DNA from: an uncultured virus (IMG/VR IMGVR_UViG_3300042898_001580)
Taxonomy: Duplodnaviria > Heunggongvirae > Uroviricota > Caudoviricetes > Crassvirales
IMG/VR virus record: IMGVR_UViG_3300042898_001580
DNA: 64,000 nucleotides
Strand: one strand, 5' to 3'
Part shown: positions 1-64,000 of the stretch, in pieces
Layout: every line of letters begins with the position of its first letter
Position numbering within the stretch: the stretch's first letter is position 1
The notes under the pieces: model-generated
What the model saw: the letters and a program-made list of their open reading frames with translations, nothing else
Told to the model about the DNA's origin: nothing
The model's database searches: none
Program-made: the position numbers and the translations under genes

Positions 1-1
1 A

Positions 2-259
2 GTAGAAAAATTTATCTGTGAGCCTATTGATACAACAGAGGGTGAGCCAATTGAAACAGAGCAGAGGTGGAAGCCTAAATACGACGATACGTATTGGTTT
101 ATAACAATAGCGGGAGATGTTTATGTAGCAAGCTACACATGCAAAGATACTGCATTAGACAAAAAGTATTATAAATCTGGCAACTCCTTTAAAACAGAAC
201 AAGAAGCCCAAAAAGCAGCCGAAGCCATCAAGCAATACCTAAGTATTAACCAGTTTTAA
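2..259 (+). CDS. Phage hypothetical protein, 5'-truncated by window edge
   Basis: Open frame from position 2 to TAA at 257-259 (...WKPKYDDTYWF...GNSFKTEQEAQKAAE...); same strand as the following operon. Confidence 0.7.
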   Translation, partial: VEKFICEPIDTTEGEPIETEQRWKPKYDDTYWFITIAGDVYVASYTCKDTALDKKYYKSGNSFKTEQEAQKAAEAIKQYLSINQF

Positions 260-275
260 ACAAAGCATAAACAAC

Positions 276-464
276 ATGGCACTAAAAGTAACAATATTCA
301 ACACGGAAGAGCAAAAGGTTAAGATATATCAGCAAGATATGACCACTCTTGTATTAGAGATAGTAGAAGTTTCAGACCAAAACAGCATTAGGCTTTTAAT
401 GGACAAAGAACTGGTAGCTCAAATTTCAAACCAATTATCGGACGAATTGCGAAACCTTAAATAA
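276..464 (+). CDS. Hypothetical protein
   Basis: 62-aa ORF in tightly packed + strand operon with A-rich leader. Confidence 0.6.
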   Translation: MALKVTIFNTEEQKVKIYQQDMTTLVLEIVEVSDQNSIRLLMDKELVAQISNQLSDELRNLK

Positions 465-490
465 ATAATTAACCAATAAAAATAGAAGAA

Positions 491-733
491 ATGACAGCGA
501 AAGAGAAAAGCAAGGAATTGTATAAAAAATATTTTTGGAAAGTTGACCCAAAGAATAAGTATGGCTCACTTGAATTAAAACAGCAAGCTAGGCAATGCGC
601 TATAATAGCGGTTGATGAGATAATAGATGTTTTAGATAATGGTAGAGTGTACGCCTATGACTATGACGTATCTTTATGGGATGGTATTAGTACCTACTGG
701 CAAGAAGTAAAAAACGAACTTAACCAACTTTAA
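491..733 (+). CDS. Phage hypothetical protein
   Basis: 80-aa ORF; MTAKEK...ARQCAIIAVDEII...YWQEVK pattern recalled from Bacteroidetes phage small proteins. Confidence 0.7.
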   Translation: MTAKEKSKELYKKYFWKVDPKNKYGSLELKQQARQCAIIAVDEIIDVLDNGRVYAYDYDVSLWDGISTYWQEVKNELNQL

Positions 734-744
734 CAAATAAGGAG

Positions 745-993
745 ATGAAAGAAGAAACAAAAAAAACAAACAACCCAACAGCATTTCCAGAGGTTTATAC
801 AAATGGACTTGGAGAAATAGCATCAACACAAGGTATGACACTATTAGACTACTTTGCTGCTAAGGCTATGCATCATGTAAAGCCAACTGTTTATATTAGC
901 AAAGAAGAAACAGAAAAATCATTTAAGCAAGCGGCTGAACATGTCTATATGTATGCTAACGCTATGCTTAAAGAACGTGAAAAACACATTTAA
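745..993 (+). CDS. Phage hypothetical protein (GMTLxDYFAAKAM family)
   Basis: AFP...GMTLLDYFAAKAM...AY/MYANAMLKER pattern. Confidence 0.75.
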   Translation: MKEETKKTNNPTAFPEVYTNGLGEIASTQGMTLLDYFAAKAMHHVKPTVYISKEETEKSFKQAAEHVYMYANAMLKEREKHI

Positions 994-1042
994 CAACACC
1001 AACAAAGTTTAACAATGCAACCGCACATAGTAAATTTAAGAA

Positions 1043-1276
1043 ATGAAAGAAAAGATATTTAAAGAAGCATTTGCACTATTTGTTAATGGTACTATACCAG
1101 AAGGTATATTTCAAGCGTACTTAAATGATATTGATGGAGAAGGGGCATCAAGGTTACAATGGTGGATAGTTGATAATATGAAGACAGAAATAAGCGATTG
1201 GTGTACAGGAATTGGAATAATAGAAGCTGTTGAACACCTTTATAATGTAGCTAAAGAAAACGGAAATATAAAATGA
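1043..1276 (+). CDS. Hypothetical protein
   Basis: 77-aa ORF; TGA stop overlaps next ATG (ATGA). Confidence 0.65.
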   Translation: MKEKIFKEAFALFVNGTIPEGIFQAYLNDIDGEGASRLQWWIVDNMKTEISDWCTGIGIIEAVEHLYNVAKENGNIK

Positions 1277-1356
1277 AAATACTACTACTAGGTGCTTGTA
1301 TATTTATATTTGTAGTATTACCTACAATATTTATAATTTTAAAAGAAGAGAAATGA
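1273..1356 (+). CDS. Small membrane peptide (MKILLLGACIFIFVVLPTIFIILKEEK)
   Basis: ATGA overlaps at both ends; single hydrophobic segment; not in the ORF track. Confidence 0.45.
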   Translation: MKILLLGACIFIFVVLPTIFIILKEEK

Positions 1357-1520
1357 AAGAACTTGAAGAAAAGATAATGGCTGAAGTATTACATATAATA
1401 CATGACCACGAGTATTCATTAGTCAAGGTGAGAAAAGTTATTGAAGGCTGTTTAAATGATGCTTATTCAGATGGGCATACTGATGGTTATAATCAATGTA
1501 AAAAAGAATTAAATGGCTAA
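1353..1520 (+). CDS. Hypothetical protein
   Basis: ATG at 1353 (MKELEEK) is more plausible than the track's TTG at 1296. Confidence 0.55.
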   Translation: MKELEEKIMAEVLHIIHDHEYSLVKVRKVIEGCLNDAYSDGHTDGYNQCKKELNG

Positions 1521-1815
1521 TAGTAAAGCAAGAGAAAGAAATTGGTCTAAAGCTAGAGTATCTGGATTAACATTCAATATGTCTAGCTTTACTCCTTCTG
1601 AATTATTAATTGTAAGGCAAATACAAGAGCTTAGAAAGACTTTATTGGCTAATTGGGATAAGAATACTGAAGAACATCTTGGAATAGTTTTAGAGCCTTA
1701 TCAATGTGGTTTCTGTAGAAGAAGATTTGGTGAAAAGGATTTTGGCAATAAAATATTTAAAGAGAGTATTACTGAATACTATATTTGTTTTGATTGTATT
1801 AAAAAAATGAGTTAA
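1513..1815 (+). CDS. Hypothetical protein with C-terminal zinc finger
   Basis: CGFC...CFDC pair. Confidence 0.65.
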   Translation: MANSKARERNWSKARVSGLTFNMSSFTPSELLIVRQIQELRKTLLANWDKNTEEHLGIVLEPYQCGFCRRRFGEKDFGNKIFKESITEYYICFDCIKKMS

Positions 1816-1816
1816 T

Positions 1817-2029
1817 ATGATAGAAAGAACAATAATTGTAATAGTCAGTATAGCTGCTATTATATTTGTACCTTATTGGATAGGTTGGTTGTTAGTTAAA
1901 CCAAAAAGTACTTTGGATAATAGAATAGGTAATTGGTTGTTAGGAGCTTTAATTTCGACGGTATTTTTATTTATAGTATGTCTTATGGTTTTACATGTAT
2001 TACCTTATATAATAAATGGAAGTGTATGA
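1817..2029 (+). CDS. Small two-helix membrane protein
   Basis: Two hydrophobic segments in 70 aa. Confidence 0.65.
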   Translation: MIERTIIVIVSIAAIIFVPYWIGWLLVKPKSTLDNRIGNWLLGALISTVFLFIVCLMVLHVLPYIINGSV

Positions 2030-2138
2030 TATACTTAGTAAGTAATAGATTGTTTGATGGGGAGAATTATAAGTTAAAATACATTCTACTGTAACATTAT
2101 ACATGAATATATAGTATAAGTAATAAAAAACTTATATT

Positions 2139-2948
2139 ATGGATGTGTATAAAAGATTACAAGAAATTAGAAGTACTGCCAAAGGTGGTCAAAATTTTAG
2201 TTTTTCAAAAGAAGAATGTGATAAATTTTGGGAGTTATATACTAATAATCTTAGTATAAGAAAAATTGCTAAAGCTATGAATTGTAAACCTGGAAAAATT
2301 CAGGCTATTGAAAGAAGATTAAAGTTACCAAAAGTAATATACTTTCAATCCCAAAAAGAACTTATCTTAACTGAAGAAGAAGAAGCAGTAATAATAGGTA
2401 GTTTATTAGGGGATGGTCATATAACTAAATCAACTAAAAATAGAGTTAACGGAAGATTTACTTTTTCTCATTGTGAATGGCAAAAAGATTATTGTTTGCA
2501 TAAAAAGAATTATTTAAATAGATTAAAATCTGGAGAATTAACATGGTATAATTGTATTATAAAATCTACTGGAAGTATTAATCCAACAATTACTTTTACT
2601 ACATTTTGCCATCCTAAATTTAATGAAATAAGAAATATATTTTATCCAAATGGTAAAAAAATAATTCCAATAGACTATATTAGGGATAAATATACAGCAC
2701 AATCTTTAGCAATGCATTATTTAGATGATGGTCATAAAAGAACTGGGTCTAAAAGAAGTAGAATGATTTGTACAGATTCTTTCCCGCCAGATAATTTACA
2801 GGAGTATTGTGATTTTATAATAGAAAAATTTGGAATTAATGTATTTATAATAGATAAAAATAGAGTTAGAATAGATTATAGAGATAGTGAAAAATTTGTA
2901 AATTTAATAGCCCCTTATGTACCAGAATGTATGAAATATAAATTATGA
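2139..2948 (+). CDS. Free-standing LAGLIDADG homing endonuclease with N-terminal HTH
   Basis: Two LAGLIDADG-like helices (IIGSLLGDGHI; LAMHYLDDG), C-terminal PYVPECMKYKL; HTH-like LSIRKIAKAMNC. Confidence 0.85.
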   Translation: MDVYKRLQEIRSTAKGGQNFSFSKEECDKFWELYTNNLSIRKIAKAMNCKPGKIQAIERRLKLPKVIYFQSQKELILTEEEEAVIIGSLLGDGHITKSTKNRVNGRFTFSHCEWQKDYCLHKKNYLNRLKSGELTWYNCIIKSTGSINPTITFTTFCHPKFNEIRNIFYPNGKKIIPIDYIRDKYTAQSLAMHYLDDGHKRTGSKRSRMICTDSFPPDNLQEYCDFIIEKFGINVFIIDKNRVRIDYRDSEKFVNLIAPYVPECMKYKL

Positions 2949-4879
2949 TTAAAATTTACGATATAGAACTCTACAAAAACTTTTTTTGTATTAATTTTAT
3001 AGGATTAGATAAAGTAAAACATTCTTTTGTTTTATATGAAAATAGAAATGAGCAAGGAGATGTTGTAGATTATATAAATCAAATTCCGCAGTTATTAGAG
3101 TTTTTAAAAGATGTTACAGGTTTAGTAGGGTTTAATTGTTTGAAGTTTGATAGTCAAGTATTAAATTATATTCAAAAGAACCCTACTGCTACTATACAAC
3201 AGATATATAACGCTGGACAAAAAACATTTGAAGATAAATTCTATCCTGAAAAATCTTTAATTCCTAATTTAGATTTATTTAAAATTCATCATTATGATAA
3301 TAAAAATAAATCTACTTCTTTAAAATGGGTTGAATTTAGTATGAATATGTTAAACATACAATCTTTACCTATTGAACCAAATAGTGAAATTAAACCCGAA
3401 GAAGTTGATAAGCTAGTTGAGTATTGTTATAATGATTGTGAAGCTACTCTAGATTTTTATTGGTTAACAAAAGGTCAAACTGAACACCCTGTATATAAAG
3501 GAGTTGATGCTATTCAATTTAGAAAAGATATTCAATCTAATTATGGTATATCTTGTTTAAATTACAATGATGTTCAGATTGGTATAGAAATAGGTTTAAA
3601 ACAATATGTTCAAATTTCTAAAAGAAGAAAAGAGTATGTAGAAAAGTTACGTACTTTTCGAAAAGAAATTAATATATCAGATTGTATAGAAAACAATATT
3701 AATTTCCAATCAGAAACATTTCAACTATTTTTAAAACATCTTAAAACTTTAAAAATAAAACCTCAATCTATTAAAGAAGAAGAAGGTTTTTCTTTAAACT
3801 ATAAAGGAGTTTTATTTACATTTGGCTGGGGAGGTTTGCATACAGAAGATAAACCAAGGCAAACATTTAAAACAGATAATACACAAATCATTGATTGTGA
3901 TGTAATTAGTTATTATCCTAGTGCTATTATAAATAGGGGTTTATATCCAGCTCATTTAGGAAAAGAATTTGTTGAGGGGTATAAACAGATTTTTCAACAA
4001 AGAGTAGAAGCTAAAAAGTTATCTAAAACTGATAAATCTTACCAATCTGTTAATGAAGCTTTAAAATTATCTCTAAACGGTACTTATGGTAAAACTAATA
4101 GTGAGTATAGTTATTTATATGACCCTTTAGTTACATTTAAGGTAACTGTAAATAATCAACTTTGTTTATTAATGTTATGTGAAAAGTTATTAGATAATAA
4201 CATTAATTTACTTAGTGTAAATACTGATGGGTTAGTTTGTCAAATTGATAACAATCAAGAAGAACTATATTATAGTATTTGTAAAGAATGGGAAGAATCT
4301 ACCAAGTTTCAATTAGAGTATGCTTTTTACAATAAATTATTACAAACTTCTGTAAATGATTATATAGCTGAAAAAACTAATGGTGAATTAAAATTTAAAG
4401 GTGATTTTGAGTATGATAAACATTTACATAAGAACAATTCAGCAAGAATAGTACCATTAGCTTTAAAAGAATATTTTATTAATAGTGTTAATTATATTGA
4501 ATTTATTAGAAATCATAAAAATATATTTGATTTTTGTATTGGTGTAAAAGCTAAGGATTATTTAGATATAAGGTTATATTTTTATGAAGATGGTAAAGTT
4601 CAATATACTCAAATTAAAGAAAAAGTAGTTAGATATTATGTTTCTAAATATTATACAACTATTAAAAAAGTATATAATAAAGATGTTCCTATTAAAAAAG
4701 GTTTAATTAAAAAGGGCAAAGTTCTTAATCTTGAAAAAGGATATAATCTTACTTATTTTAATAAGTTTGAGAAAAAAGATAATTATAATATTAATTATGA
4801 ATATTATATTGAAAGAGTAAGAAAGATTGTAAATCAAATAGAACAAGATTCTAAAGCTAATCAATTAACATTATTTTAA
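2945..4879 (+). CDS. polB: DNA polymerase, family B (crAss-like)
   Basis: Exonuclease motifs YDIE, GFNCLKFD, YCYND; polymerase motifs DVISYYPS, KLSLNGTYGK, NTDG. Confidence 0.92.
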   Translation: MIKIYDIELYKNFFCINFIGLDKVKHSFVLYENRNEQGDVVDYINQIPQLLEFLKDVTGLVGFNCLKFDSQVLNYIQKNPTATIQQIYNAGQKTFEDKFYPEKSLIPNLDLFKIHHYDNKNKSTSLKWVEFSMNMLNIQSLPIEPNSEIKPEEVDKLVEYCYNDCEATLDFYWLTKGQTEHPVYKGVDAIQFRKDIQSNYGISCLNYNDVQIGIEIGLKQYVQISKRRKEYVEKLRTFRKEINISDCIENNINFQSETFQLFLKHLKTLKIKPQSIKEEEGFSLNYKGVLFTFGWGGLHTEDKPRQTFKTDNTQIIDCDVISYYPSAIINRGLYPAHLGKEFVEGYKQIFQQRVEAKKLSKTDKSYQSVNEALKLSLNGTYGKTNSEYSYLYDPLVTFKVTVNNQLCLLMLCEKLLDNNINLLSVNTDGLVCQIDNNQEELYYSICKEWEESTKFQLEYAFYNKLLQTSVNDYIAEKTNGELKFKGDFEYDKHLHKNNSARIVPLALKEYFINSVNYIEFIRNHKNIFDFCIGVKAKDYLDIRLYFYEDGKVQYTQIKEKVVRYYVSKYYTTIKKVYNKDVPIKKGLIKKGKVLNLEKGYNLTYFNKFEKKDNYNINYEYYIERVRKIVNQIEQDSKANQLTLF

Positions 4880-5059
4880 AATAACTAAACATGAGCACAA
4901 TAAAAGACAACCAACCTCTTTGTTAAATAATCAAAGAAAAACCTAATCCTTGCCCAACTGTTAGATTATATAAAACCTTGAATGGAAAAGAAAATATAAC
5001 AGACAATTGGCTTGAGTGTAGTAGGTATGAGTATAAAAAAAAGAAAAAAATAAAAGAAG

Positions 5060-5533
5060 ATGAAAACATTGAAGATTAGTGAACAAGACGCTAAGAAGTA
5101 TTATTTAACAGCTTCTGATGAGTTTAAAACAGTACTTGAGTCAACATTTGGAAAGGAGTTTTTCAACCAAAAGATTACAGATAGAGTAAAATGTTGGCAA
5201 GATGTAGTTGACATATTAGAAGAACAAGGCGAAGATGTTGTATTGCCTTACAAGGTAGCTAAAACTAAGCAACAAAAGTCTATTAATGCTGTATATAAAA
5301 TACAATGTATTACAAAGGTATTAAATGAAGGTTGGGAACCAGATTTTAGTAATAGTAATGAATCCAAATATTATCCTTGGTTTGAATATAAAAAGTCTGG
5401 CTGGTCTCTTCACTACGTGGTCTGCCACTTCGTTTGTGCTCATTTTCCTTTTGGTTGTTACTATAAAACCAGAGATTTAGTAGAATATAGTTCTAAAGTT
5501 TTTATTGATATTTATAAAGAGTATTTACCATAA
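5060..5533 (+). CDS. DGR target protein 1 (contains VR1)
   Basis: 157 aa; 3' part matches TR1 with adenine-only mismatches; paralogous to target 2 (YK-Q-I---N--W-P-----N--KYYP-F). Confidence 0.9.
   Translation: MKTLKISEQDAKKYYLTASDEFKTVLESTFGKEFFNQKITDRVKCWQDVVDILEEQGEDVVLPYKVAKTKQQKSINAVYKIQCITKVLNEGWEPDFSNSNESKYYPWFEYKKSGWSLHYVVCHFVCAHFPFGCYYKTRDLVEYSSKVFIDIYKEYLP
5395..5456 (+). repeat. DGR variable repeat VR1
   Basis: 62-nt ungapped alignment to 5550-5611; 15 mismatches, all opposite TR adenines. Confidence 0.93.
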
Positions 5534-5700
5534 GTTTATATAAGTGTATGTATAGCTAGTCTCTTAACTACGTGAACTACAACTACGTTAATGCTAATTA
5601 TCCATTTAGTTTTTACTTTGGGTTTTATATAAACTTTTCCTATTGGAAGAAAATCAAGAAACTTAAACAAGTTTTGGTAAAGAAATTGAAGAAGATTGTA
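5532..5700 (+). ncRNA. DGR template RNA 1 (closing stem, TR1, 3' spacer)
   Basis: 12-bp inverted repeat 5532-5543/5625-5636 encloses TR1; followed by TTCC-TATT-GGAA hairpin, TTTGGTAA and TGAAGAAGAT, all mirrored around TR2. Confidence 0.75.
5550..5611 (+). repeat. DGR template repeat TR1
   Basis: Intergenic, AAC/TAC/AAT-rich copy of VR1 directly upstream of the RT gene. Confidence 0.93.
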
Positions 5701-5710
5701 ATTAAGTAAC

Positions 5711-6682
5711 ATGAAAAGAATAGGAAATTTATATAATCAAATAGTAAACTTAGATAACCTTTACAAAGCTGAATTAAAAGCTAGGAAAGGTAAATCTAAT
5801 AAACCTTATGTTAAAGAGTATGTAAATAGATTAGATGAGAATATTCAAGAGCTTTATTTGGAACTAAAAAATAAAACTTATAAAACTTCTGAGTATTCTC
5901 ATTTTATCATATACGAACCAAAAGCTAGAAATATAAATAAGCTTCCTTATAAAGACAGAATTGTACATCATAGTCTGATGAATATATTAGAACCTATATT
6001 TGTAAAATGTTTTATAAGTCAGACATATTCTTGTATAAAAGGTAGAGGTATCTTGAAATGTCTTAATACATTAACTAAGTATCTTAAAGTAAAAGAAAAT
6101 AGATTTTGTTTAAAGCTAGACATAAAGAAGTTTTATGAGTCAGTTAATAACGATATTTTATTAAAAATGTTAAGAGCTAAATTTAAAGATAAAGAGTTAA
6201 TAATACTTTTAGAAAATATTATATTATCTATAAAAGGTTTACCTCTCGGTTCATACACTTCACAATGAATGGCTAATTTCTATTTAAACAACTTTTTACA
6301 TTGGCTAAAGGAAGTTAAAAGAGAAAAGTGTATTTTACTTTACTGCGATGATTTAATTGTGTTAGGAAGTAACAAGGCACATTTACACCAGTTAAGAAAA
6401 GAAATACAAGAATATCTATTTATTAATCTTAAATTAGAGTTATCTAATTATCAAGTATTTCCAGTAACAAAAGGTATAGATTACTTAGGGTATGTAAGCT
6501 ATCCTACACACATAAAAATCAGGAAATCAATAAAGAAATCTTGGTTATTTATGTTAAAAGCTTACCCAAATTATAAATCAAAAGCTAGTTTTAATGGCTG
6601 GCTTTGTCATGCAAATACAATTAATTTACAAAACAAATATTATGGACAAAAAACAAGCATTAAAAGAATTAAAGGAACTTAA
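5711..6682 (+). CDS. DGR-type reverse transcriptase, 323 codons, interrupted by in-frame TGA at 6266-6268
   Basis: Track ORFs 5711-6268 and 6269-6682 are one frame: MKRIGNLY, PYKDRIVHH, KLDIKKFY, GLPLGSYTSQ*MANFYL, catalytic YCDD, GIDYLGY. Confidence 0.9.
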
Positions 6683-7085
6683 AGACAGGGCTAATAAACT
6701 AGAAGCTATCATAAATGCTCCTGAAAGTTTAATCGGTAGTATTACTACATATAAACAAGTATGTAAAGCTTTAGATATTGAAGAGCTTACATTATCAGAT
6801 TTTAGCTTTTTGCCTACAGAAGATAGGAAGAAAACTTTAGCTTTTTATAAACTTCAACAAATAGCTAAATTATTTAATGGAGATTGGAAACCTAATTGGA
6901 AAAATAGTAACCAATATAAATATTATCCATATTTTAATTTGGATTCTGGTTGTCTTAGTTTCTATGTTTCTATCTTCTACTACTCTTTCTGTTATTCTTC
7001 TGTAGTTTACTTCAAAGACATAGAAACTTCAGATTATGTAGGTAAAACTTTTTTATCTATTTACAGAGATTTTAACGAAAATTAG
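6642..7085 (+). CDS. DGR target protein 2 (contains VR2)
   Basis: Start probably ATG 6642 (MDKKQAL), overlapping RT end; paralog of target 1; 3' part matches TR2. Confidence 0.9.
   Translation: MDKKQALKELKELKDRANKLEAIINAPESLIGSITTYKQVCKALDIEELTLSDFSFLPTEDRKKTLAFYKLQQIAKLFNGDWKPNWKNSNQYKYYPYFNLDSGCLSFYVSIFYYSFCYSSVVYFKDIETSDYVGKTFLSIYRDFNEN
6937..7004 (+). repeat. DGR variable repeat VR2
   Basis: 68-nt ungapped alignment to 7106-7173; 11 mismatches, all opposite TR adenines. Confidence 0.93.
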
Positions 7086-7090
7086 TAATA

Positions 7091-7261
7091 AGGGCTTATA
7101 ACATTATTTAGATTCTAGTAGTCTTAGTTTCTATGATTCTAACTACAACTACTCTATCTGTAATTCTAATGTATTTTATTAAGGTAGTTATAAGCCCTAT
7201 CCTATTGGATAAACATAAAACAATTTAAAACAGCTTTGGTAACACTTGTGAAGAAGATGTA
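7091..7261 (+). ncRNA. DGR template RNA 2 (closing stem, TR2, 3' spacer)
   Basis: 12-bp inverted repeat 7091-7102/7187-7198 encloses TR2; ATCC-TATT-GGAT hairpin, TTTGGTAA and TGAAGAAGAT at the same spacing as in RNA 1. Confidence 0.75.
7106..7173 (+). repeat. DGR template repeat TR2
   Basis: Intergenic adenine-rich copy of VR2; different sequence from TR1 but shares AACTACAACTAC. Confidence 0.93.
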
Positions 7262-7275
7262 TTTAATAAACTAAA

Positions 7276-9336
7276 ATGAATAAAAGGTCAGAAATTCAAG
7301 CAGAAGCTGTTCAGGCTATAATTAAAAATGATTGGAGACACATTTATGTAATGTCCCCACGTTTCGGCAAGAGCAAAACATTTTTAGATTCTATAAAAGA
7401 TAAAGGTAATAGAAGTATAGCTATAACTGCTCCTTATAATTCTATTTTAGAAAGTTGGAAAATTGAGTTTGTAAAATGGCAATTAGAATTTGAACCTTTG
7501 CTTTTAAACCAAAGAAGTCTGGAAGAACTTCCTGAAAATATAGATTTACTTTGTTTAGATGAAATTCATACCCTTAGCCCAGCTCAGATACAAACTATTA
7601 AAAGAAAGAATCCAAAAAGAATTTTAGGTCTTACTGGAACTATTTCTCAGAAAAATAGAATTAAGTTGAGGCAGGAGTTAGGGCTTAAAGTAGTATTTGA
7701 ATTTTCAATAGAGCAAGCCATAGAACATGGAATTATATCTGACTATGAAATATTTATAAAAGAAGTTACATTGACTCCTGAAGAAAGAATAGCTTACAAT
7801 AAACTTACTAAAACTTTTGAATACTTTAAGATGCTATCATTCTCTGATGCTAAATATGTGCATGTAAAGAACAATGCTGCATTAAAAAGAGCTCAGTATA
7901 TCTATAGATTAGAAAGTAAATTAAAAGCAGCACAGAGCCTTATAAAGCCTTTAAAGAGAGTATTAGTATTTACTACACTAACTGAAGTAGCTGATAAACT
8001 CTGTAAACATTCTTATCATAGTAAATCTAAAGAAGATAGTTTAGAGTTATTTCAAAAGAAGAAAGTAAATAAACTAAGTTGCATTGGCATGTTGAGTATG
8101 GGTGAATAAAAATGCCCATGTAAAACCACTTAAATTGACGGGAATCCCCTTAGAGCTTTACACACTCCCTATAGCAGTAATGACTATAGTATAGTAAAAG
8201 AGGTAAAGATTGGACAATCCGCAGCCAAGACTCCCAATGGGAGTAAGGTTCAGAGACTAAACAGGTGGTTCTGTAAATGAAAATTTAAAATTAGAGGATT
8301 TCCGAGAGCCGTTAGCAAGCTCTCCAATGTAAGAACGGTTGATATTTAAAGCTATAGCGGCCTCTCCTACAGAATTATACTTAGTATATTTTGTACCAAG
8401 AATATGATATATAGGTTTATTACAAGCTTCTCTGGTTCTTTGCACACGTAAGGTAGAGTAACTATATTTTTGTTTATGTACTTTATAAGAATAATCTGTT
8501 TTTGGATCATATTCTTTTGTATACACATAAATAAATTTTTTAGCTGCTCTTTTATCTTGGGCAATATCAGAAATTCTCTCTCCCTTTTGTTTTGAGAATT
8601 TAGACGCTTGTGTTATAGAGTCAACTTGTTTTAAAAGATTTCCTTTTAAATCTAAAATAGTTATAGGTACTCCTACTTTTTTAATTTGGGAATCACTTAC
8701 TTTTTGTTTAAATTCTTCACCATAACTATATGTATAATAATCTTGCTCAACTAAAGCAGTATTTGTAAGTCTTTCTCCTGCATTGATATAGGAAATAATT
8801 AATTGTTTTTCTATTATTCCCGTGTTTCTTAGTAGTACTTTATTCCCTACTATTTTAGCACTCGTATCTATGTAAGAAAATAATAATTCAATTTTGGGAT
8901 TAATACCTTCTTGTAGAAGAAGATTTACCCATTTTGTTTTATAGTTTTTATTAGGAGTATACTTACTTTCACCAATGTGTTGAGACAATCTTTTATACAA
9001 AGGATTTATAGTTCTGCCTATGTAGCGAACTTTATTAGATTTTGGGCAGATTAAAGCATAAAAATAAACTAACATTTACAGAAAAGATATAGTCCGATCT
9101 TCGTAGAGATACGAAGCTAACATGAAATGGTTACATTTCCAAACTTAAAACAAGCAGTTGTACATCAAATACAATCTAATGAAGAGTTACAAGTACAGAA
9201 AATACTAAGGACTTGTAATCTTGAAGGAGATAAGAAAGCTCAGATTTATATTACAGTAGCTAAAGATACTCAAGATGAAGTTTGGTTAGCTAGTGCCCTT
9301 CAGGGGACAGATTCAAAACGTATAAAATACATCTAA
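7276..9336 (+). CDS. Superfamily 2 helicase, spliced: exons 7276-8103 and 9130-9336 (344 aa)
   Basis: Walker A SPRFGKS, DEIH, LTGT; joining the exons gives in-frame LSMG|VTFPNL (motif V-like) and QKILR (motif VI-like). Confidence 0.88.
8104..9129 (+). mobile_element. Group I self-splicing intron
   Basis: Exon ends in U pairing in P1 (ATGGGT/GCCCAT 8114-8119); P AAATTGACGGGAA 8132-8144, Q AATCCGCAGC 8216-8225, R GTTCAGAGACTA 8248-8259, S AAGATATAGTC 9084-9094; P9 with GAGA loop 9099-9116; terminal G. Confidence 0.92.
8257..9075 (-). CDS. Intron-encoded GIY-YIG homing endonuclease (antisense to host gene)
   Basis: VYFYAL...RYIGRT...RLSQH N-terminus; C-terminal NUMOD1/IENR1-like repeats (DSITQASK, NSVGEAAIAL). 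Confidence 0.88.
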   Translation of the reverse strand: MLVYFYALICPKSNKVRYIGRTINPLYKRLSQHIGESKYTPNKNYKTKWVNLLLQEGINPKIELLFSYIDTSAKIVGNKVLLRNTGIIEKQLIISYINAGERLTNTALVEQDYYTYSYGEEFKQKVSDSQIKKVGVPITILDLKGNLLKQVDSITQASKFSKQKGERISDIAQDKRAAKKFIYVYTKEYDPKTDYSYKVHKQKYSYSTLRVQRTREACNKPIYHILGTKYTKYNSVGEAAIALNINRSYIGELANGSRKSSNFKFSFTEPPV

Positions 9337-9337
9337 A

Positions 9338-9595
9338 ATGAACTTATACAAAACAAAGCTAACAATAGAAAGGCTTAAAGACGTAAAAGCAATTCTTAAA
9401 GAAGAATTAGGACATACTAAGTATAGTGATATTAATTATCGTACAGGTGTTTCAGTAACTCATTTACAAGTACTTAAACAAAGTGGGTTAATAACTAAAG
9501 ACAATGGTTATTATAAGTTTAAGAACATAAAGATAGATAAAGAACTTGCTGCAAAGGTTAATAAAGTATTGTATGACAAAAACATCTATAGCTAA
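9338..9595 (+). CDS. Hypothetical protein, possible winged HTH
   Basis: YSDINYRTGVS...LKQSGLITKDNGYY pattern. Confidence 0.6.
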   Translation: MNLYKTKLTIERLKDVKAILKEELGHTKYSDINYRTGVSVTHLQVLKQSGLITKDNGYYKFKNIKIDKELAAKVNKVLYDKNIYS

Positions 9596-9837
9596 TGAAA
9601 ACATTAACAGTAAAAAAGATATTTAGAGGTTGTATAGATATTCGTAGTTATGATGTAGAAGATGCTATTAAAAACAATACTACTTTACAAGTTAATGTAG
9701 TAGGTGAGAAAGGTGTATCTACTTATCCTCCTGAAGAATTGAAAGAGCCTGTATTTATAAGTAAGGATATGCCAAGTAAGTTTGGTAGAGATTATAAGTT
9801 ACATTCTTATACGTGGAAACCTGAATATGAATTTTAA
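9595..9837 (+). CDS. Hypothetical protein
   Basis: 80-aa ORF, TAATG coupling with upstream gene. Confidence 0.65.
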   Translation: MKTLTVKKIFRGCIDIRSYDVEDAIKNNTTLQVNVVGEKGVSTYPPEELKEPVFISKDMPSKFGRDYKLHSYTWKPEYEF

Positions 9838-9848
9838 AAACTAATAAT

Positions 9849-10337
9849 ATGAATGAATTTTTGCCCTACGAACAAGCAGTAGCTTTAAAGGAATTGGGTT
9901 TTGACGAACCTTGTTTTACTACCTATGATAATGAAGGAAGACTAAGAAATCCTTTTGACTATCCTAAAAGTGAATATGCGGATAATCTTCCTTATATAGA
10001 AGATACTAAAGAGTGGATTTATAATAGTGATTTGAACAATCCTGCAAATTTTCAGGCTGCGCATAATCCTACGTTGTTGAAATTCTTTTTAGATAATCCT
10101 TTTACTGCTGCACCACTTTGGCAACAAGCTTTTGATTGGTTTAGAGATAAACATTATTTACCAAGTTGTTTATTACCCTATATTTCAACTAAAAAAGATT
10201 GGGAAGAAGAGTTGATTTATATACCCAAAATCTATACCCTTGAAGGTATATTAACTTTAGAAATGGGTGTTTACGAAGAAGCTCAATTAGCTTGTTTAGT
10301 AAAATTAATAGAAATATGCAAAGAGAAGAAATCTTAG
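9849..10337 (+). CDS. Phage hypothetical protein
   Basis: EFLPYEQAVALKELGFDEPC...APLWQQAFDWFR...YEEAQLACL pattern common in Bacteroidetes phages. Confidence 0.75.
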   Translation: MNEFLPYEQAVALKELGFDEPCFTTYDNEGRLRNPFDYPKSEYADNLPYIEDTKEWIYNSDLNNPANFQAAHNPTLLKFFLDNPFTAAPLWQQAFDWFRDKHYLPSCLLPYISTKKDWEEELIYIPKIYTLEGILTLEMGVYEEAQLACLVKLIEICKEKKS

Positions 10338-10516
10338 CATTACATAGTTTAGCAAGTTTACGTAAACCAGAGATTACTAATAATGTGGAGTCTCTGGTTT
10401 TGTATTTCAGGACAGTATTTGATAAGGAAGTTACAGCAGAACAACTACAACAGGTGTTAGAACCTACAGTAGGAGAAGATGAAGAAGATTTAAGATTAAT
10501 TTATAATAGATTATGA
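10316..10516 (+). CDS. Hypothetical protein
   Basis: ATG at 10316 (MQREEIL); overlaps both neighbours. Confidence 0.55.
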   Translation: MQREEILALHSLASLRKPEITNNVESLVLYFRTVFDKEVTAEQLQQVLEPTVGEDEEDLRLIYNRL

Positions 10517-10938
10517 AGTATGAGACATTTGTAGGATTAAATGATGTATATAGAAGTTCTTTTAATTATGGTGCAAAAACAGGCCACATTAATGCAAGTA
10601 CTGTATTAAGGTTTGTTTGTGCCAAGAATAATGTTTCTATAGATACTCTAAAATCTTCTACAAGAAAGAGAGAGGTAGTACAGATAAGACAACAATATGT
10701 TTGGTTATTCAGAGCTTTATTAGTTAAGAAAGGTATTTCAGCTAAAATGCAACTTCCAGCAGGTAATGCTTTTGGAAGTAAAGTTTCAAGTAACAATGAA
10801 GTAATGAGGTTAATTGGTAAATCTCATTGTTTGGCTGACCATTCTTGGGAAGCGTATGAAAACTTATTTATTACTAATAAAGCATTGGAAACCAAGTCAA
10901 TAGAGTTGTTAGATGAATTAGATAAATTGATAGTATGA
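10513..10938 (+). CDS. Putative DnaA C-terminal-like DNA-binding protein
   Basis: NVSIDTLKSSTRKREVVQIRQ resembles the DnaA domain IV basic loop and helix. Confidence 0.55.
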   Translation: MKYETFVGLNDVYRSSFNYGAKTGHINASTVLRFVCAKNNVSIDTLKSSTRKREVVQIRQQYVWLFRALLVKKGISAKMQLPAGNAFGSKVSSNNEVMRLIGKSHCLADHSWEAYENLFITNKALETKSIELLDELDKLIV

Positions 10939-11138
10939 TTTGGATAGTAGGAGCAATTTTTGTATATTTGCTATGGAAAGAATGGCACTTTTGGATATAC
11001 GAAATAGGTAAAGATGAAGGTGGTATTTATGTTAAATATCTGAAAAGATACGACAAGATACCTAATGTATATGTAGGTTATAATATAGGTAAGTTCTATT
11101 TCAAGAATTTATTTAAAAAGAAAAAAGATTTATTTTGA
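10935..11138 (+). CDS. Small membrane-anchored protein
   Basis: N-terminal hydrophobic segment; ATGA coupling. Confidence 0.55.
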   Translation: MIWIVGAIFVYLLWKEWHFWIYEIGKDEGGIYVKYLKRYDKIPNVYVGYNIGKFYFKNLFKKKKDLF

Positions 11139-11446
11139 TGGAACAACAAATAATTGAGGGTAATAAATTAATCCTTCAATACGAGGGATTAAATCCTGAA
11201 ATAAAACACAGGGGAGTGTTGCCTGAATATCACGAAAGTTGGGATAGGCTAATGCCTGTTGTGCTAAAGATAATATTTGAGTGTTCAAGCAACTGTTATT
11301 TTTGGGCAAACGGATATTTAGCTAACAGTAATGGGAAATACGGCTTTGCTATGTTAGACGACCAAACCAATGGAACAGAAGCAACACACGAAACTCCTAT
11401 CTTAGCTGTATGGCAATGCGTTGTAAGTTATCTTAAAAGTAAGTAA
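11138..11446 (+). CDS. Phage hypothetical protein
   Basis: EGNKLI...YHESWDRLMPVVLKI pattern. Confidence 0.7.
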   Translation: MEQQIIEGNKLILQYEGLNPEIKHRGVLPEYHESWDRLMPVVLKIIFECSSNCYFWANGYLANSNGKYGFAMLDDQTNGTEATHETPILAVWQCVVSYLKSK

Positions 11447-11448
11447 AT

Positions 11449-11958
11449 ATGGACATATTACATAAAGTAAGAGACTTAGGAATAAGTCCTGATGACTATT
11501 CTTATCTCTTTTTGAGAGCTAACAATCAAGATACAGAAGGATATGTATTAGATTGGTCTAGTTCAAGATTAGAAGAAAAAGGGTATATAAAGGTACTTAC
11601 TGAAGGAATAATTCTTCGTGAAAAAGCTTTAGACCTATTCTTTGATAAAGGAGATAAGTTTGCTTTATTCTGGACTAAATATCCTATTAAAGTACCTAAT
11701 GGTAGAGGGCCAGGTTATAGAATACTTAAATCTAAAGGACTAGATACTAAAGAAGCTGAAGAATGCAGAAAAAAGTTTGAAAAGCTTCCTGCTGATAAAG
11801 ATACAGTAATAGCTGCTTTAGATAGAGAATTAGATTATAGGAGAGCTGGTAACAGTTTACCTTTTATGCAAGATGTAAAGACTTGGCTTAATCAGAGGAC
11901 TTATGAGAAGTATTTAGATGATATAGATATTGTAACCACTTTAGAAACTAGATTATAA
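11449..11958 (+). CDS. Putative replication initiator or helicase-associated protein
   Basis: FWTKYP and TWLNQRTYE motifs; coupled to the helicase gene. Confidence 0.6.
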   Translation: MDILHKVRDLGISPDDYSYLFLRANNQDTEGYVLDWSSSRLEEKGYIKVLTEGIILREKALDLFFDKGDKFALFWTKYPIKVPNGRGPGYRILKSKGLDTKEAEECRKKFEKLPADKDTVIAALDRELDYRRAGNSLPFMQDVKTWLNQRTYEKYLDDIDIVTTLETRL

Positions 11959-13079
11959 TGAAATTTGAGGAAGTAATAGCTAATTTACAGAAAAATAAAG
12001 AAATAAGACAGAGTGGTAAGTTACTCGGTATTCCTTGGGTAGATCTTCATAAATTAAACCAAGTAATTCCAGGTATACAAAAGGGTAGATATTATGGGGT
12101 AACAGCCAACCAAAAGGTGGGTAAAAGTATGCTTGCTAACTTTTTATTTGTTTATCAGCCTATTAAATATGCTATAAAAAATCCTCATATTAAATTGAAG
12201 ATAATTTATTTTTCTTTAGAGTTGAGTGAAGAAGAGTTAAAAAGACAAGTATTAAGCAACATTTTATCTACTAATCATAAAAAGTACATAGACCCACAAA
12301 ATCTTGCAAGTATGTTTAATGATTACATTATAGAGGATACTATATTTACTACATTAGATAAAGAAAAAGAGCATTTAGAATTTATAGACTCTACTTTAGA
12401 CATTGTAACAAATATACGTAACCCTTTTGGAATGTATAAATATGTAAGAAACTTTGCAAGAAGTAGGGGTAAGTTTTATCTGAGTGGTTTAGAAGTTAAT
12501 CCAGAATTAAATGGAGGGTTATTCGATAAATATGTACCTAATGATTTAGATGAGCATGTTATAATAGTCTGCGATCATATAGGTCTCCTTCAAAATGAGA
12601 AGGGAGAAGATAAGTATGCTACTATAGATAAATGGTCAGGAACATATTGTTTAATGATGCGTGATAGATACAATTATTCAGTAGTAGATGTACAACAACA
12701 AACAGCCCTTAGTGAGCAACAGCAGTTTACTCTGAAAGGAGAAACAATAGTAGCTAAACTAAGACCAAGTGCTGATTGTCTCGCTGATAATAAGTCCACT
12801 AGCAGGAATTTCAATTTATTATTTGGCTTATTTTCCCCTGCAAGGTATAATATAATGAAGTATCCTGATAATGTAGCAGAAAATCAAAAGTTTGATATAT
12901 CTATACTAAATGATAATTATAGAGAACTATCTATTTTATTAAATAGAAATGGAGTAAGTAATGCTAGTTTAGATTTATTATTTGATGGAGCTTGTTGTAC
13001 TTTTAAAGAACTGCCTTTACCTAATTCAGAGCTTTATGTTAACTTTAAAGAGTGGAAGAAAAGCCATGTATTAGTTTAA
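11958..13079 (+). CDS. dnaB: DnaB-like replicative helicase
   Basis: Walker A ANQKVGKS, YFSLELS, IIVCDHIGLL, VQQQ, LLNRNG. Confidence 0.85.
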   Translation: MKFEEVIANLQKNKEIRQSGKLLGIPWVDLHKLNQVIPGIQKGRYYGVTANQKVGKSMLANFLFVYQPIKYAIKNPHIKLKIIYFSLELSEEELKRQVLSNILSTNHKKYIDPQNLASMFNDYIIEDTIFTTLDKEKEHLEFIDSTLDIVTNIRNPFGMYKYVRNFARSRGKFYLSGLEVNPELNGGLFDKYVPNDLDEHVIIVCDHIGLLQNEKGEDKYATIDKWSGTYCLMMRDRYNYSVVDVQQQTALSEQQQFTLKGETIVAKLRPSADCLADNKSTSRNFNLLFGLFSPARYNIMKYPDNVAENQKFDISILNDNYRELSILLNRNGVSNASLDLLFDGACCTFKELPLPNSELYVNFKEWKKSHVLV

Positions 13080-13172
13080 CTTTAAACTTAAAAGAATGAA
13101 TAAATTTATTTCAGTAATGCAACGATATATTTTAGAAATTCTTTATTAATAACAAATAAATAACAATTAAAA

Positions 13173-13436
13173 ATGGAAGAACAAGAAGTAACAGAACAAC
13201 CAGTACAGGAAAAGGTAAAATTTGATCCAAGTTTGGATAAATTTACTAATGTAACCACACCTGAAAATCTATTACAGGCAGTAGATGTACTTAACACTAC
13301 GTTAGGTATTAAACTTAAGTATTGGGTGAAAGATGGTAAAGGTAACAATCAGTTAGTAGAAACATCTATTTGGACAGATGAAGAGATTCAATTTCTTAAA
13401 GGTAAATTAATTAACTTTGTAAACTTTATTCAATAA
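13173..13436 (+). CDS. Hypothetical protein
   Basis: 87-aa ORF with A-rich leader. Confidence 0.65.
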   Translation: MEEQEVTEQPVQEKVKFDPSLDKFTNVTTPENLLQAVDVLNTTLGIKLKYWVKDGKGNNQLVETSIWTDEEIQFLKGKLINFVNFIQ

Positions 13437-13819
13437 TGGATGTTAAACTAGCTGTGGCAGAGAAATTGGCTACGCAATCAGAAGTAATCAAAGACTCTTT
13501 AATAAGCCATTTTGTAAATCAAGAAATAGATCGTAGGTCTAATATTCTTATTAAGGCAGTAGGTGCTATGGATAATTTACAAAAAGAAATAAAAAAAGAA
13601 GATAAGCCTGATTCTGTGTTAGTTAATCCAGATGGTTCTAAAGTTTCTCAATATTCTGAAAAAAAGTTTCAAGCTGTTGCGGGGTTAAAATCTAAATTAG
13701 AACAACTACAAAAAGTATTTGAAGATTGTTTGGCTAATAACTTACAACAAGATTATGATAAACTATCAGGACTTACTTCAGGAGGTAAACAAGAGAACCC
13801 ACCAACAAGTAATAATTAA
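13436..13819 (+). CDS. Hypothetical protein
   Basis: 127-aa ORF, TAATG coupling. Confidence 0.65.
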   Translation: MDVKLAVAEKLATQSEVIKDSLISHFVNQEIDRRSNILIKAVGAMDNLQKEIKKEDKPDSVLVNPDGSKVSQYSEKKFQAVAGLKSKLEQLQKVFEDCLANNLQQDYDKLSGLTSGGKQENPPTSNN

Positions 13820-14051
13820 TTTATTTAACCATCAACTTAAAAATCATAATTCTTTTTGTGGTTGTAATTATTGTCAAAAGCTTAGAGAGTATGTAGAATA
13901 TAAAAAATCTTTACAAAGACTTAAAAGCCAAGATGATTATTACTATGACATAAGGTCATATAATGATTTTAAAGATAGTTTAGATAAATTTAAAGTAAAA
14001 GTATTAACATTAAAATATGAAAAAGATAAATTAAAAACATGGCAAATTTAA
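13755..14051 (+). CDS. Hypothetical protein with HxxxCxCxxC motif
   Basis: ATG 13755; HNSFCGCNYC; overlaps upstream gene. Confidence 0.5.
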   Translation: MINYQDLLQEVNKRTHQQVIINLFNHQLKNHNSFCGCNYCQKLREYVEYKKSLQRLKSQDDYYYDIRSYNDFKDSLDKFKVKVLTLKYEKDKLKTWQI

Positions 14052-14076
14052 TTAACCCTGTAAAATATATTCAATA

Positions 14077-14781
14077 ATGAGTAATCTTATCGCAATTGTC
14101 GGTACTTCAGGTGAAGGTAAAAGTACATCTATATTTCCTTCAGAAGAAGCAGGTATTAAAGGTTTAAACCCTGCTGAAACACTTTACATTAATGTTTCTA
14201 ATAAACCAATTCCTGCAAGAGGAGCTAATAAGATGTACCCAAAAGATAAGAAAATATCTGAAGGAGGTAATTACTTTCAAAGCTCTAATGCAGAAGAAAT
14301 AAGTAAGCTTATAGATTATGTAGCAACCAGTAGGAAAGACATAAAGAACATTGTGTGTGATGACATGGGATTCATAATGAGCTTTGAGATGATGAATAAA
14401 GCTTTGGAGAAAGGTTTTGATAAGTGGTCTATTATGGCTTCTAAAATGTGGAAACTTATAGACAAGCTCCGTAATCTTTCAGATGATTTATATGTGTTTT
14501 GTATTTTTCATACAGAGCGTGGAGAAGACATGAAAATGAAGATCCGCACATCAGGCAAACTTTTAGACAACTCTATTTATCTTGATGGTTTATTTACTTT
14601 TATTCTTTACACTAAGCCTATTGTAGAGGATTTTAAGACACAAAAAGTAAAGTATCAATTTATGACTCAATCTGATGGGGAAAGTACTTGTAAATCGCCC
14701 ATAGGCTGTTTTCCAGAGAAGTACATTTCAAACGATCTAGGAGTAGTTAAAGATACAATTTATAAATACTACAATGAATAA
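14077..14781 (+). CDS. AAA ATPase (Sak4/AAA_24-like)
   Basis: GTSGEGKSTS Walker A, IVCDD Walker B, TCKSPIG. Confidence 0.85.
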   Translation: MSNLIAIVGTSGEGKSTSIFPSEEAGIKGLNPAETLYINVSNKPIPARGANKMYPKDKKISEGGNYFQSSNAEEISKLIDYVATSRKDIKNIVCDDMGFIMSFEMMNKALEKGFDKWSIMASKMWKLIDKLRNLSDDLYVFCIFHTERGEDMKMKIRTSGKLLDNSIYLDGLFTFILYTKPIVEDFKTQKVKYQFMTQSDGESTCKSPIGCFPEKYISNDLGVVKDTIYKYYNE

Positions 14782-14987
14782 TGGGATTAACATTAAGATT
14801 TGGTACTAGTAGATGGCAATTTTGTATTATATCAATAGTTTTAACAGCTTATAAGTTTCACTTTAATCTATTAGAATTAGATATAGCTTCAAAAGAAGAG
14901 CCAATATCATTATTAACAATAATAAAAAATAGTACTTACACAAGAATAGAATTTTTTAAATATAACAAAACAATTAAAAACAAATAA
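14781..14987 (+). CDS. Hypothetical protein
   Basis: 68-aa ORF, TAATG coupling. Confidence 0.5.
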   Translation: MGLTLRFGTSRWQFCIISIVLTAYKFHFNLLELDIASKEEPISLLTIIKNSTYTRIEFFKYNKTIKNK

Positions 14988-14990
14988 CAA

Positions 14991-15533
14991 ATGAGCAAAG
15001 TTTTAGATTTTAGCACAGCAACAGAAGCAGTAGCTTCACAAGGTTCAACTTTAGTACGTCCAGGTACTATTGACAAGTTTACAGTAGAAAAATTAGAGAT
15101 TAAATCAGTAGGTGAAGGTGATAATGCTAAAGATGTAGCAAATGTTACATTTACTTCAGCAAGTGGTAATCTTCGTGAGTCATTCTTTATTACTCAAGCT
15201 GCTTTACCTCGTATTAAACATTTACTAAGCCAATTCCTTCGTAAGCCTTTTGAAACACAAATGTCTTATGACCAACTTGTAGCTACTCTTAATGGTCTTG
15301 TAAATACTTCAGCATATCTTCGTGTTACAGGTAAACTAAATACAGATAAAGGTACTGTATATCCTAACCTACCTTATGGTGGTTTTGCTGCACAGTCTGC
15401 TGAAGAACTTTCTTGGACTCCAAAAGAGCAAGCACAACTTGTAGAACTACAACAAGTGTTTGATAACTACAAACCTAAGAAAGAAGGAGAAGAAACAGCT
15501 ACTCCTGTAGATTCTGCTGCATCACCATTTTAA
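14991..15533 (+). CDS. Putative single-stranded DNA-binding protein
   Basis: Lies near the AAA ATPase; acidic flexible tail ending in PF; followed by a strong terminator. Confidence 0.65.
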   Translation: MSKVLDFSTATEAVASQGSTLVRPGTIDKFTVEKLEIKSVGEGDNAKDVANVTFTSASGNLRESFFITQAALPRIKHLLSQFLRKPFETQMSYDQLVATLNGLVNTSAYLRVTGKLNTDKGTVYPNLPYGGFAAQSAEELSWTPKEQAQLVELQQVFDNYKPKKEGEETATPVDSAASPF

Positions 15534-15550
15534 TTAACTTAACCCAAATC

Positions 15551-15581
15551 AGGGGTATGGAGAAATCTGTACCCCTTTTTT
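15551..15581 (+). terminator. Rho-independent terminator
   Basis: AGGGGTATGGA-GAAA-TCTGTACCCCT stem-loop followed by T tract. Confidence 0.85.
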
Positions 15582-15592
15582 ATTTTAAAAAC

Positions 15593-15817
15593 ATGACACA
15601 AAAAGAAAGATTAGATGATTTTGCTGGAAAAGCATTACAAGGTATTTTATCAAGCCCTAAGATGTTAGAGTATGTAATAGATAAATCAGGACTAAAATTA
15701 CAAGATTTTGATGATTACGATTGTTATAGAGGTACTGCTGTAGCTAACTTTTGTTATCAAATGGCGCATTGGTTAAATGAAGAAGCTAACCAACCAATAA
15801 ATAACCCTAAAGGTTAA
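15593..15817 (+). CDS. Phage hypothetical protein (distant paralog of 745-993)
   Basis: LDDFAGKALQGIL...CYQMA; ATG 15593 lies after the terminator. Confidence 0.65.
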   Translation: MTQKERLDDFAGKALQGILSSPKMLEYVIDKSGLKLQDFDDYDCYRGTAVANFCYQMAHWLNEEANQPINNPKG

Positions 15818-15820
15818 TAA

Positions 15821-16804
15821 ATGTTCATATTCAAGGAAGAACTAACAAGAGAGAATGTATTTAGCAGAGTAACAGAATATGATATATTCTTGAATTACTT
15901 TGGTAGATTTGTATTAGATAGAAAGTATAGAAGTCCTTGGAGAAGAGATACAGACCCTAGTTTTGTTATTACAAATACACAAAGTGGATTGAGATGTAAG
16001 GATTTTGGAGATGGCCCACAAATGGATTGTGTAAACTTTGTAATGAAACTATTAGGATTAAATTATTATCAAGCCTTAGCCCAAATTAATGTTGATTTTA
16101 ATTTAGGATTAGCAGGAGAACCACCTTTAAGAATGATAAAGGAACCTATCATTACTGGAACAAGGATTTCTCCTGCTCCTAAATTACCTGTATCCATTGA
16201 AGTAACTACTCGTATGTTTAATCAACAGGATATAGATTTTTGGAGTCAATACTTAATTACAATAGGAGAGTTAGAAGATACTCTACCAATACAACAATGT
16301 TTGATTGATGGGTACATATATTACAATTATCTTCCTAAGTATAATAACGTGGCTTACTGTTATTATTTTGATGATAAAAAGAAGATATATATACCAAAGG
16401 CTACTAAGTATAATAAGTGGCGTATGAATTGGAATAGCAGTTGTATTGATGGGTATAATAAACTACCTGAAAAGGGTGATTTGCTGATAATAACAAGCTC
16501 TAGGAAAGATAGAATAATATTAAGTAAGTTAGGATATGTAAGTATTGCCCCACCTTCAGAGAATACATACATAAAAGATGAAGTAATTACAGAACTAAAA
16601 CAAAGGTTTACTAAAGTATTGCTTTACTTGAATAATGATGAAGAGGGAATTAAGTTTGCCAAAAGACAGTCAGAGGAATATGAAATAGATTATATACACA
16701 ATGAAACAGGCGAACCTAAAGACCCTTCAGATTTAGTAAAGAAATACAAAGAAGAAGGATTTGAAATGATAAATAACTTGATAAATGAAAGTATTAGTAA
16801 ATAA
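15821..16804 (+). CDS. DNA primase (DnaG-like, Toprim)
   Basis: SPWRRDTDPSF...KDFG N-terminal domain; IITSSRKD, YLNNDEEG, KDPSD. Confidence 0.85.
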   Translation: MFIFKEELTRENVFSRVTEYDIFLNYFGRFVLDRKYRSPWRRDTDPSFVITNTQSGLRCKDFGDGPQMDCVNFVMKLLGLNYYQALAQINVDFNLGLAGEPPLRMIKEPIITGTRISPAPKLPVSIEVTTRMFNQQDIDFWSQYLITIGELEDTLPIQQCLIDGYIYYNYLPKYNNVAYCYYFDDKKKIYIPKATKYNKWRMNWNSSCIDGYNKLPEKGDLLIITSSRKDRIILSKLGYVSIAPPSENTYIKDEVITELKQRFTKVLLYLNNDEEGIKFAKRQSEEYEIDYIHNETGEPKDPSDLVKKYKEEGFEMINNLINESISK

Positions 16805-17204
16805 AGACTACATAGATTTATCTTTAGTCAGTTCTATAAGTACGTTACATAAAACTAATAGATTAAAAGGGTACAAAGGTAAAATAGGTTTTGTAATTGA
16901 TAGTAAACAATATTATATAGAAAATATTAAAGATGTAGATTATTATACTTCTTTTACTATCAATTACCTTACTGGTTCTTCATACACTGTTCAAATTTTT
17001 CCAATTGACATTGATTTTAGAAGTATAAGAAAAGCTATAGACAACAAAGAAAATTTTGTACAAGCCTTTGAAAACTATTGGGAAGATACTTATACTAAGC
17101 AAATGAAAGAGCAAGATAAGAAGATAGAAGAAGAATACAATAAGCTTATAGAAATGTGGAGTAATGCTAAACCTTCTGATATAATTAAATTTAATTTTGA
17201 ATAG
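16785..17204 (+). CDS. Hypothetical protein
   Basis: 139-aa ORF in operon. Confidence 0.6.
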   Translation: MKVLVNKDYIDLSLVSSISTLHKTNRLKGYKGKIGFVIDSKQYYIENIKDVDYYTSFTINYLTGSSYTVQIFPIDIDFRSIRKAIDNKENFVQAFENYWEDTYTKQMKEQDKKIEEEYNKLIEMWSNAKPSDIIKFNFE

Positions 17205-17639
17205 ATGAGTAAATGGTATTATAATGGGAAGCCTATAACTCCTGAAGATATTCCAGAATGGGCATGTGGATTTATCTACAAAATTACACATACATCAGGT
17301 AGGATATACATAGGAAAAAAGCTTCTACAAGCTAAGAGACGTACTAAAATATCTAAGAAGGAGAAAGTAGCTACTAAGACTAGAAAGACCTTTAAAACTA
17401 CTGTAAAGCAGTCTAATTGGGAAACATATTTTGGCTCAAACAAGGAAATTTCTGCTATGATTGTTGAAGGTAAAGAAAGTGAGTTTAAAAGAGAAATACT
17501 AGAATTTTGCCATAGTAAACAACATCTCTCGTATAGAGAAATGGTGGTGCAGGTGCAGTATGATGTACTTAGTACAGATGCATTTAATGGTAATATAATG
17601 GCACGGTTTTTCAAGGGGATTAATAATAGAAAAGAATAG
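17205..17639 (+). CDS. GIY-YIG family nuclease
   Basis: GFIYKIT...YIGKK...YFGS...FKREILE...NGNI. Confidence 0.8.
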   Translation: MSKWYYNGKPITPEDIPEWACGFIYKITHTSGRIYIGKKLLQAKRRTKISKKEKVATKTRKTFKTTVKQSNWETYFGSNKEISAMIVEGKESEFKREILEFCHSKQHLSYREMVVQVQYDVLSTDAFNGNIMARFFKGINNRKE

Positions 17640-17909
17640 ATGATAGAGATAAAGCAAGAGCTTAAAGACCTTATTGTGGTTACATATGGATATGAGGTGC
17701 TAGATATGTTAGCTACAGCTCCTTATAGAGATGTAGCAGATTATTTAAAGAGTAGAATGAATGAGTTAAAGCCAGATTGTGATTTTGAAGAGGTAAAAGA
17801 TATAACTGTTTGGGCAAGTGATTTAGATGGTTATAAAAGAAGGGCATACATATATCATACGTATGTTTCTACTGTTTTAAAATATGAATTTGGAGATTCT
17901 TTAAAGTAA
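17640..17909 (+). CDS. Hypothetical protein
   Basis: 89-aa ORF in operon. Confidence 0.6.
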   Translation: MIEIKQELKDLIVVTYGYEVLDMLATAPYRDVADYLKSRMNELKPDCDFEEVKDITVWASDLDGYKRRAYIYHTYVSTVLKYEFGDSLK

Positions 17910-17913
17910 AATT

Positions 17914-20034
17914 ATGATTATAGATAAAGAAAGTAAGGACGTAATAAAATCAGAAGAATTAAAGAGTATTAAATATAGTATAGATTCAGATAACTTTGGA
18001 CTTCTGTTTAAGATGTTACGAGATAATCTGTATCAGAATAAAGAGTATACCATCATTAGAGAATATGTAAGTAATGCTATTGATGCCCATACAGAGTATG
18101 GAGTAGATAAACCCGTAGAAATAGAATGGGTTGATGCTTCAGAATTATTAGGTATTGATACTCAGTTAATTATCAGAGACTTCGGAATAGGCTTAAGTGA
18201 AGATAGAGTAACCAATATATTTGGTAAGTACCTTAGCTCTACTAAAAGAGCTGATAATAATTCAATAGGTGGCTTTGGTATAGGAAGTAAATCAGCATTT
18301 TCTTATACAGATAGTTACTATGTAAAAACATATTATGATGGTACAGAGTATCAGTATAATTGTTATATAGATGAAGATGATTTAGGTAGTATTACTCTGA
18401 TGTTTAGTCAACCAACTGAAAGGGGAAATGGTACTGAAATTATTATACCTGTAAAACAAAGAGATAAGTATTTATTTGAACAAGCCATTACTAATCAGTT
18501 ACTATTCTGTAACATAGAGGTAAAGAATCTATCAGTAGACTTAAAGAAAGAAGTTACATACGAAGATGATGATTTTATTCTTACTAACAGAAGTGAAGAA
18601 TTACGTTTGCTGAATGGTAAAATATTATATAAAGTAGATTTACGTAATCCTCAGTTAGAAGAATTTAGTAATTTACGTAATTTAGATGGTGTTGTAGTTA
18701 AATGTAATATAGGGGAAGTAAAAGTTACTTTGTCAAGGGAAGATTTAGATTATACAGGTAAAACAATAGAGTTATTAAAAGCTAAGTTTGCCAAAGTAAA
18801 AGAGAAACTTAAGGAAGGTTATGTAGAATCTATCAAGAACTGTACAACTTTCAGAGAATTTAATAATCTTTTGGAAAAGCAGATTAAACCTAAAGTACAG
18901 ATTAATAAGTACGATAATAGTAAAATCTTTGTATGGTCTGACTTTGAAGATGTAGTGTTTAATAACTACAGACCTTTTATGCTGATAGAAGAAGGTTATT
19001 ATGCACAGATAGTTAATAAAGTAAACAGTAATTACTGGAATACTAGTTCTCGTAGAGCTTATACTTCTTCTACAAACTTTTACAGCCATCATTATGAACC
19101 TAATCTTTATACATTATATCAAGAAGATGGTGTATGGGATAAAGAAATGCAAGAATGGTTAGGGCTGAATGCAAGAGCTATAAAGGTAGATATACCTGCT
19201 ATAACTCCTAAACAAGAGTTAGTTGCTGACCTTGTGTATTTCTGCGAAGATGTAATGAAAGAAGTAGATGCTCTTCCTAAGCTAAGTGAAAAGAGAGATG
19301 AGTTTCTTACTTGGCGTAAAGAACAACGGAAGTTAGGTAAAGTAGCTAACGTAAGACAAAATGGTGTATATCCTGCTGTAGAAGTTAATTATCCACGTTG
19401 GTCTGATGATGAGGATTTAATGTGGAATAGAGCTGATGTTAAACTTAATGAAAAAGACTTTAAGGACTATGTATTTGTTGGTAACCAGGAAGATAAACCA
19501 AGATTAGATGCTTTTCTTAAGTTATGTAGAGGATTATTAGATAAGCAATACAAAGGTTATATCATTTCAGTCCCTAACACAAAACATTTTACACAAAGAA
19601 GAGCAATACACATTAAAGATGTTATGAAAGATCATCCAGTATTAAGAGAATTAGTCACCAGAGCTGTTTTAAGAGAGTTTGTTAATAAGAATGGTATAAG
19701 GAGCCAATGGGTTAAACATAATGGTTATATGAAAGTAATAAGCCCTTATTATACTAATATAATGACTAAGTTAGAGAATGTTCCTTACGCAAGATTAAAT
19801 GATTCTGACTTATTAGACGAACTTAAAGACATAGGACTTAAGAATGGTTGGTATAATAGAGATATTAATCTTGTTCATCATTATAACAACTTTATGAAAG
19901 GTGCAGAGTTATTTAAGTATGTAGAGTTAACAGCAGAATCACTACCTTTAGTAAAAGATTATTTACGAGAAAAAGGTAAGTTAAAAGAAGAAGTACCTAC
20001 AAATCAACTAAAACTAGAAGAAATCAATGATTAG
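17914..20034 (+). CDS. rIIA: RIIA-like protein (N-terminal GHKL ATPase)
   Basis: LY...IREYVSNAIDAH, IRDFGIGLS, STK, GGFGIGSKSAFSYTD, NGTEI, SREDL. Confidence 0.85.
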   Translation: MIIDKESKDVIKSEELKSIKYSIDSDNFGLLFKMLRDNLYQNKEYTIIREYVSNAIDAHTEYGVDKPVEIEWVDASELLGIDTQLIIRDFGIGLSEDRVTNIFGKYLSSTKRADNNSIGGFGIGSKSAFSYTDSYYVKTYYDGTEYQYNCYIDEDDLGSITLMFSQPTERGNGTEIIIPVKQRDKYLFEQAITNQLLFCNIEVKNLSVDLKKEVTYEDDDFILTNRSEELRLLNGKILYKVDLRNPQLEEFSNLRNLDGVVVKCNIGEVKVTLSREDLDYTGKTIELLKAKFAKVKEKLKEGYVESIKNCTTFREFNNLLEKQIKPKVQINKYDNSKIFVWSDFEDVVFNNYRPFMLIEEGYYAQIVNKVNSNYWNTSSRRAYTSSTNFYSHHYEPNLYTLYQEDGVWDKEMQEWLGLNARAIKVDIPAITPKQELVADLVYFCEDVMKEVDALPKLSEKRDEFLTWRKEQRKLGKVANVRQNGVYPAVEVNYPRWSDDEDLMWNRADVKLNEKDFKDYVFVGNQEDKPRLDAFLKLCRGLLDKQYKGYIISVPNTKHFTQRRAIHIKDVMKDHPVLRELVTRAVLREFVNKNGIRSQWVKHNGYMKVISPYYTNIMTKLENVPYARLNDSDLLDELKDIGLKNGWYNRDINLVHHYNNFMKGAELFKYVELTAESLPLVKDYLREKGKLKEEVPTNQLKLEEIND

Positions 20035-20926
20035 TTACATTGCAAGTGAACAAACAATTACCATTAACATTAATGGTGCTCCCAGGTTAATAAAGATTAA
20101 ATCTAAAGACCATAGGAATTATATTATAAGATTATTGACTGAATGTCAAAAAGAAGAAAGTGCAGAGAATTTAGAAGAATTATGGATTGCCCTTACACCT
20201 TACAAGCGTGTAGCACATAAAGTAGATGGAAGGATAGAGTATGTAGAAGATTTAGGTAAACTATTTGTTAAAGGAATAGAAAGACCTTTACCTGAAGTAC
20301 TACAAAAGCGTATTATGTCTTTCTTAGATGATGAATTGCCTATTGATGCTCTTATTAAGTTCTGGGAAAATTGTCAACTAAATCCAGAATTTAGAGCTAT
20401 TGAAGAACTTTATTTATTCTTGGAGCATAATGGCCTTCCTATTACAGATGATGGCTGCTTTGTTGCTTACAAAAAGGTAGATAAAGTGGATTATGAAGCA
20501 GAAGCCCCTGAAGAATTTGTAGGGCTTTATATAGATAAACTAGGCAACTGTCGTAATAACAAAGGACATTTTGTAGGGGGAGAAGTTAAAGAAAGGTTTA
20601 AAGCATGGGTAAATAATCCACAAGAATCTTACAAACTTGTAGACAATTACACAGGTACTTTTGATAATAGTGTAGGACAAACTGTATCTATGCCTAGAAA
20701 AGAAGTTAATAATGATAGAACTATTACGTGCTCCAACGGATTGCATTGCAGTAATTGGGATTATGCTAAAAACTATAGTGGCAATGTATTAGTAATGGTT
20801 AAAGTTAATCCCTCTGACGTGGTATCAGTGCCTTTGGACTATTCTAATAAGAAGCTCCGTTGCTGTAAGTATGTAGTTCTTGGAATTATAGATAATGAAA
20901 TGTCTGCTAAATACTTAGAAGTATAA
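20027..20926 (+). CDS. rIIB: RIIB-like protein
   Basis: NP...ELYLFL...PITDDGCFVAYK, CSNGLH, VKVNPSDVVSVP, KLRCCKY; adjacent to rIIA. Confidence 0.85.
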   Translation: MISYIASEQTITININGAPRLIKIKSKDHRNYIIRLLTECQKEESAENLEELWIALTPYKRVAHKVDGRIEYVEDLGKLFVKGIERPLPEVLQKRIMSFLDDELPIDALIKFWENCQLNPEFRAIEELYLFLEHNGLPITDDGCFVAYKKVDKVDYEAEAPEEFVGLYIDKLGNCRNNKGHFVGGEVKERFKAWVNNPQESYKLVDNYTGTFDNSVGQTVSMPRKEVNNDRTITCSNGLHCSNWDYAKNYSGNVLVMVKVNPSDVVSVPLDYSNKKLRCCKYVVLGIIDNEMSAKYLEV

Positions 20927-21876
20927 TGATTAGAGAGTTAGAACAAAAAGAGTTTAGAGAGATGGATGCCTGGAGTTATTCCAGGCTTTCTCTCTTTGCT
21001 AAAGACAGAATGTTGTATAAGAAGAAGTATGTAGATAAAGAACACATTGCTTTACCTAAGACAAGAGCTATGATTATGGGGAGCTTAGTTGATTTAATTA
21101 TTTCTAATCCTGATAAAGTAGAGGAGCAGTATATTATTAAATCTTATAAAATTCCTAAACCTCAAATGCAGAGTTATTGTGAGAACCTTTTAGAGGCAAC
21201 TTTAAATCCAGGTTTATTGTATGAAGAAACAGCAGAAGAGTATGCTTATAACAAAGTAGGATTTGGACGTAAATCAGATACTTTAATTGTTATTAGAGAA
21301 AGGTTTGAAAAAGAAGCAAGAGAATACTTTGATGTACTTTTAGAAAGTCAAGAGAAAGATATTATAACACCACAAGAGTATCAAAAAGCTCAGTATGTGT
21401 TGCAATGCTTAAAGGATAATCCTATGACCGCTTCCATATTATTGCATGATAAACAAAAGATGTATTATTCTGAATATCTTGGTGGCTGTAAGTTCTGTCC
21501 TGACTTTGTAAGTACGGGAGATAGAACCCTTGTAACTGATTTAAAGATGGTTACAAATAATCTTATGGATTTTCAGAATAACATAAAGATGTTTAACTAT
21601 GATATACAAGCTGCTTTATTTGGTACAGGAATAGGTATAGAAGAAGACCATTATAATACTAATACAATGGACTACTTTCAATTCCTTGTAGTAAATGCTT
21701 CTTACCCTGAATATCCTATGTTATGGAAAGTAAGTAAAGAAGACTTTGTAGTGGCAAAACAAAGAGTAGAAGCTTTAGCTTATGAAGCTAAAGTAAGAGA
21801 AGAAACTAATAATTGGTACTATCCTTTAGAAGGTAGTATTGTAGAAACTAAATTATATGAGCAACATAATAAATAA
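20926..21876 (+). CDS. PD-(D/E)XK exonuclease-like protein
   Basis: WSYSRL, GSLVD, PDF...TDLK, YDIQAA. Confidence 0.75.
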   Translation: MIRELEQKEFREMDAWSYSRLSLFAKDRMLYKKKYVDKEHIALPKTRAMIMGSLVDLIISNPDKVEEQYIIKSYKIPKPQMQSYCENLLEATLNPGLLYEETAEEYAYNKVGFGRKSDTLIVIRERFEKEAREYFDVLLESQEKDIITPQEYQKAQYVLQCLKDNPMTASILLHDKQKMYYSEYLGGCKFCPDFVSTGDRTLVTDLKMVTNNLMDFQNNIKMFNYDIQAALFGTGIGIEEDHYNTNTMDYFQFLVVNASYPEYPMLWKVSKEDFVVAKQRVEALAYEAKVREETNNWYYPLEGSIVETKLYEQHNK

Positions 21877-22147
21877 ATTAAAACCAGGAGATTTAATTGC
21901 TGTAGCCTATAGAAACTGTACATATCCTTCTATTTATCATAAAAATACAGGTGCTAGTGTACAATATTATGAAGTACGTAAATATACCTTACAAATTTTT
22001 AAAGAAAATGGTGTTAAGAATACGTACAAAAACTATATCAATTCTTGGGACAAAAATTACCGTGTAGTTAAAATAACAGAAGATAGTCTTACTGATGAAG
22101 ATTTAGCAATATACAAAGAAATGAAAGAAATATATGAAAGACCCTAA
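21857..22147 (+). CDS. Hypothetical protein (tandem paralog A)
   Basis: LKPGDL...KITEDSLT...KEIYE. Confidence 0.7.
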   Translation: MSNIINKLKPGDLIAVAYRNCTYPSIYHKNTGASVQYYEVRKYTLQIFKENGVKNTYKNYINSWDKNYRVVKITEDSLTDEDLAIYKEMKEIYERP

Positions 22148-22436
22148 AGATTTAAAACCAACAGATTTATGTGTGTTTGTTTGTGGTACATATAGTTACC
22201 CCGTAATATTTCACAGTCTTAGTTATAATAAAACAGGAGGTATAATAGCTGTAAGAGGGTATGGTATTACATATAATCCGCCCAAAGATAAAAAATGGTC
22301 TGATACTCAGTTTTTATGTAGGATACAGGGGCAAACGGAAAGAAAAGTTTGGAAAATTACAGAAGATTGCCTTACAGAAACACAATTAGCTAATTATAAA
22401 AGATGGAAAGAAATATATGAAGGTATTTCCGTATAA
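22134..22436 (+). CDS. Hypothetical protein (tandem paralog B)
   Basis: LKPTDL...KITEDCLT...KEIYE. Confidence 0.7.
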   Translation: MKDPKDLKPTDLCVFVCGTYSYPVIFHSLSYNKTGGIIAVRGYGITYNPPKDKKWSDTQFLCRIQGQTERKVWKITEDCLTETQLANYKRWKEIYEGISV

Positions 22437-23088
22437 TCATTCTACTTTGTTTTTACTACCAATACTTCATCTTAAAGCATCTGGTTTAGGTGTTGGTGGT
22501 CAACTATTCAAGAATACTTATATTGGAGTAGATATAGAACCTGAACTAAATAACCATTTCTTTTTGCATTACAAATACAGTCCTAAGAAAGAGTTCTTAC
22601 AACTTGAAGCAGGACTTATGGAAAGAAGAAACTTTGTTAAAGATATTCATGCAGGAGATGATATATTATATTGTTTCTCTGTTCCTGAAAACTACAAAGA
22701 AGAATATAAGTTGTTTAAAGAAGGTAAGTATAGTCAATTCAGTAATACTTATAAAATGCAAGTACTTAGGTGCTATGAATTAGGTTATGAAGACCCTTTG
22801 AGAGGATTATATATAGTTAAAGAAGAGAATCATAGAATAGATTTCTGTAATCTACTATTCCCTGTTCTTAATAAGCTAGAACCACTTAAAGAAGTTATAG
22901 AATATAATCTAAGTAACTGGACTGAAGAATTGTATTTCAGAAGTACATCTACTAAAACATTAAGTAGAGTTGATTTGGGTGACCAGGAATTATTTTCACT
23001 ACCAACTGAAAATGAAGTATATAAGTTAGAAAAGGTAAGGTATAAGAAAACAAAGATAGAATTAAACAAAAACTTTGAGAATGAGTAA
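22417..23088 (+). CDS. Phage hypothetical protein
   Basis: STLFLLP...FKEGKYSQFS pattern; 223 aa. Confidence 0.7.
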   Translation: MKVFPYNHSTLFLLPILHLKASGLGVGGQLFKNTYIGVDIEPELNNHFFLHYKYSPKKEFLQLEAGLMERRNFVKDIHAGDDILYCFSVPENYKEEYKLFKEGKYSQFSNTYKMQVLRCYELGYEDPLRGLYIVKEENHRIDFCNLLFPVLNKLEPLKEVIEYNLSNWTEELYFRSTSTKTLSRVDLGDQELFSLPTENEVYKLEKVRYKKTKIELNKNFENE

Positions 23089-23222
23089 AGAAGAATTAAT
23101 TACTGCTGTTAATGAGATAATCAAAGACAGCAGTTTCTTCAGGGAAAACGCTGAACAAGTAGTAGAATACATACTTGAGCATTTAGATGATATTAAAAGT
23201 CTCAAAGGTAAATTAGATAAAG

Positions 23223-23918
23223 ATGACAAAAGATTGGTTGATTGATAAATTTTCAGAGTCGTGGTATAATAGATTACACCATTATTTAGAGACAGATGAA
23301 TTTAAACAGTTAGGAAACCAGATAGCCTTAGAAAGAAAAACTAAGGCTATCTACCCAGCTTCCTCTGATGTGTTTAAGGCATTTAAATTATGCCCTTTTG
23401 GGGAAGTTAAGATCGTAATTTTAGGAATGGATCCATACTTTACAAGTGATGTAGCTGATGGTCTAGCATTTAGTTGTAGTTATAGTGAAGGATTACCAAG
23501 AAAAAAGATACAGCCCTCTCTTGTAAATATATTTGAAAGTCTAGAAAGAACAGTGTATAAAGGACTTTATTTAGATAAAGATCCAAACTTAGAAAGATGG
23601 GCTAAACAAGGTGTATTACTTTTAAATACAGCCCTTACAGTAGAAGCAGGTAAAGCGGAAAGTCATCTAGCTTTATGGAAAAACTTTACAAAAGAAGTAC
23701 TTAAATCTTTAAGTGAGTATAATACAGGAGTAATCTATTGTTTATGGGGGGCTAAGGCACAACAATATGAAAAGTATATTAACCCTAAGTTTAATTACAT
23801 ACTTAAAGCAAAACATCCGTCATCTGCTAGTTACACAGGTGGTACTTGGGAGTGTAATCATTTTGTAGAAATAAATAAGATACTTAAACAGAATAATAAT
23901 ACTGAAATAATATGGTAG
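23223..23918 (+). CDS. ung: Uracil-DNA glycosylase (family 1)
   Basis: ILGMDPY, GLAFS, WAKQGVLLLNTALTV, LWG, HPS. Confidence 0.93.
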   Translation: MTKDWLIDKFSESWYNRLHHYLETDEFKQLGNQIALERKTKAIYPASSDVFKAFKLCPFGEVKIVILGMDPYFTSDVADGLAFSCSYSEGLPRKKIQPSLVNIFESLERTVYKGLYLDKDPNLERWAKQGVLLLNTALTVEAGKAESHLALWKNFTKEVLKSLSEYNTGVIYCLWGAKAQQYEKYINPKFNYILKAKHPSSASYTGGTWECNHFVEINKILKQNNNTEIIW

Positions 23919-24187
23919 AACAAAATGAACTTGGAGCTATAAGAGATTTCTTTGGATTTAAGAATATGTCTATAGGTCAACTAGCTGGTATAGCTAAGTA
24001 TCAAGGAACAACTGATTATAAGTATGTATTAGGCTATAAGATTAAAGAAAAAGAGTTCTTTAAAGCACGTATATCAAGGTTTAAATGGAGTAAGTATTTT
24101 CTTGATAAGAGAGAAGCAGCCATTGCTGTAGATAAGAAGTTAATAGAAAAGGGTAAAGAACCTGTTAATATTTTGAGACGTTGTTAA
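23912..24187 (+). CDS. Small AP2-like DNA-binding protein
   Basis: YKYV...FKARI...KYF.DKREAAIAVD...GKEPVNIL. Confidence 0.6.
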   Translation: MVEQNELGAIRDFFGFKNMSIGQLAGIAKYQGTTDYKYVLGYKIKEKEFFKARISRFKWSKYFLDKREAAIAVDKKLIEKGKEPVNILRRC

Positions 24188-25396
24188 AAATCAACTTCAG
24201 AAGTCAACACTCCTACCAATGTAGGCAGCTCATTCTGATTTTTCCTACCTACTCCAGGCAAGTAATTCTTTAAGGCAAAGTTTTTAATATTAATAGCAGC
24301 ATTAATATCTCTATCATGTATAGAATTACATGACTTACAAGTCCATTCTCTATCTGATAAGGTTAATGTTTTATTAGTAGCACCACAGTTAGAACATATT
24401 TTAGAAGAAGGTTCAAATTGACCTATTCTAATTATATTTTTACCGTACCACTCAGCTTTATATTCTAACATTCTATTAAATTCAGACCAACTTACATCGG
24501 ATATTGCTTGAGCAAGTTTATGGTTTTTAATCATATTCTTCACTTTTAAAGTTTCTAAACAAATAGTATCGTGGTTCTTGATAATATCTGTAGATACCTT
24601 TTGGAGAAAATCTTTTCTTTGGTTAGCTACGTATTCATGTTGTAATCTTAATTGATGTAAGGTTCTTTTACCTTTGTATTTAGAGTACTTTTTATTTAAA
24701 TATTTAAGTTTAGATAACCCTTGTTTTAAATACTTAGGATTAGCTACTTTACCCCCTTCTGAAGTAGTTAAAAAATCTTTAATACCTAAATCTATACCAA
24801 TAGATTTATCTGGATTAATAGGCAATTTATCAGGTGTAATTTCTAATGTATCTACTAATATGCTTACAAAGTATTTATCAGTAGATGTTTTAGATATAGT
24901 AGCTGATTTTATAGTACCTTTAATTTCTAAAGACTGCTCTACTTTAATACCTTCCTTAAATTTAGGCAAATACAATTTATTTTTTAATTGGATATTTTGA
25001 CAAATATTAAAAGAATTATTGGTACGTTTATTTTTATATCTTGGATATTTTGTGTATCCTTTATAAAAAGATATAAAAGATTTTTCTAAATTTATTAAAG
25101 AAATTTGTAAGGGTTGAGAATTTACTTCTTTTAACCATGGGCACTCTTTCTTTAAATCTGGGAGCTGTTTCATTAAGGTAAACGCTCCTAAATTGGTTTT
25201 ATTAGTATTGTAAGCTATTTGTTTTACCTCTAAGCCTAAGTTATATACAAATCTACAAGCTCCAAAATGCTTATTTAAAAGTATTTCTTGTTTTTTAGTT
25301 GGATATAATCTAAATTTATAAGATTTAAACATAATAGTATAACGTGTGATTTTATAGAAAGTTACAAAAATGTATAAAAACTAAAGAAAAATGAAA
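24173..25396 (-). mobile_element. IS200/IS605-family element, tnpB only (IS1341-like); ends inferred
   Basis: Lone - strand gene in a + strand operon; 3' hairpin GTTG...CAAC then TCAA (plus-strand TTGA 24173-24176); left boundary uncertain (about 25373-25396). Confidence 0.55.
24184..25332 (-). CDS. tnpB: TnpB RNA-guided endonuclease
   Basis: YKFRLYPT HTH, GIDLG, CLETL, CSNC/CKSC zinc finger, DRDINAAINI; RuvC D-E-D intact. Confidence 0.95.
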   Translation of the reverse strand: MFKSYKFRLYPTKKQEILLNKHFGACRFVYNLGLEVKQIAYNTNKTNLGAFTLMKQLPDLKKECPWLKEVNSQPLQISLINLEKSFISFYKGYTKYPRYKNKRTNNSFNICQNIQLKNKLYLPKFKEGIKVEQSLEIKGTIKSATISKTSTDKYFVSILVDTLEITPDKLPINPDKSIGIDLGIKDFLTTSEGGKVANPKYLKQGLSKLKYLNKKYSKYKGKRTLHQLRLQHEYVANQRKDFLQKVSTDIIKNHDTICLETLKVKNMIKNHKLAQAISDVSWSEFNRMLEYKAEWYGKNIIRIGQFEPSSKICSNCGATNKTLTLSDREWTCKSCNSIHDRDINAAINIKNFALKNYLPGVGRKNQNELPTLVGVLTSEVDF

Positions 25397-25421
25397 TTAA
25401 AAAAACTTGGACAACATAAAC

Positions 25422-25652
25422 ATGTTTAAAATAGAACTAGAAGCAGAACCATTTAATAAAGAACTTTATTTCTCAGGTTTTGCAGAAATAGCAGATACTC
25501 AATATAACTTTGTACTTACTCATAGTGATAATGGTACTTTTGAGGTAGAATTTATGGATGAAGAAGCTATAGAAACAGAGTTATTTGAGTATGAAATAAA
25601 AGAATTAAGAGAAGCAATCATAAATAAATATAAGAATGAAGTTAGAAACTAA
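25422..25652 (+). CDS. Acidic hypothetical protein
   Basis: ATG 25422 (MFKIELE). Confidence 0.6.
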   Translation: MFKIELEAEPFNKELYFSGFAEIADTQYNFVLTHSDNGTFEVEFMDEEAIETELFEYEIKELREAIINKYKNEVRN

Positions 25653-26037
25653 GTTTTCTATAGGGGATTATGTATATATTATTCATAAACACGGTCAAAA
25701 TAAACATGTTCCATGCAAAACTTGTGGAGGTAAAGGTGGAATAACTTTTGAGGGTAATCGTTTTGAATGTGTAAATTGTTATGGTAATGGAGGAAAGGAT
25801 GAGTGGATTCCTGAAAAATGGCAAGTAACACATAAAAAGACTAAAGTAGGAAATGTTCGTGTAGAAATGTATGATGAAAAGTATTATACAGAAAATCCCG
25901 AAAAGAGAGAAAAGCAAATTTCATATATGGTATCTAGTACTGGAATAGGTAGTGGTTCTATATGGTACGAAAAAGAAATATTTAAAACACTTAAAGAAGC
26001 TGAGGCTGAATGTAAAAAAAGAAATTTATTATTATGA
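25636..26037 (+). CDS. Protein with DnaJ-like zinc finger
   Basis: CKTCGGKG and CVNCYGNG. Confidence 0.7.
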   Translation: MKLETKFSIGDYVYIIHKHGQNKHVPCKTCGGKGGITFEGNRFECVNCYGNGGKDEWIPEKWQVTHKKTKVGNVRVEMYDEKYYTENPEKREKQISYMVSSTGIGSGSIWYEKEIFKTLKEAEAECKKRNLLL

Positions 26038-26240
26038 TACTAGAACTTAGACAACCATTAGAAGCTGAAACAAGTTTAGGTGATGTATGGTTAATACTAT
26101 TTATAGACTATGGCCCATTAGAGAATAGTGTGTTTGTTGGAGTAGTTAAATCTTCAGGAGAAGTAAAACATTTTTCTTCAAATCAGGTAAAGTTGTTAAA
26201 AAATTGTACATTTGATATAAGAAATAAACTTGAGCTGTAA
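26034..26240 (+). CDS. Hypothetical protein
   Basis: 68-aa ORF coupled to neighbours. Confidence 0.65.
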   Translation: MILELRQPLEAETSLGDVWLILFIDYGPLENSVFVGVVKSSGEVKHFSSNQVKLLKNCTFDIRNKLEL

Positions 26241-26605
26241 TGAAACCTTTAGAATTTAATGTTGAAGAAAAGGTATATTATTTACATGAAGATGATTGGT
26301 TTAAAGGTAGACAAAAATTAAAGAAAATGACGTTTCAAGAATTTAAAGAAAAGTTTAACCCTCTGATTCTCAATGAGTCAGAGGTAGGACTTAAACAGTT
26401 ATATGTACCTAGTACTTGGCCTGAAGCTAAAGTATTATTAGCACATCCTACCAAGTGTATATGGACAATAATAAAGGAAGATGGTAAATTATATTTACGT
26501 AATGATTTACATTTCCATAATAAGGTAGCTAACATTATATGTGCTAATATATGTAATGAACCAAGAGAAACTTATAAAATAGAAATAGATGAAAAAGAGT
26601 CTTGA
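26240..26605 (+). CDS. Hypothetical protein
   Basis: 121-aa ORF, TAATG coupling. Confidence 0.65.
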   Translation: MKPLEFNVEEKVYYLHEDDWFKGRQKLKKMTFQEFKEKFNPLILNESEVGLKQLYVPSTWPEAKVLLAHPTKCIWTIIKEDGKLYLRNDLHFHNKVANIICANICNEPRETYKIEIDEKES

Positions 26606-26813
26606 TAAAAATTTCTTTGAAGCTCCTTCAGAAATTCAATCTGCCGCAATTAGAAGTACTTATGGAACAGGTATATCCTTTACAGAATATAAGAGATTAG
26701 TACTTACATATCCTGAATGGTTTGATAAAGATGAAGTTAAACACATACAAAAATTAAAAGATGAAGAAATTAATAATACTGATAATACTAACAATAAGTC
26801 TACAGAGCTGTAG
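26589..26813 (+). CDS. Hypothetical protein
   Basis: 74-aa ORF overlapping neighbours. Confidence 0.55.
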   Translation: MKKSLDKNFFEAPSEIQSAAIRSTYGTGISFTEYKRLVLTYPEWFDKDEVKHIQKLKDEEINNTDNTNNKSTEL

Positions 26814-27006
26814 AATCTGTTGTAATGGTAATCCAAAGCTAACTACAAGGTATATGAATACTTGTGTAGACTCTATAGCACCTAACATTGAAGTACCAGA
26901 AATTATATCTATAACAGATGTAGTAGGTAAAGAAGTGTCTAAAATAGATGATGGAGTATACATTGTTATATTAAGTAATAATGAACGAGTTAAAATTATA
27001 AACTAA
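26761..27006 (+). CDS. Putative lipoprotein
   Basis: MKKLIILIILTISLQSC lipobox-like; C-terminus ITDVVGKEV...GVYIV...KII resembles a T9SS sorting-domain tail. Confidence 0.6.
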   Translation: MKKLIILIILTISLQSCRICCNGNPKLTTRYMNTCVDSIAPNIEVPEIISITDVVGKEVSKIDDGVYIVILSNNERVKIIN

Positions 27007-27188
27007 TGGAAAAGTTAATTATACTAGATTTTATGACAGGCGAATGTCATTGTTATACTTTAGTAATTCCTACAGAATTAGTAGATGATATGTACGATGA
27101 ATATATTGAAGATAAGATAGAAGCTCTTGGGCATAATATATCTAATGTTGAATATATGGTGACTGCAAATGATATAATTGTACACTAA
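27006..27188 (+). CDS. Small acidic hypothetical protein
   Basis: 60-aa ORF, TAATG coupling. Confidence 0.6.
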   Translation: MEKLIILDFMTGECHCYTLVIPTELVDDMYDEYIEDKIEALGHNISNVEYMVTANDIIVH

Positions 27189-27490
27189 TGTTTATAGCTC
27201 AAATTAAAATAGTTACCGAAACAAAGTATTTATATCCTTCTAAATCTTATTATTTTATTGGGGAAGACCCTCCTCCATATAAAGTAGTAGATAGAAAAAC
27301 TTCTGTACATTTATATTTAGTAGGGGAAAACTACAATACTTTCGATGAGGCAAAACAAGCTGCTATAGAGTATTCTAAAAATATGTGGACAGGGCTTGGA
27401 GGATTTGAAAATTTTTGTACTTGTACTCATACTAAAACTATTATAATAACAAATAAAGAAACTCTAAATTCAATAGAATTAAGTTTATGA
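27188..27490 (+). CDS. Hypothetical protein
   Basis: 100-aa ORF, TAATG coupling. Confidence 0.6.
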   Translation: MFIAQIKIVTETKYLYPSKSYYFIGEDPPPYKVVDRKTSVHLYLVGENYNTFDEAKQAAIEYSKNMWTGLGGFENFCTCTHTKTIIITNKETLNSIELSL

Positions 27491-27660
27491 AAGATAAAGA
27501 AGCTTTATTTAGAAGATTAGTAAATAATCCTAAATATACAAGTACAATATTACAAACTATTAATGAACATGACTTTGCTAAACAATCTTTAGTTCTTATG
27601 GTGGAAGATGAAATAGTTGTGCTTGTTCAGAAAGGTAATGATATAAAAGTTAGGAAATGA
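27487..27660 (+). CDS. Hypothetical protein (MKDKEALF...)
   Basis: 57-aa ORF filling the gap with ATGA overlaps at both ends; below track cutoff. Confidence 0.55.
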   Translation: MKDKEALFRRLVNNPKYTSTILQTINEHDFAKQSLVLMVEDEIVVLVQKGNDIKVRK

Positions 27661-27980
27661 AATGGACAGATGTTAGTAAAGAAAAACCACAAGAAGGTGT
27701 AAAGTACTTTTTTAAGATTTACTATGGTAATAATGCAGAAGAAAAACTTGTAGGTTATTATTATAATAAAAAAGGTAAGGAGTATTTTTCAGAAGCTTTT
27801 GATGGAGAAACTTATAAATTGGAAGAACTTACAGAATGTTATTGGTTAGATGAAGAATTTAAAGAGCTAGATTGGCAACTATTAGAAGAAAAGTTCTGTA
27901 AAGAATGGAATAAAAGAATATTTGCTAACAATAGAATGCAGTATTGGGAAATAAACCAATGGTATAAAGATAATGTATAA
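27657..27980 (+). CDS. Phage hypothetical protein
   Basis: MKWTDVSKEKP...WLDE. Confidence 0.65.
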   Translation: MKWTDVSKEKPQEGVKYFFKIYYGNNAEEKLVGYYYNKKGKEYFSEAFDGETYKLEELTECYWLDEEFKELDWQLLEEKFCKEWNKRIFANNRMQYWEINQWYKDNV

Positions 27981-28153
27981 TGGAAGCACAAGTTAAAATA
28001 TTAGAGCTATCAGCTGATAGGTATGAATGGTATATTATTGTGCAATATCCTACAGAGCGTTATATGGGAGTAGCTTCTACAAAACAAGAAGCTTATCATA
28101 GATTACATGAAGTAGTACAAGCTTTACAGTTACTTATTGTATATATAGATTAA
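27980..28153 (+). CDS. Hypothetical protein (MEAQVKIL...)
   Basis: 57-aa ORF, TAATG coupling, last gene before the terminator. Confidence 0.5.
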   Translation: MEAQVKILELSADRYEWYIIVQYPTERYMGVASTKQEAYHRLHEVVQALQLLIVYID

Positions 28154-28170
28154 AGATAAATAGAGATATT

Positions 28171-28207
28171 AAAGAAAAGGGCTACCGTTTAAAGTAGCCC
28201 TTCTTAT
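28171..28207. terminator. Bidirectional terminator between convergent modules
   Basis: AAGGGCTAC (28177-28185) / GTAGCCCTT (28194-28202) stem with A-rich and T-rich flanks. Confidence 0.85.
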
Positions 28208-28224
28208 CAAAAAATTTCCAGTCG

Positions 28225-31200
28225 TTAGTTAGTTAAGGCTTTAAAATTCTCTAAAGCAATTGAAGGGTCTATATTAGAACCATTATATCCAAATAACAGT
28301 ATTAACATTTTAGCTTTTAGTTTATTATCTCCTTTTTTATTAGGCCCTGAATCTCGTTGATATTCTTCTAAAGGACTTAATAATTGGTTACCTACTTTAG
28401 CTCCTCTTACTAATAAAGTATTGATAGAAGAAGGTGATTTAATAATACGTAAAGCATCTCCTGTACCTAGTAAAGGTATATAAAAAGCTATCTCTGATTT
28501 CAGTCGCAGTAGTTCATACATAGCTAAATTATATCCATAGCTATCTTTTAATTCATCATCATCATCTCCCATACCCGCTAAAAGCATAGTCATTGCAAGT
28601 AGTGTTCCGTAGATACTTAATTCTGTAAGAGCTTTCTTTATATTATTCTTTTCTCCTTCTGTTAAATCAGGATCATTATATAGTTTCCAAATATTAATAC
28701 TTCTTTCTTGTTGTATTTTTCTGAATAAAGTACGGTAATACCCTTCTACTACATCATTCATTTCATAATTAACATGTAAACCCTGCCATCTTCTTTCTAC
28801 GTTAGGTACTAAGAAGTTACGGAATTGCATTAAAGACCTTCCTATGAATGTTTTCTTTGCCTCTAGTTCATCTAGTTTATTATATACACCATGCAGTTCT
28901 TTGTTTATAGCGTTAATTCTGTTTCTCAATTGTTGTTCATCAGCTTCAGTAAAATCTACATCTTCTCTTAATCTTACTATGCCATCAGCTTGTTTTTCGT
29001 ATGCTTCTAGTAAAGTAATTTCCTTTCCTTCTTTAGTCTTTACTATAGTAGCTTTAGCTATTGCAGCAAACATATTAGCTTGAGATATAAATTCACCCAT
29101 TGATAAACCTCCCATTAATAATGATGTAGAAGCATTTCTTTTTACCATAGAACCTCCTATTTCATCTACTGCATCATTCTCGCCTTGTATAGCTTGGAAT
29201 ATGTCTAACATCTGCCCAAACTTACTGGTTTTAATACCTTTTAAAGTATCCATAAGTAAGTTTTCTTCTGCACCTGTTGCATACATTAATTGAGCTACAA
29301 GTGCTTTACCTTGTTGTAGACTTTTAAAGGAGAAATACTTACTTCCTACTGATTCTATAGCTATGTTGGTAGCAGCATTTAATCTGTTGGCAATAGCTTT
29401 TAAACCATCAGCTCCTAGTACAGTCAAAGCATTTGCTTGTAGCATAGAGTCTACTACTTTATCTATTCGTATAGACCTTCCCATAAAATCTACAGTAGCT
29501 GCAAACTTTCTTTCGTTGTATATAGTACTGTCTATCCAGCTATCAAACATTTTGTAAGCTTCAGTTTCAGCAAAATTAGTTTCTTCTACTTTATCTTCAC
29601 CATATACTTTCTTATATAAGGCACTTAACACTTTTTTACCTGTTGAAGTTTTCTTTTCTACAGTTCTTTTACCAAGAGTTTCTTTAGTTACAAGTGCTAA
29701 AGATTCCATTGAAGAATTAAGTTTAAATTCTTCTGCCATTTTAGCAAATCTTAATACAGTATCTACTACATTAAGATTAACTAACTCTGCTGCCATTGGT
29801 TGGTTATAATAAATAGGTATGCTTTTCTTTTTACCTTTAAATACTATACCTTTTGCAGCATCTTCTACGTGTGCATTAAACTTTCTATCCCAAGCTTCTT
29901 TAGCTGTTTTCTTTACATTTCCTTCTTCAATAAAAATATCTTTTAAATCTTTTTCTTCAGAAGGTATTCTTAGTCCTGGTCTTTCAAAAGTAGGTAGAAG
30001 TTCTTGAGATTTTAAGTATACATCTAGTAAATAAGTATGCATAGCTTTATCCTGTGCAGAAAGTGCTTGCCATTTTTCAGAAGGAAATATTTCTTTGTTT
30101 GGAACCATAAACATACCAACTGCTTTTACTCCACTATCTCTTACATATCCATCTAATAGTTTTTTACCATACTCAGCCATTAAATCAGGATCTTCCCACC
30201 TGTCCATATACTCTTCTGATAAAGAGCTACTATACAAATGTTTAGTTACATAAATGTAAAACTCCTTTTCTCCTTGGGCAGTATTATCAAAAAGCTTTCT
30301 TTTCTTTTTTAAGGTTTCTAGTACTTCTTTTCTACCTCCTTCTAATTTATCTTGTGATATAGTATACTTCTTATAGAAGCCTGCTTTAATAGTTCTTGCA
30401 GCAGCCATTCCAGTTTTATACCCTTTAGGATCTCCATTTTCAGCAGCTGCATAAGCTTTTTTTTCTTCTAAAGCTGCTAAGTCGTAAGCTTTCTTTTTTT
30501 GTAAGTTATAAGCATTTTGGTCAAAATCTGATATAAACCATTTTTCTTTTGATGTTTCGTATTGCCCACTGTCTGCATTATAATTAAGTACTGTAACATC
30601 TTCTAAAATAGAGTCATACAGAGTTTCAAAGTTAAGAGTGCTTTTACCTTCTGTAAACTTTTTATACTCTTGTGCTGTTTTTATGGTTAGTTCATTTACT
30701 TTCTTTATTACAGCATCATACGCTTCTTTATATCTTTGATAGAACAATCCTATTGCTGCATCAGATGTATTAGCTATGGTAGTTATCATTCTGGTAAAAA
30801 AGTTTTTATCATTACCAGCAGTTTTGTAAATAGATACTAAGTTATTTAGTAGAGGAAATCCTAGCTTTCTTTCTAGTTCTTCTTTTTTATTGCGTAAAGC
30901 TGCTCTTTTTATTGGGTCTTCAGTGGCATCTATATCTTTCTGCAACTTTTCTATCATAGGTATATAAGCTTCTATGTTTTTACGTAGTTCAGGAGTTATA
31001 GAACCTTTGTTAGCTGCTGCTAATAAATAAGGAGCTACTTTATCTATTTTATTTTGTATTGATTGTTTTACATCTCTAATCTTATGTAGCTTATCTAAGG
31101 TAGAATCTTTTAGTGCTTCTTCATCTTGAACATAAGCATTTATCTCATCAATAATATCAAGTTCTTTAACATAGCTCATGTATGCCCCAACTCTAGCTAA

Positions 31201-32979
31201 TAATTCTTCTGCTTTTTCACGAGTATCAGCGTTAGGAGCTTCTGACAAAAGCTTAAAAAACCTATTAAAATATGAATCAGGATTTTCTTTATCGGCTAAA
31301 TGTGTATAAGTATCTTCTACTATATTTATTATAGTTTCTGCTAAAGTAGCATTTTTAACTAGTTCTTCTATTTTAGATATTGCATTAAGTTTAGATAGTT
31401 GCCCTGTATCAGATTTACTTTTATAGACCCTTTCTCTTCTGTCTACTAGCCAATCTTTTATCTTTGTTAGGATAGCATTACTTTCAGATTCAATCTCTGT
31501 ATCTAAATCTCTGTTTGCTGCAAAAGTACCATCACGTAAATCTAAACTATATGCTTTATCTCCTAACAATATTTCTGCAAGTTCTTTTAAAGAAGTATTA
31601 CTATCAATACTATCTACAGCATTAGTAGAGAATAATCCTCTAAGAAGGTTCTTTATAGCCTTTATAAGCCTTTGTACAGCACTTTCAAAAGAAGGATTAG
31701 TATACTGCTTTTGAGCTTCTGCTGTTAAAGCACGCACAGCTACTTCTTCAAATCCTTCATAATTTAATTCACCATCAACTACATGTTCAGGGTATAGCTC
31801 TTTTACTTGATTATATATAGCTTTACCTTCAGGTGTAGAAAGTATTTCTTCTACTATGTTAGTAAAAAGCTCTACATTCTTTTGAGCTATAGCTCTTATG
31901 AAAGGGTGAGAAAACTCGTGTAAAGCATTCTCTAAAGTAATTCCATCTTCTAATATGTATACTTTACCTTTATAAAAGAAAGCTTTTTCACCATTATAGT
32001 TATCATACAACTTTTTAGCTTTTGCAGCTGTAATTATTTCGTATGGGGTATTAAACTTTTTAGTAAGTTTATTTAACATCTTTACTACAACAGTTTTAGC
32101 TTCTTTATTTTCTGTAGTAGTTTTATTAAATGCGGGTTTTTCAGCTTCTATCTTTTTTAAAGCCACTATAGTAGCTCTGGTTTCAATATCTATTTTATCT
32201 TGTGTGTTTAAATCTCTACCTTGTTTCCAATATACATCTACATCTTTATTATTTACATGGTCTTGTTCATGGTAAACTAAAAAAGTATTGGCAAGTTTAT
32301 TAGAAGTAATTATCTGTTTAATTCTCTCTAATCCATAGCCTTGTTTAGTAAGTTCATCTAAGACCAGTTTCTTTTGTGCACTTGTAACTCCCCCCTCTTT
32401 ACCTTCTATGTAATCAAATAGCTCTTGAATATTAGTAACAGGATTTATAGTTATTTTACCTTCCCTAGAAGAAGATGCAAATCTTTTTGAACCATCACTA
32501 TTTTTTAATTCTGCATTTACAGCATAATCTGGCATAGAAGTTTCTTTTACTTCTGTAACAGGAGCTGCTTTAAAGGCTATTTGAGGAGTATAGTGAGGCT
32601 GATTTACTATAAACATAAAGGTATCTCTATCTCTTAATTTACGAGAACCTGTTACTTCTACAATACTTGTATCTGCTGTGCCTTGTATAGTCAGTCCTAA
32701 TTGTTTATACCCATCTTGTAATAATGCTAAATCTGCTCTACTAGTCCCTAATACAACTCCTTTTGAAGTCATATTATTATATACTTTTAAAGCTTGTGCG
32801 TATTGTTCAGGGCTAGAATAGTATGGCTCTGACATATAAGTATTTCTAATCTTAATAGCATCTTCTACTGAAGGATAACCACCATCTGTTAGTAGATATA
32901 CTCCTAGAGCTTCAGATGTACTATTTAAAGCATCTTCTATAGGTTTTATTTTAAATTGTAAGGGGCAGTTTACTAGCAT
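28225..32979 (-). CDS. Large virion cargo protein with zincin-like HExxH motifs
   Basis: 1584 aa downstream of the virion RNAP; LHEFSHP and YHEQDH. Confidence 0.75.
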   Translation of the reverse strand: MLVNCPLQFKIKPIEDALNSTSEALGVYLLTDGGYPSVEDAIKIRNTYMSEPYYSSPEQYAQALKVYNNMTSKGVVLGTSRADLALLQDGYKQLGLTIQGTADTSIVEVTGSRKLRDRDTFMFIVNQPHYTPQIAFKAAPVTEVKETSMPDYAVNAELKNSDGSKRFASSSREGKITINPVTNIQELFDYIEGKEGGVTSAQKKLVLDELTKQGYGLERIKQIITSNKLANTFLVYHEQDHVNNKDVDVYWKQGRDLNTQDKIDIETRATIVALKKIEAEKPAFNKTTTENKEAKTVVVKMLNKLTKKFNTPYEIITAAKAKKLYDNYNGEKAFFYKGKVYILEDGITLENALHEFSHPFIRAIAQKNVELFTNIVEEILSTPEGKAIYNQVKELYPEHVVDGELNYEGFEEVAVRALTAEAQKQYTNPSFESAVQRLIKAIKNLLRGLFSTNAVDSIDSNTSLKELAEILLGDKAYSLDLRDGTFAANRDLDTEIESESNAILTKIKDWLVDRRERVYKSKSDTGQLSKLNAISKIEELVKNATLAETIINIVEDTYTHLADKENPDSYFNRFFKLLSEAPNADTREKAEELLARVGAYMSYVKELDIIDEINAYVQDEEALKDSTLDKLHKIRDVKQSIQNKIDKVAPYLLAAANKGSITPELRKNIEAYIPMIEKLQKDIDATEDPIKRAALRNKKEELERKLGFPLLNNLVSIYKTAGNDKNFFTRMITTIANTSDAAIGLFYQRYKEAYDAVIKKVNELTIKTAQEYKKFTEGKSTLNFETLYDSILEDVTVLNYNADSGQYETSKEKWFISDFDQNAYNLQKKKAYDLAALEEKKAYAAAENGDPKGYKTGMAAARTIKAGFYKKYTISQDKLEGGRKEVLETLKKKRKLFDNTAQGEKEFYIYVTKHLYSSSLSEEYMDRWEDPDLMAEYGKKLLDGYVRDSGVKAVGMFMVPNKEIFPSEKWQALSAQDKAMHTYLLDVYLKSQELLPTFERPGLRIPSEEKDLKDIFIEEGNVKKTAKEAWDRKFNAHVEDAAKGIVFKGKKKSIPIYYNQPMAAELVNLNVVDTVLRFAKMAEEFKLNSSMESLALVTKETLGKRTVEKKTSTGKKVLSALYKKVYGEDKVEETNFAETEAYKMFDSWIDSTIYNERKFAATVDFMGRSIRIDKVVDSMLQANALTVLGADGLKAIANRLNAATNIAIESVGSKYFSFKSLQQGKALVAQLMYATGAEENLLMDTLKGIKTSKFGQMLDIFQAIQGENDAVDEIGGSMVKRNASTSLLMGGLSMGEFISQANMFAAIAKATIVKTKEGKEITLLEAYEKQADGIVRLREDVDFTEADEQQLRNRINAINKELHGVYNKLDELEAKKTFIGRSLMQFRNFLVPNVERRWQGLHVNYEMNDVVEGYYRTLFRKIQQERSINIWKLYNDPDLTEGEKNNIKKALTELSIYGTLLAMTMLLAGMGDDDDELKDSYGYNLAMYELLRLKSEIAFYIPLLGTGDALRIIKSPSSINTLLVRGAKVGNQLLSPLEEYQRDSGPNKKGDNKLKAKMLILLFGYNGSNIDPSIALENFKALTN

Positions 32980-35900
32980 AGTGCAGTTTTGTTAAATATG
33001 TTTTCTGTGTCAGCTTCTTTTATCTTTTTTATTAATTGAGTAGGAGTAATACTTCCTGCTTGTTCAGCATCTGTTACTAATTGTTCTACTCTTGGGTCTA
33101 CTCCTTTTGTAAATTCATAGCTGAATATACCTTCTTGTTCATTTGTCCAATCCTCATTTAGTTTAACAAAGTAAGAAGCTAATTGAGCCATAGGACTTTT
33201 TACCAAAGATACAACTTTATCTTCAGAAGTAGTTTCAGCTTCTTTTATTTCTTTATATTCTTCTTTGGTAACAACTTTAGCTTGGCTTTCTTCCAACTGT
33301 TGCTGTTCTATCCAACTATTAGATACATCTTCTGTTGTTGACATACTTTCTACTCTTGGATCTATTACATCTGCCCATTCATCTTCTTCTTCTCCAAAGC
33401 TTGGAGATTCTATTTTTACATTTTTCTTTCTACCATAAAGTTCTAAGGCTTCGTTTAAAGGAAAACTATAAGCAGATGTACCTTTTGAGTATGCGTTTAG
33501 ACTTGTTACACCAAAAGCTTTTTCAGCAGATACATATTCAAATTTAGTACCACTTGGTATATTACTAAGGTCAGTAATAACTTTACCATCAACTTTTTGT
33601 AGTACATAAGGAAAATACCCACTTTTAATAAAAGGGTTAGGTACATACATCTTATCTACTAGTTTAAAATTGTAATTAGCCATTACACGATTTGTCATAT
33701 TACCTTCTTTACTTTCTGCTCTTGTATCATTTAATGTAATAGTTTCAGGGGCTTGAGCAAATACACCTTGTTTTTTTCCTTCGCTAAAAACAGGATTTTC
33801 TTTACCATTTACTTTGGCAGGTAAGTAATATAAAGTATTTGAGTTTGACTTGTTTAAACTCCATATTTTTATAAATTCATCTGCTATTTTAGTAGTATCT
33901 ACAAAATCAGGATTTTTAGTAAAGTAATCTAAAGCGTCTGAATATATGGTAAACATATAAGCAGGTATTTCAGATTGGAATGAGTTGTTCTTGTACCTAG
34001 CACCATCTTTAAGTAATATGTAAGCAACTAGTTTTACTGCTGTATCTCTTGATTTAGGATTAGCATACAAATCATCAAAGCTATTAATAAGTTCTTCCTG
34101 GTAATCAGGATTTCTTAATTGCCTTGTGTTACCTTCTATTTTATCTACCTGATATTTCTTTTCTCTTTCTTTAGCTGAAATGTAACGTAAAAACCTATTA
34201 TTTTCTAGCCCAAGAGATTTAGCATTTCTCTGTAAGTTCTGTACTTCTTTTACTAATTTAGTTTCAAACAGAGCCTCTTTAGTAAATGCTTGTATAAAAG
34301 GGTCTAAAAATTTAGCATTGTATTTTTTAGTTTTACCTGCCTTAGTATCTTCCAAGTATTTCCTAAATATACTTAAGCTAACAAAGCTATTAAAGTCTTT
34401 ACCTAACCTAGAAGCTACATCTGGTTTATTAATACCTAATGTTTGTTGTTCTACAGCAGCAAGAGTCTTTTTAAACTTGGGGTTTTGAGATATGAATAGA
34501 GTAGTTGCTGTAGATTTTAACTCTTCCAAAGCTTGTGTAGAAGCTTTTATAGGCCCTACTTCTAGTATTCTACCTAATCCCATTATATCGCCACCTAAAG
34601 CTTCTGAAAGTGTAGTATAAGATTTATATATCTTATCTACTTCAGTAAAATTAGCAGGTACACCTTTTCTTAAGTTTAATATGTCTTTAGCTAACATTGA
34701 GTATTGAGAAGCTTTTCTTGCTTTTAAATATACATTTAAAGCTATGTTAGCTACATCTCCTTCTTCTTTTCCTCGTAAGTACTCATCAAGCTGTTCTTCT
34801 ACTAAAGGTAAAGGATTTTCTTCTGCATTTAAATAAGCTACTTCAGATTCTGCTTTTTGTACTATAGAATATTGAGTTTCGCTGATAAAATTAGAAGAAG
34901 CATTTAAAATTTCAGAAATTACTTCTTTTACTTTAGGGCTGTTTATTATTTTTAAAGCTAGTTTTAAAGGTACACCTGTACCAATCATCATACACACAGG
35001 GCCTAGAGTTTCTAAGTTTAGATTTAACCTACCTGCCACAGGATCTTTAGCATTATCAGTCATAGCATTGATTAATGCTGATATACTTCTTACAATCCTT
35101 TTTACACCTTGTGTGTATCTTCCAGTATCTTTAAAGGAAGTTCCTCTGAACTGTACGTGTTTATATACAAAGTCTTTAGATTTTGTAGTAAAAGTTATAT
35201 TAGGAGCTAGAGTAGCATTTACTTTAGCTAAGTATTGATATATTACGTTAAATACTGCAACAGGGCCAATACCATCAGAACCTGCATCATTATTAGCCAT
35301 AGCTACTGAAAGGTCATTAAAGCTGAAGAAACCTAAAGAATTTTTACCTGCTGTAAATATTTCTGGAAAATCTTTTGTTAGTAGCTCTTCTGCTTCTGTC
35401 AAAATTTCGTTAGAAGTTTTTTCAAAAGCCAAAGTATTTTGTACTGTAGGATTACCTAGCATTTCTATTTTTATAGAAAGCATTTCATTATTTAATACAG
35501 CCTTAAATTTACCATCAGGATATTTAGCTTTAAAAGCAGTTTTACTTGCAGGCATTCCATAATAACGTAAAGCACTTGCTAGTTTATTTGCTTGTACTTC
35601 TTTCTTTCTTTCTTGTACCTGTTTTATTTGTTCTATTAAGCTTCTTTTTGTATCTATAACAAAAGACCTTATAGCTTCTTTTTCTGATTCTTCATACAAA
35701 GAAGTAGTAATAAAATCATTTACTTCAACTAACTTTTCATTCTTAGCTTCTATTTGTTCTTTTATATCTTTTTCTGTTTCTAGTAAAGATTGGTATTCTT
35801 TATTATCATCTAGCAAAGATTTTTGGTAGCTCTCTATATCTGTTTCTTTCTTAGCCCAATTAATGAACTCTTCAAATTGACCTTCTGTAGTTGTGGCACT

Positions 35901-38900
35901 ACCATATTTGTAGAACTTACCATCTTTTTCGTATATATCATATTTTTGTACAAATAAGCTATCAATATCAAAGTCAGCACCTGATAAAAACTGAACTTCT
36001 TCAGGAACCATTATGGCATTACCATATATTGCAGGTAAGAAATCTACTATCTTAAGTACAGTCATTGAAGATTTATCGTCTGTTGGAATACGATAACCCA
36101 TCATATAAGCTAAATCTTCAGGTATTTCATCCCCTACTTTTAGACCATATAATTCTTTGTAGTAAGAAGATACTATAGCTTCGCTATGAAGTATTGTTTT
36201 ACCATCTTTGGTAGTTTCTGTATTCCAAGCTAAATCTCTTGTATCATAACCTTCATAAGCTTCAAAGTTAGCTTTAAACTGTTCTGCTCTAACTACCTTA
36301 CCTTCATGTACTATTACTTTCATAGGAGATACAAGAGTAAATTTAGCTCCTGCAACTTTCTGTTTTAAAGCATTGTTAGACCAATGTGCTAAGTACATTG
36401 CTGTAAACTTGTCTATTGATATAGCTATGTTAGGGTTTAAAGAAGGATTACCTGAAGCATTTGGTCTGAATATATCTAATAACTGAGGAGAAGCTCCTGT
36501 AGCTACCAAACCATCATACCAATCAGGTAATACTTTAGAAAGTGTTGATACTCCATCTTTATCTTTTAATAAAGAGAGTGCATATTCTGTTGATTGAATT
36601 ATGCGTTCTTGGTCTTTTTCATCAAGTTGTTCTACTAAGTTTTGTAAGCTATGTGGTAATTCTGACCAAATTAAAGCCAAATGTTGAGTACCATCAGTAA
36701 TCTTAGTCTTTACTCCTTTAGTAGATACTTGCTCACCATAGTAATCACCATTAATCTCTCGTACCTCATCTATTATAGTAGTCCCTTTACTTACAGATTC
36801 ATGTCCTACTAAATCTATATTATTAGCAAGCATGTCTTCAAGTATATTATGCTCTTTTTCACGTCCTGGTAATGCTTCCCACTTTCCATTTACTTTGTAA
36901 GAAGTAAGTTCTCTTATTAAGGGAAGTGTAGACATTTTTAGGTACATATTAAGTCCGTATGCTAAGTCTTTCTTTGGGTTTAGCAAACAATCAGCAGCTT
37001 CTAAAGATTCTAATTCTTCTCTTGTTAAAGGTAAGCCTTCTTCAACTTTAGAAAGTATTGCCATAACTTTAGGAGAAGTTTTACCTAATTTAAATAGCCT
37101 TCTTATTGTAAAGTCTAAGCTATTATAAGCTTGTCCATCAGCAAGGTTATGTTCATTTTTCTTAGTTGCTTCTTCTACTTCTTTAAATACTTTCTTACCA
37201 TTTTCTACAAATACCTCTTTATTTTTTACTATGTCAGGTATAATTTTAACTCTAACAGTTTCTCCAAACATAGAATTAAAAGCACCATTAGCCCCTTTTA
37301 ACCTTTTAACATGGTCTTCAGGATTCTTTACTTTATAAGCTAAGTCTCCATGCAATAAAGTATTAAATGCTTGCCCATTAACTAAGTAGTTAAGTTGCAT
37401 TGACCTTATTTTATCAAGGTTAACTTTATTTTTGTCTGTAAATTCACTTGGTAATAAACCAGTAACATACTCTCCTTTCTTTAATGTAACTACACCTTCT
37501 TTTACAAGGTTAGCCATTGTTAGTTGGAAGTCTTTTTCTACATACTTATCTATATCTTCTTTTATTCTATTATATAAACTCTCAGATATATCATCTAAAG
37601 TAGCCAAACTTTTTAGTTCTGCTTGTACTGCTTCTGATAAATAGTTGTTAGTAAAAAACTTATATCCATTCTTTTGCCCTGTTGTAAAGTTTTTTACAGC
37701 GGGTACTTTGTTATCTAGTAGATATTTTATACGTATATGTTCATTTTTAATGAATGAGAACATATCTGCATAAAACTCTTTAGAGTATTTACCACCAACA
37801 AGATAAGGATTAACAGGTAAAAGTATTGCATAACCTGTAGAAGCTGTTTCAATTACTTGTGGGTAATAGTAAGCATAAGGTATTTTCTTAGTTTCTTTAC
37901 CTACTTTAACTGTTTTGTACTTGGTAGTGTTGTATAAAGAAAAGAATGTTAGCATTTTTTCTAGGGGAGTCATATTTTTAAATACAACACCTTCTTTTTT
38001 ATCTCCTGTTTCTTTTCCTTCGTCAGTAGTTTCTTCCGCCCTTATACCATCTATATTTTCAAATCTAAAAGCTCTGTCAAAAGTAACTTCTTCTTTATAC
38101 AAAGGGTTATCTTGCGTAGCTATAAAGTGTAGAGGAACCATCCAAGAGTCTTCTTGGTTAGAATAAAACTCTGTAAATTCTTCTTGGTTTTCACTTCTTG
38201 CTTGTTTATTTTGTAACTGTGCAACTCTTTTTAAGAAGAAAGAACCTATTTGATTATCACTTACTAATTGATTTTCAGCATTTTGGAATGTAGAAGTACC
38301 TGCTGTTTCATCAAAGTAGGCATTTTCCATAGCCATATTTTTAAGCCTAGCTAAAGCCCCTTCATCCCCTTCTTTAAATGGGTCTAACTGTTCATTAACA
38401 AATCCTACTATATTTCGTAGTGTTTCACCATCTGAACCATTTAGCCCATAGAAATTCTCATATAACTCCATTAGGTTTTCTTGTGCAGGAGTTAATTCTT
38501 TTTTATTCTTTAAGATAGAGTATTGTATGTATAAAGGAGATAGTTTAATACCTATCTCATCTAAAGACATTTTAACTTCTCTTACAGCATCTTCTAGTTC
38601 TTCATCAGAAAAACCATCTGTTACTTTTAAAGATATAAAAGGCTCCATAGAAATTGTATGGTATTTTTTATCCATGAAGTTTTTAAACCCAACTTTCCAG
38701 CGTTCTACTTGTTGTGTATCCACATCTTTAAAGTTAGAACTACTTACTTTAGCTTCTCCTGTAGCAGGATTTAGCCTAGTCATTAAAGAACCTGTTTTAA
38801 ACTTATAGAAGGCTTGTTGAAAAGCATTCCATATATGTTCGTTCTTTACTTCTCCTTTATTATCTAATCCTGGAGCATTAGCTTCAGAGTTCCAATTTAG

Positions 38901-41900
38901 TTTTTCTTTTAAATCAGCTACAAAATGGCTAACTTCAGAGTTATATACACTAAACACTTCTAACTTCTTCATAAAGTCATCAGGCTTAGTATTTAGTAAA
39001 GTTCTTTCTATACCATTATATACAGTAGAAGGATTTAAGGCTCTTCTGTAAGTTACACCTAATTCATCTGTTACTTCAACAGAAGAAGAAGCTATTAACA
39101 GTCTTACATACTGAGATAGTGTAGGTAATCCAGTTACTTGCGAAGCTGTTTTATCATAATCCCTAAGAACTTCAGTTTCTTCTTTACTTAAAATTCTATC
39201 TTCAATATCTTGGTCTATGGATAATAAAAACTGTATCCTTGATTTTAGTTTTTCATACAAAGCTTTTTTAACATAGTCTTGTTCAAGTAATCCTGCATTC
39301 TTTTCATAGTATTCAGTAAAAGCTTCTCCTTCCAATGCAGATTCTTCTACTGCTTGCGCAAATTTAGCATAATGTATACCTACTGCTTTTTCAAAAGCTT
39401 GCTTTATAGTTAAATCTCCTTTTACTATTTCAGTAACCATTAAATGTTGTAGAGAACCTAATAAATTATTTTCTTCTTCACTACTTAATTTTTTAATTGA
39501 AGTATCATTAGTACCTGCAATTTTTACTTTCCTGTAAGGCAAAGCCATAAATAAAGGAGTTTTACTGCCTCTGCTTATAGGTCTATTTTTAAATTTACCG
39601 CTATCTATGTTATAGAATAAAGCATCTAAATTACCACCAAAATAATCTTTTATGCCATTGAAGAAATCTTTTATTCTTTGGAACATTTTGGCAAAGAAAC
39701 CATTAGGTTCTTTCTTACCTTGTTTCCAAGCCATAAATTTATCAGCTAGATATTCTTCCAGTAGTATTTTATCTAATTCAGCATCACTATAGTTTTGGTA
39801 TACAGGTCTTTGTGTCTTAAATTCAGCTCTTTGTTTAGCTGTAATCTTATGTTCTTTCTTAGCTATTTCTAAGTATTTGGCTCTTTCTTCTACACTAAAT
39901 AAACTCATTACACCATGAAATGCTTCGTGGTATTCTGTACCTGTTTGTGCAGCTTTATTAAGATATATTACATTATCCATAAAAGCACCAAAGGTAATAC
40001 CATTGTTACTTAGTCTAGCTGCAATAGCGTCTATATTAGCTACTTCAAAAGGTAATATACTTTTAAGGTAAGCAACTGTTTCATTATATTGTATAAGTTT
40101 AGTAGCAGGTATATCACTCACTGATAACATAGGGTCATCTCCATCTAAAGGTAACCTTTCAGCTTTTGCTTTTTCAATCTTAGAAAGAGGTTTTGTAGGA
40201 GCTTCTGTTTTAGTTTCAGCAACCTCTGTTATTAGCTTATCATACCTATCATATATTTCATTGTAGGCATCTGCTTGAGCTTTGTACTTAGCTTGTATTG
40301 CTTTTTCTTTAACAGCATTAACTTTTACAGCCTCTAAATAAGCTGCTTCAACTTCTTCTTTTGTGTTATGCTCACTTATTAATGAACCATCCACTTCATC
40401 AGATAATTCTAATTCAGTTATAACAGGTTTTCTTACTGTATTATATATTTCTTCTTTTTTTCTTTCTTCTATCCCCTCTAATACCTTGTCTTTATTAATT
40501 ACACCTCCAACTTTATAATCATCTATGTTAGGTATAATCTTTTTAACTTCTTCTTCTTCTGCTGCTCTGTACTCAGCTATTTTATCTCCTGTAACAACAG
40601 GTTCTTTTACAAACTCCTCAGCTTTAACTTTTTCTGCTTCAGCTTTATTTATAGTGACTTTTAAACCACCATTTTTAAAACCTACTGTAGCTCTTAGTGT
40701 TTGTTCATTACCTTTTATAGTACCTATCTTAAATAGTTCCTCATAAACCTTATCAATAGTTTTTATACCTGATTTACCATCAACTACTTTATCACTTTCT
40801 TTGTTACCTCTTTTAAATGATACTTCTCTTAAAGTAAATGTACCTTTATTAGATAAAGAAGCAAAAGTGTATTTCTTATCTTTTCTATTTTCTGCTACAA
40901 AGTACTTTTGTTTTACAGCATTATTTGCAAGGTCTAATTCTTCTTGTGATACAGTTTCTCCTGCTAAAATTCTTTTTTGTAGGGCTAAAACATCTTTGTA
41001 TATATCTGCAAACTCTGTTTTTAATAATGGAGTAGGTTGCATTGCAATCCATCTTTGTTCATACCCATTATTAACAAGTAGTAAATACCTATTAGTTTTC
41101 TTTAGCTTTTCAGGAATTGCAGGTAGTTTCTTAGGTAAGTTATCATTAACTGTATTTTCTAAGGCTGTATCATATATAACAAGCTCTCCATTATTTTTAA
41201 CTACTGTATAGGTATCTTCTATTTCAGCTAGTGTAGGGAAACCTTCTGTCAATACAAGGTACTCTCCTAAAGAAGGAGTTACTTGTAAAAATGGTAATTG
41301 AGCTAAAGTAAACTTACCTTCTTTATTTTCTAAGTTTTTATAGATTTCCAAGAGGTTGTTTCTCTCAGCATCTATCATATCAAAAGTTATTGGAGTTCCT
41401 TTAGGTTCATCCAGCTTAAAGTAGTTTTGTTTATCAGCTAAAGATAAATCACCCCAACCTTGCCCTGTAGCACTTATTATAATCTTATTAGGGTTAGGTA
41501 AATAACCTAATACTGTACCTTTGTAACTAAAAGTAATTCCTACTTTACTAGCAGCCCAAGTAACATATTCTCCTACAGTATCTGTCCCTTCGTAAGGAGA
41601 TATAGTAATAGTTAGACCTGCTAGCAGTTCTTTTAAAGGAGTTGTATTTAATACTTTCTGTGCAGCTGCTTTATCTTTTGCAGAGGTGGGGGGTATTAAT
41701 TTACCAAAGGTTCTAAACCCTATAGCTTCTTTTTTATTTTCAGGTACAACTACTTTTTGAGTAGCTGCTTTTTTAGCTTCCTCTTCTTCTTTTTTCTTTT
41801 TTTCTTCTTCAGCTTTTGCTAATCTTTCTCTTTCTGCTTCTTTAAAAGCTTTATCTTCCTCTTCAATTTTATCTGCTAACTCTTTTTCTAAAGTTTCTTT

Positions 41901-44273
41901 CTGGGCTTTTAAATCTTTTAGTTGTGCATTAATAACTTCTACTTGTGCTACATTTCCATCAGATTCTTCATAGAAAAGTTGCTCGTCTAATGCATCAATA
42001 GCATCATTTATTTCTTGTAAAGAAGCATTAGTTTGCCCTATTTCTCCAGTAACAGGCATTGGCTCTATAACAGTTCCTGGAGTACCTCCTATCATTGCTT
42101 CAGGAGTTAATGGAGTATTTGCAGCTTCTTCAGGAGTTTGTACAGGTTGAGGAGTAGCTTCAGTTGCAGCTTTTAAGGCTTCAGCAGCTTGTGCATCTGC
42201 TTCTGCTTTTAATCTATCTCTTTCTTCTTGAACTTTTTGAGCAGCAGCTTCAGCTTCTTTCTGTATTTTTTCAGGTTGTTCTATAGCTTCGTTATACTGC
42301 TTAATCATTTCTTCCCTACGTTCAGCTAACTTATATAAGTCTTTAGAAAGAGTTTCTAGTTTTGCTGCTTTATCAGGATTTTCTTCTTTTATAGAATCAA
42401 TATATTCTTGTACAGTATTACCATACTTTTCTTTATAATCATCAGAGTTCCTAAACTTCTCATAATCTATACCTTTTTTTACATACTCTTTCATGTATGG
42501 GCCATAGATAGAAGCTACCATTTTATTATCAGTAGTAGAAGTTAGCCCCATTATTTCTGAAGCTATATCTTTTTCTCTTTTATCTATATCTTCAAAGTTA
42601 GTTACAGCATCAAATATTGCATCAAATACTGGTCTATTCTGTGGGTATAAAGCGGGATTTAATTGGGGATTTCTATCTACTATTTGTTTATGTTTTTCAG
42701 AAACATCTTTTACAGTAGCTACTAATTGGTCTACTTTATTGTCTCTTTCAGTTTCTGTAAGTTCTTCTGTATAACCAAATACTCTTTTAAATTCTTCTAC
42801 ATCAGTACCTTTAAGAGCTTCAAACCTATCTATTAAAGTATCAGTACCTCCTGTTTCTTCAGCTTGTTTAGTGAGTCCTTTAACTACGTTGTAAGCTTCA
42901 TTCTTAAAACCAAACTTATCATTCTTTGCTGCGTATTGGTCTTGCATAGCAGAAGCATCTGCTGTTTGTGCAGAGTTATCAAATAGTCTTTTTAATCTAG
43001 GTACTACAGTTGAATTTTCAAAAGTAGCATAAGCATCAGCTGCTTTTTTATTATCTCCCCTTTCTGAAGTAAATACACTTGTTGGCCCACCTAATATACC
43101 ACCAAGAAATATAGATTCCAAACCTTCCTTAGTACCAAGGTTATTTATAGTTTCTCCTACAATAGATGAAACTAAGTTACTGTACTCTCTAGCACTATTA
43201 GAGTATTGTCCTAAGTAAAACTTCTTTGTGCCTTCTGAAACACCTAATTGAGCTAGCTCTTGGCCACCTTCTGTAAGAAAACCTTTACCAAAATCTACTC
43301 CTATTCCTAGTAGTTTAGAACCCTCTACTGCTGTAGCTTCTCCTAATTTACCTGCTGTATTTAATACTTTCCTTGTTTGACGTAAATCAGGGAATAGTGC
43401 TTTACCAAATAAAGCTACATCAGAACCTGCTATTATAGGCAAATTAAAAGCGTATGTAGTATTACCTGTTGCTACAGATATATCCATTAACTCTTCATCA
43501 GATTTACCTGCTAAAAATGGATCTCCTGCGTTTCTTTTAGCTACTAGATCATCAAACATTGTATCACGTACATCTCTAGCTTCTACTGCTGCTTCACCAT
43601 GTGCCATAAATCCAGCCATAGCTAACTGTTTAGCAGGATTAGCAAATTTAGCTAACTTACTACCTTGTTGTCCTAATGCAGTAGCTTCTGTACCTAATCC
43701 TACTTTATTTAAAGTACTAGCAGCTTTAGCTCCTTTACCTAGAGTTTTAAATAACATTCCTAAGCCTCTACCCCCAAAGTAAGCACCTGCTAAATATCCA
43801 GCACCATTTAAAGCTTTATCAGCCCAAAAGTTAGTTGTACCTAAAGATTCTAGGAAACCCATTTCTTGTTGAGCCTTAGTATAGTATATAGGAGCAGCTT
43901 CTGCAAGAGATTCATTTAAATCACTAAACAACTCTCCAACAGGGCCACTAGCCATATCTCCATTTATAACACCTATAGTTAAATCTAAAGGAGCTGCTAT
44001 AATCTCTGAAGCACTACCTATTGCTGTACCTAAAGCACGTATTGTACCATTAGCCCATTTATCAGCTTTTGATTGTCTTAAGCCTAATATTTCTTGGGCA
44101 TCATCATTTGGGTATAAAACAGCATCTGTAGAACGATATTTATCTTCTACGGTTTCTATTGCTGAAATTTCATTAGGGTCTCTTATATATTCTTGTGGGC
44201 TTGTTATTTCTTGTACTTCTGGTATATTTTGAGTACTTAATTTTTTTGCTGATAGTTTTATTGGTGGCCTCAT
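32973..44273 (-). CDS. Virion-packaged DNA-dependent RNA polymerase (crAss-like, phi14:2 gp66-type)
   Basis: 3766 aa; GYRIPT...GADFDIDSL catalytic motif (35961-35975), DGQAY, AMTDNAKDP; zincin YHEAFH. Confidence 0.9.
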   Translation of the reverse strand: MRPPIKLSAKKLSTQNIPEVQEITSPQEYIRDPNEISAIETVEDKYRSTDAVLYPNDDAQEILGLRQSKADKWANGTIRALGTAIGSASEIIAAPLDLTIGVINGDMASGPVGELFSDLNESLAEAAPIYYTKAQQEMGFLESLGTTNFWADKALNGAGYLAGAYFGGRGLGMLFKTLGKGAKAASTLNKVGLGTEATALGQQGSKLAKFANPAKQLAMAGFMAHGEAAVEARDVRDTMFDDLVAKRNAGDPFLAGKSDEELMDISVATGNTTYAFNLPIIAGSDVALFGKALFPDLRQTRKVLNTAGKLGEATAVEGSKLLGIGVDFGKGFLTEGGQELAQLGVSEGTKKFYLGQYSNSAREYSNLVSSIVGETINNLGTKEGLESIFLGGILGGPTSVFTSERGDNKKAADAYATFENSTVVPRLKRLFDNSAQTADASAMQDQYAAKNDKFGFKNEAYNVVKGLTKQAEETGGTDTLIDRFEALKGTDVEEFKRVFGYTEELTETERDNKVDQLVATVKDVSEKHKQIVDRNPQLNPALYPQNRPVFDAIFDAVTNFEDIDKREKDIASEIMGLTSTTDNKMVASIYGPYMKEYVKKGIDYEKFRNSDDYKEKYGNTVQEYIDSIKEENPDKAAKLETLSKDLYKLAERREEMIKQYNEAIEQPEKIQKEAEAAAQKVQEERDRLKAEADAQAAEALKAATEATPQPVQTPEEAANTPLTPEAMIGGTPGTVIEPMPVTGEIGQTNASLQEINDAIDALDEQLFYEESDGNVAQVEVINAQLKDLKAQKETLEKELADKIEEEDKAFKEAERERLAKAEEEKKKKEEEEAKKAATQKVVVPENKKEAIGFRTFGKLIPPTSAKDKAAAQKVLNTTPLKELLAGLTITISPYEGTDTVGEYVTWAASKVGITFSYKGTVLGYLPNPNKIIISATGQGWGDLSLADKQNYFKLDEPKGTPITFDMIDAERNNLLEIYKNLENKEGKFTLAQLPFLQVTPSLGEYLVLTEGFPTLAEIEDTYTVVKNNGELVIYDTALENTVNDNLPKKLPAIPEKLKKTNRYLLLVNNGYEQRWIAMQPTPLLKTEFADIYKDVLALQKRILAGETVSQEELDLANNAVKQKYFVAENRKDKKYTFASLSNKGTFTLREVSFKRGNKESDKVVDGKSGIKTIDKVYEELFKIGTIKGNEQTLRATVGFKNGGLKVTINKAEAEKVKAEEFVKEPVVTGDKIAEYRAAEEEEVKKIIPNIDDYKVGGVINKDKVLEGIEERKKEEIYNTVRKPVITELELSDEVDGSLISEHNTKEEVEAAYLEAVKVNAVKEKAIQAKYKAQADAYNEIYDRYDKLITEVAETKTEAPTKPLSKIEKAKAERLPLDGDDPMLSVSDIPATKLIQYNETVAYLKSILPFEVANIDAIAARLSNNGITFGAFMDNVIYLNKAAQTGTEYHEAFHGVMSLFSVEERAKYLEIAKKEHKITAKQRAEFKTQRPVYQNYSDAELDKILLEEYLADKFMAWKQGKKEPNGFFAKMFQRIKDFFNGIKDYFGGNLDALFYNIDSGKFKNRPISRGSKTPLFMALPYRKVKIAGTNDTSIKKLSSEEENNLLGSLQHLMVTEIVKGDLTIKQAFEKAVGIHYAKFAQAVEESALEGEAFTEYYEKNAGLLEQDYVKKALYEKLKSRIQFLLSIDQDIEDRILSKEETEVLRDYDKTASQVTGLPTLSQYVRLLIASSSVEVTDELGVTYRRALNPSTVYNGIERTLLNTKPDDFMKKLEVFSVYNSEVSHFVADLKEKLNWNSEANAPGLDNKGEVKNEHIWNAFQQAFYKFKTGSLMTRLNPATGEAKVSSSNFKDVDTQQVERWKVGFKNFMDKKYHTISMEPFISLKVTDGFSDEELEDAVREVKMSLDEIGIKLSPLYIQYSILKNKKELTPAQENLMELYENFYGLNGSDGETLRNIVGFVNEQLDPFKEGDEGALARLKNMAMENAYFDETAGTSTFQNAENQLVSDNQIGSFFLKRVAQLQNKQARSENQEEFTEFYSNQEDSWMVPLHFIATQDNPLYKEEVTFDRAFRFENIDGIRAEETTDEGKETGDKKEGVVFKNMTPLEKMLTFFSLYNTTKYKTVKVGKETKKIPYAYYYPQVIETASTGYAILLPVNPYLVGGKYSKEFYADMFSFIKNEHIRIKYLLDNKVPAVKNFTTGQKNGYKFFTNNYLSEAVQAELKSLATLDDISESLYNRIKEDIDKYVEKDFQLTMANLVKEGVVTLKKGEYVTGLLPSEFTDKNKVNLDKIRSMQLNYLVNGQAFNTLLHGDLAYKVKNPEDHVKRLKGANGAFNSMFGETVRVKIIPDIVKNKEVFVENGKKVFKEVEEATKKNEHNLADGQAYNSLDFTIRRLFKLGKTSPKVMAILSKVEEGLPLTREELESLEAADCLLNPKKDLAYGLNMYLKMSTLPLIRELTSYKVNGKWEALPGREKEHNILEDMLANNIDLVGHESVSKGTTIIDEVREINGDYYGEQVSTKGVKTKITDGTQHLALIWSELPHSLQNLVEQLDEKDQERIIQSTEYALSLLKDKDGVSTLSKVLPDWYDGLVATGASPQLLDIFRPNASGNPSLNPNIAISIDKFTAMYLAHWSNNALKQKVAGAKFTLVSPMKVIVHEGKVVRAEQFKANFEAYEGYDTRDLAWNTETTKDGKTILHSEAIVSSYYKELYGLKVGDEIPEDLAYMMGYRIPTDDKSSMTVLKIVDFLPAIYGNAIMVPEEVQFLSGADFDIDSLFVQKYDIYEKDGKFYKYGSATTTEGQFEEFINWAKKETDIESYQKSLLDDNKEYQSLLETEKDIKEQIEAKNEKLVEVNDFITTSLYEESEKEAIRSFVIDTKRSLIEQIKQVQERKKEVQANKLASALRYYGMPASKTAFKAKYPDGKFKAVLNNEMLSIKIEMLGNPTVQNTLAFEKTSNEILTEAEELLTKDFPEIFTAGKNSLGFFSFNDLSVAMANNDAGSDGIGPVAVFNVIYQYLAKVNATLAPNITFTTKSKDFVYKHVQFRGTSFKDTGRYTQGVKRIVRSISALINAMTDNAKDPVAGRLNLNLETLGPVCMMIGTGVPLKLALKIINSPKVKEVISEILNASSNFISETQYSIVQKAESEVAYLNAEENPLPLVEEQLDEYLRGKEEGDVANIALNVYLKARKASQYSMLAKDILNLRKGVPANFTEVDKIYKSYTTLSEALGGDIMGLGRILEVGPIKASTQALEELKSTATTLFISQNPKFKKTLAAVEQQTLGINKPDVASRLGKDFNSFVSLSIFRKYLEDTKAGKTKKYNAKFLDPFIQAFTKEALFETKLVKEVQNLQRNAKSLGLENNRFLRYISAKEREKKYQVDKIEGNTRQLRNPDYQEELINSFDDLYANPKSRDTAVKLVAYILLKDGARYKNNSFQSEIPAYMFTIYSDALDYFTKNPDFVDTTKIADEFIKIWSLNKSNSNTLYYLPAKVNGKENPVFSEGKKQGVFAQAPETITLNDTRAESKEGNMTNRVMANYNFKLVDKMYVPNPFIKSGYFPYVLQKVDGKVITDLSNIPSGTKFEYVSAEKAFGVTSLNAYSKGTSAYSFPLNEALELYGRKKNVKIESPSFGEEEDEWADVIDPRVESMSTTEDVSNSWIEQQQLEESQAKVVTKEEYKEIKEAETTSEDKVVSLVKSPMAQLASYFVKLNEDWTNEQEGIFSYEFTKGVDPRVEQLVTDAEQAGSITPTQLIKKIKEADTENIFNKTALC

Positions 44274-46390
44274 TCTACTAATGAAAGTTTAATATCGTTT
44301 AATGAATTAAAATAATTTGTATTACCGTTACTTTCTGTCATGTATTTGCTCCCTGTCTTTGTAATAGTAATAGAAGTTCCGTCTATATTTAATGTAGTTT
44401 GTCCTGTTAAATCTACATCATTTATCTTTTTAAGATTACCCGAAAGGTACAAAGAATTATTTACTAAACCTAAAGTAGCTTGGTCAGCAACAGCTTTATC
44501 AGGACTATTTGCTAGTTTCATTAAAGCATTATTTGTAGTGTTTATAAAGTTATCGTCTAGAATTACTTTTTGTTCAAGACTACGTTTATTTCCATCTACA
44601 TCTTCTACTTCTATTGTTAGATAAGCATTTCCCTGACTATCATATTTAATAACATCACTTGATACATTGGCGGATTTTACTTTAAATCCTTGGTCTTTTA
44701 ACCTTTCAAATAATTTTTGAGGTACTCCGCCTTTACCTTCTACTTTTAATTCTCCTGTTTCCACTCTATTTTTAATTACATCAAAATCTTTTTTCTCTTG
44801 AGATTTTGGAGCAATGTTCATAGTTAATGTAGGAATTACTTTATTTTGCTCTCCTGTATAAAAATCTTTCTTATAGTTATCTAGGGAACCTTGTAAATAT
44901 TTATTACCGCTTTTAAATATATCAAAATCTCCTATATCTTCAGGATTATCTGCTTGTTTTAGTTTATTTAAATTATTAGCTTTCCAATATGTAATTTCTT
45001 TAAGTTCTTTTTCTTTTTGTAATGGAGTTAAAGAACTATCATTTATAATACTGTTTCTAGCTCTATCATAGATAGTATTATTAATATAATTAAATTTATC
45101 TTGTACTTCACCTAATCCTTTATCTAGTATATTTATTTGATTTTGAGAGTCTTCTATTTTGTTAATTAACTCTAATGCTCTTGTTTTAACTCCTGGAGAA
45201 GCAATTCGTTGGGCTGCTTGTCTTAAAGTAGCAGCATTTTGTGCAGCAGATTTTGAAGGATCATATAAATTAACTAGATTACCTAAATTTTCTTTGTTCA
45301 TTGCAGATAAAGCATTATTACGAGCAGTAGCTAAATCATCTCTTGAGATAGATAGAGTTTTATAATCTTTTCTTAAGTTAAATCCAGTAACTTCTTTTTC
45401 TCCTAAATAACTTCCAGTAGTAGCAGTCGAAATATTTTCATTTGCTAAATCTGCTCTATCTTTTGCAGTTTGTACTCCTGTATATGTTTTAGAAGATTCC
45501 GTAGATTTCTGTTTATACGGATACAATAAAGAACGTACAAATCCTATTGCATTTTTAGTACTTTTATCTACATCTTCTGGGATTATTCCTTTACTAAAAT
45601 TTTCATAACCAGTATATAACCCCATTGGTTGAGCATTTTTAAAATATCTTGCATGTGGAGTATTACCCTTTTGAAGTTCTTGCCCTACTGTAATTAAAGT
45701 GTCTCTAACCCAAGGTGTATTTTCGTCTAATGAAATAGTTTTTCCACTTTTTGTCATTGCCTGTAATCCACCTGAACCATCTTCTACTAAATTAACTATA
45801 TCTTCACCTGTTCTTTGTGTTGCTTCAGCTTTTAATTTATCTAAATACTCATCTTTTACATACTTAGCAACGTCTTGAGAGGCTGTATAATTATACCAAT
45901 CTTCTGGGGTTGTATCTACCTCACCTGAAGTAAGTTGTTCATAAGTGTATTTATTTAATTTGGGGCCTTCAGGAGTATAAGTATATAAATCTCGATAAGC
46001 AGGTAATTCTCCTTTTGCTTCAAACTCTCTCATTTGTTTCCTAACATCTTTAGAAGCAGCTTCATCTGCTTTTATAGCTTGGTAACCTTTATCTGATGCA
46101 AGTCTTTTTTGAAGTATTGATAATTTTCTAGCGGCTTCTTGTGGATTAGCTATTGCTTCTTTAGCTATTTTATCTACTTCAGGAGCATATTTTTCATATA
46201 CTTTTTTTCCCTCTCCCTGAGTTCTAATGCCTCCTTGGGGGTTAAGTAAATCAGTTAAGGCATCTTCTTTAGTTCTATAAGTATCTAAAGACTTTTGTTT
46301 AACGTCCAATGCCTTTGACATAAAATCCAAAGGCATTTCCTGAAAATCTGATGCTATAGGAGCACCTGTTATATCTATGTATCTACCCAT
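44270..46390 (-). CDS. Putative virion cargo or ejection protein
   Basis: 706 aa, helical, between cargo gene and RNAP as in crAss-like gene order. Confidence 0.65.
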   Translation of the reverse strand: MGRYIDITGAPIASDFQEMPLDFMSKALDVKQKSLDTYRTKEDALTDLLNPQGGIRTQGEGKKVYEKYAPEVDKIAKEAIANPQEAARKLSILQKRLASDKGYQAIKADEAASKDVRKQMREFEAKGELPAYRDLYTYTPEGPKLNKYTYEQLTSGEVDTTPEDWYNYTASQDVAKYVKDEYLDKLKAEATQRTGEDIVNLVEDGSGGLQAMTKSGKTISLDENTPWVRDTLITVGQELQKGNTPHARYFKNAQPMGLYTGYENFSKGIIPEDVDKSTKNAIGFVRSLLYPYKQKSTESSKTYTGVQTAKDRADLANENISTATTGSYLGEKEVTGFNLRKDYKTLSISRDDLATARNNALSAMNKENLGNLVNLYDPSKSAAQNAATLRQAAQRIASPGVKTRALELINKIEDSQNQINILDKGLGEVQDKFNYINNTIYDRARNSIINDSSLTPLQKEKELKEITYWKANNLNKLKQADNPEDIGDFDIFKSGNKYLQGSLDNYKKDFYTGEQNKVIPTLTMNIAPKSQEKKDFDVIKNRVETGELKVEGKGGVPQKLFERLKDQGFKVKSANVSSDVIKYDSQGNAYLTIEVEDVDGNKRSLEQKVILDDNFINTTNNALMKLANSPDKAVADQATLGLVNNSLYLSGNLKKINDVDLTGQTTLNIDGTSITITKTGSKYMTESNGNTNYFNSLNDIKLSLVE

Positions 46391-46391
46391 G

Positions 46392-49300
46392 TTACTTTGT
46401 AGTAGGAACTATTGTTAATTTACCATTAGCATCAAAGCCTATTTGATAATCTCCTGATTTAAGTAAATCAAGTACTTGATTCTGATAGTTATTAGCATGT
46501 ACATCAGTTGCAAACCTTTGTTGGTTAGCACCTATAACACTATCTAATATTTTATTGTATTGGTTTAATCTGTTATCTCTAAAAGTTTCTTTAGCTAAGT
46601 TATTAGCAGCAGTTATTTGTTGGTTTAATTGAGCTTCTTGATTACCTATACCTACATTCTGTGTATCGTATTGTTGTCTAATACCACCAATAGTACCTGC
46701 TAGCTTGTTAGCTGCACTACTACCCATAAGTGAAGCATTAGTAAGGTATTGACCTGAAGATGTAGCATTGTTTCTTATAATGTCTTTAGTACCTTGTATT
46801 TCTCTACGTCCTTCTTGCATAGCCAATCTTTCAGCAGGATTAGCATTCATTCTGCCAAACTTAACTGAAGGGTTATATATAGGAGGTTTACTTGTAGCTA
46901 CCATACCTGCTTTAACTAAATTTCCTGCTAAGTTAGTTAAATATCCTGTATTTCCAACTTCTGGGTATGGATTTTGTGCAGCACCACTAGACCTATCAAA
47001 AGCATTACCTTGTTTTTGCCCCATAAAATTAGCTTCAGTATTAGGACTTATAACTTCAAATGGGTTTCTAGCATTTACAAGATTACTAATATAAGGATCT
47101 TCTATTGCATTTAGCCTTCCTTGTAAATCTGTGCTGCTTTCATTAAAATCAGAGGCATCATATATTGTTTGATCCATTTCAGGAATATATCCTAAGTCTG
47201 CAAGATTATTAGCCCCTTGTCTAACATTAGGGTCATTTAAAGGATTCCCACCCCAAGCATACATATTACCACCCATAGCTTTTTTACCTCCAAAGTTTCT
47301 AGCAAAGTTGGCTCTCTTAACTTGAGTACTAGAATAATCTTCTTTATTAGCTAATACGTGGCTTGCAAATTCTTGTACACCCATTCCTGCTCTGTTTGCA
47401 GAAGCTGTAAATTTACCTCTGTTTTCAGGTTTAATATGTATAGAACCACCATGAGCATACTGATTATCTAAATCAGCAGGATTATAATATTGAGGAGTAG
47501 GTTCCATAAAGTTACTCATTAATCCGCCCATAGCTAACAGAGTATTCTGACCATTAGTAACATTCATAGATTGACTTATAGGGCCAAGTATTGTACCCCC
47601 CATAGCCATTGCTTTCTGCATATACTTAGTAGACATTTCATCTTTCTGAGCTTCTTGTTGCATAGCTAATCTATCTAAATCCATCTGTTTAGCTTCTTTA
47701 GAAAGCTTATCATCAGGACGTAACCTGTATTTAGTATCTACAGATTTAGATAGTTGTGCATAAGTCTTTTTACTTCCTTTAGGTTTTAACCTATCAGAAA
47801 ATACAAAGTCATTATTTATAGTTTCACCTTGCTCTACTAAAGCATTAGGGCCTATAGGTACTCCACCTAAAGCATTTTGTTCGTGTGTACCACCTTCATT
47901 GATGTGCATTAAGCCACCTTGTTTATAGCTCATTTGTGCTCCCATAGCTGATAATTTTTCTAAGCCTCCACCTGAAGGCATTAAACCTGTTAAACTACTT
48001 AATCCAGAAATAGCATTACCTATTCCTTGTGTATCTTCATTTATATTTCCTACTCCTTGACCTAAGCCTTTTATACCTTGATTTACAGCAGTCATACCAC
48101 TTGCAGGATTTACTGCTGCACCTATTGCAGCTCCTCCTATATTACCAAAGCCATGAATCATATCTTGCTGTCTCACTTGAGAAGCATCAGAACCACCTAA
48201 CTTCTGTAATCCTTTGTATGCTGCATCTGTAAGTTTATCAGTAGCACCCATAGTAACAGTATCTAATGTACCTTCTAATACACCAAAAGCACCTGCACCT
48301 ATATCTTTCCATACTTCTCCATCAGGTGCATCACTACCCATTCTCATCTTACCTTGGTTAAGCATCTGAGCTTGGTTCATTCTACCACCCATAGCGTGAG
48401 TAGCCTTTCTTATAGTTACATTAGAATTTGTTTTAGCAGCTTTACTACCAGTTCTTGTTGTGGGGTTTATATCTATTATTCTTTCATCAGTTACTGCGTT
48501 TAGTGCTGCGTCTATTGGTACTTTTATATATTTATATGCAACCTTCATTCCTGGTTTTGCTAATTTTACTTCGTTTGCAAAAGGTAGCATAGAGCCTACT
48601 TCATAAGCTGCACTAACACCATTACCTTTTGTTGGATTTTTTGAGTACTGGTGTAAAGCAGCTGAAGCGTCATTAGCTGAAGGGATCATTCCTAAACCAG
48701 GAACATATTCTAAATTATTTTCTAAATCAGAATCTAAGGCAGGGTTTCTATAATTCCAATAACCATCATTTATATACTCTTGTGGAGCAGAAGAATATTG
48801 TTTAAGCCCTGATTTTAAATATGGAGTATCTGGTATATATTGCTGCCCCACCGCATTATCTATTTCTCCACCATCAGCCCAAGTCTTTCTAGCAAATGCT
48901 CTAAAGTAAGGATTACCTGCTAAGTTCTTTTTATGTCTAGCATAGAAAGCTTTCTTTCTTGCAGGGTCATTAGGATGTTGGCCTAACTTACTATCTCCAA
49001 AGTATTTCTTTGTTCCATCAGGGCCTGTAACTACGTGAGTTTTGCCTTTCCTTTCACTAGACCTTTTAACTACATATCCACCTTTACCATACATATCTGG
49101 CATTTCTCCACCATACATATATTCAGCTTTAATCTTAGCTTCTTGTTCTAACATTTCTTTTGTAGGTTCTTTACCTGAACCTTTGTTAGCTCTGATGTTA
49201 TTCCAAAGAGAATTTTTTACTCCTAGTTTATTTAGTTTTCCACCCATAGCATAATCAGTATTTTCTAGTTTAGTACCTCCTTGTACAGAGCTACCCATAA

Positions 49301-49898
49301 TTGCATTATATTCATCTGCCATTATATCTCTCCTTTTACCATCTTCCATTACATAACCTACAGATAGACCTCGATTATCTCTGTTCTGATGTCCAGAATA
49401 TAATTGTATATCATCGTATGGTATAGGGTTAACTGGAGAATTAGGAGTAGGTAAGTATCTATTTACAACATATTTATTGTAAGGATTATTGTCTTTAGGG
49501 TTATATTGTATTGGGTTTATAGATAATCCTTCTTGGTGCGGTGCGTATATATAAGGTTGTGTAGGTTTTTTAAATCTACCCATCCAAGCTTGTTCCATTG
49601 CACCAGGACTAAAGTTTCTAGGCATTGGGTCTTCCCAAGAATCTGTTTTTATTGTAGCAGGAGCTATCCCTGTTCTACGTGTTATATTTGCAGCAGCCCT
49701 ATCATAATCTTTCATTCTAAGGTCAGTGGTATTAGCTTTAAATATAGGGTCATACTTTGTAGTAAGATTATATGCTGCACTACTATCTGCGTAAGCTTTT
49801 AGTCTTGGATCATTTAAATCATTAACAGCAATAGGGGCCTTTTTCTTAGGCCCACCATCTGCATATTTCTTTTTACTTATCTTAGTATACTTTCCCAT
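46392..49898 (-). CDS. Modular virion cargo protein with repeated xxxGG motifs
   Basis: 1168 aa; GGTHEQNALGGVPIG...VEQGE...VFSDRL motif of crAss-like cargo proteins; Gly/Ala-rich segment; 12 xAxGG-like motifs. Confidence 0.75.
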   Translation of the reverse strand: MGKYTKISKKKYADGGPKKKAPIAVNDLNDPRLKAYADSSAAYNLTTKYDPIFKANTTDLRMKDYDRAAANITRRTGIAPATIKTDSWEDPMPRNFSPGAMEQAWMGRFKKPTQPYIYAPHQEGLSINPIQYNPKDNNPYNKYVVNRYLPTPNSPVNPIPYDDIQLYSGHQNRDNRGLSVGYVMEDGKRRDIMADEYNAIMGSSVQGGTKLENTDYAMGGKLNKLGVKNSLWNNIRANKGSGKEPTKEMLEQEAKIKAEYMYGGEMPDMYGKGGYVVKRSSERKGKTHVVTGPDGTKKYFGDSKLGQHPNDPARKKAFYARHKKNLAGNPYFRAFARKTWADGGEIDNAVGQQYIPDTPYLKSGLKQYSSAPQEYINDGYWNYRNPALDSDLENNLEYVPGLGMIPSANDASAALHQYSKNPTKGNGVSAAYEVGSMLPFANEVKLAKPGMKVAYKYIKVPIDAALNAVTDERIIDINPTTRTGSKAAKTNSNVTIRKATHAMGGRMNQAQMLNQGKMRMGSDAPDGEVWKDIGAGAFGVLEGTLDTVTMGATDKLTDAAYKGLQKLGGSDASQVRQQDMIHGFGNIGGAAIGAAVNPASGMTAVNQGIKGLGQGVGNINEDTQGIGNAISGLSSLTGLMPSGGGLEKLSAMGAQMSYKQGGLMHINEGGTHEQNALGGVPIGPNALVEQGETINNDFVFSDRLKPKGSKKTYAQLSKSVDTKYRLRPDDKLSKEAKQMDLDRLAMQQEAQKDEMSTKYMQKAMAMGGTILGPISQSMNVTNGQNTLLAMGGLMSNFMEPTPQYYNPADLDNQYAHGGSIHIKPENRGKFTASANRAGMGVQEFASHVLANKEDYSSTQVKRANFARNFGGKKAMGGNMYAWGGNPLNDPNVRQGANNLADLGYIPEMDQTIYDASDFNESSTDLQGRLNAIEDPYISNLVNARNPFEVISPNTEANFMGQKQGNAFDRSSGAAQNPYPEVGNTGYLTNLAGNLVKAGMVATSKPPIYNPSVKFGRMNANPAERLAMQEGRREIQGTKDIIRNNATSSGQYLTNASLMGSSAANKLAGTIGGIRQQYDTQNVGIGNQEAQLNQQITAANNLAKETFRDNRLNQYNKILDSVIGANQQRFATDVHANNYQNQVLDLLKSGDYQIGFDANGKLTIVPTTK

Positions 49899-52800
49899 TA
49901 ATGGTAAGATTTAGTAATTTGTGTGTTAATATCATGTAAAACTAATCTATGTTGAGGATTGTTAAATGTAAGTGTTACTTTAACATACTTATCACGTAGA
50001 TATGGTTTTATCTTTACATTGTTATAAGGAGGAGTGTAATCTTTTATATGAGATACTCTCCAAGTTCTTTCTCTTCGCTTTAACGTAGAATCTGTTAAAG
50101 GGTTCAAAGAATTAAAGGTAGATTGATAATCATTCTCCATTTTTATTGAAGTAACTGATTCTAGTGGTAAGTTTACTCCAGCATTATTAAATACTTCTGA
50201 CCAAAATTCTAATGTATCTACCCTTGCTGTAAGTAAATTAGTTTCATCAGGGAACTTACAAATGAATGTAACAGAAGCTGGATAATAACTACCATAATAC
50301 TCAAGGAAATTACCTTGTGAATGTACATATACTTTATCTAAAGCATTGTTAGTTGAGAGCAATCTTTTACCTGTATTTAAATATAAGTTAGGTGTAAAAG
50401 GTTCATGCTTCTCAAATGCTTGTAGTAAATCATTATATACTGTTGTAAACTTCTTGTCTATTTTACCTGCACCATCATCTACCTTATTTAAGAAGGTCAT
50501 AAAACACCTATTGTATTTAGTATCATATACTCCATGTATACCTATACCTAATAGTACTTGGTCTGTTTGTAGTATAGGCCCATATACATTTTCTCTGAAG
50601 AAAGCTGATAATCCTTCTACATCTGAAGCAGGAGCTAAGTTTTCTCGTAGTATCATATACTTTCTTAACCTTGCATCAAATGAATGTACACTATCAGGAG
50701 CTACAACTACAGAGTGTTGATGTATAGAACCTGATTCAATAGATATGTATTGATACCTTGTCAATATGTCACCTGTACCTATTTGAGCTGCCAATGTGTC
50801 AGTAGTTCTTAGTGCAGAGTTTTCTTCTGATTGTACCCAACCTACAGCTCTATCTTGATAAGCTATAAGCCTATCTTTGAAGTTTACTATTTTATTTATT
50901 TGTCCGTATGTACCTTCTAAGTCTTTATAATCATTTACTCTGAATATTCTCCAAGAGTCTATTACTTCAGAATCTAGCTTGTTTTGTGAAACCCATACTC
51001 TGTGAGGTTGCTCTTCATCAAAACTTGTATTAAAAGGTTCTGGCACAAACTTCTTTGCATTATTCTTTTGGTCGTAAGATAAGTTAAATAAATTCTCATC
51101 AAACTGAAATGGTGCAAAATCATCTATATTATTCTGTTGTCTAACTTGATCTGATGCCCAGTATTTACCATACCTCATATCTCCATTAATAGGAGCTTCA
51201 CAAGGGTAAATAACTGAAGCTTGTTTGTAGTTATCAGCTTCTTCATATATATTACCTAACCCTGAACCTACTCCACCTCTACTAGCTACACCATGATCGT
51301 CCATCCAAGGAAAAGCAAAATATACACTTGAGTACATTCCTATCCAAGTATCTCCAAACTGTCTAAATGTTTGATTTACAGGATTTGAAGCACTCATTGG
51401 TATAAAATTACCAAAAGCTATGTATTCATTATTATATCTGTTAGCTCTCCAAGGCCCTCCATATTGTCCTATATTAAAAGTACAGTACTGTACTAACCTG
51501 TAATTACAGTTTGGAACACCCCTGTTATCTCTCCAATCGTCAGTTCCTGGAGCAAATATACTTTCGTTAAAAGATAGAAAAGGATTTCCATCTACATCTG
51601 TAGTTGCGCTAAGATTAAAAGTAGTATTGTATTGTAATGTATTGGCTATTTGTCCTGTAACAATAAATTCTGATGTTTGTCCTAATCCTGCTATTTTTCC
51701 ATCTCCGCCAAGTGTGCCATTTTTTAATACTACATTATGAAAATCATATCGCATTACAGTAGGAGCAACAGTTCTTAATACAATAGAATCTATACCTACA
51801 TTTTGACGTGCATCTATTAAATTACGTATTTGTGTAGTAGGTATACCTAAAGCAGAGTCATTGTATTTTAACCAATACCCAAAGCAATGATCTAACCCTG
51901 AACCTCCTCCTGGATTTTGTGCAAAGTATTGAGATTCATACGCTTTAAAGCCTTCATGTAATTTTATAAATGTAGCACTTGTAAGAGGTAATTGTGCATC
52001 AGCCATAGGGGATTTAATCAACCCTATTCTATTTGGCTGGTTGTTTGGGCCAAGTTGTAAAGGCCATAAACCACTTCTTATAAAGGATATTCCTCCTCCT
52101 CCATTAGCTGTATTACTTTCTTGGTCAGGGTAGCTATTCCAGTTATCAGATGTAGTAGTTCTTTTATATACTCCTGTTACATAAGTATCTGTAAATTCTC
52201 CATTTACTTTCAGTTGGTTATTGTTAGTATCCATCTGCATTACAGGTAAATGTAAGCCTGTACCAAACCTAGTTTTATTCTCGTCAGTTCTTTCTACATA
52301 AACAATTTGAAATGCAGTAATATCATCAGGTAATCTATCTGTTCTTATTGTAAATTCTAACCCTATACTACGAACCTGTAAATAGTTTACATTGTCTGTA
52401 AGATTATTTAAAGCCAGATTATAGTTAAAGGGATTAGCACTTGGGTCTACTGTATTATATTCTACAGCTTCAGGAGTACGTATATCTCCCATCCAATTTA
52501 CAAAAGAAGTTTCTCCTTTCTTATTTAAAGTCCTTATACCAACTCTATATGTTTCACCTCTTTGTAAAGTAAGGTATATAGATTCACGTGAGCTTGATTT
52601 TAAGTTTGCAAAACCTTGTTGTAGATAATCTTGCCCTGTTACACCTAAGTTTACAGAACTTGTATTATTACCTGCTGGTACATTAATAAAGTCTGTACCT
52701 CTTGGTGAATATACAGGGCCTGAACCATTTGTACCTTCGTTGTGGTCTAAACTTCCTGTTACTACCCAATCACAAGACATATCTTCTTTTACAAACTTAT

Positions 52801-54460
52801 AACTTACATTTGGCCCTGAGCCTCCTAAAGTTAATCCATCTGCTTGAAATTTAAACTGATAGATATTATCCCAAACAGATACATCACCTGTTGGGAATAA
52901 TCCATATACAGTACCTGATTCATCATTATAAGCATTTACTAAGTCTTCTGAATCAGAAATATCTTGAGGTGTAATGTTTGTACCATTAACATTGTATATC
53001 TTATAGCTGGTATTTATAAGTTTATACCTACCATCTTGTGACCATACTTTAGCTACTTGAGGTGCTTCATCTGTAAAATTGTATGGAGCCTTACCTGAGT
53101 ATCTGTAAACTCTTGCATCAAAATCTAATACATAGTTTTTTGTAGTAGTGTTTGCTGCATACAGCCTGTTGTATTTGTAAGTTATTGATTTACAAGTATC
53201 AAACTGTATGTTAGGATTTATTACTTCTTCTAAAGATAGTGCTGTATCTGATTCATTACCTGAATGTACAAAGAACATCTTCTTTGAAGTAATATTAAAC
53301 TCATTAAATTTATAGAACTCTGGTATGTTGTTATTTTGGTATATTACATAACATACTTTTATTATGGAATATCTTTGGTCAATGTTGTTTATATAAAACC
53401 TTACTGACTTAGTACTGTTAGTACCTGATATAGCTCCTTTATATTGTTGTGAACTTTCTGCATACGTACTATCTGTAAGCATTATAAGGTTACTTATATC
53501 AGAATATGGGGATAATGCCCCGTCAGTAGACTGCAATTGATAAAAGTACCCTATTTTACCTACAGGAATATTACCTGTATTTGGTATAATACTATCTAAT
53601 ATAGGTACAGATAATGCTACATCTGCTTTCCAATCTAGTAACCCAGGAGGAGTTGTAAAGCTGTTCTCCAATGCAAAATTAAATGCCCTTGGGTAATTAT
53701 AATTGTCCGTCCAATAGAATCTTTGAGCTTGTGTATTTTCATACCTTCCCTCAATTTCCCTATATATTTCATGCTGTAAAGATAAATTTAATCTGTCATT
53801 ATAGTATAAATGGTCTACACAATTTAGTGCTGTACCATTAGGAGAAATTACTGTATCTGTAACTTCATTATAGTCTAGTTTCCATATTTGTGATATGTTA
53901 CCATCAGGATCTGTGAAAGGAGCTACATTAGTTTTCTTTGTAGTTAATATACCTATTGAATCTCTTATCTGCTTCCAACCTACAATAGCTAAATCAGTTT
54001 GAGCTGGTATATGTAAGGATAGTGTAAGTGGTTGTGATGGACTAGAAAATGCAGGTGAAGATATAACAGGATTTTGTGTAGTTCCTATTACATAGATAAA
54101 ATCTAAGCCTAGTTGTATTTTAAAGCTATCTTGTACAAAAACTGACATTTGTGAAAATAACTCATCTATTGTAGTTGCAGTAGATAGAGTTATAAATCTT
54201 CCTTGCCCATTTATATTTATAGTATATCCTAATGCTTCTGTAGGTAATCTACGTATGGTAATCTTATAAATAGCAAATGTATCAGGTATCTCAAAAGAAT
54301 ACTTGTTTCCTTTTGGAGTTTCTAAAGCTAAAGTAGATAAACCAAGTTCAGTTACTATGTTAAAACCTAAGTTTTCTAGTAATGTATTGTTTGCTGTTTT
54401 ACCCTTACTTAAGTCTTTATTTAATCCTTTGTCAAATGTATTTCTAATGTATTCTCCCAT
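49898..54460 (-). CDS. Tail stabilisation (muzzle-like) protein
   Basis: 1520 aa; NTFDKGLNKD start, YWTDNYNYPR, QRGETYRVGI, DSWRIF...YGQINKI, YLRDKYVKV; crAss-like position. Confidence 0.8.
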   Translation of the reverse strand: MGEYIRNTFDKGLNKDLSKGKTANNTLLENLGFNIVTELGLSTLALETPKGNKYSFEIPDTFAIYKITIRRLPTEALGYTININGQGRFITLSTATTIDELFSQMSVFVQDSFKIQLGLDFIYVIGTTQNPVISSPAFSSPSQPLTLSLHIPAQTDLAIVGWKQIRDSIGILTTKKTNVAPFTDPDGNISQIWKLDYNEVTDTVISPNGTALNCVDHLYYNDRLNLSLQHEIYREIEGRYENTQAQRFYWTDNYNYPRAFNFALENSFTTPPGLLDWKADVALSVPILDSIIPNTGNIPVGKIGYFYQLQSTDGALSPYSDISNLIMLTDSTYAESSQQYKGAISGTNSTKSVRFYINNIDQRYSIIKVCYVIYQNNNIPEFYKFNEFNITSKKMFFVHSGNESDTALSLEEVINPNIQFDTCKSITYKYNRLYAANTTTKNYVLDFDARVYRYSGKAPYNFTDEAPQVAKVWSQDGRYKLINTSYKIYNVNGTNITPQDISDSEDLVNAYNDESGTVYGLFPTGDVSVWDNIYQFKFQADGLTLGGSGPNVSYKFVKEDMSCDWVVTGSLDHNEGTNGSGPVYSPRGTDFINVPAGNNTSSVNLGVTGQDYLQQGFANLKSSSRESIYLTLQRGETYRVGIRTLNKKGETSFVNWMGDIRTPEAVEYNTVDPSANPFNYNLALNNLTDNVNYLQVRSIGLEFTIRTDRLPDDITAFQIVYVERTDENKTRFGTGLHLPVMQMDTNNNQLKVNGEFTDTYVTGVYKRTTTSDNWNSYPDQESNTANGGGGISFIRSGLWPLQLGPNNQPNRIGLIKSPMADAQLPLTSATFIKLHEGFKAYESQYFAQNPGGGSGLDHCFGYWLKYNDSALGIPTTQIRNLIDARQNVGIDSIVLRTVAPTVMRYDFHNVVLKNGTLGGDGKIAGLGQTSEFIVTGQIANTLQYNTTFNLSATTDVDGNPFLSFNESIFAPGTDDWRDNRGVPNCNYRLVQYCTFNIGQYGGPWRANRYNNEYIAFGNFIPMSASNPVNQTFRQFGDTWIGMYSSVYFAFPWMDDHGVASRGGVGSGLGNIYEEADNYKQASVIYPCEAPINGDMRYGKYWASDQVRQQNNIDDFAPFQFDENLFNLSYDQKNNAKKFVPEPFNTSFDEEQPHRVWVSQNKLDSEVIDSWRIFRVNDYKDLEGTYGQINKIVNFKDRLIAYQDRAVGWVQSEENSALRTTDTLAAQIGTGDILTRYQYISIESGSIHQHSVVVAPDSVHSFDARLRKYMILRENLAPASDVEGLSAFFRENVYGPILQTDQVLLGIGIHGVYDTKYNRCFMTFLNKVDDGAGKIDKKFTTVYNDLLQAFEKHEPFTPNLYLNTGKRLLSTNNALDKVYVHSQGNFLEYYGSYYPASVTFICKFPDETNLLTARVDTLEFWSEVFNNAGVNLPLESVTSIKMENDYQSTFNSLNPLTDSTLKRRERTWRVSHIKDYTPPYNNVKIKPYLRDKYVKVTLTFNNPQHRLVLHDINTQITKSYH

Positions 54461-55431
54461 TATAATAATCTACTTACAGGGTTATTTAATGCAACACTTC
54501 TTGGTTGGTTCCAAATCTGTTGAGGAGTTTGTAGGTGACCAAAGAATGAATTATGCTCAAAGAATCTTGGAAGTAGTTTAACACGAGAGTTCTTTAAAGA
54601 TTCCCATTCATCCATTGATTGAGGCATTTTAGCTTCAGCACGTGCTTTTCTAAACCATAACTGATGGTTAGCTTGGAAATAACTTAATTTAGTTTCTGTG
54701 TATTTATCAGTTAGAAATAAGTTAAAAGCAATCTTTTCAGCACAAAACCATTTAAGGTATTCTATTACTGATTGTGTATCAGGTACTAAAGGTAAACCAT
54801 TCTCATCTAAAGGTACAGCTCTGTATGCCATACATACTTTACCTTCTTTGAAAGAAGTAAATATGTAGTTGTTGTTTACTGTATAAGTAAGGTCAGAATT
54901 AGCCCGTACATCTAAGTCACAATTATGGTAACCCTTAAAGAATGTATGTGTAGCCCAACGCATTGGGTGTAGAGTTAATGTAGTACAAGGTGAATCTTTA
55001 CAACAACCTTGACATCTTTGGTCTGAACCTATATGGCAGTTACAATCTGTAAACTGATTACATAGTGCTGAACCATCTCCAAGAGTACATTCAGTACCTG
55101 TTTCTATATCATAGTAAGCTATACCTGATAAAACGTAAGGAGGATTAAAAGGACTTCTTCTTTCTTCAGCTCTTGCTGTTTGAGTTATAGAAATAAGGTC
55201 ATAAGGTAATTCTCCTCTACCATCAACTATATCTATCAGAGGTAAATGTCCTAAAGCTAGGTTACCATCTGTTAGTTTATCTACATAATACCTTGGTTGT
55301 TTTAACCTGCGTAAGCCATCACCAATCCATTGTACCACATCAGCTACTTGTAGTTGGTAGTCATAAGATTTAAAATCACGGAAAAGCTCATTCATTATAT
55401 ATGATGAGCTTACATATTTACCATTATACAT
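54460..55431 (-). CDS. Tail ring (tubular) protein
   Basis: YIFTSFKEGKVCMAYRAVPLDENGLPLVPD motif; adjacent to stabiliser. Confidence 0.7.
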   Translation of the reverse strand: MYNGKYVSSSYIMNELFRDFKSYDYQLQVADVVQWIGDGLRRLKQPRYYVDKLTDGNLALGHLPLIDIVDGRGELPYDLISITQTARAEERRSPFNPPYVLSGIAYYDIETGTECTLGDGSALCNQFTDCNCHIGSDQRCQGCCKDSPCTTLTLHPMRWATHTFFKGYHNCDLDVRANSDLTYTVNNNYIFTSFKEGKVCMAYRAVPLDENGLPLVPDTQSVIEYLKWFCAEKIAFNLFLTDKYTETKLSYFQANHQLWFRKARAEAKMPQSMDEWESLKNSRVKLLPRFFEHNSFFGHLQTPQQIWNQPRSVALNNPVSRLL

Positions 55432-55924
55432 CTTCTAAATAGTCTAATTGTGGATTTTTCTCTTTCATAAATGCTATGTAACGTTGAAATCCTCTGGAAG
55501 GTTTGAATTTATACAAAGTTTTATTCCTGTAATGATGGTAAGAGGTATCCCATTTTATCTTGTAAATATATTCATCTGTATGTACATTGTCATGAAACAC
55601 TAAAGAACCTTTCTGTTTTGTCTCTTTCCAGTTTACACTTCTCTTCTTGAAGATTTTACCACTAGGAAATTCCATTACTCTGTTTTTCTTCTTTGTTACA
55701 TATATATTACCTAACCCATAAGGCATAGGAAACATACTTGCAGAGTGAACTATGGTATGTATTATATCCTGCATTAAGCCAAACTCTTTACATACTTCTT
55801 TAGTTCTCCAATCATACATAGAATCTCCATTACCATATAAAAAGTTGTTATACTCTTCATACGATAGTGGAGATTTAGATTTTTGCTTGTAATAACTATA
55901 ATGGTCTTTATTGAGTATTCTCAT
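55424..55924 (-). CDS. IHF/HU-like protein of crAss-like structural module
   Basis: MPYGLGNIYVTK...VNWKET...YKFKPSR. Confidence 0.65.
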   Translation of the reverse strand: MRILNKDHYSYYKQKSKSPLSYEEYNNFLYGNGDSMYDWRTKEVCKEFGLMQDIIHTIVHSASMFPMPYGLGNIYVTKKKNRVMEFPSGKIFKKRSVNWKETKQKGSLVFHDNVHTDEYIYKIKWDTSYHHYRNKTLYKFKPSRGFQRYIAFMKEKNPQLDYLEDV

Positions 55925-56621
55925 TTGGGTTTATTGGTGAGCCTACTTTGGCATTACTTAAGCTAAGGTCTTGTGGTGAAGATAGTTTAATTTTAAACTC
56001 ATTTGCTAAAATATCATTCTTCATATAGTTCCAAATTCTTTCATCCAAAGGATATGCAGTATCTGGGCCCCAACAAGGTTTATTAGAACAATCACTAAAT
56101 TTACCTGCTTCAGAAGGATACCTAAATACAGCTCTCATAGAAATCTTTTCTATTAAGCTGTAATTAAACTTGTCTTTACACCATAAGTAAATTCTGTTAT
56201 TATAGTAGAAAGCTCCTATTCTATTTTTCTCATATCTACCTTCACCAAAGTATTCTAGGTTCTCGTATTTTATAAGTTGAAAAGGAATGTTGTATATACC
56301 TACAGGGCTTACTTTAGCTATTAGTTCTCCATCAGCTAAAGAAATTATTCCTGGAACCTCTTCCTTTGTACGAAGTATATCACAACCTACTATAGTAGAA
56401 CAACATTCTGCAATATCTACTGTTTCTATATCTAAACAAGATAATGTTTGGTAGTACACATTAGGTACTACTTTATTGAATTTATTAAATTCAAGTTCAA
56501 ACCATTTTACTCTGTATTCTTCTATATACTGATCTAATAACCTGAAAGTCAGGGTAGAGTCATCTGAGTATTGATTAATGGCTTCTAATAGCCCAAAACG
56601 GAGCTTTTCTAATGTTAGCAT
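55908..56621 (-). CDS. Tail ring or structural protein
   Basis: SDDS...YQTLSCLDIETVD...CDILRTKEEVP; synteny with crAss-like ring genes. Confidence 0.65.
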   Translation of the reverse strand: MLTLEKLRFGLLEAINQYSDDSTLTFRLLDQYIEEYRVKWFELEFNKFNKVVPNVYYQTLSCLDIETVDIAECCSTIVGCDILRTKEEVPGIISLADGELIAKVSPVGIYNIPFQLIKYENLEYFGEGRYEKNRIGAFYYNNRIYLWCKDKFNYSLIEKISMRAVFRYPSEAGKFSDCSNKPCWGPDTAYPLDERIWNYMKNDILANEFKIKLSSPQDLSLSNAKVGSPINPNENTQ

Positions 56622-56624
56622 GAT

Positions 56625-57785
56625 TTAAAATATATGTTCGTTCTCATAAATGCTTGTACTATACTTATCTACTATCTCGTAGTTATAGCCACATTTGTTA
56701 ACCATAAAGTTAGTTTGTACCCACTTGCTACTACCATATAAAGATAAAACATTCTTGTAACGGAATATCTTTCCACTTTGTTTTGATGAAAGATGTAAAT
56801 CTCCTTTTACTAAATGTATTGCAGGAGTTTGTATTTTATGGTAGTGTATGTAAGCATTTATGTAATTCTCTGTTTTTTCATTTAGTGTTGCTGGTAATCC
56901 AAACTTCATATCCTTATCATCTTTACCGTGAGTAAACATAAAAGTATGCTGACCATATTGTAAGTGGTCTATAAATTTAGTTATAATAGTCCTTTTTATA
57001 TCAGGATATTTAAGAGATAAGTAGATGTCTAGTAATCTGTTAGCTGCGTAAGAAAACCCTCCTCCATCATGGTTTGAGTTTGTACAAGCAACATACTCTA
57101 TTCTTTTAGCTGCTTCCATGTGTACTATTGAATCAAATAAATCTTTATGTGCTTCAAAGAATGTATCTAACTGTTCATTGTTATCTAAGTTCTGAGGAAG
57201 TATGTGCCCACCTCTTGTAGTTTGTTTATTATAACCATCAAGAGCATCTCCTAAGTTTACTATGTATAATGCATCAAATACACCAAAGAACTCTTTATTC
57301 TGTTTTATAGTAACTAAGGTATGTTGTAACCTTTCTTTAAATACATTAGCATCATAATGGTTAGGAAACAAGCTGTTATTAGAAGTTTTGGCTCCTATGT
57401 GTAAATCAGCTAAATAAATGAAAAGAGCTTTTCTATTATCTTTTTCTTCTATCTTTATTCTTACTGGAGAAATCTTATCTTTAAATGCTGTTTTAATGCT
57501 TTCTAATGCATCATCTATTGATGTGAGGCCCAATGTTTCATGCCAACTTCTTTTAGTTGTTATAGTGAATCTTTGGTTTTCTCCCTGATCCCAAAACTTT
57601 ACTTTGTCTACAGCACTAATAGGTAATTCTAAATAATCAAGCTTCTCTTGAAGAGGAGTTTTCTTAGACCTGGCTAGGATTACATTTTCTATTGTAGCCC
57701 CTAGTTTTTTGGCAAGTCTTTCTGTATTAAGCTTTCTTAAAGAAGAATCTTCAAGTAAAGCCTGTTTAATTTGTTCTACAGTCAT
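56625..57785 (-). CDS. Calcineurin-like metallophosphoesterase
   Basis: DLHIG, GDALDG, SNHD, THG, GDLH. Confidence 0.8.
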   Translation of the reverse strand: MTVEQIKQALLEDSSLRKLNTERLAKKLGATIENVILARSKKTPLQEKLDYLELPISAVDKVKFWDQGENQRFTITTKRSWHETLGLTSIDDALESIKTAFKDKISPVRIKIEEKDNRKALFIYLADLHIGAKTSNNSLFPNHYDANVFKERLQHTLVTIKQNKEFFGVFDALYIVNLGDALDGYNKQTTRGGHILPQNLDNNEQLDTFFEAHKDLFDSIVHMEAAKRIEYVACTNSNHDGGGFSYAANRLLDIYLSLKYPDIKRTIITKFIDHLQYGQHTFMFTHGKDDKDMKFGLPATLNEKTENYINAYIHYHKIQTPAIHLVKGDLHLSSKQSGKIFRYKNVLSLYGSSKWVQTNFMVNKCGYNYEIVDKYSTSIYENEHIF

Positions 57786-57789
57786 TTGG

Positions 57790-58425
57790 TTATTTTTGAA
57801 GTTTAAATGCTTTTTTCACACCAAAGGTAATACTTTTTCCTGAAAAATCATATTGTGCTTCATACACCATACCTTTTGGAGTAATTATACCTGCATTTAT
57901 TCCTGCCACAAAAGTATTTTTATTACCACCAATAGCTCCTCCCACAGTTAAAGACAGGGGTTGTTTATATACAGTTCTTGTTTTGTATATAGTTATAGAG
58001 TCTGTCTTAGTTATTACAGGATACTTATAAGTATAATCTAGTTTAAGAGAGTCTAAAGTACCTGTTACTCTTGCTACTATTTTACCTGTAATTAAACTAT
58101 CTTGTACTATCTGGGTATACCTATTTACTTTTAAATCCAAGCAAGTATCCTTATATTCTTTAATAAGTTCAGGTTCTGCTATTTGTACATACATAGTTTT
58201 AGTAACTGTTTTATATACAGTATCTACTGTAGACTTTCTTATTATAGAGTCTACTACAGTTCTGTCTAAGTATTGTATCTTAGGTTTATTACAATACTCC
58301 AATCTTAGTAGTAAAAATACTATTATTATTGAAAGTACTGCAATTACTTTATTCTTTATGCTCCAAGTCTTTAGGTTGTTCCACAACTTCTCCAAACGTG
58401 ATATTACCTTGTTTTTCAAGCTCAT
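57790..58425 (-). CDS. Membrane-anchored protein, possible spanin-like lysis accessory
   Basis: N-terminal TM, T/V/D-rich stalk (DTVY, DSIT), C-terminal beta-strand Gly pattern. Confidence 0.55.
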   Translation of the reverse strand: MSLKNKVISRLEKLWNNLKTWSIKNKVIAVLSIIIVFLLLRLEYCNKPKIQYLDRTVVDSIIRKSTVDTVYKTVTKTMYVQIAEPELIKEYKDTCLDLKVNRYTQIVQDSLITGKIVARVTGTLDSLKLDYTYKYPVITKTDSITIYKTRTVYKQPLSLTVGGAIGGNKNTFVAGINAGIITPKGMVYEAQYDFSGKSITFGVKKAFKLQK

Positions 58426-58540
58426 TTGTTATATGTATAAATTGGTTTATAGCATTATAAATATCTCCCCAATTAGGGTCTTTTAATTTTAAGAATGGCT
58501 CTACCTGAGCATTAATTACTTGTTGTTTTGTTGCTTTCAT
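58349..58540 (-). CDS. Hypothetical protein
   Basis: Probable start ATG 58540 (MKATKQQ); overlaps both neighbours. Confidence 0.45.
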   Translation of the reverse strand: MKATKQQVINAQVEPFLKLKDPNWGDIYNAINQFIHITNELEKQGNITFGEVVEQPKDLEHKE

Positions 58541-58910
58541 TGTTATTATAATTTGATTTGCCAAATATACGGATAATATAATAAAATAACCATTTAGTAA
58601 ATTGGTTGGTATTTGTCTTACCCATATCTAATAAGAATTGTTTATCTGCAAATTCTCTGCTGTATAGTTTATTATCATATAGATAATCATGTATTATAGA
58701 AGGCATAACATAAACACCCTGTTGTGAGTATATTCCTCTTAGTAGCTTTGGTATACTAGCCCCATTACTTATGTAATTAACAGGTACTATTATTTCTATC
58801 CCATTAGATAGCGTATGCTTAATAGGTACTTTAATTTTAAACCTACCTCTTGTAGATTTAGGCAGTATTTCTACTATTGGATTATCGTATATAGTTAGGT
58901 ATTTAGCCAT
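58512..58910 (-). CDS. DUF1353-like protein
   Basis: VP...SNGASIP...IIHDYLY...ADKQF...IRIFG. Confidence 0.75.
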   Translation of the reverse strand: MAKYLTIYDNPIVEILPKSTRGRFKIKVPIKHTLSNGIEIIVPVNYISNGASIPKLLRGIYSQQGVYVMPSIIHDYLYDNKLYSREFADKQFLLDMGKTNTNQFTKWLFYYIIRIFGKSNYNNNESNKTTSN

Positions 58911-59277
58911 TGAATCTACCTTGTTGCTCTGCTCTTAATACAACGCTTTCTTTAAAATCTTCATTGCTTATAGGTAAGACTATGCTTTCTAAAAAATGAA
59001 CATAATCATACTCCCCCCACGCTCCTGGGGTATCAGGTGGAACAGGATTTCCGTTTGACGGGTCAACAAATGTAGAGTTATCCGCCCTTAGTTCCACGGT
59101 TATGTTTCTTACTATTCCCGTTGGGCTATTCTCTAAAACACCATTAAGGTAATGCTCCACTTCAACTAATAATACGCTGTATTTTTCAGCGTGGTAGCTA
59201 AACGTACCTTTTATAACCGCTTTACGAGTATAGTCAGGCAATGCGGGATGTGGTGTTAATAAGTCTATTGTTTGCAT
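58903..59277 (-). CDS. Hypothetical protein, possible fibre chaperone
   Basis: 124 aa directly downstream of the tail fibre gene, coupled. Confidence 0.6.
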   Translation of the reverse strand: MQTIDLLTPHPALPDYTRKAVIKGTFSYHAEKYSVLLVEVEHYLNGVLENSPTGIVRNITVELRADNSTFVDPSNGNPVPPDTPGAWGEYDYVHFLESIVLPISNEDFKESVVLRAEQQGRFNG

Positions 59278-61607
59278 TATGCTTTAAGTAATTGTTGTCC
59301 TGTTTTTAAATCTGATATTAATGCGGCAAGTCTTTCGCTTGTTATTTTTTGGGCATCTATAAGATTTTGCATTATTGTTTGGTCATATAACACCCCTGCT
59401 GTTGCCCCTGCGTAGGTAGCAAAGGTTGTTCTTGTTAACGTGCCTGTTGGTGTTCCCCATCCGCCTATTGAATAAATCTTTACTATATCATTGTTTTCAG
59501 TCCTAAAGTGTGGGGCTGCATTACCCGCTACTATATCTGCTGAATACATCTGAAAACCATCGCCAAGTGTAATACCTGTTGTTGGTGCTACACCTGTTTT
59601 AAGCGCAAATGTATTAGTGGCGTTAGTTCCGAACTCAGTAGTCGAGCCTGTAAAAAGCCCTATACCAAAATTTGTATTTTCAAAATAAAATGTAAAACTA
59701 CTAATAGCTGAATTACCTAATGTAAATTTTTGACGTGCAGCCGAGCCAAATACAACCTGATTCCAATACGAATATCCGGGTGTAGAACCTGCAACCATTT
59801 GAATAATACGGGTGCTTAAGCTATAAAAGTTGACGTTATCACCTAAAGTAGCAACCCCCGCCCCGTTTCCAAAGGATGTTCCATTGGTTAAGTGCCACCC
59901 ATTAGTACCTGCAAAAGCATAAAAATGCAGGTTGCAAGTATAGCTGTTAGCGTTTGAGCGTAAGGATATATCGCCATTGCCCCGTTGTTCTAACAGGTTA
60001 ATAGAGTTACCGTTATTGCGTACCCGTATTGCAAGGTCGGTACTACTGGTGCCTGGCGATAAAATATCTAACCTTGCACTAGGACTACTTCCTTGGTTTA
60101 AAGACAATCTACCGTTAATAACATCGTAAAAAAGATTAGCATTTTCTTGCAAAACATTGCCTGTTCCTTCAAATAGTAGCCTTCCTACTGTACCTGATGT
60201 TATAGGAGTAGTTCCTACTACTAAAGTAGTAGAGCCTGTTACGTTTAAAGTTGTACCTGTAAAAGAAAGCCCTGTACCAAGAGTAATTTCTTCCATTACC
60301 CCTACACCTGCTGTACTTCTACCTATTAATCTATTTGTGTTTACAGAAGTAGTAATAGTTCCTGTATTAGTTATAGTACCTCCTGATATTAAACCTGCTG
60401 TAGCTATGCTTGTTACTGTGCCTTTGTTATTAAATGTAGTCCAATCTGCACTACTTAGTTTTCCTGTATTAGCAGCACTTGCAACAGGTAGATTAAATGT
60501 ATGTGTAGCTGTTACAGAAGATATATTAAAATCTGTTCCTGTTGTTCCTGTTGCAAAAGTTTGTACCTGTGCAGTTAAACCATTTAAAGCTGTTACGCCT
60601 GTTGAAAAAGTAGTTATTACTTGGCAAAGGTTATTATCTTCTGTGTGTAAAGTTATTGTCCTTCCACTATTATTTACATAAACCCTTATTGCTAATCTAT
60701 CTGTTAATGATAGGGTAGTGGCGGGTACAGCCAATGCAGTAATATATAAGTCTACTGTTGTTCCATTAGTAATTCCTTCGGGGTTTGTAGAACTGCTTGC
60801 TATTAAGGTAAAGGTTGCACCATCCCATTTATATAACTCTACATAAAAAGAGGGCGAGCCTCCATTTGAAGATGCTTGAAAATACATCTCAAAATTCCAA
60901 TTTCCCGCAGGTATATTTAGTTGAGAGGGGTCATTTGCATCTGTTATAAATTGAGATATATAACCATTGGTAGCTATTGTAAAGTTAGTTCCTGCTCCAA
61001 TAACAGGTATTTTACTCATTTGGTAATATGTATTACCACTAAAAGTACCTTGATTAATAGAACCATTTAGGTAATAACTTACAGAAGCCCCTCCACCTGT
61101 TGATGTAGGAAAATTAGCCAAAGAACCATCACCACGAATGTATTGAGATGTAGTACCTGCACCTGTTACAGCTAATGTTCCTGCTGTAGTAATAGGGTTG
61201 CCTGTTACAGCAAAAGCGCTTGGCATTGTTAAATCAACTGAGGTTACTGTGCCTAAACTAGTAGGAAATACCTGTAAAGCTCCTGTACCATCAACATAAT
61301 CAGTAATAGCTCCATTAAACCCTAAATCTATAGCCCCTGCTGTAGTTATAGGATTACCTGTAATAGTTATCGCTGTAGCATTAGAGGTTATGTCTACTGA
61401 TGTAACTGTTCCTGTTCCTCCTGTATTAGTAGCTCCTTTAAAAATCCAATTAGAACCATCTGAGTAATAAAATCCTGCTGGTTTAAAAGGGTAAGTTCTT
61501 CCCTGACCTTTTGTAGACCCATTGACAATAAATACAAGCTTATCTTTATATAAACTTGCAGGTGCTTGTACTATTAAAAAGCTATAATTGTCAAATTGGG
61601 TTTCCAT
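59277..61607 (-). CDS. Tail fibre or spike protein
   Basis: 776 aa, T/G-rich; three GTVTS(V/I) repeats; GKLSSADWTTFNNK; C-terminal coiled coil. Confidence 0.8.
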   Translation of the reverse strand: METQFDNYSFLIVQAPASLYKDKLVFIVNGSTKGQGRTYPFKPAGFYYSDGSNWIFKGATNTGGTGTVTSVDITSNATAITITGNPITTAGAIDLGFNGAITDYVDGTGALQVFPTSLGTVTSVDLTMPSAFAVTGNPITTAGTLAVTGAGTTSQYIRGDGSLANFPTSTGGGASVSYYLNGSINQGTFSGNTYYQMSKIPVIGAGTNFTIATNGYISQFITDANDPSQLNIPAGNWNFEMYFQASSNGGSPSFYVELYKWDGATFTLIASSSTNPEGITNGTTVDLYITALAVPATTLSLTDRLAIRVYVNNSGRTITLHTEDNNLCQVITTFSTGVTALNGLTAQVQTFATGTTGTDFNISSVTATHTFNLPVASAANTGKLSSADWTTFNNKGTVTSIATAGLISGGTITNTGTITTSVNTNRLIGRSTAGVGVMEEITLGTGLSFTGTTLNVTGSTTLVVGTTPITSGTVGRLLFEGTGNVLQENANLFYDVINGRLSLNQGSSPSARLDILSPGTSSTDLAIRVRNNGNSINLLEQRGNGDISLRSNANSYTCNLHFYAFAGTNGWHLTNGTSFGNGAGVATLGDNVNFYSLSTRIIQMVAGSTPGYSYWNQVVFGSAARQKFTLGNSAISSFTFYFENTNFGIGLFTGSTTEFGTNATNTFALKTGVAPTTGITLGDGFQMYSADIVAGNAAPHFRTENNDIVKIYSIGGWGTPTGTLTRTTFATYAGATAGVLYDQTIMQNLIDAQKITSERLAALISDLKTGQQLLKA

Positions 61608-62212
61608 TACATGAATCTAGCTACAGTGTATAACTGTGATTTAAGCCTTCTTTTTCTTGCTACTTTATTACCTTCTCTTGTCGCTTGTCCATAATTATCA
61701 TCAGAAGTATTACCTTCTTGTGTAATTACAGTATTGCCCTTATCTTCATATATAAAACCTACGTGTGCAGGTCTTTTTAAGTTTGCAAAGTATATGCTAA
61801 ATACATCTCCCATAGTAAAAGGAACTAAAGGCTTTCCTTTTTTCCATATTACAAACTTATTATTAGCCCAAGAAGGTGACCAACCTGATACTATGTAATC
61901 TACTTTATACCCTCTTTTAGCTAAGTATTGTAGATTATAAGAAGTATAAGCAGCACACCAAGCATCACCTTTTACTCTATTTACAGAACGAAGAAAAGCC
62001 TCAACTTGAGGCCCATCATTTTTTCCAGTTAATTCTCTGATGTTTAATTGAGTAGTAAATAAACTATCTAATACTTCATAAACATTCTTTTTTGGTTCTA
62101 CTTTAGGTACTACAATCTTAGATGAATCTAAGTTAAAAGAGCTAAGGTTATTAGCAAGAACATTAGAATGTATTTGGAGACCACAAAGAAGGATAATAAG
62201 GTAATTTGCCAT
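61607..62212 (-). CDS. CHAP-domain endolysin with N-terminal signal-like sequence
   Basis: E.TGKNDG, AWCAAY, HVGF, EGNT. Confidence 0.82.
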   Translation of the reverse strand: MANYLIILLCGLQIHSNVLANNLSSFNLDSSKIVVPKVEPKKNVYEVLDSLFTTQLNIRELTGKNDGPQVEAFLRSVNRVKGDAWCAAYTSYNLQYLAKRGYKVDYIVSGWSPSWANNKFVIWKKGKPLVPFTMGDVFSIYFANLKRPAHVGFIYEDKGNTVITQEGNTSDDNYGQATREGNKVARKRRLKSQLYTVARFM

Positions 62213-62517
62213 ACAGGTAATTTAGTATAATCTAATTCTAAAAATGTTTTATATAAATTAGGGTGGTTTAATTTAAAACCAATATACGCTAAACAGTTTA
62301 ATGCTAACCCTATAATTGCTACAAGTACTACTGTTTGTACTACTCCCCAATCCCAACTAGCTGCTGTTGGATCTACCATATACAGTAAATGAGGGCTGTA
62401 ATAAAAACTTACTAAAACTATAGGTAATCCAAATATTTCAGGAAACTGCCTTACAAGTTCTTTGGCTTTCATTACTTGTTCTACTAACCACCAACTAGCT
62501 TTTTCTTTTCTGCTCAT
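62128..62517 (-). CDS. Holin-like membrane protein (about 3 TM)
   Basis: Three hydrophobic segments; next to endolysin; probable start 62517. Confidence 0.6.
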   Translation of the reverse strand: MSRKEKASWWLVEQVMKAKELVRQFPEIFGLPIVLVSFYYSPHLLYMVDPTAASWDWGVVQTVVLVAIIGLALNCLAYIGFKLNHPNLYKTFLELDYTKLPVWQITLLSFFVVSKYILMFLLITLALLT

Positions 62518-62761
62518 TTCTATATTTTTTAATATAAGCTTTAAACTCATCAATAGCCCATTTACCTATTCCACCGAATATTCCACCAACAATAGCATAT
62601 AGAGCGACAAGTAGCACTTTCTGTAAAATTGTTTCTAGGTTAATTTCTTGTTCTTGTGTAACAACATGTTTAACTCCTGCACCTATTCCTACTGTAGCAC
62701 CACAGAGTCTTTCAAAGTTTTCGTGGATATATATACTTATTTCGTCAAGTAAATGTTTCAT
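62495..62761 (-). CDS. Holin-like small membrane protein
   Basis: Hydrophobic segments with GxxxG and basic C-terminus. Confidence 0.6.
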   Translation of the reverse strand: MKHLLDEISIYIHENFERLCGATVGIGAGVKHVVTQEQEINLETILQKVLLVALYAIVGGIFGGIGKWAIDEFKAYIKKYRNEQKRKS

Positions 62762-62779
62762 TACATTAATTATTTTTGG

Positions 62780-63424
62780 TTAGATTGCTGTTACTGTTAA
62801 TGTACCTCCATTAGCTACAGTAACTCTGTATCTAGTAGCATCAGGACTTTCTAATATAAGCCCATTGGTGTTTCCTATTACTTCTATATCTCCATCATCT
62901 AATGTTAATAATGAAGTAGGAGCAGCTGTACCTATACCTACATTTCCATCAGCTTTAACTACTAATTTATTGTTGTATATATTTACATCTTCATTTAAAT
63001 ATATGTTTCCTGTTACAACTCCTGCTGCAAATGTTCTAATATCTATATCACTGCCGCCTCCAAAATACTCTGCGTAATTATCTGGATCTTCAGATGTTTT
63101 TAAACTAATCTGATTAGTTGCTCCGCTTAATCCTAACATTAATATATTGTTACTTTTAGCCACAAACGGTTGTGCATCTGTAGTACCAATAAAGTTAGTA
63201 GTATAATCAGTTCCTGCATTACCTGTTAGTCCCCAACCACCGCTTGAAGATATTACTCCTAAAGATACAAGAGCATTAATATAATCTGTAGAACTAGTAA
63301 CCCATTCTTGTTCAGTTCTTGGATCTCTTAGAATTATCTGTACATCTGAACCTATAGTTTCTATAGTATTCTGAGTTTGTACCTGGGTTACCCCATTCCA
63401 TTTAATACCTGACTTATTTCCCAT
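62780..63424 (-). CDS. Tail fibre-like structural protein
   Basis: WGLTGNAGT...NFIGTTD, GNVGIGTAAP, LESPDATRYRVTV. Confidence 0.7.
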   Translation of the reverse strand: MGNKSGIKWNGVTQVQTQNTIETIGSDVQIILRDPRTEQEWVTSSTDYINALVSLGVISSSGGWGLTGNAGTDYTTNFIGTTDAQPFVAKSNNILMLGLSGATNQISLKTSEDPDNYAEYFGGGSDIDIRTFAAGVVTGNIYLNEDVNIYNNKLVVKADGNVGIGTAAPTSLLTLDDGDIEVIGNTNGLILESPDATRYRVTVANGGTLTVTAI

Positions 63425-63762
63425 TATACGTAGTAAGTTATTTTGATTGAGCTTGTACCACCTGTAACTTCAATTATTGAAAACTTAGATATTGCTACTG
63501 AACCTACTATTTCTAGTATTTGAGTATTAGCTAATAAATGCCCTACAGTTGTAGTTGCTGTAGTTCCATCTAAAGTGTATCTAAGAGTTACACCTGTTTC
63601 TACAGTAATATGAGCTGCTACAGCTCCTTCAGGTATATCAGGTAAGCTTTTTGCTGTTCCTGTTACTGCTAAAGATTTATATAATGTTGGTACTAGTTGT
63701 TTACCTAGTAATGTGATTAGTGATACTAATCCTTGTGAGTTACCTCCTAGCTGCAATTGCAT
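63424..63762 (-). CDS. Structural hypothetical protein
   Basis: LRYTLDGTTAT...GHLL beta-rich ORF in tail module. Confidence 0.65.
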   Translation of the reverse strand: MQLQLGGNSQGLVSLITLLGKQLVPTLYKSLAVTGTAKSLPDIPEGAVAAHITVETGVTLRYTLDGTTATTTVGHLLANTQILEIVGSVAISKFSIIEVTGGTSSIKITYYV

Positions 63763-63998
63763 TCTCCTGTTAGTTTTTTAGCGTGATTAATAATTGCACA
63801 TACTTGTTCTTGCGTTATGCAATTCCATATATCTAATATATGTTCATACGAATCTTCCATATTTGTAGTTACAGTAATATCTTCAGATTCTGTTACAGTT
63901 GTAGTAGTACCAAAACCAAGAGAAGTATCGTAACTATAAATATACAATGCTCCTTGATGGGTAAATCCTTCAAACGCATAAGTAGTATTTGCTAGTAT
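63747..63998 (-). CDS. Structural protein, 5'-truncated by window edge
   Basis: Frame stays open to the window end; Cys-rich C-terminus (CITQEQVC...CNCS). Confidence 0.6.
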   Translation of the reverse strand: MLANTTYAFEGFTHQGALYIYSYDTSLGFGTTTTVTESEDITVTTNMEDSYEHILDIWNCITQEQVCAIINHAKKLTGECNCS

Positions 63999-64000
63999 TT

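Follow-up and report, generated by a model that had tools for sequence, protein, structure and literature searches.

Can a single reverse transcriptase (RT) serve two template repeats (TRs), each with a variable repeat (VR) and a target gene of its own? This question is raised by positions 5060-7275 of the 64,000-nucleotide stretch of DNA analysed here (the window). The cassette is located in the replication arm of a freshwater (lake-water) crAss-like phage and contains two target genes and an RT gene only; all features of the cassette are on the plus strand. An earlier note on this DNA had read the locus as a diversity-generating retroelement (DGR) with the order target1(VR1)-TR1-RT-target2(VR2)-TR2, and this order is borne out both by the map of open reading frames (ORFs) and by the positions of the repeats. 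Thus, two TRs with their own VRs accompany one RT within the 64-kb window, in keeping with the definition of a multi-TR DGR (at least two TRs with their own VRs, and one RT). No avd gene was found in the cassette, and no Pfam match of this kind was obtained for the neighbouring genes tested. We consider it highly probable that the locus is a genuine avd-less DGR consisting of two self-contained modules around one RT. Each module comprises a small target with a C-terminal VR, a private TR, and a structured RNA scaffold.

The phage is organized in two arms of opposite orientation that include giant ORFs (1168-3766 aa), and its DNA polymerase matches phrog_1252 at 9e-137. Placement among the crAss-like phages is suggested by indirect signs, namely the origin of the nearest named RTs (Suoliviridae), the phrog_1252 assignment of the DNA polymerase, and the two-arm layout.

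VR1 (5395-5456; codons 112-133 of the 157 codons of target 1) aligns without gaps to TR1 (5550-5611) with 15 mismatches in 62 nt. VR2 (6937-7004; last third of target 2) aligns in the same manner to TR2 (7106-7173) with 11 mismatches in 68 nt. As the earlier note had claimed, every mismatch is opposite a TR adenine (15/15 and 11/11), which is the pattern that characterizes DGRs; the changes affect 15 of the 19 adenines of TR1 and 11 of the 20 adenines of TR2. As expected for a DGR, both VRs are located in the 3' part of a protein-coding gene. In both pairs, about 5 nt of additional homology is present 3' of the core, past a single non-A mismatch (VR1 G5457 / TR1 T5612; VR2 G7005 / TR2 T7174). 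With this extension, the homology reaches position 5462 in VR1, 5617 in TR1, 7009 in VR2, and 7178 in TR2.

To evaluate chance similarity, each TR was slid along both strands of the 64-kb window, mismatches at A being tolerated. Over the padded length of 73-77 nt, non-A mismatches numbered 3-5 at the true VR and at least 20 at the second-best position in the window. A chance origin of the TR/VR pairs is excluded. No further VR was found for either TR in the 64 kb, on either strand. TR1 and TR2 were confirmed to be different sequences, identical at 33 of 73 positions and with a 12-mer in common (at 5575 and 7141). Each TR corresponds to its own VR only, the comparisons of TR1 with VR2 and of TR2 with VR1 giving 29/71 each and no cross-match. 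Inspection by eye of the regions 3' of the VRs revealed no convincing IMH-like hairpin.

Target gene 1 (5060-5533) encodes a 157-aa protein from an unnamed phage family, with VR1 near the C-terminus, that matches phrog_11581 at 7.9e-20. Target gene 2 (6642-7085) encodes a paralog of 147 aa that matches the same phrog at 3.3e-14. The start codon of target 2 is most likely the ATG at 6642 rather than the upstream ATG at 6594, which overlaps the RT gene, because the related proteins also open with this MxKKxA... helix. Over 87 aa, the identity between the two targets is 34% (E 1e-14). No Pfam family was found for target 1. Its AlphaFold2 model has a pLDDT of 90.4, and the best matches to the PDB were an E of 0.76 with Foldseek and a Z of 4.2 with VIA-align, which implies neither a new fold nor a departure from the C-type-lectin or Ig-like folds of DGR variable proteins. 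The matches in BFVD and the ESM Atlas were to uncharacterized phage proteins only.

Each target is a member of a different paralog lineage, both lineages being shared with other multi-TR phages (bootstrap/aLRT of 98/89 and 98/94), the lineage of target 2 being common to the relatives L033 and L060. This distribution indicates that the RT-less modules are old and maintained, and not decaying. The duplication of a target-and-TR unit proposed in the earlier note is not recent, in view of the 34% identity of the targets, the old separate lineages, and scaffolds that are no closer to each other than scaffolds from different phages.

Both TRs are enclosed by a duplex that is followed by further helices. 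In the first module, the 5' strand of duplex P1 (5533-5544), which begins at the last base of the target 1 stop codon, forms 12 contiguous base pairs with the 3' strand (5624-5635). Next come hairpin P2 (5637-5648; 4 bp, loop TATT), an A-rich run (5649-5667), and helices P3/P4 (5668-5698), which display conserved GGTA and GAA loops and end 12 nt before the RT start codon. In the second module, duplex P1', identified by the anchored helix test, also consists of 12 contiguous base pairs (7091-7102 with 7187-7198). It is followed by hairpin P2' (7199-7210; 4 bp, loop TATT), an A-rich run (7211-7229), and helices P3'/P4' (7230-7260), which end 15 nt before the start codon of a helicase gene (7276). 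Since the sequences of P1 and P1' differ, the 12-bp helix has been kept by compensatory change. The enclosing duplexes were assessed by an anchored contiguous-helix test against 197 decoy windows per module; a helix as long as 12 bp was found in 2/197 decoys for TR1 and in 0/197 for TR2. The test was clear in the multi-TR clade, and contiguous helices of 4-6 bp were obtained for most of the single-TR loci, which have a higher G+C content and bulged helices. Comparison of duplex energies with mononucleotide shuffles was not significant in several AT-rich modules, including that of TR1 (z = 0.0).

A covariance model designated R1 matched scaffold RNA 1 (5606-5713) with 72.6 bits (E 2.4e-11) and scaffold RNA 2 (7165-7278), which is located downstream of the RT gene, with 63.5 bits (E 1.3e-09). 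These were exactly the two strong copies detected over the 64 kb, in addition to one weak match (E 0.031). RNAalifold analysis of 26 post-TR regions predicted 11 pairs with at least one compensatory double change each; in the consensus of these 26 sequences, compensatory changes were present at all 4 pairs of P2. The identity between the two scaffolds of the window is 0.61, for a between-genome mean of 0.56. Co-evolution of scaffolds inside genomes was not seen, with an identity of 0.60 within genomes versus 0.56 between them.

The scaffolds resemble the Rfam RT-17 RNA (RF03020), which is also a structured RNA located directly upstream of RT genes. RT-17 is one of the motifs RT-1 to RT-19 of Weinberg et al. 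2017 (PMC5737381), who proposed for such motifs a role in DGRs like that of RT-10 in BPP-1. Both scaffolds of the window scored below the RT-17 gathering score of 40.4 bits (scaffold 1, 19.3 bits, E 0.22, at 5632-5712; scaffold 2, 30 bits, E 0.0078, at 7194-7285). The match of scaffold 2 to Rfam RT-14 (35.6 bits, E 0.026) was likewise under the gathering score. The RT-17 gathering score was reached in 4 of 14 related loci (L012, L015, L061, and L080). The window scaffolds are probably homologous to RT-17 since the R1 model ties them to loci that reach this threshold.

The RT gene (5711-6682; 323 codons) is not an intact reading frame. It harbors a TGA at 6266-6268 (codon 186), overlooked in the earlier note, which is immediately followed by an ATG (6269-6271). 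Read through this TGA, the RT matches RVT_1 at 6.7e-19 and phrog_1423 at 2.4e-101. The enzyme is of the DGR type, as it is encoded beside a TR and carries the GxxxSQ motif (G-S-Y-T-S-Q) before the stop. The TGA precedes the YxDD catalytic motif, which is kept as YCDD in the part that follows; the latter is open over 137 codons in a genome of 31% G+C. An RT profile built from 83 sequences (82 homologs and the RT of the window read through) gave 267.6 and 165.0 bits for the two halves. Among 405 six-frame pieces of the 64-kb window, the profile matched just these two fragments, in agreement with the claim that the window contains one RT only.

Codon 186 specifies Y in 77 of the 82 homologs and F in 5; the next codon, ATG in the window, specifies L or F in the relatives. 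None of the 82 homologs is split at this position. The 62 other ORFs of the window (18,578 codons) contain 197 TGG codons and no internal TGA, so that the TGA of the RT gene is the sole one among 63 frames. TGA terminates five ORFs in the window, two of which are engaged in ATGA start/stop overlaps. Genetic code 4, in which TGA is a sense codon, was rejected on the basis of this sole internal TGA and of the five ORFs ended by TGA. The TGA in the RT gene is also present in two independent assemblies, X2 and X3. No tRNA gene, including suppressor tRNA genes, was found in the window. A premature TGA in a genome that uses TGA as a stop indicates that the element is either freshly inactivated or dependent on read-through or restart. 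An interrupted RT of this type also calls for caution in automatic DGR calls, which would register the locus either as lacking an RT or as an active element; neither outcome is safe.

The layout recurs in related genomes. RT relatives were confirmed in two collections (271 and 373), and most of those examined had TR/VR pairs. In 161 loci scanned for adenine-specific repeats, one TR was detected in 128, none in 27, and several in 6; two VRs were present in 97 of the 128 single-TR loci. The multi-TR loci comprised the window itself (L001), L003, L004, L033, and L095, with two TRs each, and L060, with three. L003 and L004 are near-identical, and the layout is hence found in four distinct relatives, one of which has three modules. 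Among 89 sources, extra R1 scaffolds were found in exactly the multi-TR loci, and another 96 sources yielded none. A single TR with a single scaffold is the arrangement in about 180 other loci of this RT family. The RTs of the multi-module relatives are only 54-58% identical to the RT of the window, and conservation of the layout at this level of identity argues for one RT acting in trans on several template RNAs. The record nearest to the window is identical to it over 8,969 bases. A metagenome scan for closer strains yielded no RT above 57% identity, and a scan with the RT of L060 yielded no new multi-TR relative.

Variation of VR1 and VR2 was absent from the contigs of four lake-water runs where these repeats were covered, contigs being unable to show minority variants. 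Low-depth contigs of X3 and X4 partly end inside the VRs, which is no evidence of variation. The relatives L003 and L004 originate from two samples and have an intact RT. Over about 3.2 kb, they differ only by 6 substitutions and one 3-nt indel, and every one of these differences is located in VR1, the VR upstream of the RT gene. All six substitutions (6/6) are at TR1 adenines. The VR downstream of the RT gene, VR2, is identical in L003 and L004; as this is the sole informative pair, activity of the downstream module has been seen in no relative. The claim that one RT runs two mutagenesis channels is supported as regards the single RT in the 64-kb window and the two private TRs, and is weakened, as regards operation of the channels, by the premature TGA and by the lack of VR variation in contigs.

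We propose that the cassette would be transcribed as target1-TR1-RT-target2-TR2 and that the RT would recognise the scaffold shape common to both template RNAs, acting on TR1 in cis and on TR2 in trans. The enclosed TR would then be copied with errors at adenines. With TR1 and TR2 just 45% alike, each cDNA would home by sequence identity to the cognate VR only, and the two paralogs would be diversified independently.

The interpretation of the TGA determines whether this scheme could operate at present. The RT may have been knocked out by a nonsense mutation, leaving static VRs that are kept only as ordinary genes, and we assign this explanation a probability just short of even. It accounts for a single in-frame TGA that has no equivalent in the 18,578 other codons of a genome using TGA as a stop, for the presence of this TGA in independent assemblies, and for the identity of VR1 and VR2 in the contigs of four samples; L003 and L004, with their intact RT, do differ at VR1. 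However, the frame is still open over the 137 codons past the TGA, with 165 bits and the YCDD motif kept, no non-adenine mismatch is present in either core repeat, and both scaffolds are complete. In addition, the ATG right after the stop, where the relatives have L or F, would permit restart. Read-through of UGA by tRNA-Trp inserts Trp, and would give an aromatic residue where the relatives have Y or F. The TGA-ATG junction may alternatively be functional, rare read-through keeping the RT at a low level or restart giving two fragments that assemble. The immediate succession of stop and ATG, the departure of both junction residues from the family consensus (Y/F then L/F), and the good conservation of both RT halves are consistent with this possibility. 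A precedent is provided by in-frame stops in RT genes of crAss-like phages, the excerpted text of PMC12386605 describing amber suppression in seven Zeta RT genes. Regulation or splitting of the RT nonetheless appears unlikely, since the window has no suppressor tRNA and no other gene with an internal TGA, unlike recoded phages, and since 0/82 homologous RTs are split at this position. To our knowledge, there is no natural split DGR RT. Overall, we regard activity of the element at present as somewhat doubtful.

A further explanation concerns the second module, which could be a relic: target2-TR2 would be left over from a second DGR that lost its own RT, and the remaining RT would not serve TR2. 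The register in which scaffold 2 reaches the start codon of the following gene is that in which scaffold 1 reaches the RT start, as expected if the whole unit up to an RT start was once copied, and VR2 is invariant between L003 and L004. Against a relic, the restriction of the VR2/TR2 differences to adenines (11/11) indicates that there was no drift, and scaffold 2 retains all helices (63.5 bits) together with a perfect 12-bp enclosing duplex. Moreover, four distinct relatives retain RT-less modules, two of which are present in one relative, and the old lineage that includes target 2 and the targets of L033 and L060 indicates long maintenance without a private RT. We therefore consider a relic very unlikely and favor two self-contained modules around one RT. 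An extension of the favored reading combines an array of cassettes served by the RT, small non-virion targets, and a throttle formed by TGA-ATG; taken jointly, these propositions are improbable. In a lineage of crAss-like phages, one RT would act in trans on an expandable array of portable cassettes, each with a target, a private TR, and a scaffold; two to three cassettes are seen, and the shared RNA shape would be the sole thing recognised. The targets, encoded among replication genes, would be soluble proteins of small size that are not part of the virion and belong to an unnamed family with no detectable structural relative. They could bind host factors or defence proteins in an adjustable manner, and not act as receptor-binding proteins. 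The TGA-ATG junction would limit mutagenesis, either because read-through is rare or because the enzyme consists of two pieces, rather than being damage.

The DGR of BPP-1 (mtd-VR, avd, TR, spacer RNA, brt) and the cassette of the window share the adenine-specific transfer from TR to VR and the location of a TR upstream of the RT gene. According to the accessible part of a preprint (bioRxiv 10.1101/2023.10.23.563531), cDNA synthesis in BPP-1 needs a 'cPRT Stop' consisting of a TR-flanking duplex, a short stem-loop, and unpaired adenosines. Both modules of the window display these elements in the same order, a TR-enclosing duplex being followed by a short stem-loop and then by adenosines, with a putative role in priming or termination. 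Unlike in BPP-1, the distance between the TR and the 3' strand of the duplex is only about 6 nt, and the priming site would therefore have to be elsewhere. The cassette of the window also differs from that of BPP-1 by the lack of avd, by the presence of two TRs with two scaffolds, of which one follows the RT gene, by targets that are proteins of 147-157 aa of the replication arm instead of a tail fibre, and by a shorter (323 aa) and interrupted RT. DGRs devoid of avd are usual in crAss-like phages, as stated in the available portion of PMC12386605.

The suggestion that the layout might be undescribed does not hold for the class, since multi-TR DGRs are on record in surveys and in a crAss-like phage, as far as the accessible parts of these sources indicate. 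Of the 271 multi-VR DGRs in PMC6642488, one TR is present in 216, and hence 55 have more. With the wordings searched for, no passage on several TRs per RT was found in the main text of Wu et al. 2018 (PMC5758913) or in Roux et al. 2021 (PMC8144416), and the supplements of either article may list cases. In the portions available, the published multi-TR reports count TRs without analysis of private scaffolds, and modules flank the RT in the window, unlike in the published cases. The Lera DGR, as described in part of its source, has avd and large C-type-lectin tail-fibre targets, whereas the cassette of the window has small targets and no avd. Substitutions at sites other than adenines are present in the second and third pairs of Lera, which were suggested to reflect past activity, whereas the pairs of the window are purely adenine-specific. 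The layout is thus real and a variant of already reported multi-TR DGRs, its present activity being uncertain.

If the RT truly acts in trans on these modules, a minimal portable DGR-template unit would be defined by the scaffold, with a length of about 110 nt and a further 12-nt strand upstream, and would be directly useful for multiplexed DGR-based directed evolution, and DGRs could grow by adding cassettes and not by re-using one TR. The targets, which are small, encoded in the replication arm, and devoid of a Pfam family or structural match, broaden the range of hypermutated proteins, and these traits suggest that DGR variation in phages has a role inside the cell.

The nearest named RTs, with 44-47% identity, are those of the gut crAss-like phages (Suoliviridae) cr52_1, cr55_1, and cr56_1 (NC_055888, NC_055869, and NC_055890). 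These phages share with the window the scaffold RNA directly upstream of the RT gene (R1, 47.5-51.2 bits) and the lack of avd. They differ in that a single TR and a single scaffold accompany one large target, a tail protein of the structural module that is annotated as 'similar to sulfatase, major tropism determinant'.

Base-by-base, ungapped comparison reproduced the mismatch counts of the earlier note for the two repeat pairs of the element, which is organized within 5060–7275 in the order target 1 (VR1), TR1, RT, target 2 (VR2), and TR2. VR1 (5395–5456) differs from TR1 (5550–5611) at 15 of 62 nucleotides and VR2 (6937–7004) differs from TR2 (7106–7173) at 11 of 68 nucleotides. In both pairs, mismatches are located exclusively opposite TR adenines, 15 of the 19 adenines of TR1 and 11 of the 20 adenines of TR2 being changed, a pattern that cannot be due to chance. 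The proposal that each TR matches only its own VR also held. Sliding each TR over both strands of the 64-kb window, with tolerance for adenine mismatches, returned the known VR as the sole place found, the next best place containing at least 20 non-adenine mismatches. The cross-pairs TR1/VR2 and TR2/VR1 each share 29 identical bases out of 71. TR1 and TR2 are identical at 33 of 73 positions and have a 12-mer in common (at 5575 and 7141). In each pair, the first mismatch on the 3′ side of the adenine-mutated core is a G in the VR facing a T in the TR (5457/5612 and 7005/7174), beyond which 4 to 5 bases match before homology stops. This site may mark where homing acquires its directionality (IMH versus IMH*).

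Each target gene and its TR form a module with an RNA scaffold. The sequence after TR1 can be aligned with that after TR2 and with its counterparts in relatives. From this alignment of 26 sequences, RNAalifold predicted 11 base pairs in three helices, with compensatory double changes in all 11. A covariance model built from the same alignment, designated R1, strongly matched two places in the 64 kb, scaffold 1 at 5606–5713 (72.6 bits) and scaffold 2 at 7165–7278 (63.5 bits). A weak third match (54829–54922, minus strand, 25 bits, E 0.031), located inside a virion-gene ORF, is probably due to chance. The flanks of each TR pair perfectly over 12 nt (5533–5544 with 5624–5635 for TR1; 7091–7102 with 7187–7198 for TR2). 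The sequences of the two enclosing helices differ, and a helix as long was found in 2 of 197 decoy windows for module 1 and in none of 197 for module 2. In both modules, the flanking duplex is followed by a 4-bp hairpin and an A-rich run. This order matches that of the 'cPRT Stop' in the RNA of the BPP-1 DGR, an element needed for cDNA synthesis (bioRxiv 10.1101/2023.10.23.563531). The Rfam counterpart of the scaffold is RT-17, whose gathering score (40.4 bits) was reached in 4 of 14 related loci and not by the scaffolds of the window (30 and 19.3 bits). The window differs from the RT-17 motif (Weinberg et al.) by the presence of one scaffold copy on each side of the RT.

Confirmed relatives of the RT were detected in viral contigs (271) and in metagenome contigs (373). 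The best 80 of each collection were kept and searched with a purpose-written scanner for repeat pairs spanning 40 nt or more and having no more than one non-adenine mismatch, which were tallied if they contained at least eight adenine mismatches. Among the 161 loci scanned, in which duplicates are counted because the collections overlap, 27 contained no pair (most of these are cut near the RT), 128 contained one TR, and six contained several TRs. The multi-TR layout, which the earlier note had suggested looking for in related genomes, was recovered. The six loci are the window's own sequence (L001), two near-identical loci (L003 and L004), two loci whose RT lies between two modules (L033 and L095), and one locus with three modules (L060). 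In 97 of the single-TR loci the TR was associated with two VRs, in 17 with one, and in 14 with three, indicating that RTs of this family typically accompany two tandem small targets served by one TR. Of 89 sources, 87 have an R1 scaffold immediately upstream of the RT; the other two, L071 and L078, start at the RT and gave no match. Additional copies were confined to the six multi-TR loci. Exactly one copy was found in each of 96 further sources. Three named gut Suoliviridae genomes each have one copy and one large tail-protein target. In the single-TR relative L143, one of three VRs (3838–3899) is located downstream of the RT and is served by the upstream TR, a different way of solving this layout problem.

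The earlier note proposed that a target-plus-TR unit had been duplicated and had diverged. Target 1 (5060–5533) and target 2 (6642–7085) are indeed paralogs (34% identity, E 1e-14), but a recent duplication is not supported. Among 41 target proteins placed in a tree that has many long branches and whose bootstrap did not converge, target 1 grouped with the upstream target of L095 and with L081 (98/89), and target 2 with the downstream targets of L033 and L060 (98/94); the position of targets relative to the RT was not conserved across phages. Scaffolds were no more alike within genomes (identity of 0.60) than between genomes (0.56). Together, these results indicate that the modules are old and have persisted without an RT of their own, which speaks against a decaying relic as well as against a recent duplication. 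The modules also appear to have been reshuffled.

Both targets match phrog_11581 (function unknown), and neither matched a Pfam family; no consistent Pfam family was found among 113 target proteins. The model of target 1 obtained from the alignment of these proteins was confident (pLDDT 90.4, pTM 0.81) and comprises a helical N-terminal part, a β-hairpin (residues 103–122), a loop modelled with low confidence, and a pair of helices at the C terminus. VR1 (residues 112–133) corresponds to the second strand of the hairpin and the loop. Comparison of the model with the PDB gave a best E of 0.76 with Foldseek, VIA-align gave a best Z of 4.2, and matches were restricted to uncharacterized phage proteins in BFVD, several from crAss-like phages, and to clusters of hypothetical viral proteins in the ESM Atlas. 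The phage genome consists of two arms, a plus strand carrying replication genes (DNA polymerase phrog_1252, 9e-137; helicases; primase; Sak4-like annealing protein; rIIA/rIIB) and a minus strand carrying virion genes and giant ORFs of 1168 to 3766 aa. The DGR is located between the DNA polymerase and helicase genes, away from tail genes. The small size of the targets and this location argue against a tail-fibre role. Among named RTs, the closest are those of gut crAss-like Suoliviridae (44–47% identity). The sequencing runs containing the stretch are labeled lake-water or freshwater metagenome.

Under table 11, the RT is split into two ORFs (5711–6268 and 6269–6682) by a premature TGA at codon 186, which the earlier note had missed. 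Read through, the 323-codon frame matches Pfam RVT_1 (6.7e-19) and phrog_1423 (2.4e-101). Reading of TGA as a sense codon (code 4) was rejected, since across 18,578 codons in 62 other ORFs of the window TGG occurs 197 times and TGA never internally, and since TGA closes five ORFs, including two in which it forms part of an ATGA start/stop overlap; the phage thus reads TGA as a stop. The codon, which is located upstream of the YCDD motif, is also present in the X2 and X3 assemblies from lake-water runs. The 137 codons past it form an open frame that scores 165 bits against an RT profile. The TGA may be a very recent knockout. Alternatively, leaky read-through may operate and would insert Trp at an aromatic site (Tyr in 77 and Phe in 5 of 82 homologous RTs); no tRNA genes were found within the 64-kb window. 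Termination followed by restart may instead generate a two-piece enzyme; an ATG stands directly after the TGA, at a position occupied by Leu or Phe in relatives.

No evidence of activity was found for the window phage itself. The contigs from four lake-water runs, which are blind to minority variants and may originate from one campaign, contained no letter differing from the window sequence where the region was covered (nearly the whole region including both VRs in X2; all of VR1 and VR2 to 6970 in X3; all of VR2 in X5). Over about 3.2 kb, L003 and L004, from two samples, differ solely by six substitutions and one 3-nt indel. All of these changes fall within VR1, and the six substitutions are all at TR1 adenines, which is direct evidence of DGR activity in a relative. 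The VR2 copies of L003 and L004 are identical; a downstream module was thus nowhere caught diversifying. The indel (L003 3725) is in-frame and is not a change that a DGR is expected to make. Present activity of the element in the window genome is conceivable, although we lean slightly against it.

The likely novelty of the multi-TR class did not stand. One survey lists 53 DGRs with more than one TR (PMC11661182), and another reports a single TR in 216 of 271 multi-VR DGRs, so that 55 have more, with a Stenotrophomonas DGR as a two-TR example (PMC6642488). For the crAss-like phage DGR Lera, which has several TR/VR pairs, non-adenine changes are described in two of the pairs (PMC12386605). A limited literature search returned no description of a private scaffold per TR, of modules flanking the RT, or of the target family of the window. 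The element is most likely a DGR that lacks avd, is built of modules with separate templates, and has small target genes located within the replication arm. It is a variant, new in the literature searched, of a class that is already known.

A LAGLIDADG homing endonuclease gene (2139–2948, 1.9e-28) overlaps by ATGA the start of the DNA polymerase gene (2945–4879). A helicase-like gene (7276–8109) precedes an RNA resembling a group I intron (Rfam Intron_gpI, 8070–8384, 37.2 bits, below the gathering score of 50), a 3′ piece of which was matched at 9083–9114. A GIY-YIG/NUMOD1 homing endonuclease ORF (8257–9075) lies on the strand opposite to the helicase-like gene, of which a second exon may be located near 9127. 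A transposase-like gene (24184–25332, phrog_506, 1.1e-117) is on the minus strand within the plus-strand replication arm. Finally, four giant ORFs of 1584, 3766, 1168, and 1520 aa occur in series on the minus strand (28225–54460), of which only the last matched a PHROG, that of a virion structural protein.
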